Shown here: positions 1 through 64,000 of the stretch, piece after piece | Numbering within the stretch: the first letter of the stretch is position 1 | Layout of the letters: every line of letters starts with the position of its first letter | Source of the DNA: a virus | Lineage: Duplodnaviria > Heunggongvirae > Uroviricota > Caudoviricetes | Length of the DNA: 64,000 nt | Direction: 5' to 3' (one strand) | IMG/VR virus record: IMGVR_UViG_3300028887_000066 | Location: 96,001-160,000 of that record | Position numbers and translations under genes: made by a program | Notes under the pieces: model-generated | Told to the model about the DNA's origin: nothing | The model's input: only the letters and a program-made list of their open reading frames with translations | The model's database searches: none

Positions 1-3000
1 ATACTGATAAGTCGTATCAAGGCTGTTTCCTGTCTCATTCTGTATATTTGAACCTTCGTAAGGCAAAAGCCTGTAACTGTTGGCAAATACGAAGTTATGG
101 TAATCACGGAAGTAGACTATTGACTTAACGTTACCAAGCTCATTATCGAAAGCTTCCTCTCCGTTATAGTCCCATGTCTCAATCTTACCCTCATCATCAG
201 TAGATGTAGTCACATCATCGCTAATCCAAGGAGCGTGACAAAGTGTAAGTGGGTTAGTCTGGTTAGAACCGCCAATCATCAACATATCCTTTGAACCTGA
301 CACGTTCTTGTCATAACCGTAAGTGAGTTTGTCACCCTTTGCAGCACCCCAAGTCATCAAACCGTAGAACTTGGTTTCACCGTTGTACTCAACGAAGAAA
401 AGGAATTCATCCTGCCTCAATGCCAAACGGCTAAGGTCGAAACGCTGTTCGTAGTATTGTGAACCCTCTACGTCTGAACCACCGAGTTTCTGAATCTCGC
501 TTCTGAAACCACGCTGTTTCCTGATGTCCTCATACATACGGAGAGAACCCTGCTTATGGCTCTGCATTGATGAAGCATAGTTAAGCTTACCTACAAGCTT
601 GCTTGCCCTTGGTGTGATAGCAACGATATTATCCTCATCGTCACGTGTCACATACTGCCAATAAGCGTGATTGCTGATAGTGTTGCCGTTAATGTCCTTA
701 TAAACGGTGTTGTCCTCGAATTTCCAAGTACAGTTCCATTTATAGTAAAGCTTTGAAGTAGAACCCTGACCCTTTGCACTCATGTTCTCAATGATACAAG
801 AGTTGTCGGTATCAACCTCGTAGTTACCATATTCATCCTTTGTATCCCTAAGGTAAGTCACGGTAAGAGTACCCTCACTTGCAGCCTTGTTCATATACTC
901 AGGATAACGTCCTGTAAACTTGATTGTACGGTACTTGTTCTTTGCCATATCATAGTTGATAGTACCGTCGGCATTGCATATGTTGTTAGCGTCCTTGTAT
1001 GCTTTCTTGTCGGCAAATGAAGGAAGTGAAGACATATAGTCCTGCTGGATCTCCTGTGTTGAAAGGGCCGCATCCTCATAGATTCTGATGCCGTAGATGT
1101 CAACATCTGCGAAGTCGGAACCGATGACTATATTCTCCATATTTGTGTTCATGGTATCATCCTCAGAGTATGTGAACTCACGGTTAATAGTACCATTGAC
1201 ATATGTTCTTATGAAGTTTGCGCGATAGTCCGTACCATTGATATTCAACGTATGCTGATACTTGACGTTCACTGTGAAGTGAGTCCTTGTATCTTCCTGA
1301 TACTCAGTATCCTGATTGAGCGTATCTGTCAAGTTGTTTGTGTATACGTAAGCAATGTTAGGATACATTATGAAGCCATAAGGCTGTGTCCTTGAAAGCT
1401 TTGTAGACATATTCACAACAGGCTCAGTATCATCGGATACGTTCCTGAACGCATAGTCAACCTCAATTGTAACGCCATAGTGAAGTGTATTGTGGTTAGA
1501 AGCCGTGTCAAACACCCTGTAAGGGATAGTCACCTTAGAACCTGCAAGCAAACGGAGACACTTGTTTCCGCTCTCATCAGTAGTCCAACCACCGTTAAGC
1601 CAGTCCATATTAGACCAATTTACACCACTGATAGTGCTACCGTTAAGTCCGTTATAGATTGTCTCCTTGTCAGAGCTTGAGTTAGACCTTGCCTTTGGAT
1701 CAAGGATGAAACCATTAGCCATTACAGTAGGAGCGAAATTCTCTGCTGTATTGACCATAATCTGCTGTTGTCCGATATGTGGGGTGTCGCTTGTAATGGT
1801 CTGACCATTATCAACATACACGCGAACATTTGACGTAACAGCCGTAGTAGCGGCATCGGTAATGTTAAACTCAATCTGAGTGGAAAGCATATGCTTTACC
1901 TTTGGAGTCACAGAAGCCTGTGAAACCTCCTCGTATATTGATGTAAAGTTATTGTTCCAGAACACAAACTTGAGGTTTGTTGAAGAAGCACCGCAGAATG
2001 CATATTCGAAAATGTCATTCATAGCCCAGTTGGAGATTGAGTTGTTCACATTGTTGATGACAAGCTCAATACCATTCTCCTCATCAGATACGAGGAATTG
2101 GAATGTCTTCACCTCACTCTTCACGGTATCGGTACATACCCAATACTGACCATTGTACAAACCCTCTCCAAGCTGTCCGATATTGATGGATGGTCTTACG
2201 TTACCGACAAGGTTTTCATACTTGTGTGTGTATACCTGATCACCAATGTCCAAATGGTCTGTCTGCTCTGTATATCCTGCACTCAATATCTTTACATAAA
2301 GAGTCTTTGAAATAGAACCTGTAGTGTCGAAGTTAAGGATGATGTCGCTACCCACGCTGAAAGGATTCTGATACTCTGTAGCAAAGTTAAGTCCGAAAGT
2401 TGACTGGTCGATAGTGAATGTGATCTGACGTGTCAACTGAGACTCACTACCACGCCATGCAAGACGGACTCTCACAACGGTATCCTTAGTAATGTAATCA
2501 CTTACGTCAATTGAGGTGTAGTTATTATCATCAGCTTCATTGTCAATAGATGACAAAGACATTGAACGCCTACGGGTGAATGAGTTACTTGTTCCTGCCG
2601 CCGTAGAGATTGTCAGAGTACCTGTCTCCTTCAACTGTGTGAGGCTGTCAGAACCTGCCCTCTTTACCTTAGAATTAGCGCGAACCCTAAGATAAACCTT
2701 ACTTGCTGTCGTGATAATTTCAAGATCGTCATCATCAGGCTTCTCAAGTGAAACTGAATACACATCAAGAGTCGCTGCACCTCCAGCAGGAAGTTTCACG
2801 CTGTCGATAACCAATTCTGAATATGTCTCCTTATCAGAAACCCACTTTTCGTAGTTTGCTAAAGAGTTGAACATATAAAGATATGGTTCCTCGTCGATCA
2901 TCTCAAGACTTGTGTATCCGACCTTACCCTTCAATTCAGCCCTGACGAATTTCTGCACGGCATCTCCACTAAAAGGAAGGTTTCCGTCTTTCGGATCCAT

Positions 3001-3057
3001 TCCCCAGTTGTCGTCCAACGAACTAATATCATTATCGCTGTATTTCTTTACTGCCAT
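1..3057 (-). CDS. Large virion/tail protein, partial (runs off window start), with a CotH-kinase-like region
   Basis: Missing from the ORF track because it is open at the window edge. ATG at 3057 (MAVKKYSDNDISSLDDNWG...). Distal motifs AKGQGSTSKLYYKWN, LVGKLNYASSMQSHKQG and EFLFFVEYNGETKFYGLMTWGAAKGDK resemble CotH-like domains in phage tail proteins. I did not check every codon for stops. Confidence 0.65.
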   Translation of the reverse strand, partial: MAVKKYSDNDISSLDDNWGMDPKDGNLPFSGDAVQKFVRAELKGKVGYTSLEMIDEEPYLYMFNSLANYEKWVSDKETYSELVIDSVKLPAGGAATLDVYSVSLEKPDDDDLEIITTASKVYLRVRANSKVKRAGSDSLTQLKETGTLTISTAAGTSNSFTRRRSMSLSSIDNEADDNNYTSIDVSDYITKDTVVRVRLAWRGSESQLTRQITFTIDQSTFGLNFATEYQNPFSVGSDIILNFDTTGSISKTLYVKILSAGYTEQTDHLDIGDQVYTHKYENLVGNVRPSINIGQLGEGLYNGQYWVCTDTVKSEVKTFQFLVSDEENGIELVINNVNNSISNWAMNDIFEYAFCGASSTNLKFVFWNNNFTSIYEEVSQASVTPKVKHMLSTQIEFNITDAATTAVTSNVRVYVDNGQTITSDTPHIGQQQIMVNTAENFAPTVMANGFILDPKARSNSSSDKETIYNGLNGSTISGVNWSNMDWLNGGWTTDESGNKCLRLLAGSKVTIPYRVFDTASNHNTLHYGVTIEVDYAFRNVSDDTEPVVNMSTKLSRTQPYGFIMYPNIAYVYTNNLTDTLNQDTEYQEDTRTHFTVNVKYQHTLNINGTDYRANFIRTYVNGTINREFTYSEDDTMNTNMENIVIGSDFADVDIYGIRIYEDAALSTQEIQQDYMSSLPSFADKKAYKDANNICNADGTINYDMAKNKYRTIKFTGRYPEYMNKAASEGTLTVTYLRDTKDEYGNYEVDTDNSCIIENMSAKGQGSTSKLYYKWNCTWKFEDNTVYKDINGNTISNHAYWQYVTRDDEDNIVAITPRASKLVGKLNYASSMQSHKQGSLRMYEDIRKQRGFRSEIQKLGGSDVEGSQYYEQRFDLSRLALRQDEFLFFVEYNGETKFYGLMTWGAAKGDKLTYGYDKNVSGSKDMLMIGGSNQTNPLTLCHAPWISDDVTTSTDDEGKIETWDYNGEEAFDNELGNVKSIVYFRDYHNFVFANSYRLLPYEGSNIQNETGNSLDTTYQY

Positions 3058-3085
3058 AATTTTTTATCTTTTTATTATTGTTATT

Positions 3086-3256
3086 TCAATTTTTCCAAGC
3101 ATCAGTATTCTTCCAAGGATAATTATTGATCCAATAACCCGCTCCAAAACAAGAACTGATGGATTCCCAAATAAGCTTTCCGCCCTTGTAGACTGCCATA
3201 ATCACGGCCTGACCGATCCTGATGGCACTAACGTCCTTTGAACCAATTTTTATCAT
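3086..3256 (-). CDS. Small 56-aa tail-associated protein (MIKIGSKDVSAIRIG...CFGAGYWINNYPWKNTDAWKN)
   Basis: Translated by hand (below track cutoff); fills the gap between co-oriented genes. Confidence 0.7.
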   Translation of the reverse strand: MIKIGSKDVSAIRIGQAVIMAVYKGGKLIWESISSCFGAGYWINNYPWKNTDAWKN

Positions 3257-3289
3257 AGTCCTACTTGAATGTTATTTCTCTTCTTTTTC

Positions 3290-3754
3290 TTATTCCTCCG
3301 TGAGGAAGTAAAGTGTATCATTATCCTTAACGACCAACGCCTGATATTCTTCCTCCGTCATCACTTCATGCAGCTTGTAGTCTCCTACCTGACCTTCCAA
3401 TGTCCTGATTCTGTCTCCTGCTGCCTTTGCGTCTGCTGAACGTCCTGTAACGGTAAGTGCGCTGTCAACTGCCATGTACTTGAGGGCATCATCGACATTC
3501 GATGCACGGTTAAACATCATTGCCTTGGTTTCCTCACTGAGCAAAACCATACGGGCATTGGTAACGGCACTTACTGCAATGTCACCTTCCGTAATGGCAC
3601 TGAATGTATTGTAAAGCGACTCTTCCGCCTGTTGTGCGCGTACTATCTCGTTAGCCAATTCATCAGATATTGTACTTGTCTGTCCGCTGATGTATGACTT
3701 GAGCCTTACATCATATGCTGTCAAACCACTGAGGTCTAAAAACTTTTTTGACAT
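3290..3754 (-). CDS. Tail fibre-associated protein
   Basis: N-terminal KKFLDLSGL shared with the 770-aa fibre; C-terminal MTEEEYQALVVKDNDTLYF motif typical of phage tail/upper-fibre modules. Confidence 0.6.
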   Translation of the reverse strand: MSKKFLDLSGLTAYDVRLKSYISGQTSTISDELANEIVRAQQAEESLYNTFSAITEGDIAVSAVTNARMVLLSEETKAMMFNRASNVDDALKYMAVDSALTVTGRSADAKAAGDRIRTLEGQVGDYKLHEVMTEEEYQALVVKDNDTLYFLTEE

Positions 3755-4114
3755 TATCTCTATTTGTTATAACGATTTTATTGTTAAATCCGATTTTTCC
3801 AATGGCTTTATTCATTAATAATATAGGTTTCGGAATTGGAAAAATGAACAGTTAATTTAAAAATAAATATGGCGAAATGGAAAATGGAAACACGTTTTGA
3901 ATGTATATTTTCCATTCCACCATCTATTCATTGTCTAATGCCTTCTAACCGCATATTAATCCATATCACATCAGCCAAAAATATTCACGTATTACGATAA
4001 TGATTCTACCACAAAGGAAATGAGCTTTGTTTACTCATTATTGACGTTTCAACAGAGAATGACATTGTTTGAAAGCCAATGTGCCTATGTCAAAAAACTA
4101 TTCAGTCAATGGTC

Positions 4115-4300
4115 TTAATCGTTAATCAGTCTCCTGATGTCCTCCTGATCTATAGGTTCCGTACCTGTCTGTACGGCTGTCTCTATATTCTCAAGTCTTG
4201 TGGTAAGTATTGTATTTGTCTTAGTGTCTATTATGGCATCTGTGATAGTCATTGGATATGTCAATTCGCTATTAAAGAATATTCTCTTAATCTTTGCCAT
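4115..4300 (-). CDS. Small tail fibre-associated protein
   Basis: 61-aa ORF with YPMTITDAI motif, directly downstream of the fibre gene. Confidence 0.55.
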   Translation of the reverse strand: MAKIKRIFFNSELTYPMTITDAIIDTKTNTILTTRLENIETAVQTGTEPIDQEDIRRLIND

Positions 4301-4317
4301 AATAAATTATCGTATTT

Positions 4318-6630
4318 TTACTCGCCTGATCCGCTATTATCAAGTGGATAATTATTGAACAATGCTGTAATTTCGTCGTCCGTGATTGCTACGAAACTGT
4401 CATCAAGAGCGTCAATCTGTACGTCTGTGTAATTCTTTGCATATTGAACAACTGTACTTGCGCTGTATGTAGTAGATGCATCAGCAGGAAGTTCGCCAAC
4501 AAGTGTGGCAGAAGCAATGTCATTCTCAGCAATTGTTACTTTCTTATATGTAGTACCTCCTGTTGTATCAGCAGAATCAACAACCGTAACAGTAACGTGT
4601 CCAGTATCCTTAGGTTCAACCTTTGTATGAGCGGCAGCGGCTTTAGCATCAAGGTCTTCAATATCCTTTTTCAAAGACCATAAAGTAGGAGTTGCTTGGT
4701 CTGAATCGCCCGTTTGTTTTGTACCACGAACACGCTCCCAAGTACCTTGTATTTTACCATAGACAGTATTTCCTGAATTAGCGGCTGTGTCGTTCTTTGG
4801 GCCAATAACTGTATCAAGAGCCTCGATAGCTTTTGCAATTGAAGTAACGGTACTTGCACTTACATAGTTTCCTGTCAAAGCAGAATAAGTACCATCAGCT
4901 TTCAAACCAACAGCACCTTCAATGTTATTGAATTCTGTTGTAGTTGCACTATCAGAAGCTACATCAACGGTTTCAATAGTGTAGGTTGTTGCACTTGTGG
5001 AATTATCAGTTGTTGCGGAAAGACTAAGATGCGCCTCACCATCTTTCTTTGCGACCACAGTAGTAGCAGCGGCAGCAGCGGCTTCAATCTTATTCTTCAG
5101 TCCATTAAGGGTAAGCGAATCAACACTGTCTGATGAATCACCCGTAATCTTGTTATCAAGATTAGTTATTGCGGTGGCAACTTTTTGATCAACAGAACCC
5201 GAAGTAGCAGAATCAGCATTCAACAATGTAATTGCATCCTCATTGACTTTAATTGCGGCATCTAATTTAACGTCTGCATTGTTCAAAGAAGTCGCATCAC
5301 TAATATAGTTAGCACTAGTATTTGCAGCGTATGTCTGACCATCCTGACCATCAACAGCCTTACGTGCCGCAATTTCAGCATCGAGTGCATTCTTACTTGC
5401 AACATCAGTCAGATTAATGGTGTATATTTTGTGTCCATCTGCACCTGCTGTCTCAGCGATAGACATATTGTTACCTGCATCAGTACCTTCAGTAACAACG
5501 GTAGTAGCAGAAGCTTTTGCGTTAATAACCTGATTCTCAAGCTTTGAAATTGCCTGATTAAGAGTATCAGTAGCCGCAACAGCAGCACCATCAGTACCCT
5601 TTGAATAGTTATTCAAAACGGCTTCAGAAACATTTGCACGAGTTTTAACACCAACAATACCATTTTCTTCTTCAATTGCGGCAACATACTGTCCTGCAAC
5701 TGCTGCGTCACTTGTAAGGTCAAGGGCATTGATTTTACGTTCAATTTCATTCTTGATACCGTTAAGTTTGAAACCAGCAGCACCGACAGTTAAAAATGCA
5801 GCAGGAGTTCCCTGACTATCTGTTTCAGAAGCTGGGTCAACAACACCGTGTGCAATATGATTTGTAACAGTTATACCACTTGCAAACTCAGCCTCAAGAA
5901 CCAATGCCGATATGTCAACATATTCTGTTTGAGATACGCCAGAAGCATCAATATATACATATTCCAGATTTTGATAATGAGTATCTGCTGAATCTGAAAT
6001 ATAAGTAATACTAACTAATGAGGAATCTTTATAAATCTTAATGGAGCTTCCCAATTGAGTAGTACCATCACTTGCAATAAGAGCATACTCTTCTTTAACC
6101 GTGGTACTTGATGGCGTAATTGCGCTAAGTTTAATGTCGGTATAAATACCGTTATCGGCATCAAGATTAATTACTTTCTCGCCATTCTTGATATTAACTT
6201 TAACAGTCGTCTTACCACCAGCAGTACCAATAACTACTGATTTATCGGCAGCAGCAAGTTCCTGTGCAGAAGCTTTAGCAGCCAAAGCTTTCAAAGCCTC
6301 ATCAACTGTTGTAGCAGCGGATAATGGGCCAGTTTCTCCTGCGCCTTTGGTGTATGTAATATCAGTACCGTCAAGAATCGCCGCATCTAAGCTTACAATT
6401 TTACCATTTTCCTGTTCCAAACCTGAAACAACTTGCTGTTTCCCGCCTGATTTTTCTAAGGTTTGATCAAAATCCAGAGCGTTTATTTCAGCCTTAGTAG
6501 CATAAGTGGTAGTAATGGCACTACCATTGGCATCTGCGGTTGCTCTACCTGATATAAGAGTTCCATCTTTAATACCATTAACAAGGGTTGTCAAACCCGA
6601 AAGGTCAAGATATTTTTTTGTATCTGCCAT
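4318..6630 (-). CDS. Tail fibre / fibrous virion protein (770 aa)
   Basis: Ala/Thr/Asp-rich with repeated coiled-coil and beta segments (AAAATTVV, KASATTVV, AAAAHTKV repeats). Confidence 0.65.
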   Translation of the reverse strand: MADTKKYLDLSGLTTLVNGIKDGTLISGRATADANGSAITTTYATKAEINALDFDQTLEKSGGKQQVVSGLEQENGKIVSLDAAILDGTDITYTKGAGETGPLSAATTVDEALKALAAKASAQELAAADKSVVIGTAGGKTTVKVNIKNGEKVINLDADNGIYTDIKLSAITPSSTTVKEEYALIASDGTTQLGSSIKIYKDSSLVSITYISDSADTHYQNLEYVYIDASGVSQTEYVDISALVLEAEFASGITVTNHIAHGVVDPASETDSQGTPAAFLTVGAAGFKLNGIKNEIERKINALDLTSDAAVAGQYVAAIEEENGIVGVKTRANVSEAVLNNYSKGTDGAAVAATDTLNQAISKLENQVINAKASATTVVTEGTDAGNNMSIAETAGADGHKIYTINLTDVASKNALDAEIAARKAVDGQDGQTYAANTSANYISDATSLNNADVKLDAAIKVNEDAITLLNADSATSGSVDQKVATAITNLDNKITGDSSDSVDSLTLNGLKNKIEAAAAAATTVVAKKDGEAHLSLSATTDNSTSATTYTIETVDVASDSATTTEFNNIEGAVGLKADGTYSALTGNYVSASTVTSIAKAIEALDTVIGPKNDTAANSGNTVYGKIQGTWERVRGTKQTGDSDQATPTLWSLKKDIEDLDAKAAAAHTKVEPKDTGHVTVTVVDSADTTGGTTYKKVTIAENDIASATLVGELPADASTTYSASTVVQYAKNYTDVQIDALDDSFVAITDDEITALFNNYPLDNSGSGE

Positions 6631-6656
6631 ATTTTATTTCTGTATTTATTAAATGA

Positions 6657-7013
6657 TTATATTCCGTTTAGTGTGCCTGACACATGTTCCCCGTCCTGAT
6701 CCGTAAGCATATCGCCATTGACATCATCCTCGTTCATAGTGTCATCAATTATAACAGTTCCCCCGCTTATGTTGTAGTTAGGGTATTCTTTGTAATCGAT
6801 AGGGTCTTCAGGATCCGTTCCTGGAACCGTATCCCAATAGTCGATACTTGAATTTCCGCTGTAACTTCTTATTATCTTCATATATTCCTGTATATCCAAT
6901 CCATTGTAGTCCTCGAATACACCGAAATTGTAGTATGTGGTGGCCGAATCAACCGCCACGTAAGAAGCACCCTGACAAACATCAGCTAATTCGTTTTGTG
7001 TATATGTCGGCAT
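6657..7013 (-). CDS. Hypothetical acidic protein
   Basis: ORF in the late minus-strand operon. Confidence 0.6.
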   Translation of the reverse strand: MPTYTQNELADVCQGASYVAVDSATTYYNFGVFEDYNGLDIQEYMKIIRSYSGNSSIDYWDTVPGTDPEDPIDYKEYPNYNISGGTVIIDDTMNEDDVNGDMLTDQDGEHVSGTLNGI

Positions 7014-7048
7014 ATTTTCGTCCTCCCATTATTTCCATTTACTTGCCG

Positions 7049-7315
7049 TTATGATTTTGCGGGGAAAAGCTTGCCTATCTCATACTCCTCGATGGATGAA
7101 ATGTTACTAAGGTCTGTATTAAGCTCGTTCCTCAGTTCCTCTATGCCCGTCTTGAAGTTGCTGGCATTCTCCGTAGTCTTCTCCTTCACCCCGCTTGTCA
7201 CAGCAAGCAAGACATCCTGAAGGGCCTGACCTGTAATCTCCTTCTTGCCGTTGCTCGTGATTCTCTCACGTATCATTACTTCGGCTTGGTCTATTGTAGT
7301 AGATGTATTTGCCAT
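7049..7315 (-). CDS. Hypothetical virion protein (ITSNGKKEITGQALQDVLL motif)
   Basis: ORF with a late promoter motif upstream (about 7376). Confidence 0.6.
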   Translation of the reverse strand: MANTSTTIDQAEVMIRERITSNGKKEITGQALQDVLLAVTSGVKEKTTENASNFKTGIEELRNELNTDLSNISSIEEYEIGKLFPAKS

Positions 7316-7411
7316 AAATAATCTGAAACTATTTTGAATTATTATTTTACCTCTATAAGACGAGGCATTTTATATTATAAATATAAATGAAGAATGAAAA
7401 ATGCAACCGCA

Positions 7412-7507
7412 TTATTTATTTTTCATCGTAGCCTGCTCATTTATAATCCTGATAATCGCATTACGCAGGCACTCCTTCAATTCCTTCTTAGTGATTTTCG
7501 CCTTCAT
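7412..7507 (-). CDS. 31-aa peptide consisting almost only of the putative head-targeting helix (MKAKITKKELKECLRNAIIRIINEQATMKNK)
   Basis: Translated by hand; resembles a motif shared by about 10 other ORFs. Confidence 0.5.
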   Translation of the reverse strand: MKAKITKKELKECLRNAIIRIINEQATMKNK

Positions 7508-7537
7508 TTTTCCTTACAAATTTCATTAAACCAATTA

Positions 7538-8440
7538 TCAGGACAGTGTTTCACGAAGCTCTGAAAGTTTCAGCAGGTCTTCGTTCACCGTTTCCTCATT
7601 ATATTCTTTGGCATTCAGCCTTGTCTTCATCTCGTTGAGCCTTGATGCTTTCTCGGTGTCCAAATTCTCTATCCCTTCATCGATTGTGGAAATGCATTTT
7701 TCCTTATATTCCTCAAACAATTCCTTTTTATCCTTTCCCGTAATCTGTAACATTGCGATGTCCTTGACAACCCTGCTTTCCCAAGGTTCCATTCCTTCCC
7801 CGATAATATGGTCAAGTTCATTAACAAGGTCATTCACTGTCTTCGATTCATCTATGGTTTTTCTTTCGCATTTCTCCGTGCTGAGATGCCCTATGATATT
7901 TCCCATTGCACCGACATATTCATTCAGGTTCTTGAATGACTTGTCGTTGTTCATAATATAGTCTATGGACTCATTCAGGCTTCCCTTGTACCCATTAATA
8001 AGACCATTGACATCATCTGAAGTGACGTTTGCCTCTGTTACGCATTCTTTCACTATACCTCTAAGCTTCTCAAGGCTCTCCTCATATTTCACCATATCAT
8101 TCGGTTTACTTAATGAGATTGATTCCTGCAAGAACAATGACGGGTTTTCCAAACCTGTACTCCTTTTCAGTGTACTATAGAGCTTATACACATTCTTTAA
8201 ATCCTTGTTCTCCTTTATTGTCTTTACGAAGTTCTTAATAAGGGGTTTACCTTTTTTCGTCTCATAAAGCTTATCGGACACTTCCTCAAAGATACTGGTA
8301 ACAGCAAGGAATGGCATTTTGTCAATCGAAGACACGGACTCGTTAAGGCGTATGCCGTTGATTTTCTTATCAATGACATCGCTCAATGATTCCTTGAATT
8401 TCAAGAGATTGTCTATTTTTCCTAAATCAAAATCTTTCAT
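7538..8440 (-). CDS. Putative prohead core/assembly protein
   Basis: Helical, with many LNE/LQE/IDE putative protease sites; immediately downstream of portal. Confidence 0.55.
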   Translation of the reverse strand: MKDFDLGKIDNLLKFKESLSDVIDKKINGIRLNESVSSIDKMPFLAVTSIFEEVSDKLYETKKGKPLIKNFVKTIKENKDLKNVYKLYSTLKRSTGLENPSLFLQESISLSKPNDMVKYEESLEKLRGIVKECVTEANVTSDDVNGLINGYKGSLNESIDYIMNNDKSFKNLNEYVGAMGNIIGHLSTEKCERKTIDESKTVNDLVNELDHIIGEGMEPWESRVVKDIAMLQITGKDKKELFEEYKEKCISTIDEGIENLDTEKASRLNEMKTRLNAKEYNEETVNEDLLKLSELRETLS

Positions 8441-8458
8441 TTCAATATGCCGTTCTAT

Positions 8459-10402
8459 TTAATCATTTATTTTATTCTTAATTCCTGATATATCAGTCAG
8501 TGTTGCGGTTATTTCCTCATTGATTAACAGGTTTTTGTCTAAAATCGTGGGTCGGCTGTTTTTTCTGTCATCATCCTTGTTTATGAATGAAATATAGTCA
8601 TTGATTTTCTCCATCAACGCCTGACCGTTTCCCATAGACTGCAAATCCTGACCGCCTTCTTCACCGCCTATTTCACCTTCTTCCTCGGCTCCAGGCTCCC
8701 CTAAATCACCTAATTCATCACCGAAATCGGGGCCTCCGCCAAGTCCTCCTATTGGGCCGCCGCCTCCGCCGCCCATCATTCCGCCTTGCTGATCTTGCAT
8801 CATCGGCTGTTTGGAATATTCTGCTCCAGGCTCACCGTATATTCTATCAACTTGCTTGAACAAATTTGTTTTCTTGATTATCTCAGGTGTTCTCTGCAAT
8901 TCGATGGCAATAGCCACCTCAAGGCGTATTTCATTAAGCATATCTGATATTTCGGCATCAGTCAGTCCCATTATCTCCTTTTGTACCCTGTGCCAAGACA
9001 TAAGCGGAATGCCTCCACCCTGCTCTGCCAATGCGCTTGATGCATTCTGCAATCTCTTAGCCTGATTATCCAACTCCATCGTCTCCAACTGATTTGATGG
9101 ATTGTTCATTGACAACGTAAAGTTAGTAAGGTCGTCTTCAAAACCAAGCAGATACAAATGCAATATGGCAATCTTGGTAAGCTCCATGAGAAGAGATTGC
9201 TGTATACTGTTAACTGCCCTGTTGAAACGTATGTCCATCAATGAAAGATTCTGCCCTTTACCTTGCGCCTCCTGATAGTTAAGGAAAGTCTTAGGCACTC
9301 TTAACGCGGCAAAAATCTTGTTCTGCATATATTCAATATCATCCATTGATGTGACGTTTTGAGCCGCCTGCAATGTCTCAATGGTAGTAGGATCCTGACC
9401 GCTTCTTACAGGAATAACGTAGTCCGCGCTTACGTCCAAGAAATTTTTCCTTAAATCAATCTGTCCTGTTTGGGGGTCGATTATCGGCGCACGCTTTACA
9501 TTGTTCATGAAGTCCTGTAAGAACTGAGGGACATCAACATCGTCAATTAGACCGACATTTACCTTGAATATTCTTCTTTCGATACTACGTTCCAAACGAT
9601 AGAGAAGCATTCCGTCCTCCATCATTGACAGCATCCTCCAATGTCTTCTTGCCTTGTTTAAGATGGAAACACCATAAGGAAGCAGCAATGAGTCCTTTAT
9701 AAGCCTAAAATGGGCAATTTGCCACATTTTATATGGCGTGTTGTCACTATGCCCCTCCCATACAAATTTCACCTCATCAGGCTTCAGGTTAGTAGCCGTA
9801 GCTGAATATGTTCCAGTATATGCGTTAAGCATACCATTCTCGACCCTCCTTATTTCGTGAACGGGTAATTCCCTCCATCCCATTACACCATTGTCCTGAT
9901 CGATGTTAAGGAACATGAACTCATTTCCGTACTTGCACAATGACCTTGTTATCATCGGAAGCATTACATGCATGTCCAACCTATTTTCAAACAAGTCCTC
10001 AAGCACAGATACTATCCTTGGCGACTTTGAATTGACGGAAACCATTTTCAGGGTTTTCGGACTTATCGTACAGGCTTCTTCTGCATATATGTCAAGTGCT
10101 GCGCCTATTTCTGGCCACATGTCCATTAAGTCTGCATCGCGGTACATCAGCCTTACTTGTGTTGCGCCCATCATCTGTTCCATTGATGTGTCGTAACCCG
10201 TCTTAGCCCATTGGTATGAAAGCAGCTTTTGTTGCTTCATCTGCCTCAATTTGGTATCGCGCTCCTCTTTATTGGCAAATGAATACAATACGTTATCTGA
10301 CGGCATCATTGTATAATTCGATACCGTCTTCCCTCGATTGGTATTTCCCGTACCAATCATTATATTTGTTAGTTTTTGAAAAACTGTCTTGTTATTAGCC
10401 AT
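8459..10402 (-). CDS. Portal protein (T4 gp20-like)
   Basis: Motifs LLPYGVSILNKARRHWRMLSMMEDGMLLYRLERSIERRIFKVNVG and DIEYMQNKIFAALRVPKTFL. Confidence 0.93.
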   Translation of the reverse strand: MANNKTVFQKLTNIMIGTGNTNRGKTVSNYTMMPSDNVLYSFANKEERDTKLRQMKQQKLLSYQWAKTGYDTSMEQMMGATQVRLMYRDADLMDMWPEIGAALDIYAEEACTISPKTLKMVSVNSKSPRIVSVLEDLFENRLDMHVMLPMITRSLCKYGNEFMFLNIDQDNGVMGWRELPVHEIRRVENGMLNAYTGTYSATATNLKPDEVKFVWEGHSDNTPYKMWQIAHFRLIKDSLLLPYGVSILNKARRHWRMLSMMEDGMLLYRLERSIERRIFKVNVGLIDDVDVPQFLQDFMNNVKRAPIIDPQTGQIDLRKNFLDVSADYVIPVRSGQDPTTIETLQAAQNVTSMDDIEYMQNKIFAALRVPKTFLNYQEAQGKGQNLSLMDIRFNRAVNSIQQSLLMELTKIAILHLYLLGFEDDLTNFTLSMNNPSNQLETMELDNQAKRLQNASSALAEQGGGIPLMSWHRVQKEIMGLTDAEISDMLNEIRLEVAIAIELQRTPEIIKKTNLFKQVDRIYGEPGAEYSKQPMMQDQQGGMMGGGGGGPIGGLGGGPDFGDELGDLGEPGAEEEGEIGGEEGGQDLQSMGNGQALMEKINDYISFINKDDDRKNSRPTILDKNLLINEEITATLTDISGIKNKIND

Positions 10403-10514
10403 GAAAGCCACTTATTTACTATAAATACTTATTGTTAGTAAAAAAATAACCGCATATACGGCATTATCAACAAAAAACCGACAGGCTTGAAATTTACCTG
10501 TCGGTTATGTATCA

Positions 10515-11639
10515 TTATACAACAATCATCTTCATCGGTTTCTGTCCTATTATCTTTGCCATATTGTCCGTCAATTCCGCTTGCTGTTTCATCACATTAT
10601 AAGGACTCATTCTTTCAAGACGTTCCATTAACTCTTTCATTGCTTCTTCATATTCTTCCTTTGCACGAGAAAGAAGCATATTGTAGTCCATTGTAACCGT
10701 GGCATCAGGTATTGCGACTGTGCCGCTGAACTTACCTCTTACATAAGCCAAAGTCTCCTTTGCCTTTGCGAAGAACAATTTTCGTATGATGGTTTTCGTA
10801 GGCCCGTTCATCAGCGAATAATCCAAGTCTTCCAAAGGAATCTGATCTGGTGAAAGAACCAAATCCCTGTTCATTCTCCTGCAATCGTCCAAATCGCCTT
10901 GTGTAACATCATAATACGTGTACCATACCTCACTACCGACAAGGCTCAATGTTCCTGTCATATTGTTTATACTGAAAAATGACAGTTTTGATCCAGGTGT
11001 TGAAAAAAGATGAATTATATGTGTACCATCGGGGCCAGCAGTCACCTTAAATGTCATATCACCCCTAAGTAACCTGTTCTTATATGCAAGGTCTGTAGCC
11101 ATATATGCGACATCCATTGACTGAGCTATATAGAACCCTCCCATTGGGCCATAGCTTCCTCCTCCTGCCATTCCAAAACCACCCGCAAAACCAAGCGTGT
11201 CCAAGCCGCCATAGTTGGCATACAATGCCGCCTGAGACGTTGGCGGATTAAGCCAAAGAACATTGTTTATCTCTCTTCCAGCAGGAATAAGATAATTCTG
11301 CTTACCCTCCTCGATTTTGAAGAAATCCTTCTTTAATTCCCAAGGGCCGCGCATCTGTACTCCTGCGTCTCTTGAGAACCAATAGCTGTAGTCCTTGGAC
11401 ATATCCAATGTCCTAACGCTCAATGCGAATGCCAAGTCTAAATTTGAAAGGTTCTTACCATATAAATTAGCCCAATTCTGCTCAATTATCCAATTCTGTA
11501 CCTTTTCTGTATAGTCATCTTTTGCAATGGCAAAACAAGCACACAACTGTTCTTGCGTAAGCTCTACATTTGTCACTGGTTCACCCAAATGATACCTACA
11601 TTTCTGAAAAAGATTGGCTAATTCCTCCGTTATTTTCAT
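10515..11639 (-). CDS. Neck/head-completion protein (T4 gp13-like)
   Basis: LGEPVTNVELTQEQL N-terminus and AKAKETLAYVRGKFSG..IPDATVTMDY C-terminus. Confidence 0.8.
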   Translation of the reverse strand: MKITEELANLFQKCRYHLGEPVTNVELTQEQLCACFAIAKDDYTEKVQNWIIEQNWANLYGKNLSNLDLAFALSVRTLDMSKDYSYWFSRDAGVQMRGPWELKKDFFKIEEGKQNYLIPAGREINNVLWLNPPTSQAALYANYGGLDTLGFAGGFGMAGGGSYGPMGGFYIAQSMDVAYMATDLAYKNRLLRGDMTFKVTAGPDGTHIIHLFSTPGSKLSFFSINNMTGTLSLVGSEVWYTYYDVTQGDLDDCRRMNRDLVLSPDQIPLEDLDYSLMNGPTKTIIRKLFFAKAKETLAYVRGKFSGTVAIPDATVTMDYNMLLSRAKEEYEEAMKELMERLERMSPYNVMKQQAELTDNMAKIIGQKPMKMIVV

Positions 11640-11771
11640 TTTCTATCTGAATTCAATATTGACCAATATTATTTTTCTTTCCGATACTGTTTTCAATTTT
11701 CATCAAAAAAGCCTTTTCTATAAATACTTTCTGCCTGTTAAAACTATTTATAAGAAAATCCAATTTTTAAC

Positions 11772-12587
11772 ATGATCAAGAACAATAAGGTTAAAAGCAT
11801 AAATGAAGACCAACTTAGAGAAATGGTTAAAAAAGCAATTACCGAACAAATACTGACAGAAGCGCAAACCCTCATTGACAACTTCAATGAATGGGCAAAA
11901 CTTCTTGACTGCACAGACCCTGATCAGTTCTATTTTGTACAGATAATTAAAAGGTACAAGGACAATAAGGGTATGAGTAAGGCAGGTAATTATCATGCAG
12001 GCGGCGAATATGGCGAATATTCAAACGGCACTGCATTCAAGGTAAGAAATGCACAAGAGTTGTTGGCATTAAAGCCTAAAATCGTACAATATTGCGACGC
12101 GAATAATGCCCGTGCATACATCACATCCAATCCACGTTCTGATAAAGCGATAAACGCATTCATACCCACATATCAAAGACGTTCAGGAAACAATGTAAAC
12201 GATCCGCGTTACATTCACGCAGCAGAGATTCTTGCAGGACAGCCAAAACATGACCCTGTTAATTTTCCTGAAAGAAAAAGATTCATGCTTGATGTCGATA
12301 CAACTGATAAGCGTGTGTGGAAAGTCACTAAGGCTATCATTGCAAGCTACGGAATACCCATTGTAAAAGAATTCGGCACACCAAGCGGAGGCTTGCATAT
12401 AATGCTTCCAGATGCCTATGCAAAGGAAATTCCTGAGTTAATCAAAGACTTATATGTATTTGATGCCAAACAAGACAGAAATGGAAACAGAATATTCTTC
12501 CCTGATGAAGGATTCAGACAGACAGTACACGCGAATTTTGATGGAAAATTCATTCTCTATTCAAATGTACAAACGGCAGGGTATTAG
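11772..12587 (+). CDS. AEP/PrimPol-like fold protein with N-terminal putative head-targeting peptide
   Basis: RFMLDVDT (DxD) and TPSGGLHI motifs; N-terminus SINEDQLREMVKKAITEQILTE. Confidence 0.5.
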   Translation: MIKNNKVKSINEDQLREMVKKAITEQILTEAQTLIDNFNEWAKLLDCTDPDQFYFVQIIKRYKDNKGMSKAGNYHAGGEYGEYSNGTAFKVRNAQELLALKPKIVQYCDANNARAYITSNPRSDKAINAFIPTYQRRSGNNVNDPRYIHAAEILAGQPKHDPVNFPERKRFMLDVDTTDKRVWKVTKAIIASYGIPIVKEFGTPSGGLHIMLPDAYAKEIPELIKDLYVFDAKQDRNGNRIFFPDEGFRQTVHANFDGKFILYSNVQTAGY

Positions 12588-12692
12588 CATATTTGAAGAT
12601 TTATGTATATTGTTTCATTTAATGAGAAAAAAGAGATATTATTAAATAAATTTAAAGCGAGACTCAGTTAAGAATCTCGCTTTTTATTTTAA

Positions 12693-13589
12693 TTATCTCT
12701 TAGGATTTACTTTAATGTAAAAACACGGAGGCTCGGACGTATCAACCTGAAGGACACCGACATTATAGTTATCCCTAAGGAAAAAGAACATTTCCTTCCA
12801 CCCCATTGGTATTTGTTTTTTGCCATTTGCATTGACTGAGAAGCTATATCCACCCGCTTTCTTAATTGGCTTACCCACAATTGGCGTATATACGGCCACA
12901 CCGTCAAATGCATACAAGCCAAGCTCCCTGCATTTTTCTTTTATTGCCATATATTGACCATAGTCAGGTTCTTTCTCGAAGAATGGCTGTAATTTCTTAT
13001 CCAAGAGAACGATATTTGATTCACCACTTATCTCAATCGGGAAATCCCCATCACTCCAATTGTTATAGTAATTGAATGCATCACAGGTAAAATCGGGTTG
13101 CGCAAAATATTTCGCATATTTGTCATTTTTTGCAGCGATGTTTCTCCTCATTGCCTTTTCACCGTCACTGAGGTTATCCAACTTACGCCTTTCCCTTTCA
13201 TCTGCTTGCTGTTGTAATATAGGTTTGTTTTCATCTGCAAGAACTCTTGCGTATTTATTCTCGCCTCTATATTGTATATTCTTCAACCATTGTTGTACCA
13301 ATTGGAATGCATCATTGTCACTAAAAGTCTCAGGTGAAAGAAAATCCTTGATACTGAGCTGTTTAGCATCTATCGCATCCGCGACATCAGGAAGTTCATT
13401 AATAGCACCATCATCGGCAAACAATGTCATTCCGTGAGCATTCAGCCTTTTCTCTGCGGGTATCACATACTCACGTATTTTATCCCCAAATGTTCTAGTT
13501 TTCGCGGTTTTATGAAACCCCTCATTCATAAGCATCTTTTTCAACAGGGAATCAAACTGTCCCTCATTAAGATATATATTCTTTCCCAT
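12693..13589 (-). CDS. Putative internal head protein
   Basis: N-terminal MGKNIYLNEGQFDSLLKKMLMNE motif. Confidence 0.55.
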   Translation of the reverse strand: MGKNIYLNEGQFDSLLKKMLMNEGFHKTAKTRTFGDKIREYVIPAEKRLNAHGMTLFADDGAINELPDVADAIDAKQLSIKDFLSPETFSDNDAFQLVQQWLKNIQYRGENKYARVLADENKPILQQQADERERRKLDNLSDGEKAMRRNIAAKNDKYAKYFAQPDFTCDAFNYYNNWSDGDFPIEISGESNIVLLDKKLQPFFEKEPDYGQYMAIKEKCRELGLYAFDGVAVYTPIVGKPIKKAGGYSFSVNANGKKQIPMGWKEMFFFLRDNYNVGVLQVDTSEPPCFYIKVNPKR

Positions 13590-13593
13590 ATTC

Positions 13594-15960
13594 TTATTTG
13601 TTTCTGTTTGTTGCGGGATTCAACAGACAATTATTGTTTATCTGTTTATCCTTGCTTATTATTCCCTGTTCCTGCATCATACCTATAGCACTTATCAGCA
13701 TATCATACGGAATATCCTCCCAAGCACCCTCATCCTTGAATTTCAAATCACAATTGAGGTTATCATCAACTTTAATAGCAAACTGATAATCACCATATGC
13801 GAACTGTGCTGTATTCGAGAATGGGTCAAAATTAGTCGCGGTGTCAGCATCAACGGGTAACAATGATCTGTGGAACCATATGTCTTTCCAATTGTATCCG
13901 CTTTTTCCTTTCACCATTGAGAAATTACCCGATGGGTGCGCTCTGAATGAAACATCCTCATAATCATTTCTGTAAAGGTAATACGGGTCAACATTTGTGT
14001 TTATCCTGTCAAAATTATCCTTTGTTCTGCTTGCGCGTCCACTTTCCACTTCCCAAGTCTTTCCTCCATCAACAGAATAATCGATAGGCATTACAGAATT
14101 AAAATCCCTTACAACAACAACTCTGCCATCATCAGCTCCAGTGAATACAATACCTCTTATCTTTGTTTTACTAAGGAGCTTTTCGTCCCTTACGGCTGGT
14201 GCAACAGGATCGCCTAAACGATGACCAAGCAATGTCATCATAAACGCTTTTGCATATTTAGCCGTATTCTGTATATTACCAATATTCCTGTGATAATCAG
14301 AAAGATTCCTTATATTCTTGAAACCCTCGATTCCGTTATTTCTCAAATCGCCTGAAATGGCATAGAATATTCTGTCATTATTGGCTAAATGATTGTTTAT
14401 CTGATTAAATAAATCTTTCGGAACAAGTTTTACTATCTCATCGTATACACTTTTTCCTGGGTCAACTTTCGCACGCAAGTCATTATCAAAGATAATGAAA
14501 TCCTTGAAACCATCTTTTAACATGAATTTCACGACACCATTACCATATTTTCTACAATAAAGACTCACCGTATCTCTTACGCAATATACGCCCAAACCAT
14601 AATATAATGAATTATCGCCTGATGTGCCTGAAAATTCCCTATTAGAGCCATTTTCAAACTCTATCTTAGCGGTTCTTGGGTCTGTTGCTCTATATATGAC
14701 CACGTTCTTTGGGTCATTTATACTTTTTTGAAATGTATCGAAATCCTTATGGGTAAATACTTCATCAACAGACTCGTTCAATGAACCCATCTCAGCCTTG
14801 AATCCTTCCATTGCCCCGATAAAGTCAGAATAGCTAATATCAAACCAACCTGTCTTTTCATCATTCAATACCTGACGGTACTTAATGGCAAGATTCTTGC
14901 CATAATCATCCGTCTTTATCATAAATTCGATAACACCTTCTTCAGAATGTGTATCCACTCCGCAAGTAGTAGTATTTGTAAACGGATCAAATGCCGAAGC
15001 AAAATCAAAATCCAATGGAGAAAGAAGCTTGTGCGTCCTAGCGCTTAGGAAATTATATTTTTTGCCTTTTTTCACAAGAGAGAATCCGCATGATGTTTTT
15101 TCGGTAAATCCTGTATCAGGATAGTCCTTTCTTTTTCTTCTAAAGGCATCAACGACATAGTTTGAATTATTGAATGCCTCTTCATTTCCCATGCAGTATG
15201 TAAAGTCTTTCTCGTCTGGCCATCCGCCACTCCATCCGTTACCATTTCTATAGGCATAGCTGTAAGGTACAATCAAATCAGTTGACCTGAAAATAGCCAC
15301 AGGGCCGTATGAACTCGCATAATAGGCGAAACCGTCCACATTCGACTCGTCTAATTTTTTCTCGTTATAGTATTTGCTTGAACCTGGCCTAAACTGCATA
15401 TTTCTCTCTCCGCGAAACATTGACCAAAACTCCTCCTCAATGCTCCAGCTATTTGAGTTCATATCACAACGCATCACCATATCATCCAACCTTGCCAAAC
15501 CTGTGCCGTAACGACGTTCAAGCATTGCAAAATCTTCGCTTGTAAACAAGCGTCTGCAAGTTGCTGATATTTTCTCATGCTTCGTAAGGACACCTATCTT
15601 GTAAAGTAATTTCCTTACGCCTATATCAAATATAAGGAAATTATCAAATGCACCGCTTTTGACCAAATATTTAACCATAGCATTGCCTTCGTGATACCTC
15701 GTGCAAGCATCAAATGACAATGTTGTATATATGCCACTTCCATAATACATATGATCCGTATTCATGAATTCCTTAGCACCTTCTGCGCCGTTGGCACATA
15801 TATTTGGTATACTCTCCTTATCTACCTGACTGTACGCAAAACAAGAATGGGAGCCTGGGCTTCCCACCCCCTTCTTATAATCGTCAAACGTCTCGTAGTC
15901 ACTTGCAATCTCAGAAATAGCTTCGTTTATCTTCCCCTTCAAATATTCAAACCTATTCAT
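13594..15960 (-). CDS. Tandem ADP-ribosyltransferase-like protein, putatively head-packaged
   Basis: Two homologous halves (YYGSGIYT / YYGLGVYC; NVDGFAY / KIRGIVF), each followed by a WG-repeat-like unit; joined at SLNESVDE. Confidence 0.6.
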   Translation of the reverse strand: MNRFEYLKGKINEAISEIASDYETFDDYKKGVGSPGSHSCFAYSQVDKESIPNICANGAEGAKEFMNTDHMYYGSGIYTTLSFDACTRYHEGNAMVKYLVKSGAFDNFLIFDIGVRKLLYKIGVLTKHEKISATCRRLFTSEDFAMLERRYGTGLARLDDMVMRCDMNSNSWSIEEEFWSMFRGERNMQFRPGSSKYYNEKKLDESNVDGFAYYASSYGPVAIFRSTDLIVPYSYAYRNGNGWSGGWPDEKDFTYCMGNEEAFNNSNYVVDAFRRKRKDYPDTGFTEKTSCGFSLVKKGKKYNFLSARTHKLLSPLDFDFASAFDPFTNTTTCGVDTHSEEGVIEFMIKTDDYGKNLAIKYRQVLNDEKTGWFDISYSDFIGAMEGFKAEMGSLNESVDEVFTHKDFDTFQKSINDPKNVVIYRATDPRTAKIEFENGSNREFSGTSGDNSLYYGLGVYCVRDTVSLYCRKYGNGVVKFMLKDGFKDFIIFDNDLRAKVDPGKSVYDEIVKLVPKDLFNQINNHLANNDRIFYAISGDLRNNGIEGFKNIRNLSDYHRNIGNIQNTAKYAKAFMMTLLGHRLGDPVAPAVRDEKLLSKTKIRGIVFTGADDGRVVVVRDFNSVMPIDYSVDGGKTWEVESGRASRTKDNFDRINTNVDPYYLYRNDYEDVSFRAHPSGNFSMVKGKSGYNWKDIWFHRSLLPVDADTATNFDPFSNTAQFAYGDYQFAIKVDDNLNCDLKFKDEGAWEDIPYDMLISAIGMMQEQGIISKDKQINNNCLLNPATNRNK

Positions 15961-15987
15961 TCCAATTAATGCGTGAATTTAAAAAAG

Positions 15988-17874
15988 TTATTTCATCAAT
16001 TCATCAAGCAACGACTCAATGCTCTCAGTAAGTTGTACAGAACCGCTATCAGTATCGGATACTGCCTGTGTTTGAGGTGTAGCACTTACATCTTCAAATT
16101 TAGCATATTTATCCATCAGATACTTAATCATGAAATTGATGATCATTGTGACAGACTGCAACGTAACCTGACAAGCATTGTCCCAATCACTGAGCAATTG
16201 TTTCGTGTCGCTTGTACGTCTTCCGAAGAGCGTAAGCACTTCTTTTGCGCCAGTAGTTTTACATCCTACGGCAAATGCTGAAATTATTTTCAAAGGCTCG
16301 ATAAGGCTTTGATTTGAATACCTCATCTTCTTCAATATATAATCACAGACATTTACAATATTGCTTGCATAGTCTACCAATACATTGCTTGAATTTCTCA
16401 CATCTATGAGATTTATAGAGTCAGAGAAATTGTTTTTCTCTGCATATTTTAAGAGTGCATCGTTATATACTTTCGCCTTACCTTCATCGGATTGTATTTC
16501 CTGAAGCAATGCTGTCTGTTCTGCTGTCAATGAAGCCTGCTGCGCCTGTAATGCGGCATTTTTAGCTGCTTCGGCGTGAGGATTCAACTCTCCTGTAAGA
16601 TTGTTTGCAAGCCCAGGAATATCCTTGTGATAATCCACATTTGGATCCATCTTATCTGGGTTCAAACCATATTTATCATACTCTGATGCAGGAATTCTTT
16701 CAGTATCACTTATATCATAAAGCCAAGCAGGTTGGAAGCCTTTCAAATCCTGTCCGAATTCATCATAGTGTCCTTTTGAGCCTAAATTCACTTTAGTTCC
16801 ACGATCATTCATTCTTGGAGCCATTGTGTACCACTTGTATTTGGCATTAGGCAGCACCCTTCTTCCGAACTTAGTCACCCATTTATTAGGCGCATACAAA
16901 TTCGTCGGATAATCGGGATCACCTGGGTTAATTCCGTAATCACTTGCCTGTCTTTGAATCATTCTCTGATTCCTTCCTGAAAGTACATTACCGAATATCA
17001 CGGCTTGAAGATTAATTGGGCTAAATACACTGGCTATTGCATCCCAATTTCCGTTTTTGATAGCTTCAGCGACTTCTTTCTTAATTTCTTCCGTAGATTC
17101 TTCGCTATAGTTACTATCGGTTTTTTCAGGAGCAACTAAATATTTGTCAATAAGGTAATTCACATCCATCAAGTTGGCGATATGTCCTTGCTCGTAATTC
17201 TGATTTCCTGATATGCTCTTTATTGCTGGGATAACCACTTTATTGAACCAATTTACAATATCGTCAGGAGCATTACCATTTGGATTTGCCTGTTGTGGTG
17301 CGGCCACTTGTGGAGCGGCTTGAGTTTGAGGGGCTGTTGCCTGTGGAGTAGGTTGTGCTGCATTAGCTCCTGCCTGAAGACGGCCAAGCAAACCTTCTGT
17401 AAGATTACCGCCCTTGTTTCCACCCGCTTGAAGCCTACCTAACAGACCTAACCCCTTCTTAGGCTGTGCCTGAGGTGCTGATACTTGCGGATCGGAAGCT
17501 TGTGGGTCTGCCTGACCATTGTCAGCAGCGTTTTTCTTTCCTCTGGCATTTTTCTTGAATGGCAATGATTTATTGAAAATAACACCATTCATACCCTTAT
17601 AGTTTAACTGTGAACAGTCAAACATCCCTTCTAACTTTTTAACATCATTAGGGAAAAGCGGGCCGATAAATACTTTCAGCATACGTGTTTTGTTGCTGTT
17701 ATCTTCGTCAATTGTCATGAGTACGTTAGGCTCAAGTTTTCCGCTATTACTTGCAATAGCCTCCTCAAGACAATTTTCCGTAATATACTCTGCTTGAGAA
17801 CTTGTCATATGTCTTCCCATTCTTTCCATCAGTGAACGCATACTTGCAAGTTCCTCATTAAATTCCTTTATCAT
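15988..17874 (-). CDS. Putative internal head protein with ArdC-N-like ssDNA-binding domain
   Basis: LSGRNQRMIQRQ..PTNLYAPNKWVTKFGRRV..MAP..FQPAWLYDISDT matches the ArdC-N pattern; ITE/LTE sites; Q/A/P linker. Confidence 0.55.
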   Translation of the reverse strand: MIKEFNEELASMRSLMERMGRHMTSSQAEYITENCLEEAIASNSGKLEPNVLMTIDEDNSNKTRMLKVFIGPLFPNDVKKLEGMFDCSQLNYKGMNGVIFNKSLPFKKNARGKKNAADNGQADPQASDPQVSAPQAQPKKGLGLLGRLQAGGNKGGNLTEGLLGRLQAGANAAQPTPQATAPQTQAAPQVAAPQQANPNGNAPDDIVNWFNKVVIPAIKSISGNQNYEQGHIANLMDVNYLIDKYLVAPEKTDSNYSEESTEEIKKEVAEAIKNGNWDAIASVFSPINLQAVIFGNVLSGRNQRMIQRQASDYGINPGDPDYPTNLYAPNKWVTKFGRRVLPNAKYKWYTMAPRMNDRGTKVNLGSKGHYDEFGQDLKGFQPAWLYDISDTERIPASEYDKYGLNPDKMDPNVDYHKDIPGLANNLTGELNPHAEAAKNAALQAQQASLTAEQTALLQEIQSDEGKAKVYNDALLKYAEKNNFSDSINLIDVRNSSNVLVDYASNIVNVCDYILKKMRYSNQSLIEPLKIISAFAVGCKTTGAKEVLTLFGRRTSDTKQLLSDWDNACQVTLQSVTMIINFMIKYLMDKYAKFEDVSATPQTQAVSDTDSGSVQLTESIESLLDELMK

Positions 17875-18011
17875 AGTATTTAAAATGCATTTTATTTATT
17901 ATAAATATCATGAAGAATCCTTTTATTTCAATAAATAACCCCCAATATCCCATTAAAAATGGGTGAATGATTTTCTCATTCACCCAACACTTCATTTTGT
18001 CCGTATGTTTT

Positions 18012-19130
18012 TTAGTTTATGTCGTCTATTACAGTATTAAGCAAATCCATATTGCTTTTAACTGTTACTAATTCTGTTTTTAATTTATATGTACCAATAG
18101 GATTGTATCTGTTTACAAATTCTCCGTTTTCCTTAAATGTTATTCCATTAATTACAAGATAATTCTTGTATACAGTAACGACAAATCCCTGGGACACATC
18201 AGTATTCTTGCTCAATTCTTGTGTAGTATCAGATTCAATTACATCATTGCAATATGAACATCCAGGAACATGAATATTGTATGCAACATTAGATGCCCCG
18301 TCCTTGTCATATTCTACATTTTCTGTTTTTGAATGAACCTGCGCTTCAAGAGAATAATTAGTCTGTCCTGTAAACCACACGGTATTTTTATAATATTCGA
18401 TAAGCCTTCTAAGTTTCTGATACGTGTCGAAATCCGTACCATAATACACCAACCCGTTTAAGCCGTACAATTCATAATATTTTGGATAGATATTTCCCGC
18501 CTTATTGAATATCGGAGAATGAAGGAAAACAAAACACTTCTTGTTCCTGTTTTCATCAAGCACACCGTGTAACCACCTCAAGTTATCCTCCAGATAAACG
18601 CCTCCGTTCACACTGTCACTCGACAAGAATGCAAACACGGAATTATCATGAATAAAATAGAAATTACATGTATTTTTCTTATCCTGATATATTATTTTCT
18701 TATATTTTGTATTCTTCGTAGGCATCGTCTTATTCCACCATACCTCGTTTGATTGCATGAAATCCTTATTTCCCTTTGCACAGAACACAGGGACTTTATA
18801 GTATTGTTCATAGCTTTTATTCGAAGCAACAGCCATATTTCCACATACACAGGCAAATTTCACTTTCTCCTTATCGCTGAAAAAATTGATGGCATTCTGA
18901 AAATTGTCAAGGTTTCTTGTGTTTTCCATATCTGTCGCACCATTTACATTAAGCAATGTATCCGACAACACTCCGAATTTATATGAAACTCCTGACATAT
19001 CATTTTCCAAAGTCCTAAGGTCAATCACCCCGACTTTTACCTTAAAGTCACCTTCAATCTTATATACACCTATATGATGGGCTTTCTTCGATACTGCTAT
19101 ATTCTCAGGTATTAAATCTGTCCAAAACAT
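18012..19130 (-). CDS. Calcineurin-like metallophosphoesterase fold, degenerate metal ligands
   Basis: FGVLSDT, CGNM, KGNKD, FLHSP and FTGQTN correspond to DxH, GD, GNHD, H and GHxH motifs. Confidence 0.6.
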   Translation of the reverse strand: MFWTDLIPENIAVSKKAHHIGVYKIEGDFKVKVGVIDLRTLENDMSGVSYKFGVLSDTLLNVNGATDMENTRNLDNFQNAINFFSDKEKVKFACVCGNMAVASNKSYEQYYKVPVFCAKGNKDFMQSNEVWWNKTMPTKNTKYKKIIYQDKKNTCNFYFIHDNSVFAFLSSDSVNGGVYLEDNLRWLHGVLDENRNKKCFVFLHSPIFNKAGNIYPKYYELYGLNGLVYYGTDFDTYQKLRRLIEYYKNTVWFTGQTNYSLEAQVHSKTENVEYDKDGASNVAYNIHVPGCSYCNDVIESDTTQELSKNTDVSQGFVVTVYKNYLVINGITFKENGEFVNRYNPIGTYKLKTELVTVKSNMDLLNTVIDDIN

Positions 19131-19182
19131 AATATATTACATTATTTTATTATAAATACTTTATCCATTCCATTTTTCAGGA

Positions 19183-19330
19183 TTCAGGCTTCCAAATATA
19201 TTTTGCCAATCCACAATTCCATATCTTATAATATCCGAGTTGGGCCGTCATTTCAGATTCTCATCGTCAATGGTAAACCATATTTTTTATGCAATATATG
19301 TTTTTCTGAAACCAAACTTATGATAAAGTT
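19183..19330 (-). pseudogene. Frameshifted C-terminal remnant of a Hef-like homing endonuclease
   Basis: Across three frames reads HKFGFRK / HILHKKYGLPLTM / ESEMTAQLGYYKIWNCGLAKYIWK; no intact ORF. Confidence 0.65.
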
Positions 19331-19420
19331 AATGTTAATTATTATTAAATATACATAAAAAATAGCCGTAGGATTTTTGTCCTACAGCTATTCATATGTA
19401 AGTATTCGTAAATCAATCGA

Positions 19421-21283
19421 TTAGCGAAGCTCGTTGATGTTCCAAGTCTGAAGACCTGCCACCTTGATGGCTCCATAATATCTGTTGTTAACCATCTTCT
19501 TAGCATAACGAGTGATGATACCACGAACAGGTGCAAAGTTAGCACTGTTATAGATAACAGGAGTCAACTGCATTGGAACATAAGGTGCATAGATGTAACC
19601 TGTGTCAAGGAGACTGTCACCCTTATGACCTACAAGTGCGCTTTCAGCAGGTGAATATGGGTCAACATATACCTGATAACGTCCCTGAAGTGAACCAACC
19701 TTCTCAATACCCATTGAGTAAGTAGTAGCCTCAGCGTTAGCGTCAGTTACGTGGAAATACTCAAGGTCATTAAGCATTGCGTTAATCTCGGTAGAAACAA
19801 CTACGAAGTTTGCGCCACCACGAAGTGTTGCCTTGTGGATTTGAGCGGAAATCTGATTAACCTTAGTCATAAAGGTCTGATTCCAGTCCTTCTGAGTGTA
19901 GTTAGTGCTGAAACCACTCTGCCTACGCCATCCGTTGTAGTCCCAATTGAGCTGCCAAGGAGAACCCTTACGGAGGTCACGGAGAATCTCACGGTCAACC
20001 TCTGCTGCAATCTGCTCAGAAAGAATAGCTGTCAACTCAGCCTCTGCGTCGATGTTGTGGAATGCAGCAACGTCTTGCGCCATTTCAGGACTCCAAGTTG
20101 CACGAAGTTTGCGCTCCTCAACAGAAACGGTAACATCAGAAAGCTCGAAGCTAACCTCACCGATTTCAGTCTCAAGCTCAAGGCTGTCATACTGTGCCCA
20201 AGCCACCTGGAACTTATCAGCAACATTTGCTACAGTAATTGCTGAAGGATTAACACCTACCCAACCGTCGATAGTTGCACCGATTGCCTTAGTTGGTTTT
20301 GCAAGGTCAAGCTCAAGATAGATCTTACCTTTTGCATCGCAAGGATTACCGTATTCAACGATACCTGCACCGTAACGCTGTGTAACAACACGGAAAGGAA
20401 CATTCTCGTACTGATCAAAAGCTGTAGTAGTAAGACCGCTCATATCAGTAGCAGGAATAGCAGCCTTTGTGATAACCTTCAAAGAAGCAAGGAATGCCTC
20501 AGTATCCATCTCATTGCCATCAGGGCCAGTGAGCTTAGAAGCACGGAAGCTTGAGAAACCACCTACTGCAACGATAACGTTACGGAGTGTGTCGTCAAGA
20601 CCGCAAGTTTTATAGGTATTTGGCTTGCTATATTCACCATTGCTAAGAATCTCAGCAGCCTCAATAGTACCTACCTTAATAGTGATCTTACCCTTAGAAT
20701 TGTCATAAAGGAAGTCATTGTAGAAGAGGTCATAAAGAGATTTCTTCATGTACTGAGTCACCTGAGGAGTATTGCCGCTTGCGTCAACATTGATTACCTC
20801 ATCAGGAAGATAGTAACGGTTAACTGTCTCGCCACTTGCGCTGTTACGCTGTGTGCGCTCGTAGCCCATAAGGCCGTAGTGTGAACCTGTGTCGCCATCA
20901 GTGATCTGACCGTCATTCTGAACCTCCCATTTACGCTCTGATGTAACAGGCTTGATGAAGAACAGTTTACCGATAGGCATATTCATAGCCTGAACAGAAA
21001 CGATGTCGTTTGCAAGCAGGCGAGAGAACACACGGCGAACCAATGGGAACACCACTGTCTCGAATGAACCGCTGTTAGAAGCGTCAGTAGCCTCGTTAAG
21101 AGTCTTCAAAGTCTGGTTAGCCTGATTCTCGAAAAGAACGGCCATATTTTCTTTAAGGTATCCCTTCAAGCCCTTTGTGAAGCCAAGGTTTTCCCAACGC
21201 TCATTGATTTGCTTACGTACTTGGGTCTGTGCATCGGTAGCAATACGACCGACTTTACCCTCTGTCAAAAAATTAGAAATCAT
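19421..21283 (-). CDS. Major capsid protein (T4 gp23-like)
   Basis: FPLVRRVF..LANDIVSVQAM, RKLRATWSPEMAQDVAAFHNIDAEAEL, GYIYAPYVP and TRYA motifs. Confidence 0.97.
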   Translation of the reverse strand: MISNFLTEGKVGRIATDAQTQVRKQINERWENLGFTKGLKGYLKENMAVLFENQANQTLKTLNEATDASNSGSFETVVFPLVRRVFSRLLANDIVSVQAMNMPIGKLFFIKPVTSERKWEVQNDGQITDGDTGSHYGLMGYERTQRNSASGETVNRYYLPDEVINVDASGNTPQVTQYMKKSLYDLFYNDFLYDNSKGKITIKVGTIEAAEILSNGEYSKPNTYKTCGLDDTLRNVIVAVGGFSSFRASKLTGPDGNEMDTEAFLASLKVITKAAIPATDMSGLTTTAFDQYENVPFRVVTQRYGAGIVEYGNPCDAKGKIYLELDLAKPTKAIGATIDGWVGVNPSAITVANVADKFQVAWAQYDSLELETEIGEVSFELSDVTVSVEERKLRATWSPEMAQDVAAFHNIDAEAELTAILSEQIAAEVDREILRDLRKGSPWQLNWDYNGWRRQSGFSTNYTQKDWNQTFMTKVNQISAQIHKATLRGGANFVVVSTEINAMLNDLEYFHVTDANAEATTYSMGIEKVGSLQGRYQVYVDPYSPAESALVGHKGDSLLDTGYIYAPYVPMQLTPVIYNSANFAPVRGIITRYAKKMVNNRYYGAIKVAGLQTWNINELR

Positions 21284-21338
21284 TGTATAGAACGATTTTT
21301 ATTTCAGTTATTTTTATTTCTTATTTTGTAATTTGTTT

Positions 21339-22787
21339 TTACTTAAACAAGTTGTCCATTCTGTCCATCAAGTCAAGTGCTGGGTTGCTCTTTCTGTTCT
21401 GATAGATAGTGGTCTCGTTAAGCATGTCGGAAGATTTTGCTGAAATCTGCTTTTCAAGAACGACTGCTGATTTCTTGTTCTCATTGAGTTCCATTTTTAT
21501 TGTCTCATAGAGAGCTTTTCCTTCCTTAATGGTCTTTACATTGTTGAAACGCTCAAGAATTGTTTTCTTCTCTTTTGCGGTTGTTGTCTCGTTTACAAGA
21601 AGCTTGATCACCTGTCCCATATTGACGTTAAGTGTAGCTGCCTCATAAACGGCTTTCTTGAGTTTATCAATGCAAGCCTCGTATTTTTTGTTTTCAGCTT
21701 GGATTTCCTTTGCCTTGTTGAAGATTTTAGCTGCTGATTCCCTAAGAGCCTTTACTGTGGCATCATTAGGATCAGATACGACGTGTTGGTTCTGTGCATC
21801 CTTATTGAGCCTGTTGGTTGACTTCTTCATAGCGTGCTTAGTGTTCAAGCCTTGTCCGTCTTCCTCAAGTGTAGCTTCTTCGCCTGTCACAGGTGCTGAT
21901 CCACACTCGTTTACATTCTCATTGACCTTTTCATTAAATGGATCATCATCACCTTTTTTACCATAAGGTCTCTTATTACCCTCAGGCGCACCGTCGTCCA
22001 TAGAATAGGTGGTTTTCTTGTCTGCTGGCTCATTCATATTAAGTCCAGGCATCACATCTTTCTGGTAGTCATTAACCATCATGTTCTTCTCTTCTTTAAG
22101 TTCTTCTTCTGCATTATCAGCATCCTCATCCTCGCCGTCAAGCTGTATGTCGATGAAATCATCACCAGCTTCGTCAGTTTCATCACCGCCAAGATCGATT
22201 GTAAGCTCTTCACCATCGTCTTCGCCGTCGGTTTCAGGTGCTGCATCCTCAGGAGTCTCTTCAGGAGTTTCCTCTGCTGCGTCGGCATCTAGTTTGATCA
22301 CGTATTCTGCGCCAGTCTCTTCATCCTTGACTTCATAATCACCATTTTCATCTTTTTTGACAAAAATCTGATCATCATCACCAAGTTTATTATAGACCTT
22401 GAGGAGCATTTCTCCATCCTCATCATCCACGCCCGTGAAATCATAATCATTGTCGCCAACCTTGTAGTCCTCCATATCCGACCATTCGTCATCGGCATCC
22501 TCGGCGGGAGTTTCATCCTCGGCCTCGGCATTCTCGCCCTCCTCATTTTCAGGAGTTTCGTCAGAATCTGCTACGTCGGTATTGACATCCTCTACTTCAC
22601 AACTATCTTCCGAGCCGTCAACGCATGGCTCAGTTTTTGGTTCCTCGTCCTCATCATCATCGTTGATGAGATTCTCAAGAGCCTCATTCATGAGTTCCTT
22701 CATTGACTTTTCGGTACTCTCCTTCAATGCCTTTGCGATTTCTTCAGCATTGCGGATAGTTTTTTCTGCCGTATTATTTTTTTTCAT
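21339..22787 (-). CDS. Prohead core scaffold protein
   Basis: Very acidic middle and coiled-coil C-terminus; lies between protease and capsid genes. Confidence 0.8.
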   Translation of the reverse strand: MKKNNTAEKTIRNAEEIAKALKESTEKSMKELMNEALENLINDDDEDEEPKTEPCVDGSEDSCEVEDVNTDVADSDETPENEEGENAEAEDETPAEDADDEWSDMEDYKVGDNDYDFTGVDDEDGEMLLKVYNKLGDDDQIFVKKDENGDYEVKDEETGAEYVIKLDADAAEETPEETPEDAAPETDGEDDGEELTIDLGGDETDEAGDDFIDIQLDGEDEDADNAEEELKEEKNMMVNDYQKDVMPGLNMNEPADKKTTYSMDDGAPEGNKRPYGKKGDDDPFNEKVNENVNECGSAPVTGEEATLEEDGQGLNTKHAMKKSTNRLNKDAQNQHVVSDPNDATVKALRESAAKIFNKAKEIQAENKKYEACIDKLKKAVYEAATLNVNMGQVIKLLVNETTTAKEKKTILERFNNVKTIKEGKALYETIKMELNENKKSAVVLEKQISAKSSDMLNETTIYQNRKSNPALDLMDRMDNLFK

Positions 22788-22973
22788 AAAATAAGCTTTT
22801 TCTAATTAGAATTTGTTATATATTTTACTGATAAATATGAGCTAAAAGCAAAAAATCACATAGTACAAAGAAAAAAGTTGCATATTATGTGATATATTTC
22901 TATTTTTAGCACACATTTTAATTATAAATACTTCTTAACTCGTAAAATTTACACTTTGCCATTGTTTTTCCAT

Positions 22974-24218
22974 TTATCCGTTTAACCATGAGTCAAACTT
23001 GGAAAATTTGTCTTCTTTAATCAATGGCTTATCCTTATTTGATTCATCCGATTCAATATAAGGCTGTAAATCTTGCGGATTCATTTCAATAAACGCCGAA
23101 TTTGTCGATGGCTGTGACACACAATCCCAACAAACCAATTCAAGGTCATCACCAACTACAAGCTTATCCATTACTTGTGTAACAGAACCTAAAGCCCTTG
23201 ATGAAACACCTATCCTTAATCCTGAAAGTATCCAATGTGCAACTTGGTCGGCACAATTTGAAATTATTCCGTAGTTCCTAAAACCGTCACTGATTGGTAA
23301 TTCCATCTTTCCGACAAGAGTATGTCCTTCCCAATGAAGCTCTATTATATTCATTGCTATTCTTGAAAGGTCTATCGTAGATGTCTCAGGATGATTGCAA
23401 TTCTTTGTCCAATGCGCCTTATCTCCTTGCTTTACATACCACGTATGATTAGGTGTTTCAACACACAATACCCTTCCTTTATACGGCACTTTTTCTATCT
23501 TCATGTGCCTTTCATTAAGATAGACCCTTTTATCTGTCGAATATTTGTCAAGAGACATGTCCTTTTCACATGGTATAAAATAGAAATCATCTGTATCAGA
23601 ACCACCCATGCCAAAATTTCTTTCTATGTCCGTAGCCGTCTTAAAGCCATAGAAGGATGCCTTCCTATCATTTGAACTACCTCCAAGGCTATTTTTTATG
23701 ATATAAACAGGATACCCATGTTCAGGTGTGACAAAATCATCTATATAGCTTCCGTACATATGATAGAGCATACCGTCAAACAATTTGTCGGTTATAAATG
23801 TTACCTTCTGAAGTTCTACCTCATTCGTCCTTGTATTAAGTGTAATAACAGAATCACCGACCTCAATTTCACCAAGCGGTTTCCATCCCTCTTCTGTCAA
23901 ACATTCAGCATCTGGCGTATAGCATTCTCCATATGCGCTTCTCGCTTTTATTTTTTGCTGGTATTTTTCTACTTCTCTTTTTAATATAGATTCGGGATAT
24001 ATGCGCCCATTCGCATTTTCTATACCGAATTTTTGGAACACGGCTGACACAATGAATGGATTGGGAAGATTCCTTGCCCTTGACTCGCCATCTCCCAATG
24101 ATTCATTGAGCTTTTCGTTTCCCTTCACATCAAGAGACACGAAACCATCATTCTCAATAAGCAAGCCTTTTCCCTGCTCACCTTTTTTTATTTCGACTAA
24201 TGTATTTTCCTTATACAT
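22974..24218 (-). CDS. Prohead core protease (T4 gp21-like) containing a mini-intein
   Basis: NANGRIYP, AYGE[intein]CNHP, IGVSSRALGSV and CWDCVSQPST motifs. Confidence 0.92.
   Translation of the reverse strand: MYKENTLVEIKKGEQGKGLLIENDGFVSLDVKGNEKLNESLGDGESRARNLPNPFIVSAVFQKFGIENANGRIYPESILKREVEKYQQKIKARSAYGECYTPDAECLTEEGWKPLGEIEVGDSVITLNTRTNEVELQKVTFITDKLFDGMLYHMYGSYIDDFVTPEHGYPVYIIKNSLGGSSNDRKASFYGFKTATDIERNFGMGGSDTDDFYFIPCEKDMSLDKYSTDKRVYLNERHMKIEKVPYKGRVLCVETPNHTWYVKQGDKAHWTKNCNHPETSTIDLSRIAMNIIELHWEGHTLVGKMELPISDGFRNYGIISNCADQVAHWILSGLRIGVSSRALGSVTQVMDKLVVGDDLELVCWDCVSQPSTNSAFIEMNPQDLQPYIESDESNKDKPLIKEDKFSKFDSWLNG
23400..23924 (-). mobile_element. 175-aa mini-intein (no homing endonuclease) in prohead protease
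   Basis: Starts CYTPDAECLTEEGWK; block B VTPEH; block F VLCVETPNHTWYV; ends HWTKN followed by +1 Cys. Confidence 0.88.
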
Positions 24219-24319
24219 TTTTATATTATCACCATTTATTATTATAAATACCTTGAATCTGTGAAAAACTATATTTATTGTATATTTGTGAAAAATAACC
24301 TTTCAATTAGAAAAAACAA

Positions 24320-24541
24320 ATGTCGAAAAACAATTGCATTAAAGTGGACGGAACAATATTGGAAGCATTATCCAATTCCAACTTCAAAGTAGAACTTGAC
24401 AATGGGGCGGTTATTATATGCTTTTTGTCGGGTAAAATGAGAATGAACTATATTAAAGTAATACCTGGGGATAGGGTTGGAGTGGAAATGAGTCCGTATG
24501 ATCTAACAAAGGGGAGGATTTCTGTCAGATATAAGGCATAA
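24320..24541 (+). CDS. infA: Translation initiation factor IF-1
   Basis: [44 protein letters not shown]. Confidence 0.95.
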
Positions 24542-24724
24542 TTTGATCAGTAATTATAGAACTATATAGTGTGTGCGCACACACATTCCTTGACCTTAAT
24601 CAAAAAATGGGGCTGAAACTATGTTTTACGGCATAGTTTTGACCCCATTTTACTTTTTAAGAATATATATTTGTGACGCAAATTCAAAGTAATAATAACA
24701 TTTTAAGAAAAATTAGAAAAAATT

Positions 24725-25117
24725 ATGAGAAAGTTTTTAATTACAATGGTTAGTATTTTTATGTTTGCAATGAGTGCAAGCGCAAATGACGTTAAAGTGA
24801 TCAACGACACAATTCATTCACATTTTAACAAAATTACTGTAAACGTTCCTGCAAAGATCAGGGTGTTGGAATCAAACACAATGATGATACGTATTATCGC
24901 ACCTGACGGAACAACGGCTAATTCAGTAAAATGGGATGTTCAGGACGGAAAACTTAGAATCTTCCCTGTACGTAGTGAAGACTTTTTTGAAAAAGAAGTG
25001 AATATCATAATCACAAGTCCATTGATCAAAAATGCTGACACAATGAAATTTCCTGAGATTGAAGCAGGCAGAGACTGCGTTATTATCGAAAATAAGCAAA
25101 TCAAAATGGAAAGTTAA
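24725..25117 (+). CDS. Secreted protein, possibly DUF2807/GIN-like
   Basis: Sec signal ending ASA; FNKITVNVPAKIRV and VQDGKLRI motifs. Confidence 0.45.
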   Translation: MRKFLITMVSIFMFAMSASANDVKVINDTIHSHFNKITVNVPAKIRVLESNTMMIRIIAPDGTTANSVKWDVQDGKLRIFPVRSEDFFEKEVNIIITSPLIKNADTMKFPEIEAGRDCVIIENKQIKMES

Positions 25118-25202
25118 TGCTATGGACACTAACGGTACAAACATTACAAAGAAGAAATCGGGACGCTCAAACTTAGATGCTTGAATGTCCCGATTTTATT
25201 TT

Positions 25203-26810
25203 TTACCATAACGGATTTCTATGAGAAATTCTTACTGTCCGACTCAATGGTTTCTGATTATTTACTACAGTTGTTCCATTACGTCCCACTATTATTCTCA
25301 CTTTCCTATTTTCATTATTTAATGGGTTCTGTTTAATTTCCTTTAAGACTGTTCTTTCATTTACTATTATTTGTGGCATTATCGTCTCCGTATTGAGTCG
25401 ATTGGGTATTTTCTTATGTCCAGGATTCCATTTAAAATATTCAGACTTATGAATATTTTTATCCAAATATGAGACAATATCTGTTTGAAGCTTCCATACG
25501 GCATAGTTGAATGACAATTGGTCTCTATGGGATTTATTTTTTAATTCCTCCCACCATTTCTCCATTAATTTTATACATTCATAATCATTATGTTTCCTGA
25601 TTATGATATTCGATTGTACTAACCCATAATCAGATGGAAAACCTTCTTCCCTATACCCGTTTAACTGTTTATTAACATTTTCTTTTGTATCCTTTTTTAG
25701 TCTTATTACTGCCGACCCTTCAGCATATATGCAATTTCTTTCAGGATGCTGTGGTATAAACACACTTTTTTCGCTATCTATGTTTTCATTAAATAATTTT
25801 GAAACTGTACTTAAAATTTCAATATTTCCATCTATCCATAATGACATTTTGTATTCTGATAAATATTTGTGAGGATTTATCTTTATACAACGCTGTTTCT
25901 TAACATTCGATAAATTCATATCCGATACTTCATATGGAATTTGTCTAATTTCCCATACATTAGATTTAATATCTGTATTATCGGTAAAGCAAATATAATC
26001 CACATCAGGATCAACAACTCTTGGCTCAAGAAGGGTATCGTAACCACCAATTATACAAGTATATACAACTTTATCAGGTCTCGGATAATTCCATAAATGT
26101 TTATTTTCCTCAAGCCAAACTTCTGGATCTATTCTTTTGTAATGATGCTTGTTTCTCGCAGACTCTAACCAACTTCCAGCCCTATAATGTTCTATATAAC
26201 AGTTGTTATCTATCCTTTTCATATTATTTTGTACATCATCATAAAATGAGCCTCCAGTATCGTAAAACCTGCTTTGCGGGGTTATATTAAAACCAAGCAT
26301 TCTATTTTCGTCAAAAAAATGAATGCCATTTTCTTTACATTTAATAACATTAATATAACATATAAATGGAGTTATTCGTTTTCTTGGCCCAAATCTTTCA
26401 ATATCGGCAACAGCATAGTAGTCGTCATTACAAATTTCAGAAATATCTCTTTTTATTAAAACATCAGAATCCAATAAAATAAAATTATCCCCTATTAGAT
26501 CCATACATTTTTCTATTGAATAACAATGTTTTGCACTTCCAAAATCATTTACGGCAGCACCAATTCCTCTGTCTCTTTTAGGATAATGTGTAAGCCATTC
26601 CTCAAAATTTATTATTTGCCCCTTCGTGTTATCAAACACGGTCATATTATCATAATGCTTGACCCACGGATTAACGTCACTATTGTCGAATATGTATATA
26701 TAAGAATCAGGGGTATTACGTTTAATACTCCTTACAAGTGCATCCGTTAAATTCGGCGTATTATAATGTACTATACATATTTTTACCATAGTATTACTTT
26801 TGTAAATCAA
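25203..26810 (-). CDS. Fused glycosyltransferase (GT2-like + DUF616/TOD1-MUCI70-like)
   Basis: ICIVHYNTP..FILLDSDV (GT-A); VVYTCIIGGYD..YICFTD..SLWIDGN..HPERNCIY..RDQLSFNY. Confidence 0.8.
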   Translation of the reverse strand: MIYKSNTMVKICIVHYNTPNLTDALVRSIKRNTPDSYIYIFDNSDVNPWVKHYDNMTVFDNTKGQIINFEEWLTHYPKRDRGIGAAVNDFGSAKHCYSIEKCMDLIGDNFILLDSDVLIKRDISEICNDDYYAVADIERFGPRKRITPFICYINVIKCKENGIHFFDENRMLGFNITPQSRFYDTGGSFYDDVQNNMKRIDNNCYIEHYRAGSWLESARNKHHYKRIDPEVWLEENKHLWNYPRPDKVVYTCIIGGYDTLLEPRVVDPDVDYICFTDNTDIKSNVWEIRQIPYEVSDMNLSNVKKQRCIKINPHKYLSEYKMSLWIDGNIEILSTVSKLFNENIDSEKSVFIPQHPERNCIYAEGSAVIRLKKDTKENVNKQLNGYREEGFPSDYGLVQSNIIIRKHNDYECIKLMEKWWEELKNKSHRDQLSFNYAVWKLQTDIVSYLDKNIHKSEYFKWNPGHKKIPNRLNTETIMPQIIVNERTVLKEIKQNPLNNENRKVRIIVGRNGTTVVNNQKPLSRTVRISHRNPLW

Positions 26811-27618
26811 GCAAATCTCCTATCCTGATATTATCTGAAGGGTCTTTGTATTTGAATGTCATAGCTCCAGGCGTGAATGTCATCTCACCAAGGTAAACAG
26901 TTTCGTCAATCTCATAAAAATCAACTCTAACAAATTTGAATGGTTCGGAAAGCTTCTTTGAATATTCCACCATTTCATTGAAACCTGATGGTTTTTTGTA
27001 TTTGTTGTTTGGTTTTACCTTATAAAGATTCACCTCATTATCGTTCATATCATAATACATTATATCACCATGTCCGAAGCCATCATTTACCGTCCATAAT
27101 TTAGGATTCCCATTAAAGCACCAAAACTTATAATCAAACAAAGAATCACCATTCCCGTCACGCATTCTTTTTTCCGCAAATATTCTATGTGGTATATCAT
27201 GATAATGTATTTCAACACCATTTCTGAAAGCAAAATCATCTTTCATCCATTTGTCAAGATTGCGTATTGCCGCAGTTTTGTCTAATTTTGCCTTATCATT
27301 GACAATAATATTCATACCACTCCCATGATTGCATTTCATTACAAACTCATTCGGCAGCTCATCCCAATTTATTTCAGATATATCATTATACATCTTAATA
27401 ATAGGGATACAAATATCCTTTCCAAGCTTTTCTTTGCAATATTCGTGTAATAATATTTTATCTGCACACTTAACTTTCAATGGGTTTGTATCATAAAAAT
27501 TAAGCCAAGCCAATTTCTCCTGTATTGTTCTTGGGTTATCCATATTGAAAGACAAACCTATTCTTCTGAATATTGCTCTCTCTCTGTCAATATATTTAAG
27601 CGGATCAATACTATACAT
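26794..27618 (-). CDS. TupA-like ATP-grasp amidoligase
   Basis: NPRTIQEKL, CADK, FVMKCNHGSG, DYKFWCFNG and FVRVDFY..YLGEMTFTPG. Confidence 0.88.
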   Translation of the reverse strand: MYSIDPLKYIDRERAIFRRIGLSFNMDNPRTIQEKLAWLNFYDTNPLKVKCADKILLHEYCKEKLGKDICIPIIKMYNDISEINWDELPNEFVMKCNHGSGMNIIVNDKAKLDKTAAIRNLDKWMKDDFAFRNGVEIHYHDIPHRIFAEKRMRDGNGDSLFDYKFWCFNGNPKLWTVNDGFGHGDIMYYDMNDNEVNLYKVKPNNKYKKPSGFNEMVEYSKKLSEPFKFVRVDFYEIDETVYLGEMTFTPGAMTFKYKDPSDNIRIGDLLDLQK

Positions 27619-28768
27619 TTAATTCCTCCTCCGTAAAATAGCCGTCAGATATTAGGTCTTTCTCAGACTGTTTAACAAGAATATCTTTTTCAAAATCATT
27701 GTATTTTGAATTGTATTCGCAATCATCCAACAATTCGCCTATTGCCTGTTTGCCTATTTTCGTATTATTGGCCAACTCCTTAAAGAGGCTTATAAAGTCT
27801 TTTGCATCAATATCTATAAGCTTACCGAAGAAGTCGGGTATTATCTTAGGTTCAATGTCACGGTTAAGTGTAACCATATTCCATAGCCCTACACCGAAAC
27901 GCATATCCCAAGGCTCCTCTTCCAATATATCGGCCTTGTTCAGTACATTTTTTGCTACGTTAAAATCGTCAGGAAGCCCATTCGATGATATAAGTTCCAT
28001 TATCCCTTTTATGGACTCTATAAGCAGTATAGGAAATGTTAATGCCTTCACATCAATGTTTGACATTTTTTCCTCATTTCCAAGAACGACCTTTACAAAA
28101 CCACCCTGATGATGATTATCATCTTTTACTTCATCGTCCACATTAAAAAGAAGATACTCATTTATCTTTATCAATTTGCTATACAAATGCGGCAACTCTT
28201 CATCAATGTCAAAAAGTTCATTAATGTACATCTTCTTTGCCTTTTCAAATAAACTCATGGAAACACCGTATACCAATGAATCTATCAACCTTCTCTTTTG
28301 AACTTCGATACCTTCCCCGTCTATTTCATCAAGACTATTATATTCATAGTCTTCATTCGTATCGGGCGAAATATGAAACTCCAAACCACTATCAATGAAA
28401 TCAACTAACTCACATTTGAATATTATCTCATCTTCGGGTATATTGAAAAGCTGTACTAATGTATTGTAGCACAATTTTTCCAATTGCGGTCTGATATTCT
28501 TCTCCTTTTCCTGACAAAGCCTCATAAGCTTGTTAAAATGATTCGACACCTTTTCTAATGGTATCTGTGAAATATCATCCGTAAAATCCTTTTTGATTTC
28601 ATCAAACCTTTTTGTAAGTATTTTTTTTGAAAACTCTTTATCATCTAACGGAATATTTGACTCTTTATTCTCAAGGGCATTGAAAATTTTGGAAGGAATA
28701 CCACATTCCTTCCTATTTTCATTATGTATATATTGAATCTGTTTTTCCGTTAAAAATACGTTTTTCAT
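27611..28768 (-). CDS. Putative internal head protein
   Basis: N-terminal MKNVFLTEKQIQ motif; overlaps its neighbours. Confidence 0.55.
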   Translation of the reverse strand: MKNVFLTEKQIQYIHNENRKECGIPSKIFNALENKESNIPLDDKEFSKKILTKRFDEIKKDFTDDISQIPLEKVSNHFNKLMRLCQEKEKNIRPQLEKLCYNTLVQLFNIPEDEIIFKCELVDFIDSGLEFHISPDTNEDYEYNSLDEIDGEGIEVQKRRLIDSLVYGVSMSLFEKAKKMYINELFDIDEELPHLYSKLIKINEYLLFNVDDEVKDDNHHQGGFVKVVLGNEEKMSNIDVKALTFPILLIESIKGIMELISSNGLPDDFNVAKNVLNKADILEEEPWDMRFGVGLWNMVTLNRDIEPKIIPDFFGKLIDIDAKDFISLFKELANNTKIGKQAIGELLDDCEYNSKYNDFEKDILVKQSEKDLISDGYFTEEELNV

Positions 28769-29064
28769 TTCAAATCACTCTTTTTATATTTCTTGGATTC
28801 ATTCATCAATTTTGCTAGACGAGCTTCTTTAAGTTCTTTTTTTGTATACATGCTGTACTTCGATTCATCAAGGGTGTCCTGATCAACGACTATCTGAGCC
28901 TTGTTAAGTCCTTGTGCATCGAGTTCATGATTCTGCTGCATAAGACTTGTTTGGGTAACTTTCCCGTTATTATCGGTCTTTGCGGAAACTTTTATCCCAG
29001 CACCCTGATTCAATGTCTCGAACAGTTTGCTAAACTGTGACTCTGTAATGTGTATATTACGCAT
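28765..29064 (-). CDS. Small putative head protein
   Basis: MRNIHITESQFSKLFE start; LDES/MNES sites. Confidence 0.55.
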   Translation of the reverse strand: MRNIHITESQFSKLFETLNQGAGIKVSAKTDNNGKVTQTSLMQQNHELDAQGLNKAQIVVDQDTLDESKYSMYTKKELKEARLAKLMNESKKYKKSDLK

Positions 29065-29137
29065 AATATTTATCATCTTTTACCTTTATAAATATATTAT
29101 AGAAGCAAAAATGGCGGGTTATATTCCCGCCATCGTT

Positions 29138-29794
29138 TTATTTCTTAATAAAATCCTTTGCCTTAAACGGTGATTTCTTAGTTTTCTTCTGTTTCTCAAC
29201 AGATTTAATACTTTCCTCATCCCCCGTATTAGTCAATTCCTGATTCAGACTTTCCATCAAGCCATTAATTTCTTGTTTTCTAAAAACACATTCATTTAAC
29301 CCCATATTATCATCCACAGGAAGTTCTTCATCATTCATACCAACCTCATCACCAGTATTTTGTGGTGTTTCGTCCTCAGGACTTTCAGTAGTATTAATGG
29401 ATTTAATAAGGTCTTTTTTCCCATTTTCATCCATACCCTTTGCCGCAGCTTTCACTATCATCTTACCAACATATTTTGACAATTCACCATCGTCTCCATT
29501 TTCGTTATTATATTTGTTCAATGATTGTGATAACTTGCCCGTAAGTTGTTGTATGAATTTCTTTGGGTCAGTGTCTTCATCAGCTTCTACGCCCGCATCA
29601 AAACCTGTATCAAATTCACTTTCTCCTGAATTGTTTTGCATATCAGTTTCTTCTCCGCCAAAAGGGTCTTGAGGCATACCATTTCCTCCCATTTGATTCA
29701 TTTGAGAATCTGGCATTTGTTCTATTGGTGGCATTTGCGGTTGCTGAGGCTCTTGATTGTTACCTGTTTTCAGAAATGTCTTATTTTCGTTTAC
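29138..29794 (-). CDS. Acidic head protein, probably made as a -1 frameshift extension of 29791-31362
   Basis: Frame is open 20 codons upstream of the ATG at 29734, back to the A-AAA-AAG slippery site. Confidence 0.6.
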   Translation of the reverse strand, partial: VNENKTFLKTGNNQEPQQPQMPPIEQMPDSQMNQMGGNGMPQDPFGGEETDMQNNSGESEFDTGFDAGVEADEDTDPKKFIQQLTGKLSQSLNKYNNENGDDGELSKYVGKMIVKAAAKGMDENGKKDLIKSINTTESPEDETPQNTGDEVGMNDEELPVDDNMGLNECVFRKQEINGLMESLNQELTNTGDEESIKSVEKQKKTKKSPFKAKDFIKK

Positions 29795-31362
29795 TTTTTT
29801 TTTAAACCCAATGATTCTTTTAAGACATTCATCACACTATCGGTGAGCATATCCACAACCTCATCAAATGGTGCTGAACTACCAATCTTCTGACCGTATT
29901 TTTCACTGCCCTTTGCTGAATCATCATTGAAATCCCTGTCTGCCGTACCCTTCATAACTTCCTTATTGTCGGGAGTCGTCATAGGTTCTTTGCCATATTT
30001 AGGGTGCTTACCCCAAGCATCCAATTTCGTTACTTCCTCTTTAACGATTTTGTCTATGCTTTCCTGAAGCTTTGATTCCTTGATGGCTGTTTTTTTGCTA
30101 TCCTCGAATATTTTACTGCATACGTTTTCTACAATGGTGTCAATGGCCTTCTTTTGGGATTCATTCATTTTATCCCAAGTAAGAACCTCTCCGTTTCCAT
30201 GAGGCCCGTCCAATGCTTCCACGTCTTCGGCTTCAGGTTTTGTATTTTCGGAATTTTCATCCATTTTGTCACAAGTTTGTACATCAAGTGAACCATCAGG
30301 GCCTGTAAGCACTTCATTATCACCTGAAATAAGACTTTCGAACTCTTCCATAAGAGAATCTAAGTCAGAATCGTTTCCAGTACCAACAATGTCATCACCT
30401 ACTTCTGACGCAGATTCAGGCTCAACATCATCTATCTGTGCATTACCGAATTCTTCTACTGCATCAGGTTCGGGATATGTTTCCTCTTCACCCTGATCAT
30501 AGAAATTTTCTTCGGCTGGCATACCTGCACCACCTATTGCATCATCATCAGGATATTCAATATCGAAATCATCATCACCAAATGACTCATTAACCATTAC
30601 GGCTTTAGCCCCCTTTGGATTTTTATCAGCTACGCCATCACCGTCAAGATCATCATGAGTAAGTTCATAATCTTTATTCGGATCGCCGCTATCAGTAGCT
30701 TTCTTAGGAGCTTTGTCTGATGTTAACTGTTGCTCAACACCTTTGTCGGCATCAGTATAGTCACTGTTAGCCTTTTTGGGGTCTGTTTCGCTTGCAACGC
30801 TGTCCTTATCCAATGTAGCTTTTGCTTTCTCGTCAAATGGCTCATTGTTTTTCTCTGTGTCAGCGCCAGTTGATTTTCCCTTACTTTCAGCATCGCCATG
30901 ATTACCAATATTGTCCTTGATTCCCATACCACCTGAATTCTCCATAATCTGATGGAGACGGTCAAGTTCCTTTCTTGCGTCCTCTGTCAATGTAGCATAT
31001 GTCTTCTGACTTCTGTCGAAATCAACAGTTGATACATCCTTGTGAACACCATAAGCCTCATTAAGAGCCATCATCTTGAGTTCAAGGTGTTTTGTGGCCT
31101 CATTGTAGCTTTTGTATTCTGTTTCCTTACGGTTATTAAAACCGTTGATATAGTCATATGATTCAGAGATATTCTCTTTACCTTTCTCGGTTGTCTTGAT
31201 ATAGTATTTTGTACCTTCCTTGAGAATACCGTAAATCTTTCCATCAGCACCTTCAGTGTGATATTCCAAGTGTCCGCTATTACTGTTTTTACCTTCATTA
31301 ACAGGCATACGATAACCCATCAGATACTCCATACGAGACAGTTGTTCATCAAACTTTCCCAT
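29791..31362 (-). CDS. Acidic prohead core/internal protein
   Basis: Numerous VNE/LNE/LTE/MNE sites; ADGKIYGILKEGTKYYIK domain; ends GLKKK at an A9G run. Confidence 0.65.
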   Translation of the reverse strand: MGKFDEQLSRMEYLMGYRMPVNEGKNSNSGHLEYHTEGADGKIYGILKEGTKYYIKTTEKGKENISESYDYINGFNNRKETEYKSYNEATKHLELKMMALNEAYGVHKDVSTVDFDRSQKTYATLTEDARKELDRLHQIMENSGGMGIKDNIGNHGDAESKGKSTGADTEKNNEPFDEKAKATLDKDSVASETDPKKANSDYTDADKGVEQQLTSDKAPKKATDSGDPNKDYELTHDDLDGDGVADKNPKGAKAVMVNESFGDDDFDIEYPDDDAIGGAGMPAEENFYDQGEEETYPEPDAVEEFGNAQIDDVEPESASEVGDDIVGTGNDSDLDSLMEEFESLISGDNEVLTGPDGSLDVQTCDKMDENSENTKPEAEDVEALDGPHGNGEVLTWDKMNESQKKAIDTIVENVCSKIFEDSKKTAIKESKLQESIDKIVKEEVTKLDAWGKHPKYGKEPMTTPDNKEVMKGTADRDFNDDSAKGSEKYGQKIGSSAPFDEVVDMLTDSVMNVLKESLGLKKK

Positions 31363-31425
31363 TATATTATTTTGATTTTTATAATCATGATTATTTTATT
31401 ATAAATACGCACTAACAATAAAAAA

Positions 31426-32337
31426 TTAGCCTATGGATTTCAATTTATCATATGTCTTAGCTTTTAAATCCAACAAAATATCCAAATAGCCAAGTCTGCG
31501 TAAAAATTTATATATTACATTATACGGATGCATTTCGCCTCGCGCTTTTAATCCCTCTTTTCTTAATCCCTTTAAAATATCAAATGTTCCTTTAACCTTT
31601 TTTGAAAGTAATCTCAGTTCAGCATCATCATCTGTTTCATCAACCTGTTTTTTTAAAGAAGTAATAATCTTAATGTATTTCATCGTTTTTTCTTTAATGA
31701 AATACTTGTCCAACTTTATAGCCTTGATATTATCCTTTACAGGTTCAACCACCCATTCGTTTCTATTAAGAGAATAAACCCCTGATGCCGTATGTTCTTC
31801 ATTCGTATCCTGCACATACACCTCTACAGGAAAGCCATATATCTTCAGATTTTCATGAACATTATTCCATTCATTTTTCTTAGTATTGAAGTATTCTCTT
31901 ACAAAATCTGTTCTCTCATCGACCTTGCTAAAATCTATTAAGATATGAAGGTCAAAATCCGAAAAACGTGACCAATTATAGTTAGCCAATGACCCAGTAA
32001 GAATAATATCAGAAACATTAACCCACCCAACATTTAATGACTCGATGAAATCATCGGCAATATCTAATAGCCTTAAACGCACTTTTGAGTTTATCTTTCC
32101 TCCTATCCATATCTTAGGATTAAGCTCGTTTTGCGGTCTGAATGAAGATAGGCTGAGTTGCTTCAACAAATCACCCTTTGTAATTGAAAATATCCCATTA
32201 TCGGTTAAATCATCCTCCTTTAACCCTCCGAGATAATTTCCCAATTCTTCATCAATTATATGGGCATCCTTGTCAAAGTCATTAAAACGGCTTAACTTGA
32301 ATTTATACCTATTGTTAAAATCGAAATTCCCAGCCAT
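31426..32337 (-). CDS. Pol-beta superfamily nucleotidyltransferase
   Basis: ILTGSLANYNWSRFSDFDLHI (GS..DxD) and PVEVYVQD. Confidence 0.8.
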   Translation of the reverse strand: MAGNFDFNNRYKFKLSRFNDFDKDAHIIDEELGNYLGGLKEDDLTDNGIFSITKGDLLKQLSLSSFRPQNELNPKIWIGGKINSKVRLRLLDIADDFIESLNVGWVNVSDIILTGSLANYNWSRFSDFDLHILIDFSKVDERTDFVREYFNTKKNEWNNVHENLKIYGFPVEVYVQDTNEEHTASGVYSLNRNEWVVEPVKDNIKAIKLDKYFIKEKTMKYIKIITSLKKQVDETDDDAELRLLSKKVKGTFDILKGLRKEGLKARGEMHPYNVIYKFLRRLGYLDILLDLKAKTYDKLKSIG

Positions 32338-32349
32338 ATTTCTTATTGT

Positions 32350-32736
32350 TTAATGTACAAACGTTCTAAGATAATTCCATGTATTGATGTCCGTCATAAA
32401 ATCATCAAGTACATTTTGTATACCATTGTGTTCAGAAACGTCACCGACTTTTTCCTTAAATGAAAGCACATCTTCTTTCATTTCCTTCAGCATGTCAGCC
32501 AATGATGTGGCATTTGGAAGCAATGTCTTCAAATCACCGACACCAAATCTTGTATCAAGGCAACCCATTACGGTTTCAGCCACCTTATCTTCATAACTTA
32601 ACACTTGCTGATTAATATTGTCAATCAATACGTGTTCAGAATTAGTCGCAGCCGCCCAATGAAGTTCATGCCCTCTCTGTATATATCCTTCAAGCATTGA
32701 GAGGAATTCTTTTGTATTGTTTTTTAAATTAGCCAT
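32350..32736 (-). CDS. Ferritin/Dps-like protein
   Basis: HELHWAA..EHVLID..EDKVAE..YL four-helix bundle pattern. Confidence 0.65.
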   Translation of the reverse strand: MANLKNNTKEFLSMLEGYIQRGHELHWAAATNSEHVLIDNINQQVLSYEDKVAETVMGCLDTRFGVGDLKTLLPNATSLADMLKEMKEDVLSFKEKVGDVSEHNGIQNVLDDFMTDINTWNYLRTFVH

Positions 32737-32815
32737 TTTCAATAGTATTTACTAATATAAATATCACATAAAACAACAAAACCTCAATATTTAATATAAA
32801 ATAGGCACAATGCAA

Positions 32816-33196
32816 ATGGCAAACAAAAATATATTCCTTACTGAAAAGCAAATAAAACAAATAAAGGAAAGCAGGAAAATGCCCAAATGGAATGTCGAGC
32901 CACAAAAAGTCTTAGTAATAAAAAAATATCTTGACAACGGTTTTAAACGAGGCACAATAAGCGGGCTTGGGGAAGATGGCTATCCAAAAGACATTAAAAT
33001 AGTGGCTATGCTTTCAAGTAATGGCACACCGTTAAAAAATATGACGGCCATTCAGTTATTCTACCTTCTTCAGGACAGATTCTCAAAAATTTATCCCGAT
33101 AAAAAACAAAGAGATGAATTCCTTTGGGAAGTAATGAATGATTGGTATGATGAAAAAATAAGTAAAAACGGACTTTTATCAAAAAACAAATACTAA
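32816..33196 (+). CDS. Hypothetical protein with putative head-targeting N-terminus
   Basis: MANKNIFLTEKQIKQIKES. Confidence 0.55.
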   Translation: MANKNIFLTEKQIKQIKESRKMPKWNVEPQKVLVIKKYLDNGFKRGTISGLGEDGYPKDIKIVAMLSSNGTPLKNMTAIQLFYLLQDRFSKIYPDKKQRDEFLWEVMNDWYDEKISKNGLLSKNKY

Positions 33197-33226
33197 AAAA
33201 TGAGAGGGTTAAAATTCCCTCTCATT

Positions 33227-35779
33227 TTATTTTATATTAATTTCATCATTTTCCACAAATAATCGGATTACTCTATTTTCTTCATTTTCCAATATGTAAT
33301 CGGCTAATTTATTCTCTATCTTAGTTTGTATAGTTCTTATAATTGGCCTCGCGCCATATTCTTTTTCGCTATCCACAAATTTAAATATGAATTCCGTTAC
33401 ATCTTCTCCATATTTTACGGTATAGCCAATTTCCGAAACCCTTTTTACGAGTTTACCCATCTCCAAATCAATGATTTTCTTTATACTGTCAGAACCAAGA
33501 TCATTATAATAAATTATATCATCCAGACGATTTATGAATTCAGGAGGAAACTTATTCTTCAATTCCTTTTTGATAATATCCTTCTTGTTAATTGATTCAT
33601 TAACGACAAATCCCATCGTTGAATGATTTGATGCTTTTTTTGCTCCGACATTTGATGTCAGGAGTATTATCGTGTTCTTGAAATCTACTCTGTTTCCCAT
33701 ATTGTCAGTGAGAAAACCATCATCAAATACTTGGAGAAAAATATTGTATACCTCGTCATCGGCTTTTTCTATTTCATCAATAAGCAAAACGGCATGTTTT
33801 TTATTTTTTATCGCTTCTGTAAGTAATCCGCCGTTTTCATAACCGACATATCCAGCATTTGAACCTATGAGCTTATTTACTGATGTTTTATCTGCATATT
33901 CAGACATGTCAAACCTTACAAGATATTTTTCATCACCGAATATCTCCTTTGCCAACATTTTAGCTGTCAGTGTTTTACCAACGCCTGAGTTTCCCAATAA
34001 TAATGCCGTATATGTCGGTCTATTAGTCGGGAACAATCCTATCTTACTTCTTTTAATAGCATTGGTTATTGATATTATTGCTTCATCCTGTCCGATTATG
34101 TTAGCTCTTAGAACTTTATCTATATTTGCTACTGACTTCTTTTCGGAGATATTTATCTTTTCCACTGGAATATTTGTATGGGAGGCTACTGTTTCGTAAA
34201 GGTCGAGCATTGTAACAGTCCGCTCTTCATTTGTGGGGTTTTCTGATTTTGCAATACCATTGACTATTTCACTATTAAGTTCAATAATTCTTGCTTCTAA
34301 TTCTTTGGCCTCATTTATCTGATCGGTTCTAATGCAAATATCCTTCTTACTCTTCAGTAAAGCGACCTCACGCATTTTAGTATTGATGCCAGTACTATTT
34401 TTTAATTTTAATTTCCTGAACGCTCCTGTTTCATCCAAAATGTCAATAGCTGATGAAGGCAATGATATTTCGGGTATATATCTCTTTGACAACTTCACGC
34501 ATGCAGATAAGACATCATCTGAATATGTTACTTTATGATATTGCTCATAATATGATTTTATATTGGTCAAAATCTGTAATGTTTCATCCTCATTAGTCCC
34601 TTCTATGGCTACTTTTTGAAATTTACGCATTATATTCTGTCCTGATTGCAAAATTGTCTTATAGCCCTTTTCATTAGTCGCCAATATCAATTTTACACTA
34701 TTGTCTGAAATATTCTCCTCGATAAGTTCAATAAAACTATAATCATCGTTTTTTCTGTCATTTATCAATGAATGAGCATCATCTATAAATAAAACAGAAT
34801 TCTTAATGTTTTTAAGTTCGTTGAATACCTTTCCGACCCTCTCTTCAAACATTCCCCTTAAATTTGTGCCTGAAATTAATTCATTGACATTAAGGCAAAA
34901 GAATTTATAATCTATGAGAGAAACAGGGGCTGTCCTTTCCTGTACCATTTTTGCAAGCCCTTCGACAAGAGCAGTTTTTCCTACACCCGATTTTCCGACA
35001 AGTATTACATTATTGCACTTTCTTCTTGCAAATACCTTTTCTATATTAGCAATCTCCTTTTTACGCCCTATAATAGGGTCTATTTTTCCATTTTCCGCTA
35101 ATTTATTAAGATTTTTACAATATTGTATCTGAGTCTTTACGCTTTTCTTTTGCTCCTTGTTTATCTCATTCAATAAAGAAGGAACTGCCCCCTGAAGAAC
35201 ATCTTTTATTTCGTTAGTATCTCCACCTTCTGATATTATCGTAATGCCAGCTATTGTCATTGGCTTCTCCGTATTAGAAGGCTCGTTTATGTTTTCTGTT
35301 ATTTCATGCAGTTTCTTCACTTTTTCGAATAACGTATCATAAGTAAGACCGTTTTCCGTAAATGCTTTCTTTACTTTCGTATCTTGTTGGTCAGCCAATA
35401 TTGATAAAAGTACATGGTCGGACGTTATCAGCTTTGAGCCTATTTTCTCTTTTTCATCGTATGATTTTGAAAGATACTTTGTAAATTCGGCTGAATAATC
35501 AATTGTGCGCCCTGGACGAATTGCGGACAATAAGGAATCCTGTACACTAAGATAAAACACATCGTGTATATTTCCTATTACAAATGTATTCAAAAAACTA
35601 TTAACGGCCTTATAAAGCATACAATCACTTGTCTCCAATGCATACATAAGGAAAAAGTCCGTAGTTATCTCACTTACAGGGTTTTCAGATTGCATCGAAG
35701 ACATCATATCACTGAGCAAACTATTAAGCTCATTTGAAAAATATTTCTTATAATCTATAGATTTACGTATTGGCTGCAT
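33227..35779 (-). CDS. clpC: ClpC-like AAA+ unfoldase
   Basis: Clp-N repeats; GKIDPIIGR; GKSGVGKT; second AAA GNSGVGKT, DMSEY, LIDEIEKA; MGF ClpP-docking loop. Confidence 0.88.
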   Translation of the reverse strand: MQPIRKSIDYKKYFSNELNSLLSDMMSSMQSENPVSEITTDFFLMYALETSDCMLYKAVNSFLNTFVIGNIHDVFYLSVQDSLLSAIRPGRTIDYSAEFTKYLSKSYDEKEKIGSKLITSDHVLLSILADQQDTKVKKAFTENGLTYDTLFEKVKKLHEITENINEPSNTEKPMTIAGITIISEGGDTNEIKDVLQGAVPSLLNEINKEQKKSVKTQIQYCKNLNKLAENGKIDPIIGRKKEIANIEKVFARRKCNNVILVGKSGVGKTALVEGLAKMVQERTAPVSLIDYKFFCLNVNELISGTNLRGMFEERVGKVFNELKNIKNSVLFIDDAHSLINDRKNDDYSFIELIEENISDNSVKLILATNEKGYKTILQSGQNIMRKFQKVAIEGTNEDETLQILTNIKSYYEQYHKVTYSDDVLSACVKLSKRYIPEISLPSSAIDILDETGAFRKLKLKNSTGINTKMREVALLKSKKDICIRTDQINEAKELEARIIELNSEIVNGIAKSENPTNEERTVTMLDLYETVASHTNIPVEKINISEKKSVANIDKVLRANIIGQDEAIISITNAIKRSKIGLFPTNRPTYTALLLGNSGVGKTLTAKMLAKEIFGDEKYLVRFDMSEYADKTSVNKLIGSNAGYVGYENGGLLTEAIKNKKHAVLLIDEIEKADDEVYNIFLQVFDDGFLTDNMGNRVDFKNTIILLTSNVGAKKASNHSTMGFVVNESINKKDIIKKELKNKFPPEFINRLDDIIYYNDLGSDSIKKIIDLEMGKLVKRVSEIGYTVKYGEDVTEFIFKFVDSEKEYGARPIIRTIQTKIENKLADYILENEENRVIRLFVENDEINIK

Positions 35780-35839
35780 TCAATCATTTACTTTCTTTAA
35801 AAATACGTTATTTTTCTCTAAAATAAATACTTTTGGACT

Positions 35840-36187
35840 ATGATTATTTGCAGGGATTATAATGAAGAAAAACGCCTTGACAAGGCTTGGTACAATTCAT
35901 CCAATATACTTTATTCCGAATGTGACGACAATTTAAACGAATTAAAAACTCTAAGGGTAACATTCAAAAACGGAGCCACTTACCAATATTCGGAAGTTGA
36001 TGTTAACGATTATCTTATGTTTATGCATGGCGGTTTGGACGGATCAAACGGAAAGGCATTAAATAAATATATAAAGCCAAAATGTAAATACGAAAGACTG
36101 TCAGATAAAAATGTTAATGAAATAAACGAGGAAATGGAAAAACTGTTAAAAGAACAGGCAGAAAAAAAGAAAAATACCATTTCATAA
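35840..36187 (+). CDS. KTSC domain protein
   Basis: SSNI..LRVTFKNGATYQY..V..Y..F..SNGKALNKYIK. Confidence 0.75.
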   Translation: MIICRDYNEEKRLDKAWYNSSNILYSECDDNLNELKTLRVTFKNGATYQYSEVDVNDYLMFMHGGLDGSNGKALNKYIKPKCKYERLSDKNVNEINEEMEKLLKEQAEKKKNTIS

Positions 36188-36246
36188 TTTATTTTTATAA
36201 CAATTCATGTATTTATAGGTGAATAGAGGAAAGTATCCTCACAGAA

Positions 36247-36543
36247 ATGATGAAAGAGCAATTATTAACCATGTGGCAAATGCTGATACACACATGTGTA
36301 TTCCAACCATTCAGTATCGTATCAGGTTCGATGCTTACGTTTGCGACTATTGCGTGGATGTCTATGTATCATTCTGTTCTTACGACAATGTGGTTATGCC
36401 CACTACTAGTTTTAGGTATCTATTTTTCAATAGCATTGATAAATTGTAAAATACTGCATTTGGTAAAAAGGTATGACTTGAAATGCTATACTATGGGATT
36501 TGTATTGGGATGCGCTTGGATTGTGTTATTAATGTCACTTTAG
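36247..36543 (+). CDS. Small membrane protein
   Basis: Three hydrophobic segments; TATTTATA upstream (about 36211). Confidence 0.5.
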   Translation: MMKEQLLTMWQMLIHTCVFQPFSIVSGSMLTFATIAWMSMYHSVLTTMWLCPLLVLGIYFSIALINCKILHLVKRYDLKCYTMGFVLGCAWIVLLMSL

Positions 36544-36575
36544 AAAAGAAATAAAAAAACCGCTTCTGATTTACA

Positions 36576-37532
36576 TCAGATAGCGGTATTATTTTGCCCC
36601 TTCATTTCATGAAATAGCTTTTCAGCCTCGTCGATATTGTATGTATCACTTTGTTTCATCAACTCGACACTAAAATCGAGAGTTTGTTTTCCTTCCCTTG
36701 GAGCCTTGTTTTTGAATTTTTCGTCAGCTTTTTCATCGTATATTTCATCAAGCAGGTCTTTACCATCATAAACAATATCGGCAGTAAACTTTAACACATA
36801 GTCTCCATCAAACTTTACAATATTGTCGAATTCAATGTTATTATATTCATACAATTTCAAATCATCAGTACCAAAAGCTCTGAATGATATAAATTTAACC
36901 CCATTGAAATCAACGATTTCAGACTTTACATCACCCTGATAAACCCTGTCTAATTCATTAAGGAATACCCTATGTATCTTATCAAATTGTTTTTGATATA
37001 TAGGAGTGTAGAAATCAAGCATTACCGCCGTTTCATTTATTCTTTTTACGACAAGTTTTGTTGTATACTCCTCAATTCTTAACTTTGGAATGTAGTCACG
37101 AATGACATCTAATGTATATTCTTTCTTTTCCTTCAAACGATAGTCATCTTCGTTTATATTGTCTGTCAGAGTACCAGCGTCCTCAATATTTGGCTGAAGA
37201 AGTTGTATTTCAAATCCGTCTGAATTTTCGATTTTCCCATTATATGTAAAAAAATCATTTTTAATTCTTGCAACGCCATTTCCAATGTATTCATATTTAT
37301 GGGAGGCACGTTCAGAATAGTACATTTCATGCCTTAGTTCCTTAACTTCCTGTGTCACTTCACCCCTTAACAGATCCTTATAGACACTATCTTGTTCATC
37401 ATGACGCTCTATAGGCAACCACCCACTATCCAACTCATTCTTATTACCAAATGCGACCTTATCAGCAGAGCGGAGACCCCAAAATAGATATATTGCAATG
37501 GTTCTGAAGAAATTCTTGAATTTTTCTATCAT
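36576..37532 (-). CDS. Hypothetical protein
   Basis: 318-aa ORF in the clpX operon. Confidence 0.65.
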   Translation of the reverse strand: MIEKFKNFFRTIAIYLFWGLRSADKVAFGNKNELDSGWLPIERHDEQDSVYKDLLRGEVTQEVKELRHEMYYSERASHKYEYIGNGVARIKNDFFTYNGKIENSDGFEIQLLQPNIEDAGTLTDNINEDDYRLKEKKEYTLDVIRDYIPKLRIEEYTTKLVVKRINETAVMLDFYTPIYQKQFDKIHRVFLNELDRVYQGDVKSEIVDFNGVKFISFRAFGTDDLKLYEYNNIEFDNIVKFDGDYVLKFTADIVYDGKDLLDEIYDEKADEKFKNKAPREGKQTLDFSVELMKQSDTYNIDEAEKLFHEMKGQNNTAI

Positions 37533-37533
37533 T

Positions 37534-37767
37534 TCACATAAGGCTATTTAATCTATTCTCTATTTCCATGAGAATAGTTTTTTTATAATTGTCGTATTTT
37601 TTTAGTTTTTCTTTTGCGTCATTATACTCAATTGTATATGTATGCTCATTAGCTCTTGCTAAATTATCATATTCAGAAACTAATAAACAAGCCATTTTAT
37701 ATAAAGTGTATAGACTTTCTAAAGAAAACTCAACAAATTTCGTGCCATTCTTGCCTTTTGCAGCCAT
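37534..37767 (-). CDS. Hypothetical protein
   Basis: ORF tightly packed between clpX and the next gene. Confidence 0.6.
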   Translation of the reverse strand: MAAKGKNGTKFVEFSLESLYTLYKMACLLVSEYDNLARANEHTYTIEYNDAKEKLKKYDNYKKTILMEIENRLNSLM

Positions 37768-37770
37768 AAT

Positions 37771-38889
37771 TTATGCAGTTTTTCTCAATTTCTTATATCT
37801 TTCAGGATATTTGTCCTGTACCATTTCCTTTGTAATTCTCACATCAACGGACTTTCCGTTATTTGCTGCCACGTTTTTAGGTGTATTGTACATGACATCA
37901 TCCATCACTTTTTCGACAACGGAACGTAAACCTCTTGCACCTGTTTCCATATCGTATGCAATGTCGGCAATTTCCATAAGGGCATCTTCATCAAATTTAA
38001 GATTCGCACCATCCATTGCAAGAAGTTCAGTATACTGTTTTACAAGTGAGTTTTTAGGTTCTTTTAGAATCCGAACCAATTCCTCCCGTCCAAGCTTTCC
38101 GACATGCGCAATCACAGGAAAACGTCCGACGAATTCGGGAATAAAACCATAACTTTTCAAGTCTTGTGGAGTTACTTTACTCAACAAATCATCAGTAGTG
38201 TTTATCTCCATTTTTTCTACGTTAAAACCTATTCTCTGCGCACCAATACGCTTTTTTATTACATCTTCAAGCCCAACGAATGCGCCGATTCCAATAAAAA
38301 GGATATTTGTCGTATCAAGATATATAAGTTGCTGTTCAGGGTGTTTTCTCCCTCCTGCTGGTGGAACTCCAACCAAGTCACCCTCAACCATCTTCAAAAA
38401 ACATTGTTGCACACATTCACCAGATACGTCACGGGTGATTGACGGGCCCGCCTCTTTCTTTGCAATCTTGTCAATTTCATCTAATACGACAATTCCAAGC
38501 TGTGCCTTTTGAATATCGTAGTTACATGAACGCAATAATCCAACAAGACATTCTTCTACATCAGCTCCGACATATCCTGCTGCTGTATAACTGCTTGCAT
38601 TACCTATTGTAAAACCAACACCAAGAAGTTCTGCAATCTTCTTTATCATATAAGTTTTACCGCCTCCACTCTGTCCTAATATAATAGTGTTTGATTTGTC
38701 CAACTCGACACCTGTACGCTGTGTCTGACTATTATAAATTATCTTTTTGTAGTGATTATAAACAGCCACTGACAATGTTCTTTTAGCCTCTTCCTGTCCG
38801 ACAATATACTGATCAAGATAAGCTTTAATCTCATCAGGACGCATCAAATTTACTTTTTCCGTACTTTCAGTCTCTTTTTTCTTTCCCAT
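37771..38889 (-). CDS. clpX: ClpX ATPase lacking the N-terminal zinc-binding domain
   Basis: LDQYIVGQEEAKRTLSVAVYNH, AGYVGADVE, DEIDKI, SITRDVSGE, GGRKHP, IGF loop, TGARGLR. Confidence 0.93.
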   Translation of the reverse strand: MGKKKETESTEKVNLMRPDEIKAYLDQYIVGQEEAKRTLSVAVYNHYKKIIYNSQTQRTGVELDKSNTIILGQSGGGKTYMIKKIAELLGVGFTIGNASSYTAAGYVGADVEECLVGLLRSCNYDIQKAQLGIVVLDEIDKIAKKEAGPSITRDVSGECVQQCFLKMVEGDLVGVPPAGGRKHPEQQLIYLDTTNILFIGIGAFVGLEDVIKKRIGAQRIGFNVEKMEINTTDDLLSKVTPQDLKSYGFIPEFVGRFPVIAHVGKLGREELVRILKEPKNSLVKQYTELLAMDGANLKFDEDALMEIADIAYDMETGARGLRSVVEKVMDDVMYNTPKNVAANNGKSVDVRITKEMVQDKYPERYKKLRKTA

Positions 38890-38923
38890 TATAAATTATT
38901 TCAAATTGTGTAACAAATATACA

Positions 38924-40690
38924 TTATTTTAGCATAACAGCAAATTTGCTTGCTGCTTTTTTTTTGTTTCTCTTAGTAACTGTATTTTTTTCCTCATTAT
39001 CGTCTTGCCCAAGAACTTTTGGCTGTGCCAACGTAATATTAGCCACCGTTTCATCGTGATTTAGCTTTTTCCGCATATATTCCACCTGTGCTTTCATATT
39101 AGAAGGTTCAAACAATGAACTGCTATAGCCAAATGTTTTTTTCTCCTCTTCTATAAAATTCAAAGTCTTCTTAGCTCTAGTATATGCAACATACATTAGG
39201 TTTTTCTCAGTTTTAACTTCCCAATCCTTTTTTGCGTATTTGCTCGGCATCAATGATGGATACAAAATAAATACATTATCCGCTTCAAGACCTTTTGCCT
39301 TATGCACCGTCGAAAGCTGAATAGCGTCTTTTTCAGTACCGCTGAATATCACATTTATTTTGTCTACAAGTTCATCTACAGTAGTTAGTCCTTCTGATAC
39401 AACACGGATACCCTCTATGGTGTCAAACATTGAATAAACACTTGTGTGCATTATAGCATCGTCATCATCCAAACCGAAATCACGTTTTACAATATCTATT
39501 TGTTCCAAAAGTCCCTCATACATTTTCGGAAACAAACCGTTTTTAGTTGTGCAGCTCTTATCTATTATCTTTGCTAATGTTGAATTGATCAATTGGATGT
39601 ATTTTTCTTTGATATTATCAAACCCCATTACATATGACTTCTTGTTGACCCTAATATATTGAAGATGTAAATCTACCAACGGAGCCGTATTCCTGCATAA
39701 TACCATATCATTTGAAGTGGGTGAATATTTTGATACACCATATTTTATCTCACCATCAATGGCGTTGTCGGCCGCAACTATATTATCAGAAAAGTTTTTT
39801 GCCAAATCGACCACTTTTTTCGGGCATCTGTATGTAATTGGAAGAGTGAATAAATTAGTGTTAGGGTATTTTCCAAAATTGTTAATAGCTTCTTCGGAAC
39901 TGCCACACCATACATTAATTTGCTGAAATTGATCACATACTACAATGAATCTTGCCCCTCTCTTAAAACACTTGTCTATTATATTTTGCTCGGCTATTGA
40001 GGTATCCTGTGCCTCATCGATAAGTATCCAGTCAAAAAGATATTTTTTTGTTAGAAGATTAAGTACATTTGGTAGCCATATCATATCCGTATAATCGATT
40101 TGGGAAATATTTTCCTTTCCCCACTTTAATACTTCTCTGCATACGTCCACCTCATCCCTTAATAGTACCAAACCATATTTATCACTGATTCTTTTTATCT
40201 CTTTTTCAGTAAAAGCTAAATAATATCTGGAATATTCTACTAAATCAATAATATTGTTTATGTATAATATCCTATTTTTAGATAAACTTTTAGTTTCTTT
40301 ATAACATGTAATATTATCTATATTATTTTTAATATAATTCCTGTATTTGAATTCATTTATAAAATTATCTTCATGTTCATGATTATCATGTAAATTTTCT
40401 TTTAATATAGAATAGCCAAGGGAATGAAACGTTGAAATTTTTGTGTTTTTTCTCTCACCAACTCTCTTCCTAATACTTTCAACAATATCTTTGTTAAATG
40501 CTATAAACAATATCTTTTTATTTTCATCAATAAGATTGATGCAATTTATGATTGTTGTACTTTTTGCCGCTCCCGCCGCAGCACTTATGATCATATTGCC
40601 AACACCATGTTCGACATTATCAAATATCCTGCATTGATATTCTGAGGCCCTAAATTCCTTCTCACCGTACTTTATGGTATATTCTTTCAT
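38924..40690 (-). CDS. UvrD/Rep-family SF1 helicase
   Basis: AAAGAAKST (variant Walker A), AFNK, STFHSLG, IDEAQD, TYRCP, STVHKAKGLE, YVAYTRA. Confidence 0.9.
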   Translation of the reverse strand: MKEYTIKYGEKEFRASEYQCRIFDNVEHGVGNMIISAAAGAAKSTTIINCINLIDENKKILFIAFNKDIVESIRKRVGERKNTKISTFHSLGYSILKENLHDNHEHEDNFINEFKYRNYIKNNIDNITCYKETKSLSKNRILYINNIIDLVEYSRYYLAFTEKEIKRISDKYGLVLLRDEVDVCREVLKWGKENISQIDYTDMIWLPNVLNLLTKKYLFDWILIDEAQDTSIAEQNIIDKCFKRGARFIVVCDQFQQINVWCGSSEEAINNFGKYPNTNLFTLPITYRCPKKVVDLAKNFSDNIVAADNAIDGEIKYGVSKYSPTSNDMVLCRNTAPLVDLHLQYIRVNKKSYVMGFDNIKEKYIQLINSTLAKIIDKSCTTKNGLFPKMYEGLLEQIDIVKRDFGLDDDDAIMHTSVYSMFDTIEGIRVVSEGLTTVDELVDKINVIFSGTEKDAIQLSTVHKAKGLEADNVFILYPSLMPSKYAKKDWEVKTEKNLMYVAYTRAKKTLNFIEEEKKTFGYSSSLFEPSNMKAQVEYMRKKLNHDETVANITLAQPKVLGQDDNEEKNTVTKRNKKKAASKFAVMLK

Positions 40691-40766
40691 CGATTAAAAT
40701 TTACTGATATTAGTAAATATACAAAAAAATATGGAGTATCCTATTAATAAGAACACTCCATAAACT

Positions 40767-40910
40767 TTATCTTGCTGGACGTTTTATCGTTCTCCTTCTA
40801 CTTGCAGTTTTCCCATTCTGCACCTTTACCGTATTCGGATTGTAAATATATCTCTTAGTAACCTGTTTATTGGTTCTATTATCAGGCTTTGAACCGCATC
40901 CGCATCCCAT
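40767..40910 (-). CDS. 47-aa basic peptide (MGCGCGSKPD...RRRTIKRPAR)
   Basis: Translated by hand; below track cutoff. Confidence 0.6.
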   Translation of the reverse strand: MGCGCGSKPDNRTNKQVTKRYIYNPNTVKVQNGKTASRRRTIKRPAR

Positions 40911-40933
40911 AATATATTAATTTATAAACTTAG

Positions 40934-41659
40934 TTATGTTTTGTCAAATAATTTCTTTAAATTAGTGATAAGAGGCTGATAAAAATTATATACAAGAACC
41001 GACAATATTTTTTTCTTCTCACCATCAAATACATAGCAATATAATTTTCCATCATCGGTTATATCGACTCTTGCCGTCTTATTGCCTGTTTTCTTTGCAA
41101 ACATTTTTTCAGTATAAAATGCAAAACCTATTGAGTTATTCGGCTCTATGCAATACCTCACCTCTTCCACGTTTTTAGGCTCACCCTTACGTTTAATATA
41201 GTCTTGTGCCGTACCTTTACTCATTGTATATGAAAGATACTCCCATTTATCAATAGGCAAACCCCAAACAGTAGATTTATCCTCATTTAAACCGCTTTTA
41301 AGATTTTCATTTGACACCTTCTCATATTTTTTAAGTTTCTTTTCACGTTCTTCCAAAGAATTAATAATTTTCTTCTTGTCATCCCAACTATTAATCCACG
41401 ATTCGTCTTTTTTTAAATCCTCAAGAAGCTCTCGATATTTATCAGTAAGTTTTTTTCTCACATCTGTCTTTCCATATTTAATGTTTATCAGACTATCCAA
41501 TACGAACTCTAACAATGCTAATTTAGACCATTTGTCCGCACTGCCTTCAGTGTATTTTTTCAGGGTTTTTGAAACCTCATCGATAAAATCACCTCTCAAG
41601 TCCAATTGAGCGTCTCCGTCATATGGGCCATATCCCCACGAACCTTCGTTTAACATACT
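40934..41659 (-). CDS. Hypothetical two-domain protein with LNE sites (putative head protein)
   Basis: MLNEGSWG start, internal GLNEDK; late promoter motif about 41676. Confidence 0.55.
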   Translation of the reverse strand, partial: SMLNEGSWGYGPYDGDAQLDLRGDFIDEVSKTLKKYTEGSADKWSKLALLEFVLDSLINIKYGKTDVRKKLTDKYRELLEDLKKDESWINSWDDKKKIINSLEEREKKLKKYEKVSNENLKSGLNEDKSTVWGLPIDKWEYLSYTMSKGTAQDYIKRKGEPKNVEEVRYCIEPNNSIGFAFYTEKMFAKKTGNKTARVDITDDGKLYCYVFDGEKKKILSVLVYNFYQPLITNLKKLFDKT

Positions 41660-41689
41660 GTTCACCTTTTATAGAATAAATACCAAAAA

Positions 41690-43558
41690 TCACTTAAAAA
41701 GCCACATACTTGCTTTATACGAAGAGGGAACGCCGCCTTTTTCGTAACTATTCGATTTATAAACTGGCATCGCATATTTACCGTTGCTACTCATGCCGTT
41801 ATTCTGATTTGAAACGCGATACGGGTCAAATACTATACGGTTATTCACGTTAATCATAGCCTGCATCATTGCGACATCTTTCTTTTTTGCCTCTATTTGA
41901 CGATTAATGGAAAATTCCATCACGAATAACGTCATCGCTAAACAAGTAATTGTGTCATCATGACAACCTTCCTTATGATCCATTTTTCCGTTTTTGAAAA
42001 TCCATGTATCCAATTCATTAGCTACCCTGAGACTTCTTATCTTGAACTGATTAGTCTTAACCATATTTGCAAAATTTGCAAGCATTTGAAATCTCACCGA
42101 ACTGCTATGAAAACCTGGAAGCCCATCTTTTGTAACTTTCAATGAGCTGGCATCATTTTGTGCCGTATAGGTTTTCAAAGACGGATCATCATAATAAAGA
42201 TTCGGATAATTAAGTCTCATCAGAGTAAGCAATGTTGCATCTCCATAACCGCCGATACTTTCAACTATAATAAAAGCATCGTTATATAAATGCCCATAAC
42301 TGTTTGCCACTTCGCCTATTGCATCTCCTAACAGTTTACCATTATATTCAAGGACTTGTTCTATGCATGGCTTACCATCTTCATCGACACCATCAAGGTC
42401 GATAATTTCCAATGCCGTGGCATCTTCAGAATCACCCCTTGAATTATCTACACCCATCAAATATCTATGCCCCTCGTAAGGAGGTTTCCACACCCATGTA
42501 TCTTCTAATATAGGGTCTTTATATTCAGGATTCGGGTCTCTTACATTAAGAGTCTTTTGCATTTCGATAAATTCGGGATCAACAACATTAGAATCAGAAC
42601 CAAGAAAAGAAACATCCAACTCCTGTGCAATTTTTTGCGGGTTGTTATTAAAACCCTTGCACATACGGACATACCAAGGAGAAGTAGGTTTGTAACCCCT
42701 TCTCACCATGTTCTCCCAATGTTTTTCATTATATTCTATATTTCCCTTATCATCAATGGTGTCTTCTTTGACTATTTCTATCTCTCCAGACTCTTCATTC
42801 CTCTTTCTCCATTCAAGGAATTTGTTGTACCTTGGGTCTTGATACCATTTAAGCTCAACACATTTGAAACTGTTTTTCCCGATAAGTGCCTGTCTGTATG
42901 TCTCATAGTACAGTTGGTCTTTACCGTTAGGGGTTGAAATCATTATAACATGACCACCTGTAGATACTGTAGCCAATGCAGAAGCATATACATCTTTACC
43001 TTTCTCAATGAACGCAGCTTCATCAAAAATAAGATATGTAACACCACCGACACCACGAGATGCATCAGGGCCAGATGAACGTGCAACAACACGGCATCCG
43101 TTTTTTAAGACTAACTCCTTTTGATTACAGATTTCAAACACCTTTTCCTTGTTTTTTGGATCATCAGGATTAATATCAAAATATTCTTCACCCCAAAACC
43201 AACGTGGTAACTGAAATAGAAAATTTTTAATCTTTGTAACCATTTGTTGTGCAAGATCAAGTGTATTACCAATAACCAAAATAGTTAATGGAGATTCGGG
43301 GCTTGCTAATGCAATTTCACACGCGATGAATGCACCACATGTCGTGGTAATTCCTGCTTGTCTCGGTTTAGTCGTTATAACGTCTTGAGAATCTGCAAGA
43401 TAAGCGCACAAGTCACGTTGTCTTGGAAACAAATCAAATGGCACTTCCTTTCTTTGAGTCGCATCATAGGTTTTTAAATAATGAGTTATCATATATATTC
43501 TCGACCTATCAGCTACGCATTTAACATATTCTTGTGATATAAGATTTATATCAATCAT
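41690..43558 (-). CDS. Terminase large subunit (T4 gp17-like)
   Basis: KPRQAGITT, LIFDEAAFI, ISTPNG, YLMGVD and HDDTI motifs. Confidence 0.95.
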   Translation of the reverse strand: MIDINLISQEYVKCVADRSRIYMITHYLKTYDATQRKEVPFDLFPRQRDLCAYLADSQDVITTKPRQAGITTTCGAFIACEIALASPESPLTILVIGNTLDLAQQMVTKIKNFLFQLPRWFWGEEYFDINPDDPKNKEKVFEICNQKELVLKNGCRVVARSSGPDASRGVGGVTYLIFDEAAFIEKGKDVYASALATVSTGGHVIMISTPNGKDQLYYETYRQALIGKNSFKCVELKWYQDPRYNKFLEWRKRNEESGEIEIVKEDTIDDKGNIEYNEKHWENMVRRGYKPTSPWYVRMCKGFNNNPQKIAQELDVSFLGSDSNVVDPEFIEMQKTLNVRDPNPEYKDPILEDTWVWKPPYEGHRYLMGVDNSRGDSEDATALEIIDLDGVDEDGKPCIEQVLEYNGKLLGDAIGEVANSYGHLYNDAFIIVESIGGYGDATLLTLMRLNYPNLYYDDPSLKTYTAQNDASSLKVTKDGLPGFHSSSVRFQMLANFANMVKTNQFKIRSLRVANELDTWIFKNGKMDHKEGCHDDTITCLAMTLFVMEFSINRQIEAKKKDVAMMQAMINVNNRIVFDPYRVSNQNNGMSSNGKYAMPVYKSNSYEKGGVPSSYKASMWLFK

Positions 43559-43650
43559 TTCTTTAACTTTTTATTGATAAATAGCTTTAAAAATAAAAAT
43601 GGTATCCGTTCCCGAATACCATTTCTTATGTATCATTTTTTAATAATTGC

Positions 43651-44064
43651 TTAAAAATGACCGTATGGACGACCATTTGAATATCTGTCGCTATATCTGT
43701 AAGTACCATCGTCAATACCGTCATCTACATCATCATTGTCGTCATAGTAACCTTTGCTTCTCTCGATAACCTTCATTATGGTGTCATCATCTGTCGGTTT
43801 TCCCTGACGCGCAAGAATTTGTTTAATGATATTGTATTGCATGGCACGTTTCTTGTCTGCCTTGTTTCCATTTTCAGGCTCCCTTTCCATCTGTTCAATG
43901 TCTGCATCGGTAGGCTCCCCAAGATCACTATCGTCATCATCCTCATCCGTATACCAATTGTCATCATCGTCTTCAATGTCACTACCATCAAACATTGATT
44001 CTTTCAGCATACCTGCAATAGTGTTCCTGACCATCTCACGAAGTTTATTCTCGGTAATTTTCAT
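43651..44064 (-). CDS. Acidic putative internal head protein
   Basis: MKITENKLREMVRNTIAGMLKE N-terminus. Confidence 0.6.
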   Translation of the reverse strand: MKITENKLREMVRNTIAGMLKESMFDGSDIEDDDDNWYTDEDDDDSDLGEPTDADIEQMEREPENGNKADKKRAMQYNIIKQILARQGKPTDDDTIMKVIERSKGYYDDNDDVDDGIDDGTYRYSDRYSNGRPYGHF

Positions 44065-44073
44065 AGTTTCGTT

Positions 44074-44433
44074 TTAATAATCATCTTCCTCGTCATCATA
44101 CGAGTAATTATCCATATTCATTATAAGGTTATCCATTTCAAAATCGCCATATGCATCGTTTCTGAGTCCAATACGCCCATTTTGAAGGAGTCTTGGATGA
44201 CCGCTGCATATAGCATCAAAAATCTCACCCTTTTCGTGTAAGGCACTACAGTTATATGTACGCCCGTTGCTAAAATACACAAGGAAATCATCATCTACCA
44301 CACGATGAAGCAATTTTTCCAGCTCGTCGTATTCAAGATACCTCTCCTCGTATTTAGCCATTGTATCTTCACGAAGCCCCATTCTAAGAAAATCCTTGAA
44401 CTGGGATTCTGTTAATGTTATCCTTTTTCCCAT
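44074..44433 (-). CDS. Putative internal head protein
   Basis: MGKRITLTESQFKDFLRMGLRE N-terminus. Confidence 0.6.
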   Translation of the reverse strand: MGKRITLTESQFKDFLRMGLREDTMAKYEERYLEYDELEKLLHRVVDDDFLVYFSNGRTYNCSALHEKGEIFDAICSGHPRLLQNGRIGLRNDAYGDFEMDNLIMNMDNYSYDDEEDDY

Positions 44434-44451
44434 TTTTTACAACACTTTGAG

Positions 44452-44469
44452 TATTTATTATTATAAATA
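44452..44469. promoter_or_regulatory. Back-to-back putative late promoters (TATTTAT on the sense strand)
   Basis: tatttatt and tataaata between divergent genes; the same motif precedes most late genes. Confidence 0.65.
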
Positions 44470-44492
44470 TGGTGTAATACCGAAAAATACTA

Positions 44493-45278
44493 ATGATAAA
44501 GGACGAATTAGAAAAGCAAAGAAAACTGACCAATACCAACCCCACGGAAAAACAGAAAAAGGCAGAAAACTATAAAATGGGGCATATACGAATTAACGGT
44601 TTTCAAATAAGCATAGAGAATCCAAAAGGAAGCTATAGAAGAGGAAAGGATTCAAACGGCAAAGAATGGAAAACCCTGATGCATCATGATTATGGCTATT
44701 TTACAAAAACAGTCGGAAAGGACGGTGATGCTATTGATGTGTTCATTGGGCCGCATTATGATTCCACAAAGATTTTTGCCGTTGATCAAAAATTCGGTAA
44801 TAAATTTGATGAAACGAAAGTAATGTTCTGTTTCAATAACATCGATGAGGCGAAGAAAGGATACCTCTCAAACTATGAAAAAGATTGGAAGGGATTTTGG
44901 AAAATAACAGAAACAGATATTGATACATTTAAAAAATGGCTATATGATGGACACAGGCAGTATAAGCCATTTTTCCAATATAAAGAAATAAAAAAGCAGA
45001 AACCAAATATGAAAGAGATTAAATTAACTGAAAGCAAACTTCAGGAACTCATAAGAGAATCTATTGCAGAAGTCGTAAACCGTAACGACTACGATAACGA
45101 CAAAGCATACCAATATGACAGAGTTATGGATGTTCAAAATGCTAAGTCTGAGGTTGCAGATGCAATAAAAGCAGTTATAGAAAAATACCAATTGAAAAAT
45201 GCTGAAATCTACAGGGTATTAGAAACAATGATAAAATATTTCTGTCCAGCACGGACAAATGGTATGATACAACAGTAA
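44493..45278 (+). CDS. Inorganic pyrophosphatase-like domain (polyvalent-protein type) with C-terminal putative head-targeting helix
   Basis: NYKMGH..ISIENPKGSYRRG..HDYGYF..GKDGDAIDVFIG..FDETKVM; then IKLTESKLQELIRESIAE. Confidence 0.75.
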   Translation: MIKDELEKQRKLTNTNPTEKQKKAENYKMGHIRINGFQISIENPKGSYRRGKDSNGKEWKTLMHHDYGYFTKTVGKDGDAIDVFIGPHYDSTKIFAVDQKFGNKFDETKVMFCFNNIDEAKKGYLSNYEKDWKGFWKITETDIDTFKKWLYDGHRQYKPFFQYKEIKKQKPNMKEIKLTESKLQELIRESIAEVVNRNDYDNDKAYQYDRVMDVQNAKSEVADAIKAVIEKYQLKNAEIYRVLETMIKYFCPARTNGMIQQ

Positions 45279-45300
45279 ATTGTGGTTTATAAATAATTAT

Positions 45301-45337
45301 TCCCGATAAGCTAGCATTATGCTTATCGGGATTTTTC
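45301..45337. terminator. Intrinsic terminator, possibly bidirectional
   Basis: tcccgataagc...gcttatcggga stem plus T run. Confidence 0.75.
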
Positions 45338-45347
45338 TTTGTAGTAA

Positions 45348-45493
45348 TATAGAAGAAAAGAGTAAAAATCGGGAAGAAGGCTCCACCATTCCTTCTTCCC
45401 TTTTGCAGTCCATTTTTACATCGGTAGCGAAATTCCAATTCTATGTAAACGGTGCAAATATCGTGATGTAATACATCTTCTCTTTTCGCTATA
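45348..45493 (-). ncRNA. Unassigned structured RNA, about 145 nt
   Basis: Closing stem, three internal hairpins, own late promoter motif at 45495-45501. Confidence 0.55.
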
Positions 45494-45539
45494 CATAAAT
45501 ACTTGGGTTATATATTTTCTATAAAAAATTATAGATATT

Positions 45540-45573
45540 TTTGGCTATTCAAATATAAAACCTTATCTTTGCA
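45540..45573 (+). promoter_or_regulatory. Bacteroidetes sigma-A-type promoter upstream of the tRNA leader
   Basis: TTTG...TATCTTTGC; two late-type TATTTAT motifs follow (about 45628 and 45688). Confidence 0.75.
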
Positions 45574-45760
45574 AAGAAAATAAAAAAAAAAATAGTGAAT
45601 TTTTGATCACTTTTCAAATTAATGGTATATTTATTGAGTAAAAACCACATTTTTTAAAAAATGTTTGAAGTTTTGAAAATATTCATATATTTATAATAGA
45701 AATGTGATTTGAAAATAAACCAATAAGGAAATAATAAAGAGAAATACTATTAGAAATAAA

Positions 45761-45886
45761 ATGGCAAACATTATGTATTCACATATTAGTCTCAGTTCAG
45801 CGTATTCTCCATCATTTGTCGATGGAGGCTATATTGACGCGCCGTTTTTTAATAGTAGTGGAGGGAAGACAGAAAATATAGAATAG
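45761..45886 (+). CDS. Putative attenuator leader peptide, 41 aa (MANIMYSHISLSSAYSPSFVDGGYIDAPFFNSSGGKTENIE)
   Basis: Translated by hand; its 3' end is complementary to the terminator 5' arm. Confidence 0.7.
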   Translation: MANIMYSHISLSSAYSPSFVDGGYIDAPFFNSSGGKTENIE

Positions 45887-45959
45887 AAAAATTGATCAAA
45901 CAAAAAGCGTGGAAAAGAATCCACAACCTTTTCAAAAGGTACTATATATATTTCTCCTG

Positions 45960-46000
45960 ACCTCCAAAGATAACAAATCCTTGGGGGTTTTTCTTTTTCT
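45960..46000 (+). terminator. Attenuator terminator directly before tRNA-Phe
   Basis: acctccaaaga-taacaaa-tccttgggggt stem-loop followed by ttttctttttct. Confidence 0.8.
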
Positions 46001-46002
46001 AT

Positions 46003-46075
46003 GGGGGAGAAGCTAACTAAGTAGAAGCGCTGGACTGAAAATCCAGAGGAGTTGGAGCGTTACCAACCTCCCCCA
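46003..46075 (+). tRNA. tRNA-Phe(GAA), atypical T-loop
   Basis: GGGGGAG/CTCCCCC acceptor; ctgga-ctGAAaa-tccag; T-loop AGCGTTA. Confidence 0.85.
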
Positions 46076-46090
46076 CTAAAACTAATTAAA

Positions 46091-46330
46091 ATGGAACTGA
46101 AGAATATTGTTAAAGGAAGTGCAAAACTTCTTTTTATTAAGTCAGGCGGCATTGCTGTGTATCAACTGAATTCTGTTGACGGTAAGAAATATCAACTTGA
46201 AATTGATCTTTCAGACAAGCATGATGTTGGAGAAACTGCTACATTTGAAACAGAATATGAAAAGTCGTTAATCCTTATGCGTTGGATACGGAGATCAATA
46301 GAAAATGAAACATTGTTTGAGATACTTTAG
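46091..46330 (+). CDS. Hypothetical protein
   Basis: 79-aa ORF MELKNIVKG..LMRWIRRSIE. Confidence 0.65.
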   Translation: MELKNIVKGSAKLLFIKSGGIAVYQLNSVDGKKYQLEIDLSDKHDVGETATFETEYEKSLILMRWIRRSIENETLFEIL

Positions 46331-46349
46331 AAAAAAATTAATCCCGTTT

Positions 46350-46382
46350 TTGGCCAATTCAAAAAATAGACGTATATTTGCA
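46350..46382 (+). promoter_or_regulatory. Bacteroidetes-type promoter
   Basis: TTTG...TATATTTGC. Confidence 0.7.
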
Positions 46383-46409
46383 TTGTAATTCAAAAACAGT
46401 CAAAAGAAC

Positions 46410-46613
46410 GACGGGATAGCTCAAACGGTAGAGCGCAATCGACGTTATTCTCCGTGACGATGGAATAAAGAATGACCGAAACATGATTGGGGCTGAGAAA
46501 GCAGCGATCTTATTACGTATAGATACGAAACTGTCGTGTATTCTAGAGCGCACAGCAGATGTAGTTGAAAGAAAATTTGAAAGTTATGGGAGGTTCGAAT
46601 CCTTGCCCCGTTG
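46410..46613 (+). ncRNA. tRNA-like RNA with expanded anticodon loop and variable region (about 205 nt)
   Basis: Acceptor GACGGGA/CCCCGTT; D arm TAGCTCAAACGGTAGAGC; T arm GGTTCGAATCC. Confidence 0.7.
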
Positions 46614-46651
46614 ACAATTTAACAAAATTTAGAATAGAAAGGGAAAATTTT

Positions 46652-46777
46652 ATGATTATCAAATGCCCAAAGTGCCAACAGGATGTTAAAATTGACATCG
46701 CACACGCAGTAGATGAGAATGGTGAGGTGTTTATGTGTCCTCATTGTGGTTATCATTTCAGATATACAGAACGATGA
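46652..46777 (+). CDS. Zinc-ribbon protein
   Basis: CPKC..CPHC. Confidence 0.7.
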   Translation: MIIKCPKCQQDVKIDIAHAVDENGEVFMCPHCGYHFRYTER

Positions 46778-47337
46778 AAGGCAGTTCTAACACAAAACAG
46801 TTCAAGAAATTCCAAATAAGATGGGCTGAAAAGTTAGGATATGAAAATGACCCATATCTTATTAGATGGACATTTATATTCTTTGGCTATTCATTAAGAA
46901 TCCACCATTGGATTAAATCAGATGATAACAGGTTTTTCCACGATCACAGTGCCGATTTACTAAGTATTGTGTTAAAGGGTCGGTATTACAATGTGAAGCC
47001 TATTTATCCTGACAAAAATCCTACCGATATTGTTGAAAAAACGTATTTTGAGGATGGCGACGGCTTTTCATTCGGAGGAGAAGGAAAAAATGAAAAATGG
47101 TGTTATGTAGAGGGTATTTTCAATTCATTGCACAATTTCCTTCATATGAATCGCTCTATATGGTTTTCTAAAGCCGAGGACAGACATTATCTAAGTATAC
47201 CGAAAGAAGGTGCGTGGACATTGATGTTCGAAGGAAAACCAAGACATAAGTGGGGATTTTATGTGAATGGGCATAAGTGGAGACCGTTAAGATATTTCCA
47301 TAAATACGGAATAAAACAGGACAAAAATTATCAATAA
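46774..47337 (+). CDS. Cupin-like protein
   Basis: LRIHHWIKSDD..FHDH..H..AWTLMF.G..KWGFY. Confidence 0.65.
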   Translation: MKGSSNTKQFKKFQIRWAEKLGYENDPYLIRWTFIFFGYSLRIHHWIKSDDNRFFHDHSADLLSIVLKGRYYNVKPIYPDKNPTDIVEKTYFEDGDGFSFGGEGKNEKWCYVEGIFNSLHNFLHMNRSIWFSKAEDRHYLSIPKEGAWTLMFEGKPRHKWGFYVNGHKWRPLRYFHKYGIKQDKNYQ

Positions 47338-47465
47338 AACAGCGAAAAAGGGTTTGTATTAGCAAGTCAAAACCTGAAACCCTGAACCTCCCTAAGTCGC
47401 CAAGCGTCTTATAGGTGACAGACCACGGGGTAATTCCCAAGGAGTGCAGTTAGTGGCTTATTTTC

Positions 47466-47543
47466 GCGGGATTGGTGTAGCTGAAGGCGCACGTCAGACT
47501 TCCAATCTGAAGGCATGCACGGGTTTGATCCCCGTATTCCGCT
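47466..47543 (+). tRNA. tRNA-Gly(TCC)
   Basis: tcaga-ctTCCaa-tctga; GCGGGAT/ATTCCGC acceptor. Confidence 0.85.
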
Positions 47544-47646
47544 CAAAGTTTATAATGTGGCATTCTCAAGTACAAGGAACACACCATTCTTTATATGGTT
47601 ATCCGTTTCCCTAGGCGGATTGTAAAATAGCACAGTAGGGGTGAAT

Positions 47647-47720
47647 GCGGGTGTAGCTCAGTTGGTTAGAGCATTACCTTGCCAAGGTAAGGGTCGTGAG
47701 TTCGAACCTCATCACCCGCT
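47647..47720 (+). tRNA. tRNA-Gly(GCC)
   Basis: Canonical cloverleaf, ttacc-ttGCCaa-ggtaa. Confidence 0.95.
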
Positions 47721-47743
47721 CAAAATTAATTGATAATAACAAA

Positions 47744-47817
47744 GGCGGAATAGCTCAGTTTGGTAGAGCGGAGGAGTCATAACCCTCAGGTCACAAGTTC
47801 GAGCCTTGTTTCCGCTA
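47744..47817 (+). tRNA. tRNA-Met(CAT), elongator-like
   Basis: GGCGGAA/TTCCGCT acceptor, CAT anticodon. Confidence 0.85.
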
Positions 47818-47827
47818 CATAAAAAAT

Positions 47828-47944
47828 AATTCTTGATAAGAGGTAAACGGAGGTAACAAGGTCACTACTGAACCGTATTTCAGGGTGTGTGACAAAGGTC
47901 TATGAGGTGTTACGGGAAACTGCATAGGAGTATTATTGAGAATT
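47828..47944 (+). ncRNA. Unassigned structured inter-tRNA RNA
   Basis: 12-bp closing stem aattcttgataa/ttattgagaatt and two internal hairpins. Confidence 0.5.
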
Positions 47945-47949
47945 TTTAT

Positions 47950-48023
47950 GGGCCGATAGCTCAGTTGACTAGAGCATCTGATTTGCACTCAGAAGGTCGC
48001 GGGTTTGAGTCCCGCTCGGTCCA
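47950..48023 (+). tRNA. tRNA-Ala(TGC)
   Basis: G3:U70 pair, TGC anticodon. Confidence 0.93.
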
Positions 48024-48083
48024 CTACGTTGATAATCAATAAATTATAAAGTTTTGTTAAAATAAAAGTTTAACTAATAAAAT

Positions 48084-48311
48084 ATGGGAAAAAGCAGAAA
48101 AGGTGGGCTTCTGTCTCGTAGAAAGAGTGCATTAGCCAGATTGGAGGCACAATACAAGGAATTCAAGAGTGCCAATGAAGATAAGAAGCCTTGGACAACT
48201 ACCCGCAACGGAAAGCCTTATGAGCATGCAGGTAGGAAATACAATGCTGAGTGTGAACGTCTCTCAAAGGAGATTTCAATTCTTAAAGAGAAAATTACAC
48301 GAGGTAAATAA
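48084..48311 (+). CDS. Small basic protein
   Basis: 75-aa K/R-rich ORF inside the tRNA array. Confidence 0.7.
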   Translation: MGKSRKGGLLSRRKSALARLEAQYKEFKSANEDKKPWTTTRNGKPYEHAGRKYNAECERLSKEISILKEKITRGK

Positions 48312-48317
48312 GGAAAA

Positions 48318-48422
48318 AATCAATACCAAGAGTTTTTAGACATGACGGTATCAGATATTGATATGTAGGATAAAACTTATTTCGTCAAAATACATCCAAG
48401 AATTTTAGATTGGTATTTGATT
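48318..48422 (+). ncRNA. Unassigned structured inter-tRNA RNA
   Basis: aatcaatacca/tggtatttgatt closing stem; nested tgacg/cgtca stem. Confidence 0.45.
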
Positions 48423-48426
48423 AAAT

Positions 48427-48510
48427 GGGAGTGCGCCGAAGTTGGAGAGTCGGGGCAGACTGTAAATCTGTTGCCCTTGGGCTGAGTAGGTTCGAATCCT
48501 ACCACTCCCA
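48427..48510 (+). tRNA. tRNA-Tyr(GTA)
   Basis: Long variable arm; gcaga-ctGTAaa-tctgt. Confidence 0.95.
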
Positions 48511-48522
48511 CAAATAAATAAT

Positions 48523-48594
48523 GGTCTATTCGTATAACGGTTATTATACTGGACTGTCTATCCTGGGACGAGGGTTCGACTCCCTCATAGACCG
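48523..48594 (+). tRNA. tRNA-Asp(GTC)
   Basis: GGTCTAT/ATAGACC acceptor, G73, GTC anticodon. Confidence 0.9.
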
Positions 48595-48667
48595 CGTAAC
48601 TAATTGAATGTCAATAAATTACAAAAGTCCCAAACTTTCTCCAAGAGGGATTAATAAATAATTGGAG

Positions 48668-48881
48668 TGGATATAGACGAAACTATCCAATGTAGTTAAG
48701 TATTTCGGTGTCTGGAGCAAGTGGTGACTGCAAACAGAACAACAACGATTGTAAAACTTAGTGAATGGCACAAAAGTTAGACGGGGAGCTGAAGATTGTT
48801 ATTCAGGAAATGCCAAGATTGAAAGCCTAACCGAGGTGGAAGTTTTTATTCAACAGCTCAGAACAAATGAATGGAAAACTT
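48668..48881 (+). ncRNA. Unassigned, probably pseudoknotted RNA
   Basis: Several crossing complementary segments; no ORF. Confidence 0.5.
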
Positions 48882-48898
48882 GACGATATTGGCAATAT

Positions 48899-48971
48899 AT
48901 AGGTGTAGTTCAGTTGGTAGAATGCGGCATTTGGGATGCTGTGGTCGCAGGTTCGAGTCCTGTCACCTATA
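48899..48971 (+). tRNA. tRNA-Pro(TGG)
   Basis: cggca-ttTGGga-tgctg; canonical D and T arms. Confidence 0.9.
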
Positions 48972-48996
48972 CACAAAAACCAAAATACAGGAGTAA

Positions 48997-49069
48997 GCCC
49001 TGTTAGTTCAACCGAATAGAACGTGTGACTACGGATCATAAGATACGGGTTTGAATCCTGTACGGGGTA
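48997..49069 (+). tRNA. tRNA-Arg(ACG)
   Basis: tgtga-ctACGga-tcata. Confidence 0.9.
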
Positions 49070-49075
49070 CAATTT

Positions 49076-49211
49076 TAAGGAATATAGCAACTTACATTGG
49101 CTTATGTCGAAGGGTATTAATACGGCTATGGAGCAGGCTGTAACATTTAGTTTATTCGTGGGCATATACAATGACGAGGCTTCATAAGTATCTAAGTTGT
49201 TCATATCCTTA
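49076..49211 (+). ncRNA. Unassigned rod-like RNA (6S-like architecture)
   Basis: taaggaatatagcaactta/taagttgttcatatcctta and gcttatg/cataagt nested stems. Confidence 0.55.
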
Positions 49212-49215
49212 TTTT

Positions 49216-49303
49216 GGAGGCGTGGCAGAGTGGTTTAATGCAACGGTCTTGAAAACCGTCGGTCGTTAATAGCGGCCCGTAGGTTCGAATCCTACCGCCT
49301 CCG
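49216..49303 (+). tRNA. tRNA-Ser(TGA)
   Basis: Long variable arm, G73. Confidence 0.95.
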
Positions 49304-49349
49304 CGAGAAATAATAATGTTGTTTGTCAGCAATAAAAAAACTAATAAAA

Positions 49350-49883
49350 ATGAAAAATCAGGAATTTAAAATTGATGCCGAAGCAGGTATCGTCGTATTT
49401 TGCCAAAAATCGCATGGTAATGTCTTTATTTCTAAGACAAAAGTAAGTGAAAAGGACAAGTTCAACATCGGTATCGGTCAATTGATTACAATGAAGCGTA
49501 ATGAAATTGAAATCAGGAAAGCCGATATTAAATCAATGCTAACTGTAGCAGACGAATGTAAAGATTTGGCATATATCCACAATGGTAGCACGGCACGAAA
49601 ATTGTACAGCAATTTTGCGCAAATCGCCGCTGAGAAGGTAAGTATGTCTCGTAATCACATCCGTGAGTTGAAACAGGATCTTGAAACCTTGTATAATGGC
49701 ACTTATGAGGTTAAGCCATATGCAGAAATCCTCGAAAGTCATAAAGTTATTCGTAATGGAAGTGAGGAAGACAAGGCAGAGTTGTTCAAGAAACCATATG
49801 CCGTACCAAAGGAAATCGTTGATGGTACACATATGTTTGAAATTGTAGGTGGCACTGTTAAGCTTAAGCCTATTGAAAAGTAA
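49350..49883 (+). CDS. Hypothetical protein
   Basis: 177-aa ORF within the tRNA array. Confidence 0.7.
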   Translation: MKNQEFKIDAEAGIVVFCQKSHGNVFISKTKVSEKDKFNIGIGQLITMKRNEIEIRKADIKSMLTVADECKDLAYIHNGSTARKLYSNFAQIAAEKVSMSRNHIRELKQDLETLYNGTYEVKPYAEILESHKVIRNGSEEDKAELFKKPYAVPKEIVDGTHMFEIVGGTVKLKPIEK

Positions 49884-49911
49884 ATGGGTAGATTTTTCTA
49901 CCCACAAAAAC

Positions 49912-49999
49912 GGAGAGTTGGGGGAGTGGCTTAACCCACCGTCCTGCTAAGACGGCGTACACCAAAAGTGTGCCGATGGTTCGAATCCATCACTCTCCG
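49912..49999 (+). tRNA. tRNA-Ser(GCT)
   Basis: Long variable arm, GCT anticodon. Confidence 0.95.
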
Positions 50000-50015
50000 C
50001 GAAAAATTATTATAT

Positions 50016-50088
50016 GGGACTGTTGGCCGAGAGATCAGGCGCAAGTTTGTGGCACTTGTTTACGTTGGTTTGAGTCCAACACAGCCCC
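50016..50088 (+). tRNA. tRNA-His(GTG)
   Basis: G-1:C73 pair; caagt-ttGTGgc-acttg. Confidence 0.88.
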
Positions 50089-50098
50089 CAAATCTAAC

Positions 50099-50173
50099 AC
50101 TCTCATAACTCAGTTGGTTCAGAGTGCCACTCTTACAAAGTGGAAGTCATAGGTTCAAGTCCTATTGAGAGTA
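50099..50173 (+). tRNA. tRNA-Val(TAC)
   Basis: ccact-ctTACaa-agtgg. Confidence 0.92.
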
Positions 50174-50184
50174 CGAAATTATAT

Positions 50185-50258
50185 TGGGCTGTAGCTCAGT
50201 TGGTCAGAGTATCACACTGATAATGTGAGGGTCGTGGATTCAAGTTCCACCAGCCCAA
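50185..50258 (+). tRNA. tRNA-Ile(GAT)
   Basis: tcaca-ctGATaa-tgtga. Confidence 0.92.
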
Positions 50259-50268
50259 CAATATTGAT

Positions 50269-50350
50269 GGACGTATGGGGGAATTGGTAGACCCGCCTGA
50301 TTCAAAATCAGGTTTCGCAAGAAGTGCAGGTTCGAGTCCTGCTACGTCTA
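50269..50350 (+). tRNA. tRNA-Leu(CAA)
   Basis: Leu-type D loop and variable arm; cctga-ttCAAaa-tcagg. Confidence 0.93.
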
Positions 50351-50358
50351 CTTTTACT

Positions 50359-50440
50359 ACCCCTGTGCTGGAATTGGTAGACAGGTCAGATTAAGGATCT
50401 GATGCCGAAAGGCGTGCGGGTTCGAGTCCCGCCAGGGGTA
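50359..50440 (+). tRNA. tRNA-Leu(AAG)
   Basis: Leu scaffold; tcaga-ttAAGga-tctga. Confidence 0.9.
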
Positions 50441-50452
50441 CTTATATTACTT

Positions 50453-50851
50453 GGGTCTGTTTTGGAATTGATACCAAGAATCGGGCGGTATATAAGCATG
50501 CAGGGTGAGTGGTCATTGCCCTTAAAATCATTGATCAGACAAATTAAATGGTAACTATGAGTATGCTCTCGCTGCTTAATCGAAGTACAGTAGATTAATC
50601 GCTTAATCCTTACACAAGGTGTTCGGACGAGACATCACCCCAAGGTAAATTCACGAAGCCGAGGAAATGGTGGTGCAGTAAATTCGGGAATAGTCACTCA
50701 AAAGCCCTATTTTGGTGATGAAACTTTAAGGGATAAGGGACGAATATGTTGTTCAGGTCGTATTTGTCCACGAATAAATCATTCTGAACTAAGCATGTAG
50801 AAAGTATATGGTTCACTTGAGTAGACGACGGTTCAACCCCGTCCAGATCCA
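50453..50851 (+). ncRNA. ssrA: tmRNA; tag (A)GNYEYALAA
   Basis: GGGTCTG/CAGATCC acceptor with G3:U70; T arm; tag ORF ggt aac tat gag tat gct ctc gct gct taa. Confidence 0.95.
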
Positions 50852-50856
50852 CAAAC

Positions 50857-50928
50857 AGGGGATTAGTTTAGTGGTTAGAATGCATGACTCCAAATCTTGA
50901 GACAACTGTTCGATTCGGTTATCCCCTG
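50857..50928 (+). tRNA. tRNA-Trp(CCA)
   Basis: AGGGGAT/ATCCCCT acceptor, G73, CCA anticodon. Confidence 0.88.
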
Positions 50929-50950
50929 CAATTACTCCACCAAATTTTAA

Positions 50951-50991
50951 ACTGATACTTGGACTCCACCTCCTTGTATCAGTATTTTTTT
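50951..50991 (+). terminator. Terminator closing the RNA array
   Basis: actgatac/gtatcagt stem plus T run. Confidence 0.6.
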
Positions 50992-51027
50992 GTATTTTTA
51001 TCATATATTAAATATGAATTATAACAT

Positions 51028-51321
51028 ATGAAGAAGAAAGTAAATTTAGTGTTAATAGCTGGAGTCATTCTTTTTGTTATTTGTGTCTTATTTTCATTGA
51101 TCAGCTGTACCGATAATCAAATATCAAGGAAATTTGGCGGTACAACAGAAATCAGGTTAGAAAAGGGTCAGAAACTTCTTGAAGCAACATGGAAGGATAA
51201 TAATCTTTGGTATCTTACTGAACCAATGGATGATGACTATACACCAAAGACAAAGGTTTTCAGGGAAGACTCAAACTTTGGTGTATTGGAAGGAAAGGTA
51301 CTATTTATTGAATCTAAGTAG
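51028..51321 (+). CDS. Putative lipoprotein
   Basis: Hydrophobic N-terminus, LISC lipobox, KFGG..LL.ATWK..LWYLT. Confidence 0.7.
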   Translation: MKKKVNLVLIAGVILFVICVLFSLISCTDNQISRKFGGTTEIRLEKGQKLLEATWKDNNLWYLTEPMDDDYTPKTKVFREDSNFGVLEGKVLFIESK

Positions 51322-51323
51322 CT

Positions 51324-51506
51324 ATGGTAAAAATCCTATCATTACGGAAAAAACCGACGGTAAAATGGACTAAACAGGTGGAATGCCCGATGTGTGGGGC
51401 ATTGCTTGAATATACTAATCTTGACGTTCAACAAAGGATGTGCCAATACAATGAAATAGATGATGTCATCACGTGTCCAAATTGCAATAAATGGTTTTGT
51501 ATATAA
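51324..51506 (+). CDS. Zinc-ribbon protein
   Basis: CPMC..CPNC. Confidence 0.7.
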   Translation: MVKILSLRKKPTVKWTKQVECPMCGALLEYTNLDVQQRMCQYNEIDDVITCPNCNKWFCI

Positions 51507-51508
51507 AA

Positions 51509-51658
51509 ATGGAGTTTAAGAATATTGAATTTTATAAAGCCATCATTGATTGCTTGGCAAAGGTGGATGAACACCCCAAAGATATAATATGTAAATTACC
51601 AAGAACACGAATAGATGAAAAATTCTCTTTCTTAAAAAGAGAAGCCGATAAAAAATAA
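51509..51658 (+). CDS. Hypothetical 49-aa protein
   Basis: Translated by hand; fills the gap in an operon. Confidence 0.5.
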   Translation: MEFKNIEFYKAIIDCLAKVDEHPKDIICKLPRTRIDEKFSFLKREADKK

Positions 51659-51667
51659 TTAAAAGAA

Positions 51668-51997
51668 ATGAACCCAAATAAGAAAAAGGAAATAGTCGAA
51701 AGAGTGATATTTAAATACCAGCTCTATAAATCGGCAATGCTTGAGTACATTAAGAAGCAAAATACAGAAAAAGAAGCTGTAACATTGTCAGGCACTATGA
51801 GTGAATCGTCTGAAGATTATTACAACACAGCGTCTGAAATGCCTATGATAAAACCAAACATCTATTATTTTATGGATGCCAATGAAAGGAAGGTACTCAA
51901 AAAAATAATGGAAAGAAAAGCGGGATATGAAAACGTAAACCTGAATAAATTACCAAACAAATACAAAGGAAAGAATAATGGTACTGAAGTTAGTTAG
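51668..51997 (+). CDS. Hypothetical protein
   Basis: ORF track. Confidence 0.6.
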   Translation: MNPNKKKEIVERVIFKYQLYKSAMLEYIKKQNTEKEAVTLSGTMSESSEDYYNTASEMPMIKPNIYYFMDANERKVLKKIMERKAGYENVNLNKLPNKYKGKNNGTEVS

Positions 51998-52235
51998 GGG
52001 CTGCATATGTGACAGTATGACGGTGGATGATATTGAGGAGATAGACCTTACGGATGAGCAGAGGGAAAAGGTAATAGAAACCATAATGAAAAACCTGAAG
52101 CCCGAAGATTTGAATTATCTCCTTCAAAAAACAATTCCGCTATTTGCGCAGGAGGAACATTTCGACGATGAACCATGCGAATGCTGTGGCGACTATGTAG
52201 AAGAATACATATGGACTATTGATGATGTAAATTGA
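51978..52235 (+). CDS. Hypothetical Cys-containing acidic protein
   Basis: GCIC..CECCGD. Confidence 0.65.
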   Translation: MVLKLVRGCICDSMTVDDIEEIDLTDEQREKVIETIMKNLKPEDLNYLLQKTIPLFAQEEHFDDEPCECCGDYVEEYIWTIDDVN

Positions 52236-52246
52236 GATTAAGAACA

Positions 52247-52483
52247 ATGGAATTCAGGGTAAAATATAAGAAGGACTATTATGGCAACTATGCCAACATA
52301 GTACAGGCGAGGACATGGTGGTTTCCCATATTCCGTGACATATATTATGAAATTGAGGAATGTGACGGCAATGAATATTATCAAACTGCGTTTGCAAGTA
52401 GGGAACGGGCAGAGAAATGGATAGAAGAGAATCAATATGCAACGGATATAAAGTTCTCCTTGTGGCTTGGGTGGTATTTCTAA
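52247..52483 (+). CDS. Hypothetical protein
   Basis: ORF track. Confidence 0.55.
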   Translation: MEFRVKYKKDYYGNYANIVQARTWWFPIFRDIYYEIEECDGNEYYQTAFASRERAEKWIEENQYATDIKFSLWLGWYF

Positions 52484-52530
52484 AGATAATGTAAGCTGTA
52501 TTTATAATTAGCATTAAAACAATTACGGAT

Positions 52531-52971
52531 ATGGCGACATTTGCTACGGCTAAAGAACTTTCAGCATACCTAAGAAAGGTCACAGTATCACAATACGAAC
52601 CTCTTCCCTCATCGATACACACGGTATTGCAGCGTCATGGGATCAAACCTATTACGAAAGACTATAACGGACGTTTGGTAAAGGTCTATGATGTTAAAAA
52701 CGCTAAGAGGATAATTTCTCAGTATATGTATGAATTAAAAAAAGAGGATGCACTTACGAACAATGTAAAGGATATTATGAAACATAATTCGGATAATGTA
52801 TCCAATACATCTATGCCAAAACCTCAGTATATACCAAGAAAGCATGGAGAGACCAATGCAATGCGTGAATTAGACAGAGAAACACTATACGAGGGAAAAA
52901 GAATATACATCACAGAGGAACAATTCAAGAAACTTGTTAAAAGAGGGTTTGTTAATGAAATGGCCTTATAA
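52531..52971 (+). CDS. Hypothetical protein with C-terminal putative head-targeting helix
   Basis: GKRIYITEEQFKKLVKRGFVNE; TATTTATA upstream (about 52499). Confidence 0.6.
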   Translation: MATFATAKELSAYLRKVTVSQYEPLPSSIHTVLQRHGIKPITKDYNGRLVKVYDVKNAKRIISQYMYELKKEDALTNNVKDIMKHNSDNVSNTSMPKPQYIPRKHGETNAMRELDRETLYEGKRIYITEEQFKKLVKRGFVNEMAL

Positions 52972-52980
52972 ATAAATTTT

Positions 52981-53502
52981 ATGAAATATAAAATAAACTC
53001 ATCGCATGGAGGACATTTGGGCATATACCCAAAATTCAACACAGATGATATAAACTATTTAATTGGAAAACGTATTATCAATAATCCTGAAGAACTGTCC
53101 ATTAAGGATTGGAATCTTATTGATGGGTATGAATACATATGTAAACTCCATAACGGGGATTATACGGTAATTGTAATATATTCTGATGGCGGAAATGAGC
53201 CGCATTTTCATATTGTCGATACCGAAACAATGGGGGATAAATTTGATTCTGCTATAAAGATTTTATCACCTGATTATTATACGCATTCAGATAATGACGC
53301 GCAAGATAAACTCACTTTGGAAATTGCAAATGAATTGAATGAAACACTTCATGATCCATGGGCCGATGGATTTTATCTTACAAAATGGCAAACGTGCCTG
53401 AAACTTTTCACCAAAGAATTTCATCCAGATGAAAAATATAAAAAATTTAATATTACATTAAATACGAAACAACCTGATTATACAAAATTGATAGCTAAAT
53501 AA
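52981..53502 (+). CDS. Hypothetical protein (EPHFH motif, DUF4160-like)
   Basis: IYSDGGNEPHFHI. Confidence 0.55.
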   Translation: MKYKINSSHGGHLGIYPKFNTDDINYLIGKRIINNPEELSIKDWNLIDGYEYICKLHNGDYTVIVIYSDGGNEPHFHIVDTETMGDKFDSAIKILSPDYYTHSDNDAQDKLTLEIANELNETLHDPWADGFYLTKWQTCLKLFTKEFHPDEKYKKFNITLNTKQPDYTKLIAK

Positions 53503-53635
53503 AGATGGGTAGATTTGTTATCTACCCATTATGAATTTATTGTGATAGCAACATCATTTTCTGTGATACCCGAAAAATATCTTTAGTAACTTCCTTATTT
53601 AATATTGAAGTGAGACAAAAAATTCATAAAATTAA

Positions 53636-54121
53636 TCAAATATTTTTATCAAGCCATTTCTTTACAAGCCAATCAACCGAGCTAACCCTGAGATTATCTA
53701 TATCACACATGTTTAATTCACATAGTTCTTCCTCATCATACAGTCTTATACAATATGGATAAATCCTATCTTTCCCCTTCCTTATACTAAGAAGAACCAT
53801 AAAATATTCATTACTATCTATTTTGACGGCTCCCCCCGTCAAACCGCTTCTAACACTTTTAGAAAGACCGTCTGAAGACACTCCACACCTCCAAGGTGAT
53901 ATTATCTCGCCGCCTGTGAAAACGGCTCCTATGGCTAATATGGCACTTTTATAAATATCATATAAGCTCCCTCCTGCCCTGATATGATAATACACATCCT
54001 TCACACTTCTCTCAGATAATCCCGTTATTTCCATAATACGTTGAATGAGTTTCTTTCCCTCTAAATAGGAAAGTTCCTTCCCGCTTAATTCAATAAGCGG
54101 CAAATGTGAAAAAATCTCCAT
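53636..54121 (-). CDS. Hypothetical protein
   Basis: ORF with late promoter motif upstream (about 54144). Confidence 0.55.
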   Translation of the reverse strand: MEIFSHLPLIELSGKELSYLEGKKLIQRIMEITGLSERSVKDVYYHIRAGGSLYDIYKSAILAIGAVFTGGEIISPWRCGVSSDGLSKSVRSGLTGGAVKIDSNEYFMVLLSIRKGKDRIYPYCIRLYDEEELCELNMCDIDNLRVSSVDWLVKKWLDKNI

Positions 54122-54214
54122 ATATATTTCCTTTTTCTCCTTATATAAATACTGATAAACAGCCTTAAACAGGTATTTATTATTAATAATAAATACGAAA
54201 AAATATTAAGAACA

Positions 54215-56242
54215 ATGAAAACATATTTAAGAAATTTATTTCTCGCATTTACATGCTGTTTCGTTTTCGTATCTTGCGTAGAGGATAGTCTTTTTGATAG
54301 TAATGCTACCGACAAAACTACCTCCAATGCCATCAAATTCTATACATATGAAAAGGGAATGACAAGGGCTGCAACGCAGATGGAAAACGCAAACCATGAC
54401 AATTTCGGGGTATTTGGCTTTTATGAGCAAATAAAGACATGTAACTTGGCCGATTACTATATAATGGACAATTACCTTGTAAAATACTCGACCACACCAA
54501 ACGGCTCCACATGGGGTGATGGAACGGGCAATATTACAGATAACCTTTCCTATTGGTTTTACGATGGTCTCAAGGAAGCGGACGGTGCTAAACAGGAACA
54601 ATACCTCAAGTATTGGAACGGTTCAACCAATAATTCAATGTGGACTTATTTCCTTTCTTATGCCCCTTATAATAAGGCAGTCGAATATTATCATCCTGAA
54701 GTCGGAAAAGATACATTGGTGCTTGGTTCCGTGTCTTCATTCTATATTAATCCTGTAGAACAGGTTGATGGCATTACCCAAACAAACACAAGCGACATCA
54801 TAAACGAAAATGAAATTCTTTTCGGTGGTAAATCGGTGTTTCAGACATCGTATGGTAATGATGTACAACTTCTTTTCTCACATGCCAATCCGCGTATAAA
54901 GATAGGCTTTTGGGAGGATATTCCAGGCTATGATGTAGAGCTTATAGATTTCAGGCCCGTAAACACTGTTGTCGGAGGCCCTCAGTTTGTAGGTTATGAT
55001 GAGGCACAGTATCTCAATAATGTTACGCCGCAAGTAAGGGATGCCAATACAGGAGGTGGCTCTGTATATTTTAAAGGTGATGGTACTGTGGGTACGGGAA
55101 AAGGGTCGATTCATGAGTTTCCTGTAACATCATATTTCAAGAAATCAGACTATCCTGATGGTATTACGGCTAACGACATTAAGGCATATATAGCCGATAA
55201 GCCAGAAGCAATTTGCGCAATCGCGTACAACCGATTTACGGCAAGTGATGGAAATGATACATATTGGTATATTACTTGGTTCGGCTACGGTGATGACATA
55301 GATTCGGATTCTTGGATAATTGCAACACAGGAAGATGGTACTATCAAATTCACAATGACAGTTGGCGGATACTCTTACGGAAGCCTCGTCGCCGTTCCTG
55401 ATGAGGTGGTATTTGCCGACGGTTATGAGCCATCCTCTTCAAACACCGCGATATTTGATTATACAAATAGCCCACTTGAATTGTATTCTGATTTCCTTTT
55501 GGTTCCATCTCATCCTGATCAGGCAGCTTGGCCAACATCTGAGCAACTTAAAAATCAGGAAAACAGACAATATACTCAGGAATATGGAACTACAACAAAA
55601 TATAATCCAGGAACGGAATTCTATGGTCAGCCACAATGGACAAATCTCTTAAAGGGCAATCAGGGTTTGGCATATTATACAAATAAGGCAAATGGAATGA
55701 AGATAGCAAACCTTGGCGACAGTATAATGTACTATGACGGAAAGGTAATTGGTAAACCGTCACCTGTAACGCTTCATTTCAATGACACTACTCAGGTGTT
55801 GACAAATCTTAGATTCAAGAAGCCTACAGGCAAGATTTCCGAAATAAACACGGCTCCAAGTTACTCTCCTACATTATACTACCCTCTTGCGCATAACTAT
55901 ACAGAAGATAATGTTGGTTTCACACTCAAGGTTTCTTATAAGCTGATACCGAAAGACGGTACTGCCTCTATCTTTGTGTACGATGCCCGCGTATATATCA
56001 CACCAAACTATTGTAATTGGCAGAATGGAAAACAATACACATATATTATCAAACTTACAAAGGATAGTAATGGAACGACAAATCCTGGAAAAGTTGATCC
56101 TTGTGACCCATCAACACCATATGTCGATCCAGATGACCCTCGCGTAATAACTGATAAAGCCTTAAAGCCTATCGTATTCGAGGCAATAGTTGAAAACTAT
56201 GACGATGGTAATATAGAATCGGAACACATTATTTCTGAATAA
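54215..56242 (+). CDS. Fimbrillin-like (type V pilin) lipoprotein
   Basis: FVSC lipobox; AIKF..TRAA propeptide cleavage; FGVFG; FLSYAPY; VQLLFSHAN; WQNGKQYTYII; C-terminal PIVFEAIVENYD donor strand. Confidence 0.8.
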   Translation: MKTYLRNLFLAFTCCFVFVSCVEDSLFDSNATDKTTSNAIKFYTYEKGMTRAATQMENANHDNFGVFGFYEQIKTCNLADYYIMDNYLVKYSTTPNGSTWGDGTGNITDNLSYWFYDGLKEADGAKQEQYLKYWNGSTNNSMWTYFLSYAPYNKAVEYYHPEVGKDTLVLGSVSSFYINPVEQVDGITQTNTSDIINENEILFGGKSVFQTSYGNDVQLLFSHANPRIKIGFWEDIPGYDVELIDFRPVNTVVGGPQFVGYDEAQYLNNVTPQVRDANTGGGSVYFKGDGTVGTGKGSIHEFPVTSYFKKSDYPDGITANDIKAYIADKPEAICAIAYNRFTASDGNDTYWYITWFGYGDDIDSDSWIIATQEDGTIKFTMTVGGYSYGSLVAVPDEVVFADGYEPSSSNTAIFDYTNSPLELYSDFLLVPSHPDQAAWPTSEQLKNQENRQYTQEYGTTTKYNPGTEFYGQPQWTNLLKGNQGLAYYTNKANGMKIANLGDSIMYYDGKVIGKPSPVTLHFNDTTQVLTNLRFKKPTGKISEINTAPSYSPTLYYPLAHNYTEDNVGFTLKVSYKLIPKDGTASIFVYDARVYITPNYCNWQNGKQYTYIIKLTKDSNGTTNPGKVDPCDPSTPYVDPDDPRVITDKALKPIVFEAIVENYDDGNIESEHIISE

Positions 56243-56302
56243 GACATATATTTATTAGGGTACTCAAAAAGAGTACCCTATTTTTTTTTATATATTTGTT
56301 AT

Positions 56303-57565
56303 ATGAGACATTGTGTATATTTCTTGCTATTGCTGTTTTCCGTAACTTGTTTTGGGCAAGATACCATAAAATATTCAGACACGATAAGATATACCTGTAA
56401 AGGTGACGTAAATTTCCAAGTCAATAAATGGGAATTGAGGAATGATTCGTTGCAAAAAAGACTGATTAATGACATCAGGCCCATACTTGCAAATGGCTTC
56501 GTTTTCGATTCTCTTTTTATAAGTGGAGCGGCATCTCCAGAAGGAAGCTATCAAAATAACGCCTTCCTTGCAAGAAATAGATACAGGACAACTATTGATA
56601 CAATACAAAACTATATAGGAACGCCTGTATACAAAAATGTGTCACTTTATCCTGAAGACTATGAGCGTCTATTAGGACTTATGAGCAACGAAAATGATAT
56701 GTATTTAGAATATGTAAGAAATGCAGTATCACTCGGCAACCCGTTTCTCATAAAGTCGGCTCTTCAAAAAGACCGATATATATGGAATTATCTTTTAATG
56801 AAATATTTCCCGACATTACGTTCAGCGCAATATAGAATGTCGTTTCACAAAACAATAGAAAAGGAAATAAGAACCATACACGATACCATATACATCCATA
56901 GGATAGACACTATCTATATACCAATGCAAGGAACCGTAAAAAAAGAGAAGAGGCTTCCAAAGCTTTCAATAAGGACTAATCTTCTGTATGATTTCTTCTA
57001 TATGCCAAATTTCGGCTTCGCCCCGTCATGGGACTTTCACGCTGAATACTATCCATACAAGGGCCGATATACATATAATATAGGTATTACTTTTCCATAT
57101 TGGAAAAAGTGGAACCAATACAAATTCTTCCAAATAGAGGACATCAATGCCGAGTTAAGGGTATATTACAAACATAAAGACTATACATACTATAATGGAT
57201 GGTATAGCGGGATTTCCATTGATGCCTTGCGCTATGGGATAGGTTTTGACAAGGAACGAGGATGGGAAGGAGAGGCACTTGCTTTTTCACTGACATCGGG
57301 ATACGTATGGCAAATATCAGACAAGTGGAAAGTGCATTTCAGTGCAGCATTCGGATGCCTCTATACCAAATATGACCCATACGTCTATGGAAACCCCTTC
57401 ACAAGGGACGAAAGCAAAGACTTATATTATTATAAATACTATGGTTTGAAAGAGGATTTTGTAAAGAGAAACCATTCAAAATTATTGTTCATACCGACCA
57501 ATATAGGAATATCACTTTCATACGATATACTTTTTTATAAAAGGTACAAACTGTTAAGAAAATGA
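56303..57565 (+). CDS. DUF3575-like outer-membrane protein (OmpA-like + beta-barrel)
   Basis: GAASPEGSYQNNAFLARNR, YFPTLR, IRTNLLYD, GWEGE and PTNIGISLSY. Confidence 0.75.
   Translation: MRHCVYFLLLLFSVTCFGQDTIKYSDTIRYTCKGDVNFQVNKWELRNDSLQKRLINDIRPILANGFVFDSLFISGAASPEGSYQNNAFLARNRYRTTIDTIQNYIGTPVYKNVSLYPEDYERLLGLMSNENDMYLEYVRNAVSLGNPFLIKSALQKDRYIWNYLLMKYFPTLRSAQYRMSFHKTIEKEIRTIHDTIYIHRIDTIYIPMQGTVKKEKRLPKLSIRTNLLYDFFYMPNFGFAPSWDFHAEYYPYKGRYTYNIGITFPYWKKWNQYKFFQIEDINAELRVYYKHKDYTYYNGWYSGISIDALRYGIGFDKERGWEGEALAFSLTSGYVWQISDKWKVHFSAAFGCLYTKYDPYVYGNPFTRDESKDLYYYKYYGLKEDFVKRNHSKLLFIPTNIGISLSYDILFYKRYKLLRK

Positions 57566-64000: not shown

Follow-up and report, generated by a model that had tools for sequence, protein, structure and literature searches.

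A candidate leader-peptide attenuator in front of the sole tRNA-Phe gene detected in a large phage genome

A compact sequence element precedes the sole tRNA-Phe gene detected in a 356-kb phage genome, and we give a little under an even chance to the reading that it is a translation-coupled (leader-peptide) transcription attenuator gating this tRNA gene together with a 79-aa ORF. A more specific proposal, which we hold only tentatively, is that the attenuator would sense the supply of Phe-tRNA at a Pro-Phe(-Phe) site in the leader, a falling supply switching on transcription of the phage tRNA-Phe. The stretch of DNA analysed, here called the window, is 64,000 nucleotides long (bases 96001-160000 of the virus record), and positions refer to it unless they are marked as genome positions. 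The features are collected in Table 1.

Table 1. Features in and around the putative attenuator, with positions in the window
Feature	Position	Strand	Basis or remark
InPase-domain protein gene	44493-45278	+	First gene on the plus strand after the polarity switch
P1, host-type (Bacteroidetes sigma-A-like) promoter; TTTG, 20 nt, TAtcTTTG	45540-45571	+	Sequence; class enriched genome-wide
P2, promoter-like; TTTG, 20 nt, TATATTTA	45602-45633	+	-7 box with G to A
P3, promoter-like; TTTG, 18 nt, TATATTTA	45664-45693	+	-7 box with final G to A
Leader ORF, 41 codons, TAG stop	45761-45886	+	ORF list; open in 19 loci
Pro28-Phe29-Phe30 (CCG TTT TTT), proposed sensor	45842-45850	+	Pro-Phe invariant in 19 of 19 peptides
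S1, putative antiterminator 5′ strand, within the last 10 codons of the ORF	45859-45886	+	Pair list
Hairpin H1, GUGGA / UCCAC	45909-45924	+	Folding; kept in clade B with different loops
Hairpin H2, ACCUUU / AAAGGU	45926-45940	+	Folding; kept in all loci
S2, putative antiterminator 3′ strand; last 8 nt are the terminator 5′ arm	45942-45966	+	Pair list
Intrinsic terminator, stem-loop 45959-45989 followed by a U-tract	45959-46000	+	Folding; hairpin of about -12.5 kcal/mol
tRNA-Phe, anticodon GAA	46003-46075	+	Rfam tRNA (RF00005), 50.2 bits against a gathering threshold of 29
79-aa ORF	46091-46330	+	ORF list; behind tRNA-Phe, same transcription unit
Second host-type promoter; TTTG, 21 nt, TAtaTTTG	46348-46380	+	Consensus class

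The physical parts named in the original prediction were all recovered. The 41-codon ORF is present in the ORF list with a 41-aa product, and the tandem Phe codons TTT TTT are its codons 29-30 (45845-45850). When 45850-45975 was folded without the 3′ arm of the terminator, the minimum free energy (MFE) structure was the proposed antiterminator together with both predicted small hairpins, H1 and H2; the claimed pairing of the ORF end with the region 5′ of the terminator was thus reproduced (z = -4.5; an equally good fold in 0 of 200 shuffles). The core of the antiterminator is UGGAGG (45859-64) paired with CCUCCA (45961-66), and its further helices are AG:CU, AGAAA:UUUCU, UAUA:UAUA, and AUAG:CUAU, with H1 and H2 enclosed. 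If the 3′ arm is included in the fold, the terminator forms and S1 slips into a terminator-compatible register. The terminator stem has 9 bp, a 1x1 loop, and 3 bp and is followed by UUUUUCUUUUUCUAU. The terminator ends 2 nt 5′ of tRNA-Phe, as had been described; Rfam confirmed the tRNA and its GAA anticodon. S1:S2 and the terminator are mutually exclusive because S2 overlaps the bottom of the terminator 5′ arm. This part of the prediction stood in a narrower form, as the shared nucleotides, 45961-45966, are confined to the lowest 6 bp of the terminator.

In the proposed mechanism, transcripts from the promoters at 45540-45693 would carry the 41-codon ORF, the last 28 nt of which (S1) could pair with S2 and thereby exclude the terminator hairpin. 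A ribosome translating through S1 to the stop codon would keep S1 single-stranded, the terminator would form, and transcription would end 2-10 nt short of tRNA-Phe. With peptidyl-Pro in the P site and the first Phe codon in the A site, a ribosome would not quite reach S1; if it were held there, S1:S2 would form and RNA polymerase would read into tRNA-Phe. A low supply of Phe-tRNA would in this manner lead to more tRNA-Phe synthesis. Peptidyl-Pro is slow to donate its peptide from the P site, and the Pro-Phe codon pair would therefore be a sensitive point. We infer the coupling of transcription and translation in the host, the direction of the switch, and its signal, and the leader ORF is presumably translated.

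The mechanism was examined in silico by masking the RNA under a ribosome (P site -12 to +11..15) at each codon, the RNA ending at the terminator stem, in five sequences (window, L035, L036, L171, and L174). In all five, the antiterminator peaked with the A site at either the invariant Pro codon or the first Phe codon, depending on the sequence. Expressed as equilibrium pair probabilities, which are not kinetic, the peak reached 100% in L036 and L171, 79-85% in L174, 41-52% in the window, and 12-14% in L035. Since the baseline in the window was 24%, the shift predicted for its clade is modest, and the predicted switch is weak both in this clade and in L035. At each later codon the antiterminator fell to 0%, because the ribosome then covers S1, and at the stop codon it was about 0% (at most 3%, in L036). 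With a ribosome at the stop codon, the predicted share of terminator was 100%, in line with the earlier claim that a ribosome finishing the leader masks the antiterminator. The companion claim, that a stall at the tandem Phe codons frees it, held for one codon of the two: S1 stays free while the first Phe codon occupies the A site, but with the second Phe codon there the footprint reaches S1, and the tandem site would thus work through its first codon only. The antiterminator and terminator states lie about 3 kcal/mol apart in the window, L036, and L171 and about 6-7 kcal/mol apart in L035 and L174. Barriers between the states, which are path estimates and likewise not kinetic, were 5-11 kcal/mol, the direct path from antiterminator to terminator requiring about 7 kcal/mol in the window and about 11 kcal/mol in L036.

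The module consisting of the ORF, H1, H2, S2, the terminator, and tRNA-Phe is kept in 19 loci belonging to two clades of related jumbo phages. Clade A comprises the window, near-identical strains, and L170, and clade B comprises L035-L040 and L171-L178. The contigs were reached via the 79-aa ORF, and a profile of the leader peptide led to ten peptide clusters; among the near-identical strains (L026-L034), variation was too small to be informative. The leader ORF is 38-44 codons long and open in each locus, its ATG is invariant, and two indels 5′ of S1, of 6 and 3 nt, are both in frame. The terminator stem is invariant in both clades and is followed by 5-7 U in clade B. In all six of the clade B loci scanned, the module heads a tRNA array. 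The conservation of the leader ORF that had been anticipated in related phages was thus found, but the anticipated compensatory changes are missing from the antiterminator.

In both clades, the gene that follows the leader encodes tRNA-Phe(GAA) and has homologous flanks on both sides. The clade B tRNA-Phe is canonical and only 61% identical to that of the window, and the latter is 81% identical to the tRNA-Phe of unrelated large phages. Replacement of the tRNA by another tRNA-Phe speaks for a functional tie of the leader to Phe.

Wider searches did not extend the family. The peptide profile found no third clade among 1.84 billion representatives, a search of IMG/VR with the 261-aa neighbour gave no match, and terminase relatives (about 60% identity; L009-L017 and G001-G005) had no tRNA beside the terminase and no leader match. 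Within this genome, no comparable leader was found at the heads of the other tRNA clusters. The DNA pattern ATATTTCTCCTGACCTCC had a single match in IMG/VR, a chance match in a coding region, and was discarded. A 17-mer used for one metagenome scan gave chance matches for the most part, and among the matches listed only L151 was genuine. This metagenome contig keeps the leader and terminator, with window position 46019 joined to about 46172, a deletion in which the bulk of tRNA-Phe is lost together with the 5′ half of the 79-aa ORF. In L172 and L173, the leader, terminator, and tRNA-Phe are kept and the start of the 78-aa ORF is lost. Assembly error is possible in all three contigs.

Pairing between S1 and S2 forms in both clades, at -19 to -20 kcal/mol, even though S1 differs between them (GGAGGGAAGACAGAAAAUAUAGAAUAG versus GGAGGAACAGAUAGAAGUAUAA) and partly different nucleotides pair with the invariant S2; the pairing expected in homologous loci is to this extent maintained. 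Furthermore, synonymous recoding of S1 under phage codon usage attains the observed energy in 4% of cases for the window and 1.3-2.5% for clade B, so that the codon choice in S1 favours pairing (p = 0.04 and p = 0.013-0.025, respectively). The energy of the upstream complement ranks 9th among 137 terminator-like sites of the same genome. Collectively, the complementarity of S1 and S2 exceeds chance moderately. RNAalifold found no antiterminator pair changed on both sides, the one change being A-U to G-U in L174 only; covariation is absent because S2 is invariant, all loci carrying the same S2 except for one position that differs between the clades. The CUAU of S2 is invariant in clade B even though it is partnerless there. 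Given the lack of covariation, the invariance of CUAU without a partner, and the rank of 9 among 137, S1:S2 pairing is best described as supported but not proven.

The general logic of a leader attenuator, as originally proposed, finds a real anatomy that is kept in a second clade but lacks one classical component in the window. A stable 1:2 (anti-antiterminator or pause) hairpin was found neither in the window (0 kcal/mol) nor in its clade. In clade B, the Phe codons and the first bases of S1 form a weak hairpin, CCAUUUUUUGAAAGUGG (-3.3 kcal/mol), which in the folding model would be the counterpart of segment 1:2.

Identification of the gene at 46003-46075 rests on the Rfam match and on phages with similar genes, in which these are annotated as tRNA-Phe. 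ARAGORN does not call it; across the genome, this program found 31 tRNAs and a tmRNA and no tRNA-Phe. No sequence between the conserved terminator and tRNA-Phe fits a promoter, and since ARAGORN detects no other tRNA-Phe, read-through must occur. The gene has the T-loop AGCGUUA and a D-loop without GG. These elbow changes are linked: D-loop TAAG or TTAG replaces TTGG, with loss of G18, and T-loop AGCGTTA or AGCGTAA replaces TTCGATT. Two other large phages, L002 (about 2847-2919) and L005 (minus strand), share both changes, and a compensatory T-stem change (GTTGG/CCAAC versus GGTGG/CCACC) accompanies the variant. Neither of these two phages carries the leader peptide. The elbow variant looks like a selected one, and it is a matter of speculation that it evades enzymes or defences which read the tRNA elbow.

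Large phage contigs contain 281 homologues of the 79-aa ORF, which matches no Pfam family and none of whose Atlas neighbours is informative. Behind it, the internal promoter expected near 46350 was located as a host-type consensus site, which marks the downstream boundary of the putative regulated unit. Immediately 3′ of this promoter lies a tRNA-like sequence (46411-46612) called by neither ARAGORN nor Rfam; its 5′ part is a normal acceptor/D-arm and its 3′ part a GGTTCGAATCC T-arm, with about 125 extra nt between them. A tmRNA is present at 50453-50852, and a tRNA with a CUA anticodon (amber-suppressor type) lies outside the window (genome 253584-253656). TAG recoding was considered and rejected. 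In spite of the CUA-anticodon tRNA there is no sign of it, since ORFs gain less length when TAG is taken as a sense codon than when TGA or TAA is, and TAG closes 20 of 183 long ORFs. Read-through of the leader TAG would add two codons before a TGA.

Upstream, gene polarity switches between the strands at about 44450. A 10-bp hairpin, CCCGATAAGC / GCTTATCGGG followed by ATTTTTCTTT (45301-45337), was read by eye 3′ of the InPase-domain gene, and a terminator at this place may insulate the leader unit from transcription upstream. The original prediction placed a host-type promoter at 45540, and the site fits TTTG-N20-TAnnTTTG. The wider pattern TTTG-N18-22-TAnnTTTG has 93 copies genome-wide versus about 10 in shuffled sequences, with a common extended consensus, TTTGGCC..TCAAA; because of this enrichment and consensus, a host within the Bacteroidetes is very probable. 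Two further promoters, at 45626 and 45686, had been classed as late-type. This classification was not borne out: TATATTTAT occurs 29 times genome-wide versus about 21 times in shuffles, a class that is not enriched, and both sites are better read as host-type -7 boxes ending in A. Clade B keeps the TATATTTAT box at the position of P3. Elsewhere, genome positions 155600-192600 (window 59606-64000 and beyond) hold about 45 consensus host-type promoters on a single strand, spaced 400-1800 bp apart and many of them immediately after a T-run, which would make this stretch a long series of short early transcription units.

The most serious competitor to an attenuator is that the ORF is simply a gene for a small protein, ended by an intrinsic terminator of its own, in which case tRNA-Phe would be made constitutively from leak-through transcripts cut by RNase P, and S1:S2, H1, and H2 would do no more than give structure or stability to the mRNA 3′ end. 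We regard this as unlikely, with several observations in its favour. First, the leader peptide shows conservation beyond the Phe codons: the residues YSHIS, DG, and SGG are conserved, and pN/pS is 0.13 between the window and L170 and 0.5-0.9 between the clades. The peptide is better conserved than most leader peptides, which counts against an attenuator, as does the low share of Phe, only 3 of its 41 residues. Two variable features count against an attenuator as well: the residue after the invariant Pro-Phe is F in 17 of 19 peptides, L in L035, and Y in L170, and the C-terminal tail of the peptide and the stop position shift with the length of an A-run (the stop is variable in clade B). Second, a hairpin/T-run terminator of a protein gene, behind a normal ORF (genome 195139, minus strand), ends 3 nt before tRNA-Lys (genome about 195140-195200), so that the Phe leader is not the only place where a terminator adjoins a tRNA. 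Third, the complementarity is not extreme among the terminators of this genome and the switch is weak in the clade of the window.

A small gene would, however, leave unexplained the invariance of S2 5′ of the stem, the pairing-favouring codon choice in S1, the recurrence of a tRNA-Phe after replacement of the tRNA, and the location of Pro-Phe exactly at the switch-competent position. Moreover, the peptide belongs to no Pfam family and has no homologues beyond the two clades.

The hairpins and S2 could instead form a recognition site, like nut or put, within a timing device: the terminator would block host polymerase early, and a phage antitermination factor or a modified polymerase would later override it. 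Jumbo phages often reprogramme transcription, and two small conserved hairpins and an invariant single strand just 5′ of a terminator would suit such a site. The details of these hairpins make this reading improbable. H1 and H2 are retained but their loops vary freely between loci, and the changes in H2 include a compensatory U-A to C-G in L035, a C-G to U-G in L178, and a 5-nt loop deletion in L174. S2 is unique within the genome, which provides no second site of the kind, and a factor-dependent site is less likely on both counts. Such a device would also give the conserved ORF no role, and no antiterminator gene was identified.

The invariance of S2 bears as well on the idea that the 3′ UTR, from H1 to the terminator, yields a small regulatory RNA with S2 as its seed, the pairing with S1 being incidental or auto-inhibitory. 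Hairpins, an invariant pyrimidine-rich single strand, and a Rho-independent terminator are the usual architecture of such RNAs, and S2 stays constant even where it has no S1 partner. We consider this more improbable still, as no target was identified, the linkage to tRNA-Phe is left unexplained, and both clades retain the pairing with S2 although their S1 sequences differ. A weak promoter within S2, starting at the foot of the terminator and driving tRNA-Phe directly, is very improbable: TATATTTC (45947-45954) is one mismatch from a -7 box and resembles the TAnnTTTG and TATATTTA boxes, but it has no TTTG 18-21 nt upstream (no -33 element), its motif is not enriched genome-wide, and a transcript starting as predicted, at about 45959-45961, would still carry the terminator hairpin in full.

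Compared to known systems, the putative attenuator most resembles the leaders of E. coli pheA (pheL), pheST (pheM), and the trp and his operons. Like them, it has Phe codons in a short leader ORF, antiterminator and terminator structures that exclude one another, an intrinsic terminator, and a fold chosen by the ribosome, the last being predicted here. It differs in several features. First, those leaders regulate a biosynthetic enzyme or a synthetase, whereas the gene here is a tRNA in a phage of a Bacteroidetes-type host. Second, there are 2-3 sensor Phe codons here compared to 5-7 in classical Phe leaders. Third, the 1:2 hairpin is weak or absent and segment 2 ends at or before the stop codon. 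T-box and known leader families were rejected as candidates in the absence of any Rfam match: cmscan of 44000-52000 at E <= 1 found no Phe, Trp, His, Thr, or Leu leader and no T-box. A T-box shares the competition between antiterminator and terminator in answer to the state of a specific tRNA, but it has a specifier loop and a UGGN bulge, both of which are missing here, where a conserved ORF is carried instead; furthermore, T-boxes control synthetase and amino-acid genes rather than tRNA genes. The lambda nut and HK022 put sites likewise present small hairpins in a phage transcript 5′ of a terminator. Sites of this type have conserved loops and usually occur several times, in contrast to the variable loops and single occurrence here, and the antiterminator here would pair directly with the terminator arm. 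By analogy, the element would work like a trp/phe-type attenuator and yet belong to no curated leader family. The tRNA clusters of T4, T5, and jumbo phages are similar to the present one in combining a tRNA array with interspersed small ORFs and early promoters.

To our knowledge, almost nothing is known about the control of phage tRNA expression. Consistent with the original prediction, which knew of no phage tRNA operon controlled in this way, the open-access literature yielded no description of a tRNA gene or an array of phage tRNAs under a leader-peptide attenuator. Phage tRNAs counter host tRNA-cleaving defences (PMC10264068, PMC11464382, PMC11555353), and a sensor of this kind would thus have a plausible use; the link to anticodon nucleases or starvation suggested earlier is speculation. 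If the element is only a small gene with a terminator, the finding is an ordinary one. If the attenuator is real and senses Phe-tRNA, it would be the first known leader-peptide attenuator controlling a tRNA gene and, in a compact sensor of about 240 nt, a feedback sensor of tRNA depletion, for example by host tRNA-cleaving defences. Classical attenuation would then reach a new class of target genes and hosts without Shine-Dalgarno initiation, and the phage would gauge translation capacity at the level of single codons and respond with the tRNA that matches.

Follow-up and report, generated by a model that had tools for sequence, protein, structure and literature searches.

A 41-codon open reading frame upstream of a tRNA-Phe gene lies within a conserved cassette whose predicted RNA structures resemble those of a transcription attenuator. 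The cassette is located in the window, by which we mean the whole 64,000-nucleotide stretch of DNA analysed here (bases 96001-160000 of an IMG/VR phage record of 356 kb and 36.8% G+C). The explanation that we find best, and to which we assign a probability of roughly 0.45, is that the cassette would act as a ribosome-dependent transcription attenuator in front of tRNA-Phe, with a leader of mixed codons that is not tuned to the tRNA genes beyond it. It looks like a leader-peptide attenuator because a long-range helix over the last codons of the ORF competes with the terminator. Large phages carry dozens of tRNA genes. The only published cases of leader-ORF attenuation that we know of concern genes for amino-acid biosynthesis and for synthetases, and a literature search found none of leader-peptide control of tRNA genes. 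If the explanation is true, the phage would gauge translation speed directly and respond by making tRNA.

All of the cassette components described here lie on the forward strand. The leader ORF (45761-45886) begins with ATG at 45761 and ends with a TAG stop codon at 45884-45886. Codons 16-23 contain a predicted hairpin (45808-45827) whose 8-bp stem is kept in the relatives, with one C-G to A-U double change seen in an alignment read by eye without formal scoring; it forms no pairs with the switch strand, and is possibly a pause or synchronising hairpin. Tandem Phe codons (TTT TTT, 45845-45850) are located 9 nt 5' of the switch strand, a purine-rich sequence (45859-45886) that begins with GGAGG, overlaps codons 33-41 and the stop codon, and forms the 5' strand of an antiterminator predicted with ViennaRNA. 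The GGAGG is invariant in the relatives except for L131, in which it is GGGGG. The antiterminator 3' strand (45942-45966), recognised from both the predicted fold and its conservation, contains two complements of GGAGG, UCUCC and CCUCC, and the 21 nt that span them and end in CCUCCAA are invariant in all relatives. Two small predicted hairpins (45909-45924 and 45926-45940) are enclosed by the long-range helix, and the second of these has one pair altered on both sides among the relatives. The CCUCC is also the 5' strand of an intrinsic terminator at 45959-46001. This consists of a hairpin (45959-45989, -13.8 kcal/mol) followed by a U-rich tract, the end of which is 2 nt from the tRNA. Terminator pairing is maintained across nine sequences (97% of cells paired). 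Counts on the alignment of relatives, in which the first hairpin was misaligned by MAFFT, gave no covariation for either the antiterminator or the terminator helix, because the pairs never vary.

In the proposed mechanism, the purine-rich last 8-9 codons, GGAGG first, would pair over about 100 nt with the pyrimidine strand that includes CCUCC. A ribosome keeping pace to the end of the ORF would strip this helix, such that the terminator forms and transcription stops just short of the tRNA, whereas a ribosome lagging within the first ~30 codons would leave the helix intact and permit read-through into tRNA-Phe and the genes beyond. We infer here that the ORF is translated and that ribosome and polymerase are coupled, and any response to tRNA supply would be a further element of the model. 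In the absence of a long run of one codon several tRNAs would be sensed, their weighting following the composition of the leader family, in which Phe, Ser, Tyr, His and Pro are abundant, and the conserved Pro-Phe-Phe would mark the last stall position that still leaves the switch strand free.

The two structures compete in the predicted ensembles. Before the 3' strand of the terminator has been made, the most stable fold is that in which 45859-45886 is paired with 45942-45966, and in the ViennaRNA ensemble of the window transcript ending at the U tract the antiterminator has a probability of 0.65 and the terminator 0.35. Shuffling of the upstream sequence gives a mean terminator probability of 0.98, with 0.7% of the shuffles as low as 0.36. 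The terminator probability is 0.19-0.45 in three further lineages (L114, L116 and L118), and for the window and these three together shuffled upstream sequence gives 0.96-0.99, with no more than 1.3% of shuffles reaching the observed lows. When the 3' end of the ORF (45846-45899) is blocked in the fold, mimicking a ribosome, the terminator is restored. In two of the six lineages, L121 and L115, the terminator is dominant (P 0.82 and 0.99) and GGAGG pairs with the upstream UCUCC. As a caveat to the attenuator explanation, we note that the order of events during transcription could favour this neutral GGAGG:UCUCC pairing everywhere.

Relatives of the cassette were found only through a large protein collection and its ENA/Logan contigs, using as an anchor the 79-aa protein encoded by the gene that follows tRNA-Phe (46091-46330, forward strand); IMG/VR yielded no relatives via the upstream 261-aa gene, the leader alignment or an invariant 19-mer. 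Relatives in general originate from metagenomes of the rumen and gut, some of them on contigs of 300-550 kb. Those with the cassette comprise strain-level copies (L105-L113 and L035), a leader copy that is 85% identical (L104, whose contig stops just past the ORF), and a subclade in which the 79-aa protein is 82-92% identical (L114-L128 and L131-L134), with the cassette present in eight lineages. The module in the subclade is ordered as a GTATATTTATT box, an ORF of 38-42 codons, two hairpins, the 21-nt pyrimidine strand, the terminator, tRNA-Phe(GAA), the 79-aa gene and a tRNA array; examples of the leader ORF are L114:2189-2317:+, L115:2201-2317:+ and L131:1020-1142:+. Between the window and its relatives, the switch and terminator share 80-93% nucleotide identity and the 79-aa gene 82%, as compared with about 60-65% for the ORF and only 51% for the tRNA. 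More distant relatives, about 100 loci in which the 79-aa protein is 56-73% identical, have no leader, and the protein follows varied tRNAs; their tRNA-Phe genes sit directly after ordinary genes, and the module is absent from a relative at 72% identity. The module thus does not extend beyond the subclade of 82% identity or more. The 79-aa protein itself matches no Pfam family, and its sole PHROG match is marginal (E=0.003) and is to a family without an assigned function.

The tRNA-Phe gene (46003-46075, forward strand, anticodon GAA) has non-canonical D and T loops, and was missed by ARAGORN at the default threshold while being recovered with relaxed settings and by Rfam (RF00005, 50.2 bits). 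Its odd loops are shared with a tRNA-Phe of a Pseudomonas Pakpunavirus. The relatives have a tRNA-Phe at the same place that is canonical and, as given above, 51% identical to that of the window; since tRNA-Phe genes of differing types occupy one site, the tRNA gene was exchanged with its Phe identity retained. In every lineage it is Phe(GAA) that follows the terminator. This exchange, in which Phe is kept, is to us the most convincing sign that the cassette and tRNA-Phe are functionally connected. A Pro-Phe-Phe motif precedes the switch strand in six of the eight lineages, with Phe-Leu or Phe-Tyr in the other two, and the features that are conserved are the tRNA-Phe link and this Pro-Phe-(Phe/Leu/Tyr) motif just 5' of the switch strand. 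In the L114-type relatives the tandem Phe codons are just 6 nt from GGAGG, and a ribosome stalled on the second Phe might therefore mask the switch strand.

The phage genome contains three tRNA arrays, which when summed cover all 20 amino acids. The main array (47466-50929, forward strand) has 16 tRNAs and a tmRNA as predicted by ARAGORN at its default threshold, and together with tRNA-Phe constitutes array A, with 17 tRNAs for 14 amino acids. The second array (Met, Asn, Thr, Ile, Leu-TAA and Lys tRNAs) and the third (Cys, a CTA-anticodon tRNA, Gln, Arg and Glu) are elsewhere in the genome. Neither is preceded by a leader cassette and each has a promoter directly 5' of its tRNAs; a 12-codon mini-ORF, with a composition unrelated to that of the leader, is all that is found 5' of the second array. 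The switch element is present in the genome in a single copy.

A 40-nt promoter motif of a Bacteroidota-like type (TTTG / TAnnTTTG), located with an nhmmer profile built from genome copies, is present approximately 69 times in the genome and is co-oriented with the genes. The first copy of this host-type motif (45538-45576, forward strand, E=8.6e-7) is upstream of the leader, and the motif is not seen there in the relatives. A second (46349-46386, forward strand, E=1.6e-9) is between the cassette and the main array, a gap that also includes about 1.1 kb of other genes, and the homologous place in the relatives has weak partial matches to the motif. Closer to the leader there is an upstream box (45600-45636, forward strand) that ends in GTATATTTATT (45625-45635), overlaps a sigma-70-like scan match at 45603-45631, and is kept in all lineages, with GTATATTTATT at the same relative place in L104, L114, L115, L118, L121, L131 and L134. 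This box is likely to be the promoter of the leader transcript. We also considered it as a genome-wide promoter class, for which the count of 12 copies against about 4 expected is indecisive.

The ORF might instead be a small phage gene of the usual kind, equipped with a promoter and a terminator of its own, in which case tRNA-Phe would be expressed by leaky read-through and the helix would be incidental. We consider this unlikely. The ORF does have a promoter upstream and a strong terminator downstream, and several of its properties are gene-like: it is predicted by gene callers in at least 17 contigs, by codon usage it ranks among the top 4% of small ORFs and scores as real genes do, eight lineages keep the frame open with both indels within it being multiples of three, and the pN/pS ratio is 0.13-0.24 in close pairs. 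Furthermore, it is retained together with the terminator in two contigs (L035 and L113) from which tRNA-Phe is absent. However, the peptide is near-neutral between distant lineages (pN/pS 0.7-1.3), and its C-terminus is altered by slippage in an A run that shifts the stop codon, always to a position within or beyond the switch strand in the relatives. The islands of conservation within the ORF coincide with RNA helices, the non-coding 3' strand is better conserved than the ORF, and the competition with the terminator far exceeds that of shuffled sequence. The product matches no Pfam or PHROGs family, and no homologues were found outside of the subclade.

Substitutions among the strains and L104 are distributed unevenly, with eight synonymous sites and three replacements in the first 35 codons, and none and three, respectively, in the last six, where they are mostly at predicted unpaired positions of the helix. 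The near-neutral divergence between distant lineages, with islands of conservation at RNA helices, is what would be expected of a leader ORF whose peptide is unimportant, and is not proof of translation; a second reading frame in the leader is also fairly open (25-46 stop-free codons). The ORF ends in TAG and the genome encodes a tRNA with a CTA anticodon, and we considered whether TAG is read as sense. Because this gave no clear gain in coding density the standard code was assumed, and read-through of the TAG would lengthen the leader ORF by only three codons.

The original prediction was that the first 35 codons of the leader sample the downstream tRNA set, and its literal description is confirmed in full in the sequence. 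Residues 1-35 are M, A, N, I, Y, S, H, L, P, F, V, D and G only, and among these 13 amino acids Asn alone is without a tRNA in the local array. K, T and E are confined to codons 36-41, where a stall would not give read-through, and their tRNAs are in the second (Thr, Lys) and third (Glu) arrays; K and E are, as was supposed, frequent in the phage proteome (8.7% and 7.3%). The examples of isoacceptors given for the leader codons are correct, and 13 of the 17 array tRNAs have a readable leader codon with strict wobble and 14 with relaxed wobble, those for Arg, Trp and Leu-CAA being without one. The possibility that the Lys, Glu and Thr tRNAs are under the same control elsewhere, which had been named as an argument against the idea, does not apply, because the other two arrays are without a leader.

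The permutation tests that had been proposed yield an excess of array-matched composition with most null models, but one that is moderate and dependent on the null (P 0.0001-0.12), and the cut at codon 35 and the tRNA set were both chosen post hoc, with the data already seen. Residues in the amino-acid set of the array (33 of 35) are in excess relative to 35-codon windows of long ORFs (P=0.001), to the genome's 1047 small ATG ORFs (P=0.015, and P=0.002 at the codon level) and to gene windows matched for A content (P=0.015), whereas a Markov null with the leader's own dinucleotides gives P=0.12 for amino acids and P=0.0016 for codons. Array-readable codons also number 33 of 35 (P=0.0001 against windows of long ORFs), and of the 33 codons that precede GGAGG the array tRNAs can read 31 (P=0.0001 with gene windows as the null); for all 41 codons the amino-acid comparison gives P=0.04. 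The breadth of sampling on which the original prediction depended is no greater than chance, with 13-14 of 17 tRNAs represented against 10.2-11.3 expected (P=0.09 for 35 codons, P=0.19 for 41), and given the peptide the choice of synonymous codons has P=0.16 with relaxed wobble and 0.018 with strict wobble. What these mixed statistics pick up comes down to codons 1-33/35 having no Lys, Glu, Thr, Gln or Cys.

Membership of the array is also confounded with the A content of codons, which is 0.21 for amino acids in the array and 0.51 for those outside it, and enrichment in the leader family correlates negatively with codon A content (Spearman -0.45). The enriched amino acids in the leader family are Phe (3.2-fold), Ser (3.1-fold) and Tyr (2.6-fold), as well as His and Pro, and Glu, Lys, Thr, Gln and Arg are nearly absent. 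With regard to Phe-specific sensing, it is a caveat that the Phe enrichment is modest and is equalled by that of Tyr and Ser. The leader family favours amino acids served by an array tRNA over the rest (Mann-Whitney P=0.045 for the window array, 0.007 for the union of the relatives' arrays). That codons 1-33/35 match the local tRNA set almost perfectly is genuine but, as we read it, largely incidental, because the leader family is A-poor, the array holds tRNAs for A-poor codons, and the array is large. A purine-poor sensing part would also be required by the design of the RNA, as runs of purines would compete for the pyrimidine strand.

That the leader is a tuned multi-input sensor, its codons having been selected to represent the array tRNAs such that a shortage of any of about 14 opens the array, is thus quite unlikely in our view, notwithstanding the readable-codon excess that survives matching for A content, the position of K, T and E, the family-wide enrichment and the conserved attenuator anatomy. 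Co-variation of leader and array among the relatives was the further comparison that had been suggested, and its outcome is negative: relatives with short arrays of 9-10 tRNAs keep the same type of leader. The L124 array encodes Phe, Asp, Arg, Ser, Ala, His, Ile, Leu and Gly tRNAs, and that of L128 Phe, Asp, Pro, Asp, Ser, His, Ile, Leu, Gly and Leu. These arrays are without Tyr and Met, and also without either Pro and Val or Ala and Val, yet the L124 and L128 leaders before the switch strand contain five Tyr plus Cys, Glu/Lys, Asn, Val and Met, and locally readable codons before the switch number just 15/30 and 16/30, respectively (P=0.10 and 0.07). The leaders of other lineages have Lys, Thr or Cys in the sensing part. 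Moreover, the main array has a promoter of its own.

A broader version, in which the leader is a feedback sensor of the decoding capacity of the phage, seems equally improbable. It would hold that the leader, with abundant Phe, Ser, Tyr, His, Pro, Gly and Asp and almost no Lys, Glu, Thr, Gln and Arg, has been selected to mirror the core tRNAs of the array. Transcription of the array would be released when any one of these tRNAs became depleted, for instance through host anticodon nucleases, and the relatives with shrunken arrays would reflect evolutionary lag and not an absence of tuning. More generally, a match between a mini-ORF and a tRNA set can stem from base composition and array size, and should be taken as design only when comparative or experimental data back it.

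What endures of the multi-input idea is the conserved, attenuator-like cassette and the lack of a long run of any single codon in the leader; the tuning to the downstream tRNA set is not borne out. Phe accounts for 3 of the 33 leader codons in the window, with one tandem pair, and for 5 of 30 in the relatives. If the cassette is a ribosome sensor then several tRNAs would be its inputs, because there is no long run of one codon.

An untranslated structured RNA leader switched by a protein, a tRNA or a small RNA, or a stand-alone small RNA ending at the terminator, would account for the strong fold of the cassette (z = -3.7), the invariant pyrimidine strand with its two GGAGG complements, the rather open second frame and the conservation of the ORF islands at synonymous sites too, but is made doubtful by the retention of the ATG with its A-rich start context, of in-frame indels and of stop placement in all lineages, and by the lack of a match to any T-box or other leader model in Rfam on the cassette at E values up to 1. 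No non-tRNA family in Rfam reaches its gathering score between 45200 and 47600, and a sub-threshold match to ylbH (45291-45402, 19.9 bits against a gathering score of 50) is upstream of the cassette.

The attenuator explanation can be compared with well-known leader-peptide attenuators such as those of Escherichia coli trpL, pheL for pheA and pheM for pheST, and the multivalent ilvGMEDA and thr leaders. As in these classical systems, the phage cassette has a short ORF in a 5' leader and an intrinsic terminator just before the putatively regulated gene, and the predicted alternative helix uses the 5' strand of the terminator while its own 5' strand would be covered by a finishing ribosome. The Phe codons shortly before the switch strand and the Phe-related product downstream are reminiscent of the classical Phe leaders, and the mixed codons of the multivalent ilv and thr leaders. 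The cassette differs in preceding a tRNA gene that heads a tRNA array, and not a biosynthetic or synthetase operon, and in having a very weak Phe run, with two tandem Phe codons and 3/33 overall, whereas 7 of the 15 codons of pheL are Phe. It also shows no clear region 1:2 anti-antiterminator, its ORF is long (about 40 codons), and the GGAGG strand has two alternative registers.

There is a published precedent for a multi-input uORF in toiL of the E. coli topAI-yjhQ operon, which Baniulyte and Wade (2025; PMC12121999) describe as a multipurpose regulatory uORF that senses ribosome stalling at differing positions, thereby altering the downstream RNA structure. According to these authors, toiL acts through occlusion of a ribosome binding site and Rho-dependent termination with antibiotics as inputs, whereas the phage cassette has an intrinsic terminator before a tRNA gene.

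The locus provides a compact system of ~250 nt in which attenuation of tRNA genes could be tested, and the relatives supply natural variants: two types of tRNA-Phe behind one switch, leaders with Phe-Phe, Phe-Leu or Phe-Tyr, and contigs without the tRNA. Among the minor differences between lineages, we note that the 5' UTR contains a perfect 18-nt palindrome (45647-45664), identified as a self-BLAST match, that is present only in the window lineage and in L104.

The tRNA-Phe gene that directly follows the leader and terminator (46003-46075, + strand) is of an unusual form, in which the D loop is without the usual GG and the T loop is without TTC. Both odd loops are shared, nearly base for base, with a tRNA-Phe of a Pseudomonas Pakpunavirus (L129:55-130), and this likeness at the sequence level suggests a distinct type of tRNA-Phe that is borne by unrelated phages.

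An association with tRNA genes is seen for the adjacent gene coding for a 79-aa protein (46091-46330, + strand), for which Pfam has no family. Among the homologues, which comprise this gene and some 100 related loci (L002-L103), the start very often lies 20-110 nt 3' of a tRNA gene of widely differing identity (Leu-AAG, Ser, Ile, Asn, Val, Ala, Glu, Gln, Met, Asp and a TCA-anticodon tRNA). This suggests that the gene either travels with tRNA genes or inserts beside them. Two metagenome contigs of near-identical strains (L035 and L113) keep the leader and the terminator with the tRNA-Phe deleted. The deletions differ, corresponding to window positions 46019-46168 in L035 and 46006-46276 in L113, and each also cuts away some or most of the 79-aa gene; they may be real variants or else assembly artefacts. 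In another relative (L128), two IS605-type OrfB/TnpB genes (L128:6635-7960 and L128:12743-13915) lie on either side of the tRNA array region, an arrangement that fits the rearranged array content among the relatives.

The 40-nt host-type promoter motif is present in about 69 copies in the whole genome, with those in the window at 45538, 46349, 59602, 60875 and 62771. The copy upstream of the leader (45538) is the first of this series, and the spacing is dense from 155 to 193 kb on the + strand and from 195 to 338 kb on the - strand. A tRNA-shaped element (46409-46615, + strand) lies 25 nt 3' of the 46349 copy, with 97-98% conservation among strain variants. It has an acceptor stem, a D arm and a T arm (GGTTCGAATCC), with insertions of about 113-130 nt; an ARAGORN call needs both the intron option and a low threshold, and an Rfam search gives no match to the element. 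Further downstream, after the cassette and before the array, a 187-aa ORF (46774-47334, + strand) has a hit to a PHROG with the annotation cysteine dioxygenase (E=1e-22), and a 41-aa zinc-ribbon ORF stands 5' of it.

Among unusual tRNAs outside the window, we note a tRNA with anticodon CTA (G000:C1:253584-253656 in whole-genome coordinates) that would read TAG. Genome-wide TAG recoding is not evident, since treating TAG as sense does not clearly raise coding density (81% versus 84% coverage). A candidate circularly permuted or split tRNA gene lies in the second tRNA array (G000:C1:194660-194790, - strand): the T arm and 3' acceptor end (ending CCA) come first, joined by a short linker to the 5' acceptor and D arm.

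Follow-up and report, generated by a model that had tools for sequence, protein, structure and literature searches.

A tRNA-shaped RNA gene at the head of a phage tRNA array

The stretch of DNA analysed here (64,000 nt, hereafter the window) covers bases 96001–160000 of an IMG/VR record of 356,121 bp (37% GC), rated complete, from a phage of gut or rumen. The phage genome contains 31 tRNA genes, including one of the amber-suppressor type, as well as a tmRNA. At the head of an array of such genes in the window stands an RNA gene that is shaped like a tRNA but is far longer than its neighbours, followed on the same strand by a zinc-ribbon ORF and by the gene for a cupin protein (Table 1).

Table 1. 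Positions of the tRNA-shaped RNA gene, its structural elements and its neighbours (window numbering unless a locus is named).
Feature	Position	Strand	Remarks
Bacteroidota-type promoter	46349..46380	+	TTTG (-33) 46349-52, 20 nt, TATATTTG (-7) 46373-80
tRNA-shaped RNA gene	46409-46614	+	about 205 nt; heads 17-gene tRNA/tmRNA array
Acceptor stem, 5' strand CGACGGG	46409..46415	+	C1 invariant; pairs with 46607-46613
D arm GCTC / AAACGGTA / GAGC	46419..46434	+	GG in loop; 100% paired
'Anticodon' stem, 5' strand CAATC	46436..46440	+	100% paired, two pairs compensatory
Insert 1	46441..46476	+	GA, helix I1, helix I2 with tip CC(A/G)TGACGATGG; I1 covaries
Loop remnant CGAAACAT	46477..46484	+	conserved AAC-A-U (Val-type anticodon plus A37, U38)
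'Anticodon' stem, 3' strand GATTG	46485..46489	+	pairs with 46436-46440
Insert 2, variable-position domain	46490..46588	+	about 95 nt, four helices; covariation and single-sequence folds
Hairpin V1	46492-46502	+	loop GAGAA; purine-rich GAGAA/GUGAA across homologues
Closing helix V2	46503-05 / 46583-85	+	closing helix together with V3
Hairpin V4	46531-38 / 46551-58	+	apical, UCUAGA in loop
Palindromic hexamer TCTAGA	46542..46547	+	V4 apex loop; kept in 22/23 homologues
Conserved GTAGTT	46561-66	+	inside insert 2
T arm GGAGG / TTCGAAT / CCTTG	46589..46605	+	95% paired, loop invariant
Acceptor stem, 3' strand CCCGTTG, then A73, C74	46607..46615	+	U71, G72, A73 invariant
Zinc-ribbon ORF, 41 aa	46652..46777	+	between RNA and cupin gene; weak Pfam matches, all below cut-off
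Cupin gene, 187 aa, phage-specific	46774..47337	+	predicted co-transcribed partner of RNA
Interrupted tRNA genes of relatives	L010:1534-11080, L011:1466-12238		e.g. L010:5235-5410, L010:9265-9422, L011:4419-4597

ARAGORN, run with or without its intron mode, called no tRNA at 46409–46614, and searches with Rfam, at the gathering threshold as well as at E ≤ 10, returned nothing there, whether for the tRNA model RF00005, YrlA, group I introns or tmRNA, while the same runs detected all 17 normal tRNAs of the window together with the tmRNA. The original prediction had held that the RNA was not a tmRNA and had proposed an Infernal search of Rfam for YrlA and introns; indeed the only tmRNA lies at 50453–50854, RF00023 has no match at the RNA, and the proposed search likewise gave none. 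We found no matches with blastn against 50,697 phage records and no other copies in the phage's own genome. As the fold of the single sequence is not exceptional (z = -1.2), the case for the RNA depends on comparison with its relatives.

Some other features of the genome may be mentioned here. The tRNA-Phe gene (GAA) at 46003–46075 (+) has an aberrant T arm (GGAGCGUUACC loop region), scoring 50.2 bits with Rfam and being missed by ARAGORN. The tRNA with a CUA anticodon, i.e. of the amber-suppressor type, lies outside the window (G000:C1:253584–253656) and hints at partial TAG recoding in the phage; a tRNA with this anticodon also occurs in the relatives L010, L011, L018, L019 and L021. A 261-residue protein encoded at 44493–45278 (+) has an 'InPase' domain (PF18823, E 1e-49), which in PHROGs forms part of giant virion and anti-restriction proteins.

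Conservation and covariation in related phages

Using the 187-residue downstream protein as query, we obtained 47 related viral loci, in four of which the cupin gene was immediately preceded by a full-length copy of the RNA. Early DNA patterns gave either no matches (an exact 28-mer) or chance matches only (TGACGATGG..ACATGA), but a structured DNA pattern yielded 24 metagenome contigs, mostly from rumen and gut samples, which were confirmed by nhmmer. Removal of duplicates left 23 distinct RNA sequences (alignment A3).

The proposed structure, comprising 58 pairs, was counted on a plain MAFFT alignment, with controls in which the 3' partners were slid by one to three columns. Pairs were formed in 86.1% of the cells across the 23 homologues, compared to 41–50% in the slid controls, although the cell counts are not independent events since the homologues come from related phages. 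The covariation score was 0.309 as opposed to 0.08–0.10 after sliding, a value reached in none of 500 shuffles, and 30 of the 58 pairs showed compensatory changes on both sides. Pairing amounted to 99% in the acceptor stem, 100% in both the D and the 'anticodon' stems and 95% in the T stem; nine different acceptor-stem sequences occur among the 23, so that the homologues are not one recent clone. Within the first insert all five counted pairs of helix I1 covaried, a count that understates its support because the window and its near twin L188 are shifted by one column at this helix, while helix I2 is nearly invariable, so that covariation is silent on it. The second insert had 2, 2, 4 and 10 pairs with changes on both sides in V1, V2, V3 and V4, respectively, with part of V3, like I2, being supported by little variation; its layout was reproduced by single-sequence folds in most members.

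These results show that window positions 46409–46614 (+) encode a real, conserved structured RNA and not a decayed gene. The tRNA shape with acceptor stem, D arm and T arm, the CAATC/GATTG stem and the two large inserted domains, with a variable region of about 95 nt, had all been called from the window alone, and each is retained in the 23 homologues with compensatory changes. The 5' end of the RNA is C46409 (forming C1:G72), one base upstream of the earlier start. A tRNA pseudogene broken by junk insertions, to which the lack of calls by any tRNA finder could have pointed, is hardly credible: in addition to the compensatory changes, the insert motifs are invariant across the 23 homologues while their cupin genes diverge by as much as about 30%, and the promoter is conserved. 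Decay had initially been tied to inserts without conservation, and here their motifs are conserved and their helices covary.

The tRNA frame

The frame is close to that of a canonical tRNA with regard to acceptor, D and T arms, but it lacks a 7-nt anticodon loop with U33 and has a length that the tRNA models do not accept. The acceptor 5' strand is linked to the D arm by A-U-A, the extra A between acceptor and D stems being a feature of the family. Read as RNA, the D arm is GCUC-AAACGGUA-GAGC, followed by a G and then CAAUC, and its second stem pair changes from C-G to U-A in nine sequences. The nucleotides of the tRNA elbow are kept, with GG in the D loop and UUCGAAU in the T loop, whereas the T stem has a one-base irregularity in the subgroup to which the window belongs. 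CAAUC and GAUUG are separated by 44 nt, and about 99 nt lie from GAUUG to the T arm. All 17 tRNAs of the window end in N73 followed by C, and the A73-C74 end of the RNA is the same, which suggests the same 3' maturation with CCA completion.

The two inserts

Insert 1 is 36 nt long and begins directly after nucleotide 31. Its helix I1, GTTATTC/GAATGAC (46444–50 / 46470–76), is followed by an asymmetric internal loop and then by helix I2, TCCGT/ATGGA, with GACG as its loop. The tip of 12 nt, CC(A/G)UGACGAUGG at 46452–46463, is invariant in 23/23 homologues. The inner hairpin described earlier (ttattc/gaataa) turned out to be an alternative specific to the window, I1 and I2 being the conserved pairings. 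Of the anticodon loop, the 3' side is still recognisable as YGA(A)ACAU; among the 23 homologues ACA never varies and the A and U on either side of it hardly do. In the window this remnant reads GAAACAU, with A33 in place of U33. The view that the RNA has no anticodon is thus right in that there is no decoding loop, but not in that the loop keeps AAC-A-U as a Val-type remnant. Between the inserts there is an exon-like segment of 5 bp and 3 nt, and with both inserts deleted the loop would still have 8 nt and no U33.

The tip at 46452–46463 itself (A/G-U-GAC-G-A) resembles a second Val-type anticodon loop, with U33, GAC, R37 and A38, placed at the end of the lengthened arm, yet it is closed into a loop of 4 to 6 nt. 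Three other identities for this region were considered and rejected. A hammerhead (UGACGA...GAAAC) was dismissed because the UGACGA tip lies inside the covarying I1 and there is no way to form a stem II. A tmRNA-like mini-ORF (M-T-M-E/G-stop) starting from AUGACGAUGG is broken in frame by 1-nt indels among the homologues. Finally, CAATC/GATTG does not represent a P1-like intron–exon pairing, no complementary strand being found before the T arm in any homologue.

The internal loops of insert 2 are A-rich and contain GAAAC and GUAGUU. The hexamer in the V4 loop, TCTAGA, occurs only four times in the genome, where CTAG is about ten times rarer than expected (40 against 402); that it is nevertheless kept argues for strong selection for the exact loop. 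GATC is also scarce genome-wide, about twofold (481 versus 1073), and the scarcity of both tetramers is consistent with pressure from host restriction systems. A nested tRNA inside the variable domain was ruled out, with only about 16 nt from V4 to the closing strand and neither a D nor an anticodon arm.

The promoter and the linked cupin gene

Upstream of the RNA lies TTTG-N20-TATATTTG, which we take to be a promoter of the Bacteroidota -33/-7 type. Of 22 homologues, 17 have the motif TTTGG...TAnnTTTGCA at a distance of 12–25 nt before the RNA, and four of the five that lack it directly follow another tRNA. The idea that the gene has its own host-type promoter is thereby upheld in the Bacteroidota sense; a sigma-70 scan gave only a weak match.

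In all homologous loci with sufficient flanking sequence, the cupin gene lies downstream of the RNA in the same orientation, with a spacer usually of 12–50 nt (range 12 to about 180 nt), and at the shortest spacers of 12–25 nt there is no room for a separate cupin promoter. The promoter of the RNA would thus drive RNA and cupin gene together. The cupin protein, nearly confined to viruses, had no sequence matches in Pfam, NCBIfam or the PDB and carries a weak PHROG label, 'cysteine dioxygenase'. Its AF2 model (pLDDT 84.5) has a generic cupin fold with TM scores of 0.3–0.43 to thiol dioxygenases, DMSP lyases and HppE. Among the invariant residues are H56-x-H58, H138 and many basic ones; the modelled fold gives no hint of RNA binding. 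The zinc-ribbon ORF lies between RNA and cupin gene only in the window genome and its near twin L188; in a few other homologous loci it is found elsewhere, adjoining the far end of the cupin gene in L192. In four loci (L168:1614–1800, L176, L187 and L171) a conserved element of about 170 nt (…AGTCACA…GTAATGGGAAACGGTGTTTGAGAAG…) is located between RNA and cupin gene.

A structured RNA directly upstream of one gene, sharing one promoter with it at spacers down to 12 nt, could also act in cis as a leader of the cupin mRNA, its tRNA-like fold being a signal for processing or stability, or an operator for the cupin or for another tRNA-binding protein. Such arrangements exist, the tufB operon giving a tRNA–mRNA co-transcript and the thrS leader being a tRNA-mimic operator. 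However, conservation of the full acceptor stem, A73-C74 and the elbow matches that of true tRNAs, so that the RNA would be expected to be set free by RNase P and 3' processing, and the spacer varies widely, with the zinc-ribbon ORF intervening in the window genome. Moreover, the RNA is situated inside a tRNA array in four loci, and some relatives have it either downstream of the cupin gene or about 0.3–3 kb away. We therefore consider a leader function improbable.

A wider family of tRNA-Val-like genes

A covariance model built from A3, as had been suggested at the outset, was applied to the other cupin-related loci and recovered tRNA-shaped RNAs of 130–230 nt near the cupin gene in almost all of them. 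A signature of C1:G72, R2:U71, A73 and NAC-A-U, where NAC is AAC, UAC, GAC or CAC, is common to about 20 further lineages, all with canonical D and T arms; NAC-A-U, partly read by eye, immediately precedes the anticodon stem's 3' strand. The insert sequences differ between lineages and the two insertion sites are the same. Some lineages (L022, L030, L032 and L045) carry an insert at the first site alone, their variable loop being a normal one of 5 nt, and in L022, L032 and L030 this single insert follows nucleotide 31 or 32 of an otherwise perfect tRNA-Val cloverleaf. In more distant cupin loci, odd tRNA-Val-like genes of normal size directly precede the start codon, with loops of 7 or 8 nt such as AGAACAU, UGAACAU or UGAAACAU; such normal-size orthologues at the same locus are found in L015, L025 and L023. 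Judged by these features, the RNA lineage is derived from tRNA-Val, and even its short form is unlikely to decode. A further expansion topology, the third, was seen in a 92-nt member (L017:4207–4298) with an extra hairpin (GCAC-UGUAACAU-GUGC) between the D and the anticodon-like arms.

Palindromic hexamers recur in the insert loops of the family. These include UAGCUA (L010, L011, L012, L027, L034, L039 and L048), UGCGCA (L006 and L009, and in L010 by MFE fold only), UUGCAA (L012, L030 and L047, with the L006 hexamer outside any scored hairpin), UGAUCA (L032 and L048, with the L022 hexamer outside any scored hairpin), UGUACA (L016) and UCUAGA (the window type and L011). Counting stems of at least 5 bp and palindromes with at least two G/C, with the T loop excluded, we found them in 13 of 23 RNAs and in 18 hairpins, compared to 3.8 ± 1.9 and 4.2 ± 2.1, respectively, in 300 dinucleotide shuffles (maxima 12 and 13). 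Between the sister lineages L010 and L011, the palindrome in the corresponding variable-domain hairpin differs. Loop palindromes that change between lineages resemble kissing-loop dimerisation sites and are the pattern expected from selection for self-complementarity.

L010 and L011 also contain many ordinary tRNA genes (Asn, Tyr, Ser, Arg, Ile, Val and suppressor) with anticodon-loop inserts of 20–190 nt, found as matches of 99–189 nt to the Rfam tRNA model and by the intron mode of ARAGORN. In one group of these introns the sequence, which follows anticodon base 35, starts with AUAC(A/G)G and includes a hairpin with the loop ACCGAAAC, another shares GGAAA-N4-CAGCAA, and several of the inserts hold T-arm-like hairpins (GUUCGAAUC) or a whole cloverleaf.

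A proposed tRNA mimic or a possible interrupted tRNA gene

Our preferred reading, to which we assign a probability of roughly 45%, is that the RNA is an unspliced and non-decoding mimic of tRNA-Val, which undergoes tRNA-like maturation, may be charged, may dimerise and works together with the cupin protein. It keeps the elbow and acceptor end of a tRNA, including the family-specific C1:G72, R2:U71 and A73. Its anticodon arm extends into an irregular hairpin of about 17 bp that ends in an invariant tip, and at the class II variable-arm site there is a domain of about 95 nt made up of four helices. An L-shaped tRNA tolerates additions at either site, and the two combined would rule out decoding on the ribosome. 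Excision probably proceeds as for a tRNA, with RNase P cutting at C1, 3' trimming after A73-C74 and CCA completion; the suggestion that the ends of the RNA invite such processing agrees with the conserved acceptor stem and A73-C74. In E. coli the main ValRS identity elements are AAC-A-U and A73, and because both are kept here it is plausible that ValRS could charge the RNA with valine; no ValRS gene was found in the phage. Two molecules could form a dimer by kissing of their UCUAGA loops, against which it counts that such a kiss has only two G-C pairs. As a tRNA mimic paired with a cupin metalloprotein, the RNA may serve as substrate or carrier for the cupin, or as a decoy for a host tRNA-binding factor. 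That the most conserved stretches, i.e. the tip (23/23) and UCUAGA (22/23), are found inside the inserts fits a role in the mature RNA.

As the main alternative, the gene could be an interrupted tRNA-Val-like gene, in which one or both inserts are 'enigmatic' introns of the kind reported from Lak phages (PMC6784885); the product would then measure about 80 nt and resemble the short orthologues. Removal would occur through a small self-splicing fold, whose core the conserved insert motifs could form, or through cleavage followed by joining with the Rnl2-like ligase that the phage genome encodes or with the RtcB ligase of the host. The interrupted tRNA genes of L010 and L011 speak for this possibility, since their inserts presumably must be removed and a splicing route would therefore exist in the clade. 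The single inserts of L022, L032 and L030 within otherwise perfect cloverleaves also do so, and the normal-size orthologues at the same locus look like a case of intron presence and absence. Deleting insert 1 after nucleotide 31, furthermore, recreates the short-orthologue loops UGAAACAU or UGAACAU.

Several observations nevertheless make splicing less likely than the mimic in our view. Two inserts would require two splicing events only 8 nt apart. No group I core was detected with Rfam at either the gathering threshold or E ≤ 10, the latter without any RF00028 match, and two inserts of 36 and about 95 nt are far below known core sizes; the original prediction, which saw no group I or II core, thus stands as far as Rfam can detect one. 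A bulge-helix-bulge was not seen by eye, the junctions being of 1–2 nt (5') and 7–8 nt (3') rather than 3/4/3. Both RtcB (PF01139) and the splicing endonuclease (PF01974) are absent from the complete phage genome and from its relative G002; in Bacteroides thetaiotaomicron, a possible host type used as control, RtcB was present and the endonuclease absent. ARAGORN in intron mode found no other interrupted tRNA gene in the phage's own genome. The spliced product, with an 8-nt loop and no U33, would not be a normal decoder either, and the inserts are located exactly where an L-shaped tRNA tolerates additions while holding the most conserved bases of the RNA. What probability remains beyond the mimic, the intron, the leader and the pseudogene we leave to something not considered here.

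A bolder form of the mimic reading would make the RNA the founding member of a class of 'ornate tRNA-scaffold' RNAs, chargeable by ValRS, excluded from the ribosome, self-associating through palindromic kissing loops and forming an RNP with a cupin metalloenzyme. We regard this as doubtful; if true, the particle would carry out tRNA-dependent chemistry or act as a trap for a host factor that targets tRNA. More generally, an unspliced RNA would be a viral tRNA mimic of a new kind, equipped with extra domains, and a spliced one would imply a tRNA splicing route new to bacteria or phages.

Comparison with known systems

The RNA family appears to be previously undescribed, although tRNA-derived mimic RNAs as a kind are known already. 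With class II tRNAs and tRNA-Val the RNA shares acceptor, D and T arms, the elbow and an extra domain at the position of the variable arm, and its 3' end is as in the neighbouring tRNAs. A35, C36 and A73 of the RNA match the ValRS identity set of E. coli, the organism from which the rules used here are taken. It differs in that its variable domain has about 95 nt and four helices instead of at most about 21 nt in real tRNAs, in that a long hairpin without U33 replaces the anticodon loop and in having the extra A between acceptor and D stems. The phage's own tRNA-Val has A1:U72, whereas the RNA has C1:G72 and R2:U71.

YrlA (RF02553) is likewise a noncoding mimic of the tRNA elbow, some examples being encoded by phages, and like the RNA it is probably handled by tRNA enzymes. 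The kinship with YrlA or Y RNAs that had been suggested did not find support, however, as there is no RF02553 match, the ends form a 7-bp acceptor stem and not a Ro-binding stem, and the phage genome has no Ro/TROVE gene (PF05731).

Among viral RNAs, the valylatable tRNA-like structures of plant viruses (TYMV type) also combine ValRS-type identity features with a non-decoding fold. They form the 3' terminus of an RNA genome and have a pseudoknot in the acceptor arm, whereas the present RNA is encoded as a separate gene by a DNA phage, its acceptor stem is normal and two domains are added to it. The ornate multimeric ROOL and GOLLD RNAs, encoded by phages near tRNA genes, similarly have elaborate conserved folds without an assigned function, but are 500–800 nt long compared to 205 nt here, where in addition a tRNA frame is present and Rfam gives no match. 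A conserved self-complementary hexamer in a hairpin loop, UCUAGA in the V4 loop of 22/23 homologues, is what characterises a kissing loop, and as in the HIV-1 DIS it could mediate self-association. The likeness to valylatable viral tRNA-like structures and to ornate phage RNAs next to tRNA genes is one of analogy only.

The closest known counterparts are the unexplained oversized tRNA genes of the Lak phages. In these megaphages of Prevotella, tRNAs are reported to contain conserved enigmatic introns, one of which is itself tRNA-like (Devoto et al. 2019, PMC6784885). The RNA agrees with them in being an oversized tRNA-shaped gene of a huge phage of gut Bacteroidota with a highly conserved anticodon-loop insert outside Rfam, and relatives of the window phage show inserts in many tRNA genes, some of them tRNA-like themselves. 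In contrast to the Lak introns, however, the RNA has two inserts and not one, their removal restores no canonical anticodon loop, they contain covarying helices and invariant loops, and the gene is linked to a cupin. Of the large tRNA arrays found in huge phages of gut and rumen Bacteroidota, the odd members have so far been noted only as 'enigmatic introns'; with C1:G72, R2:U71, A73, NAC-A-U, two insertion sites, palindromes and a linked cupin, the family described here, of about 45 members, provides a signature by which such genes can be searched for.
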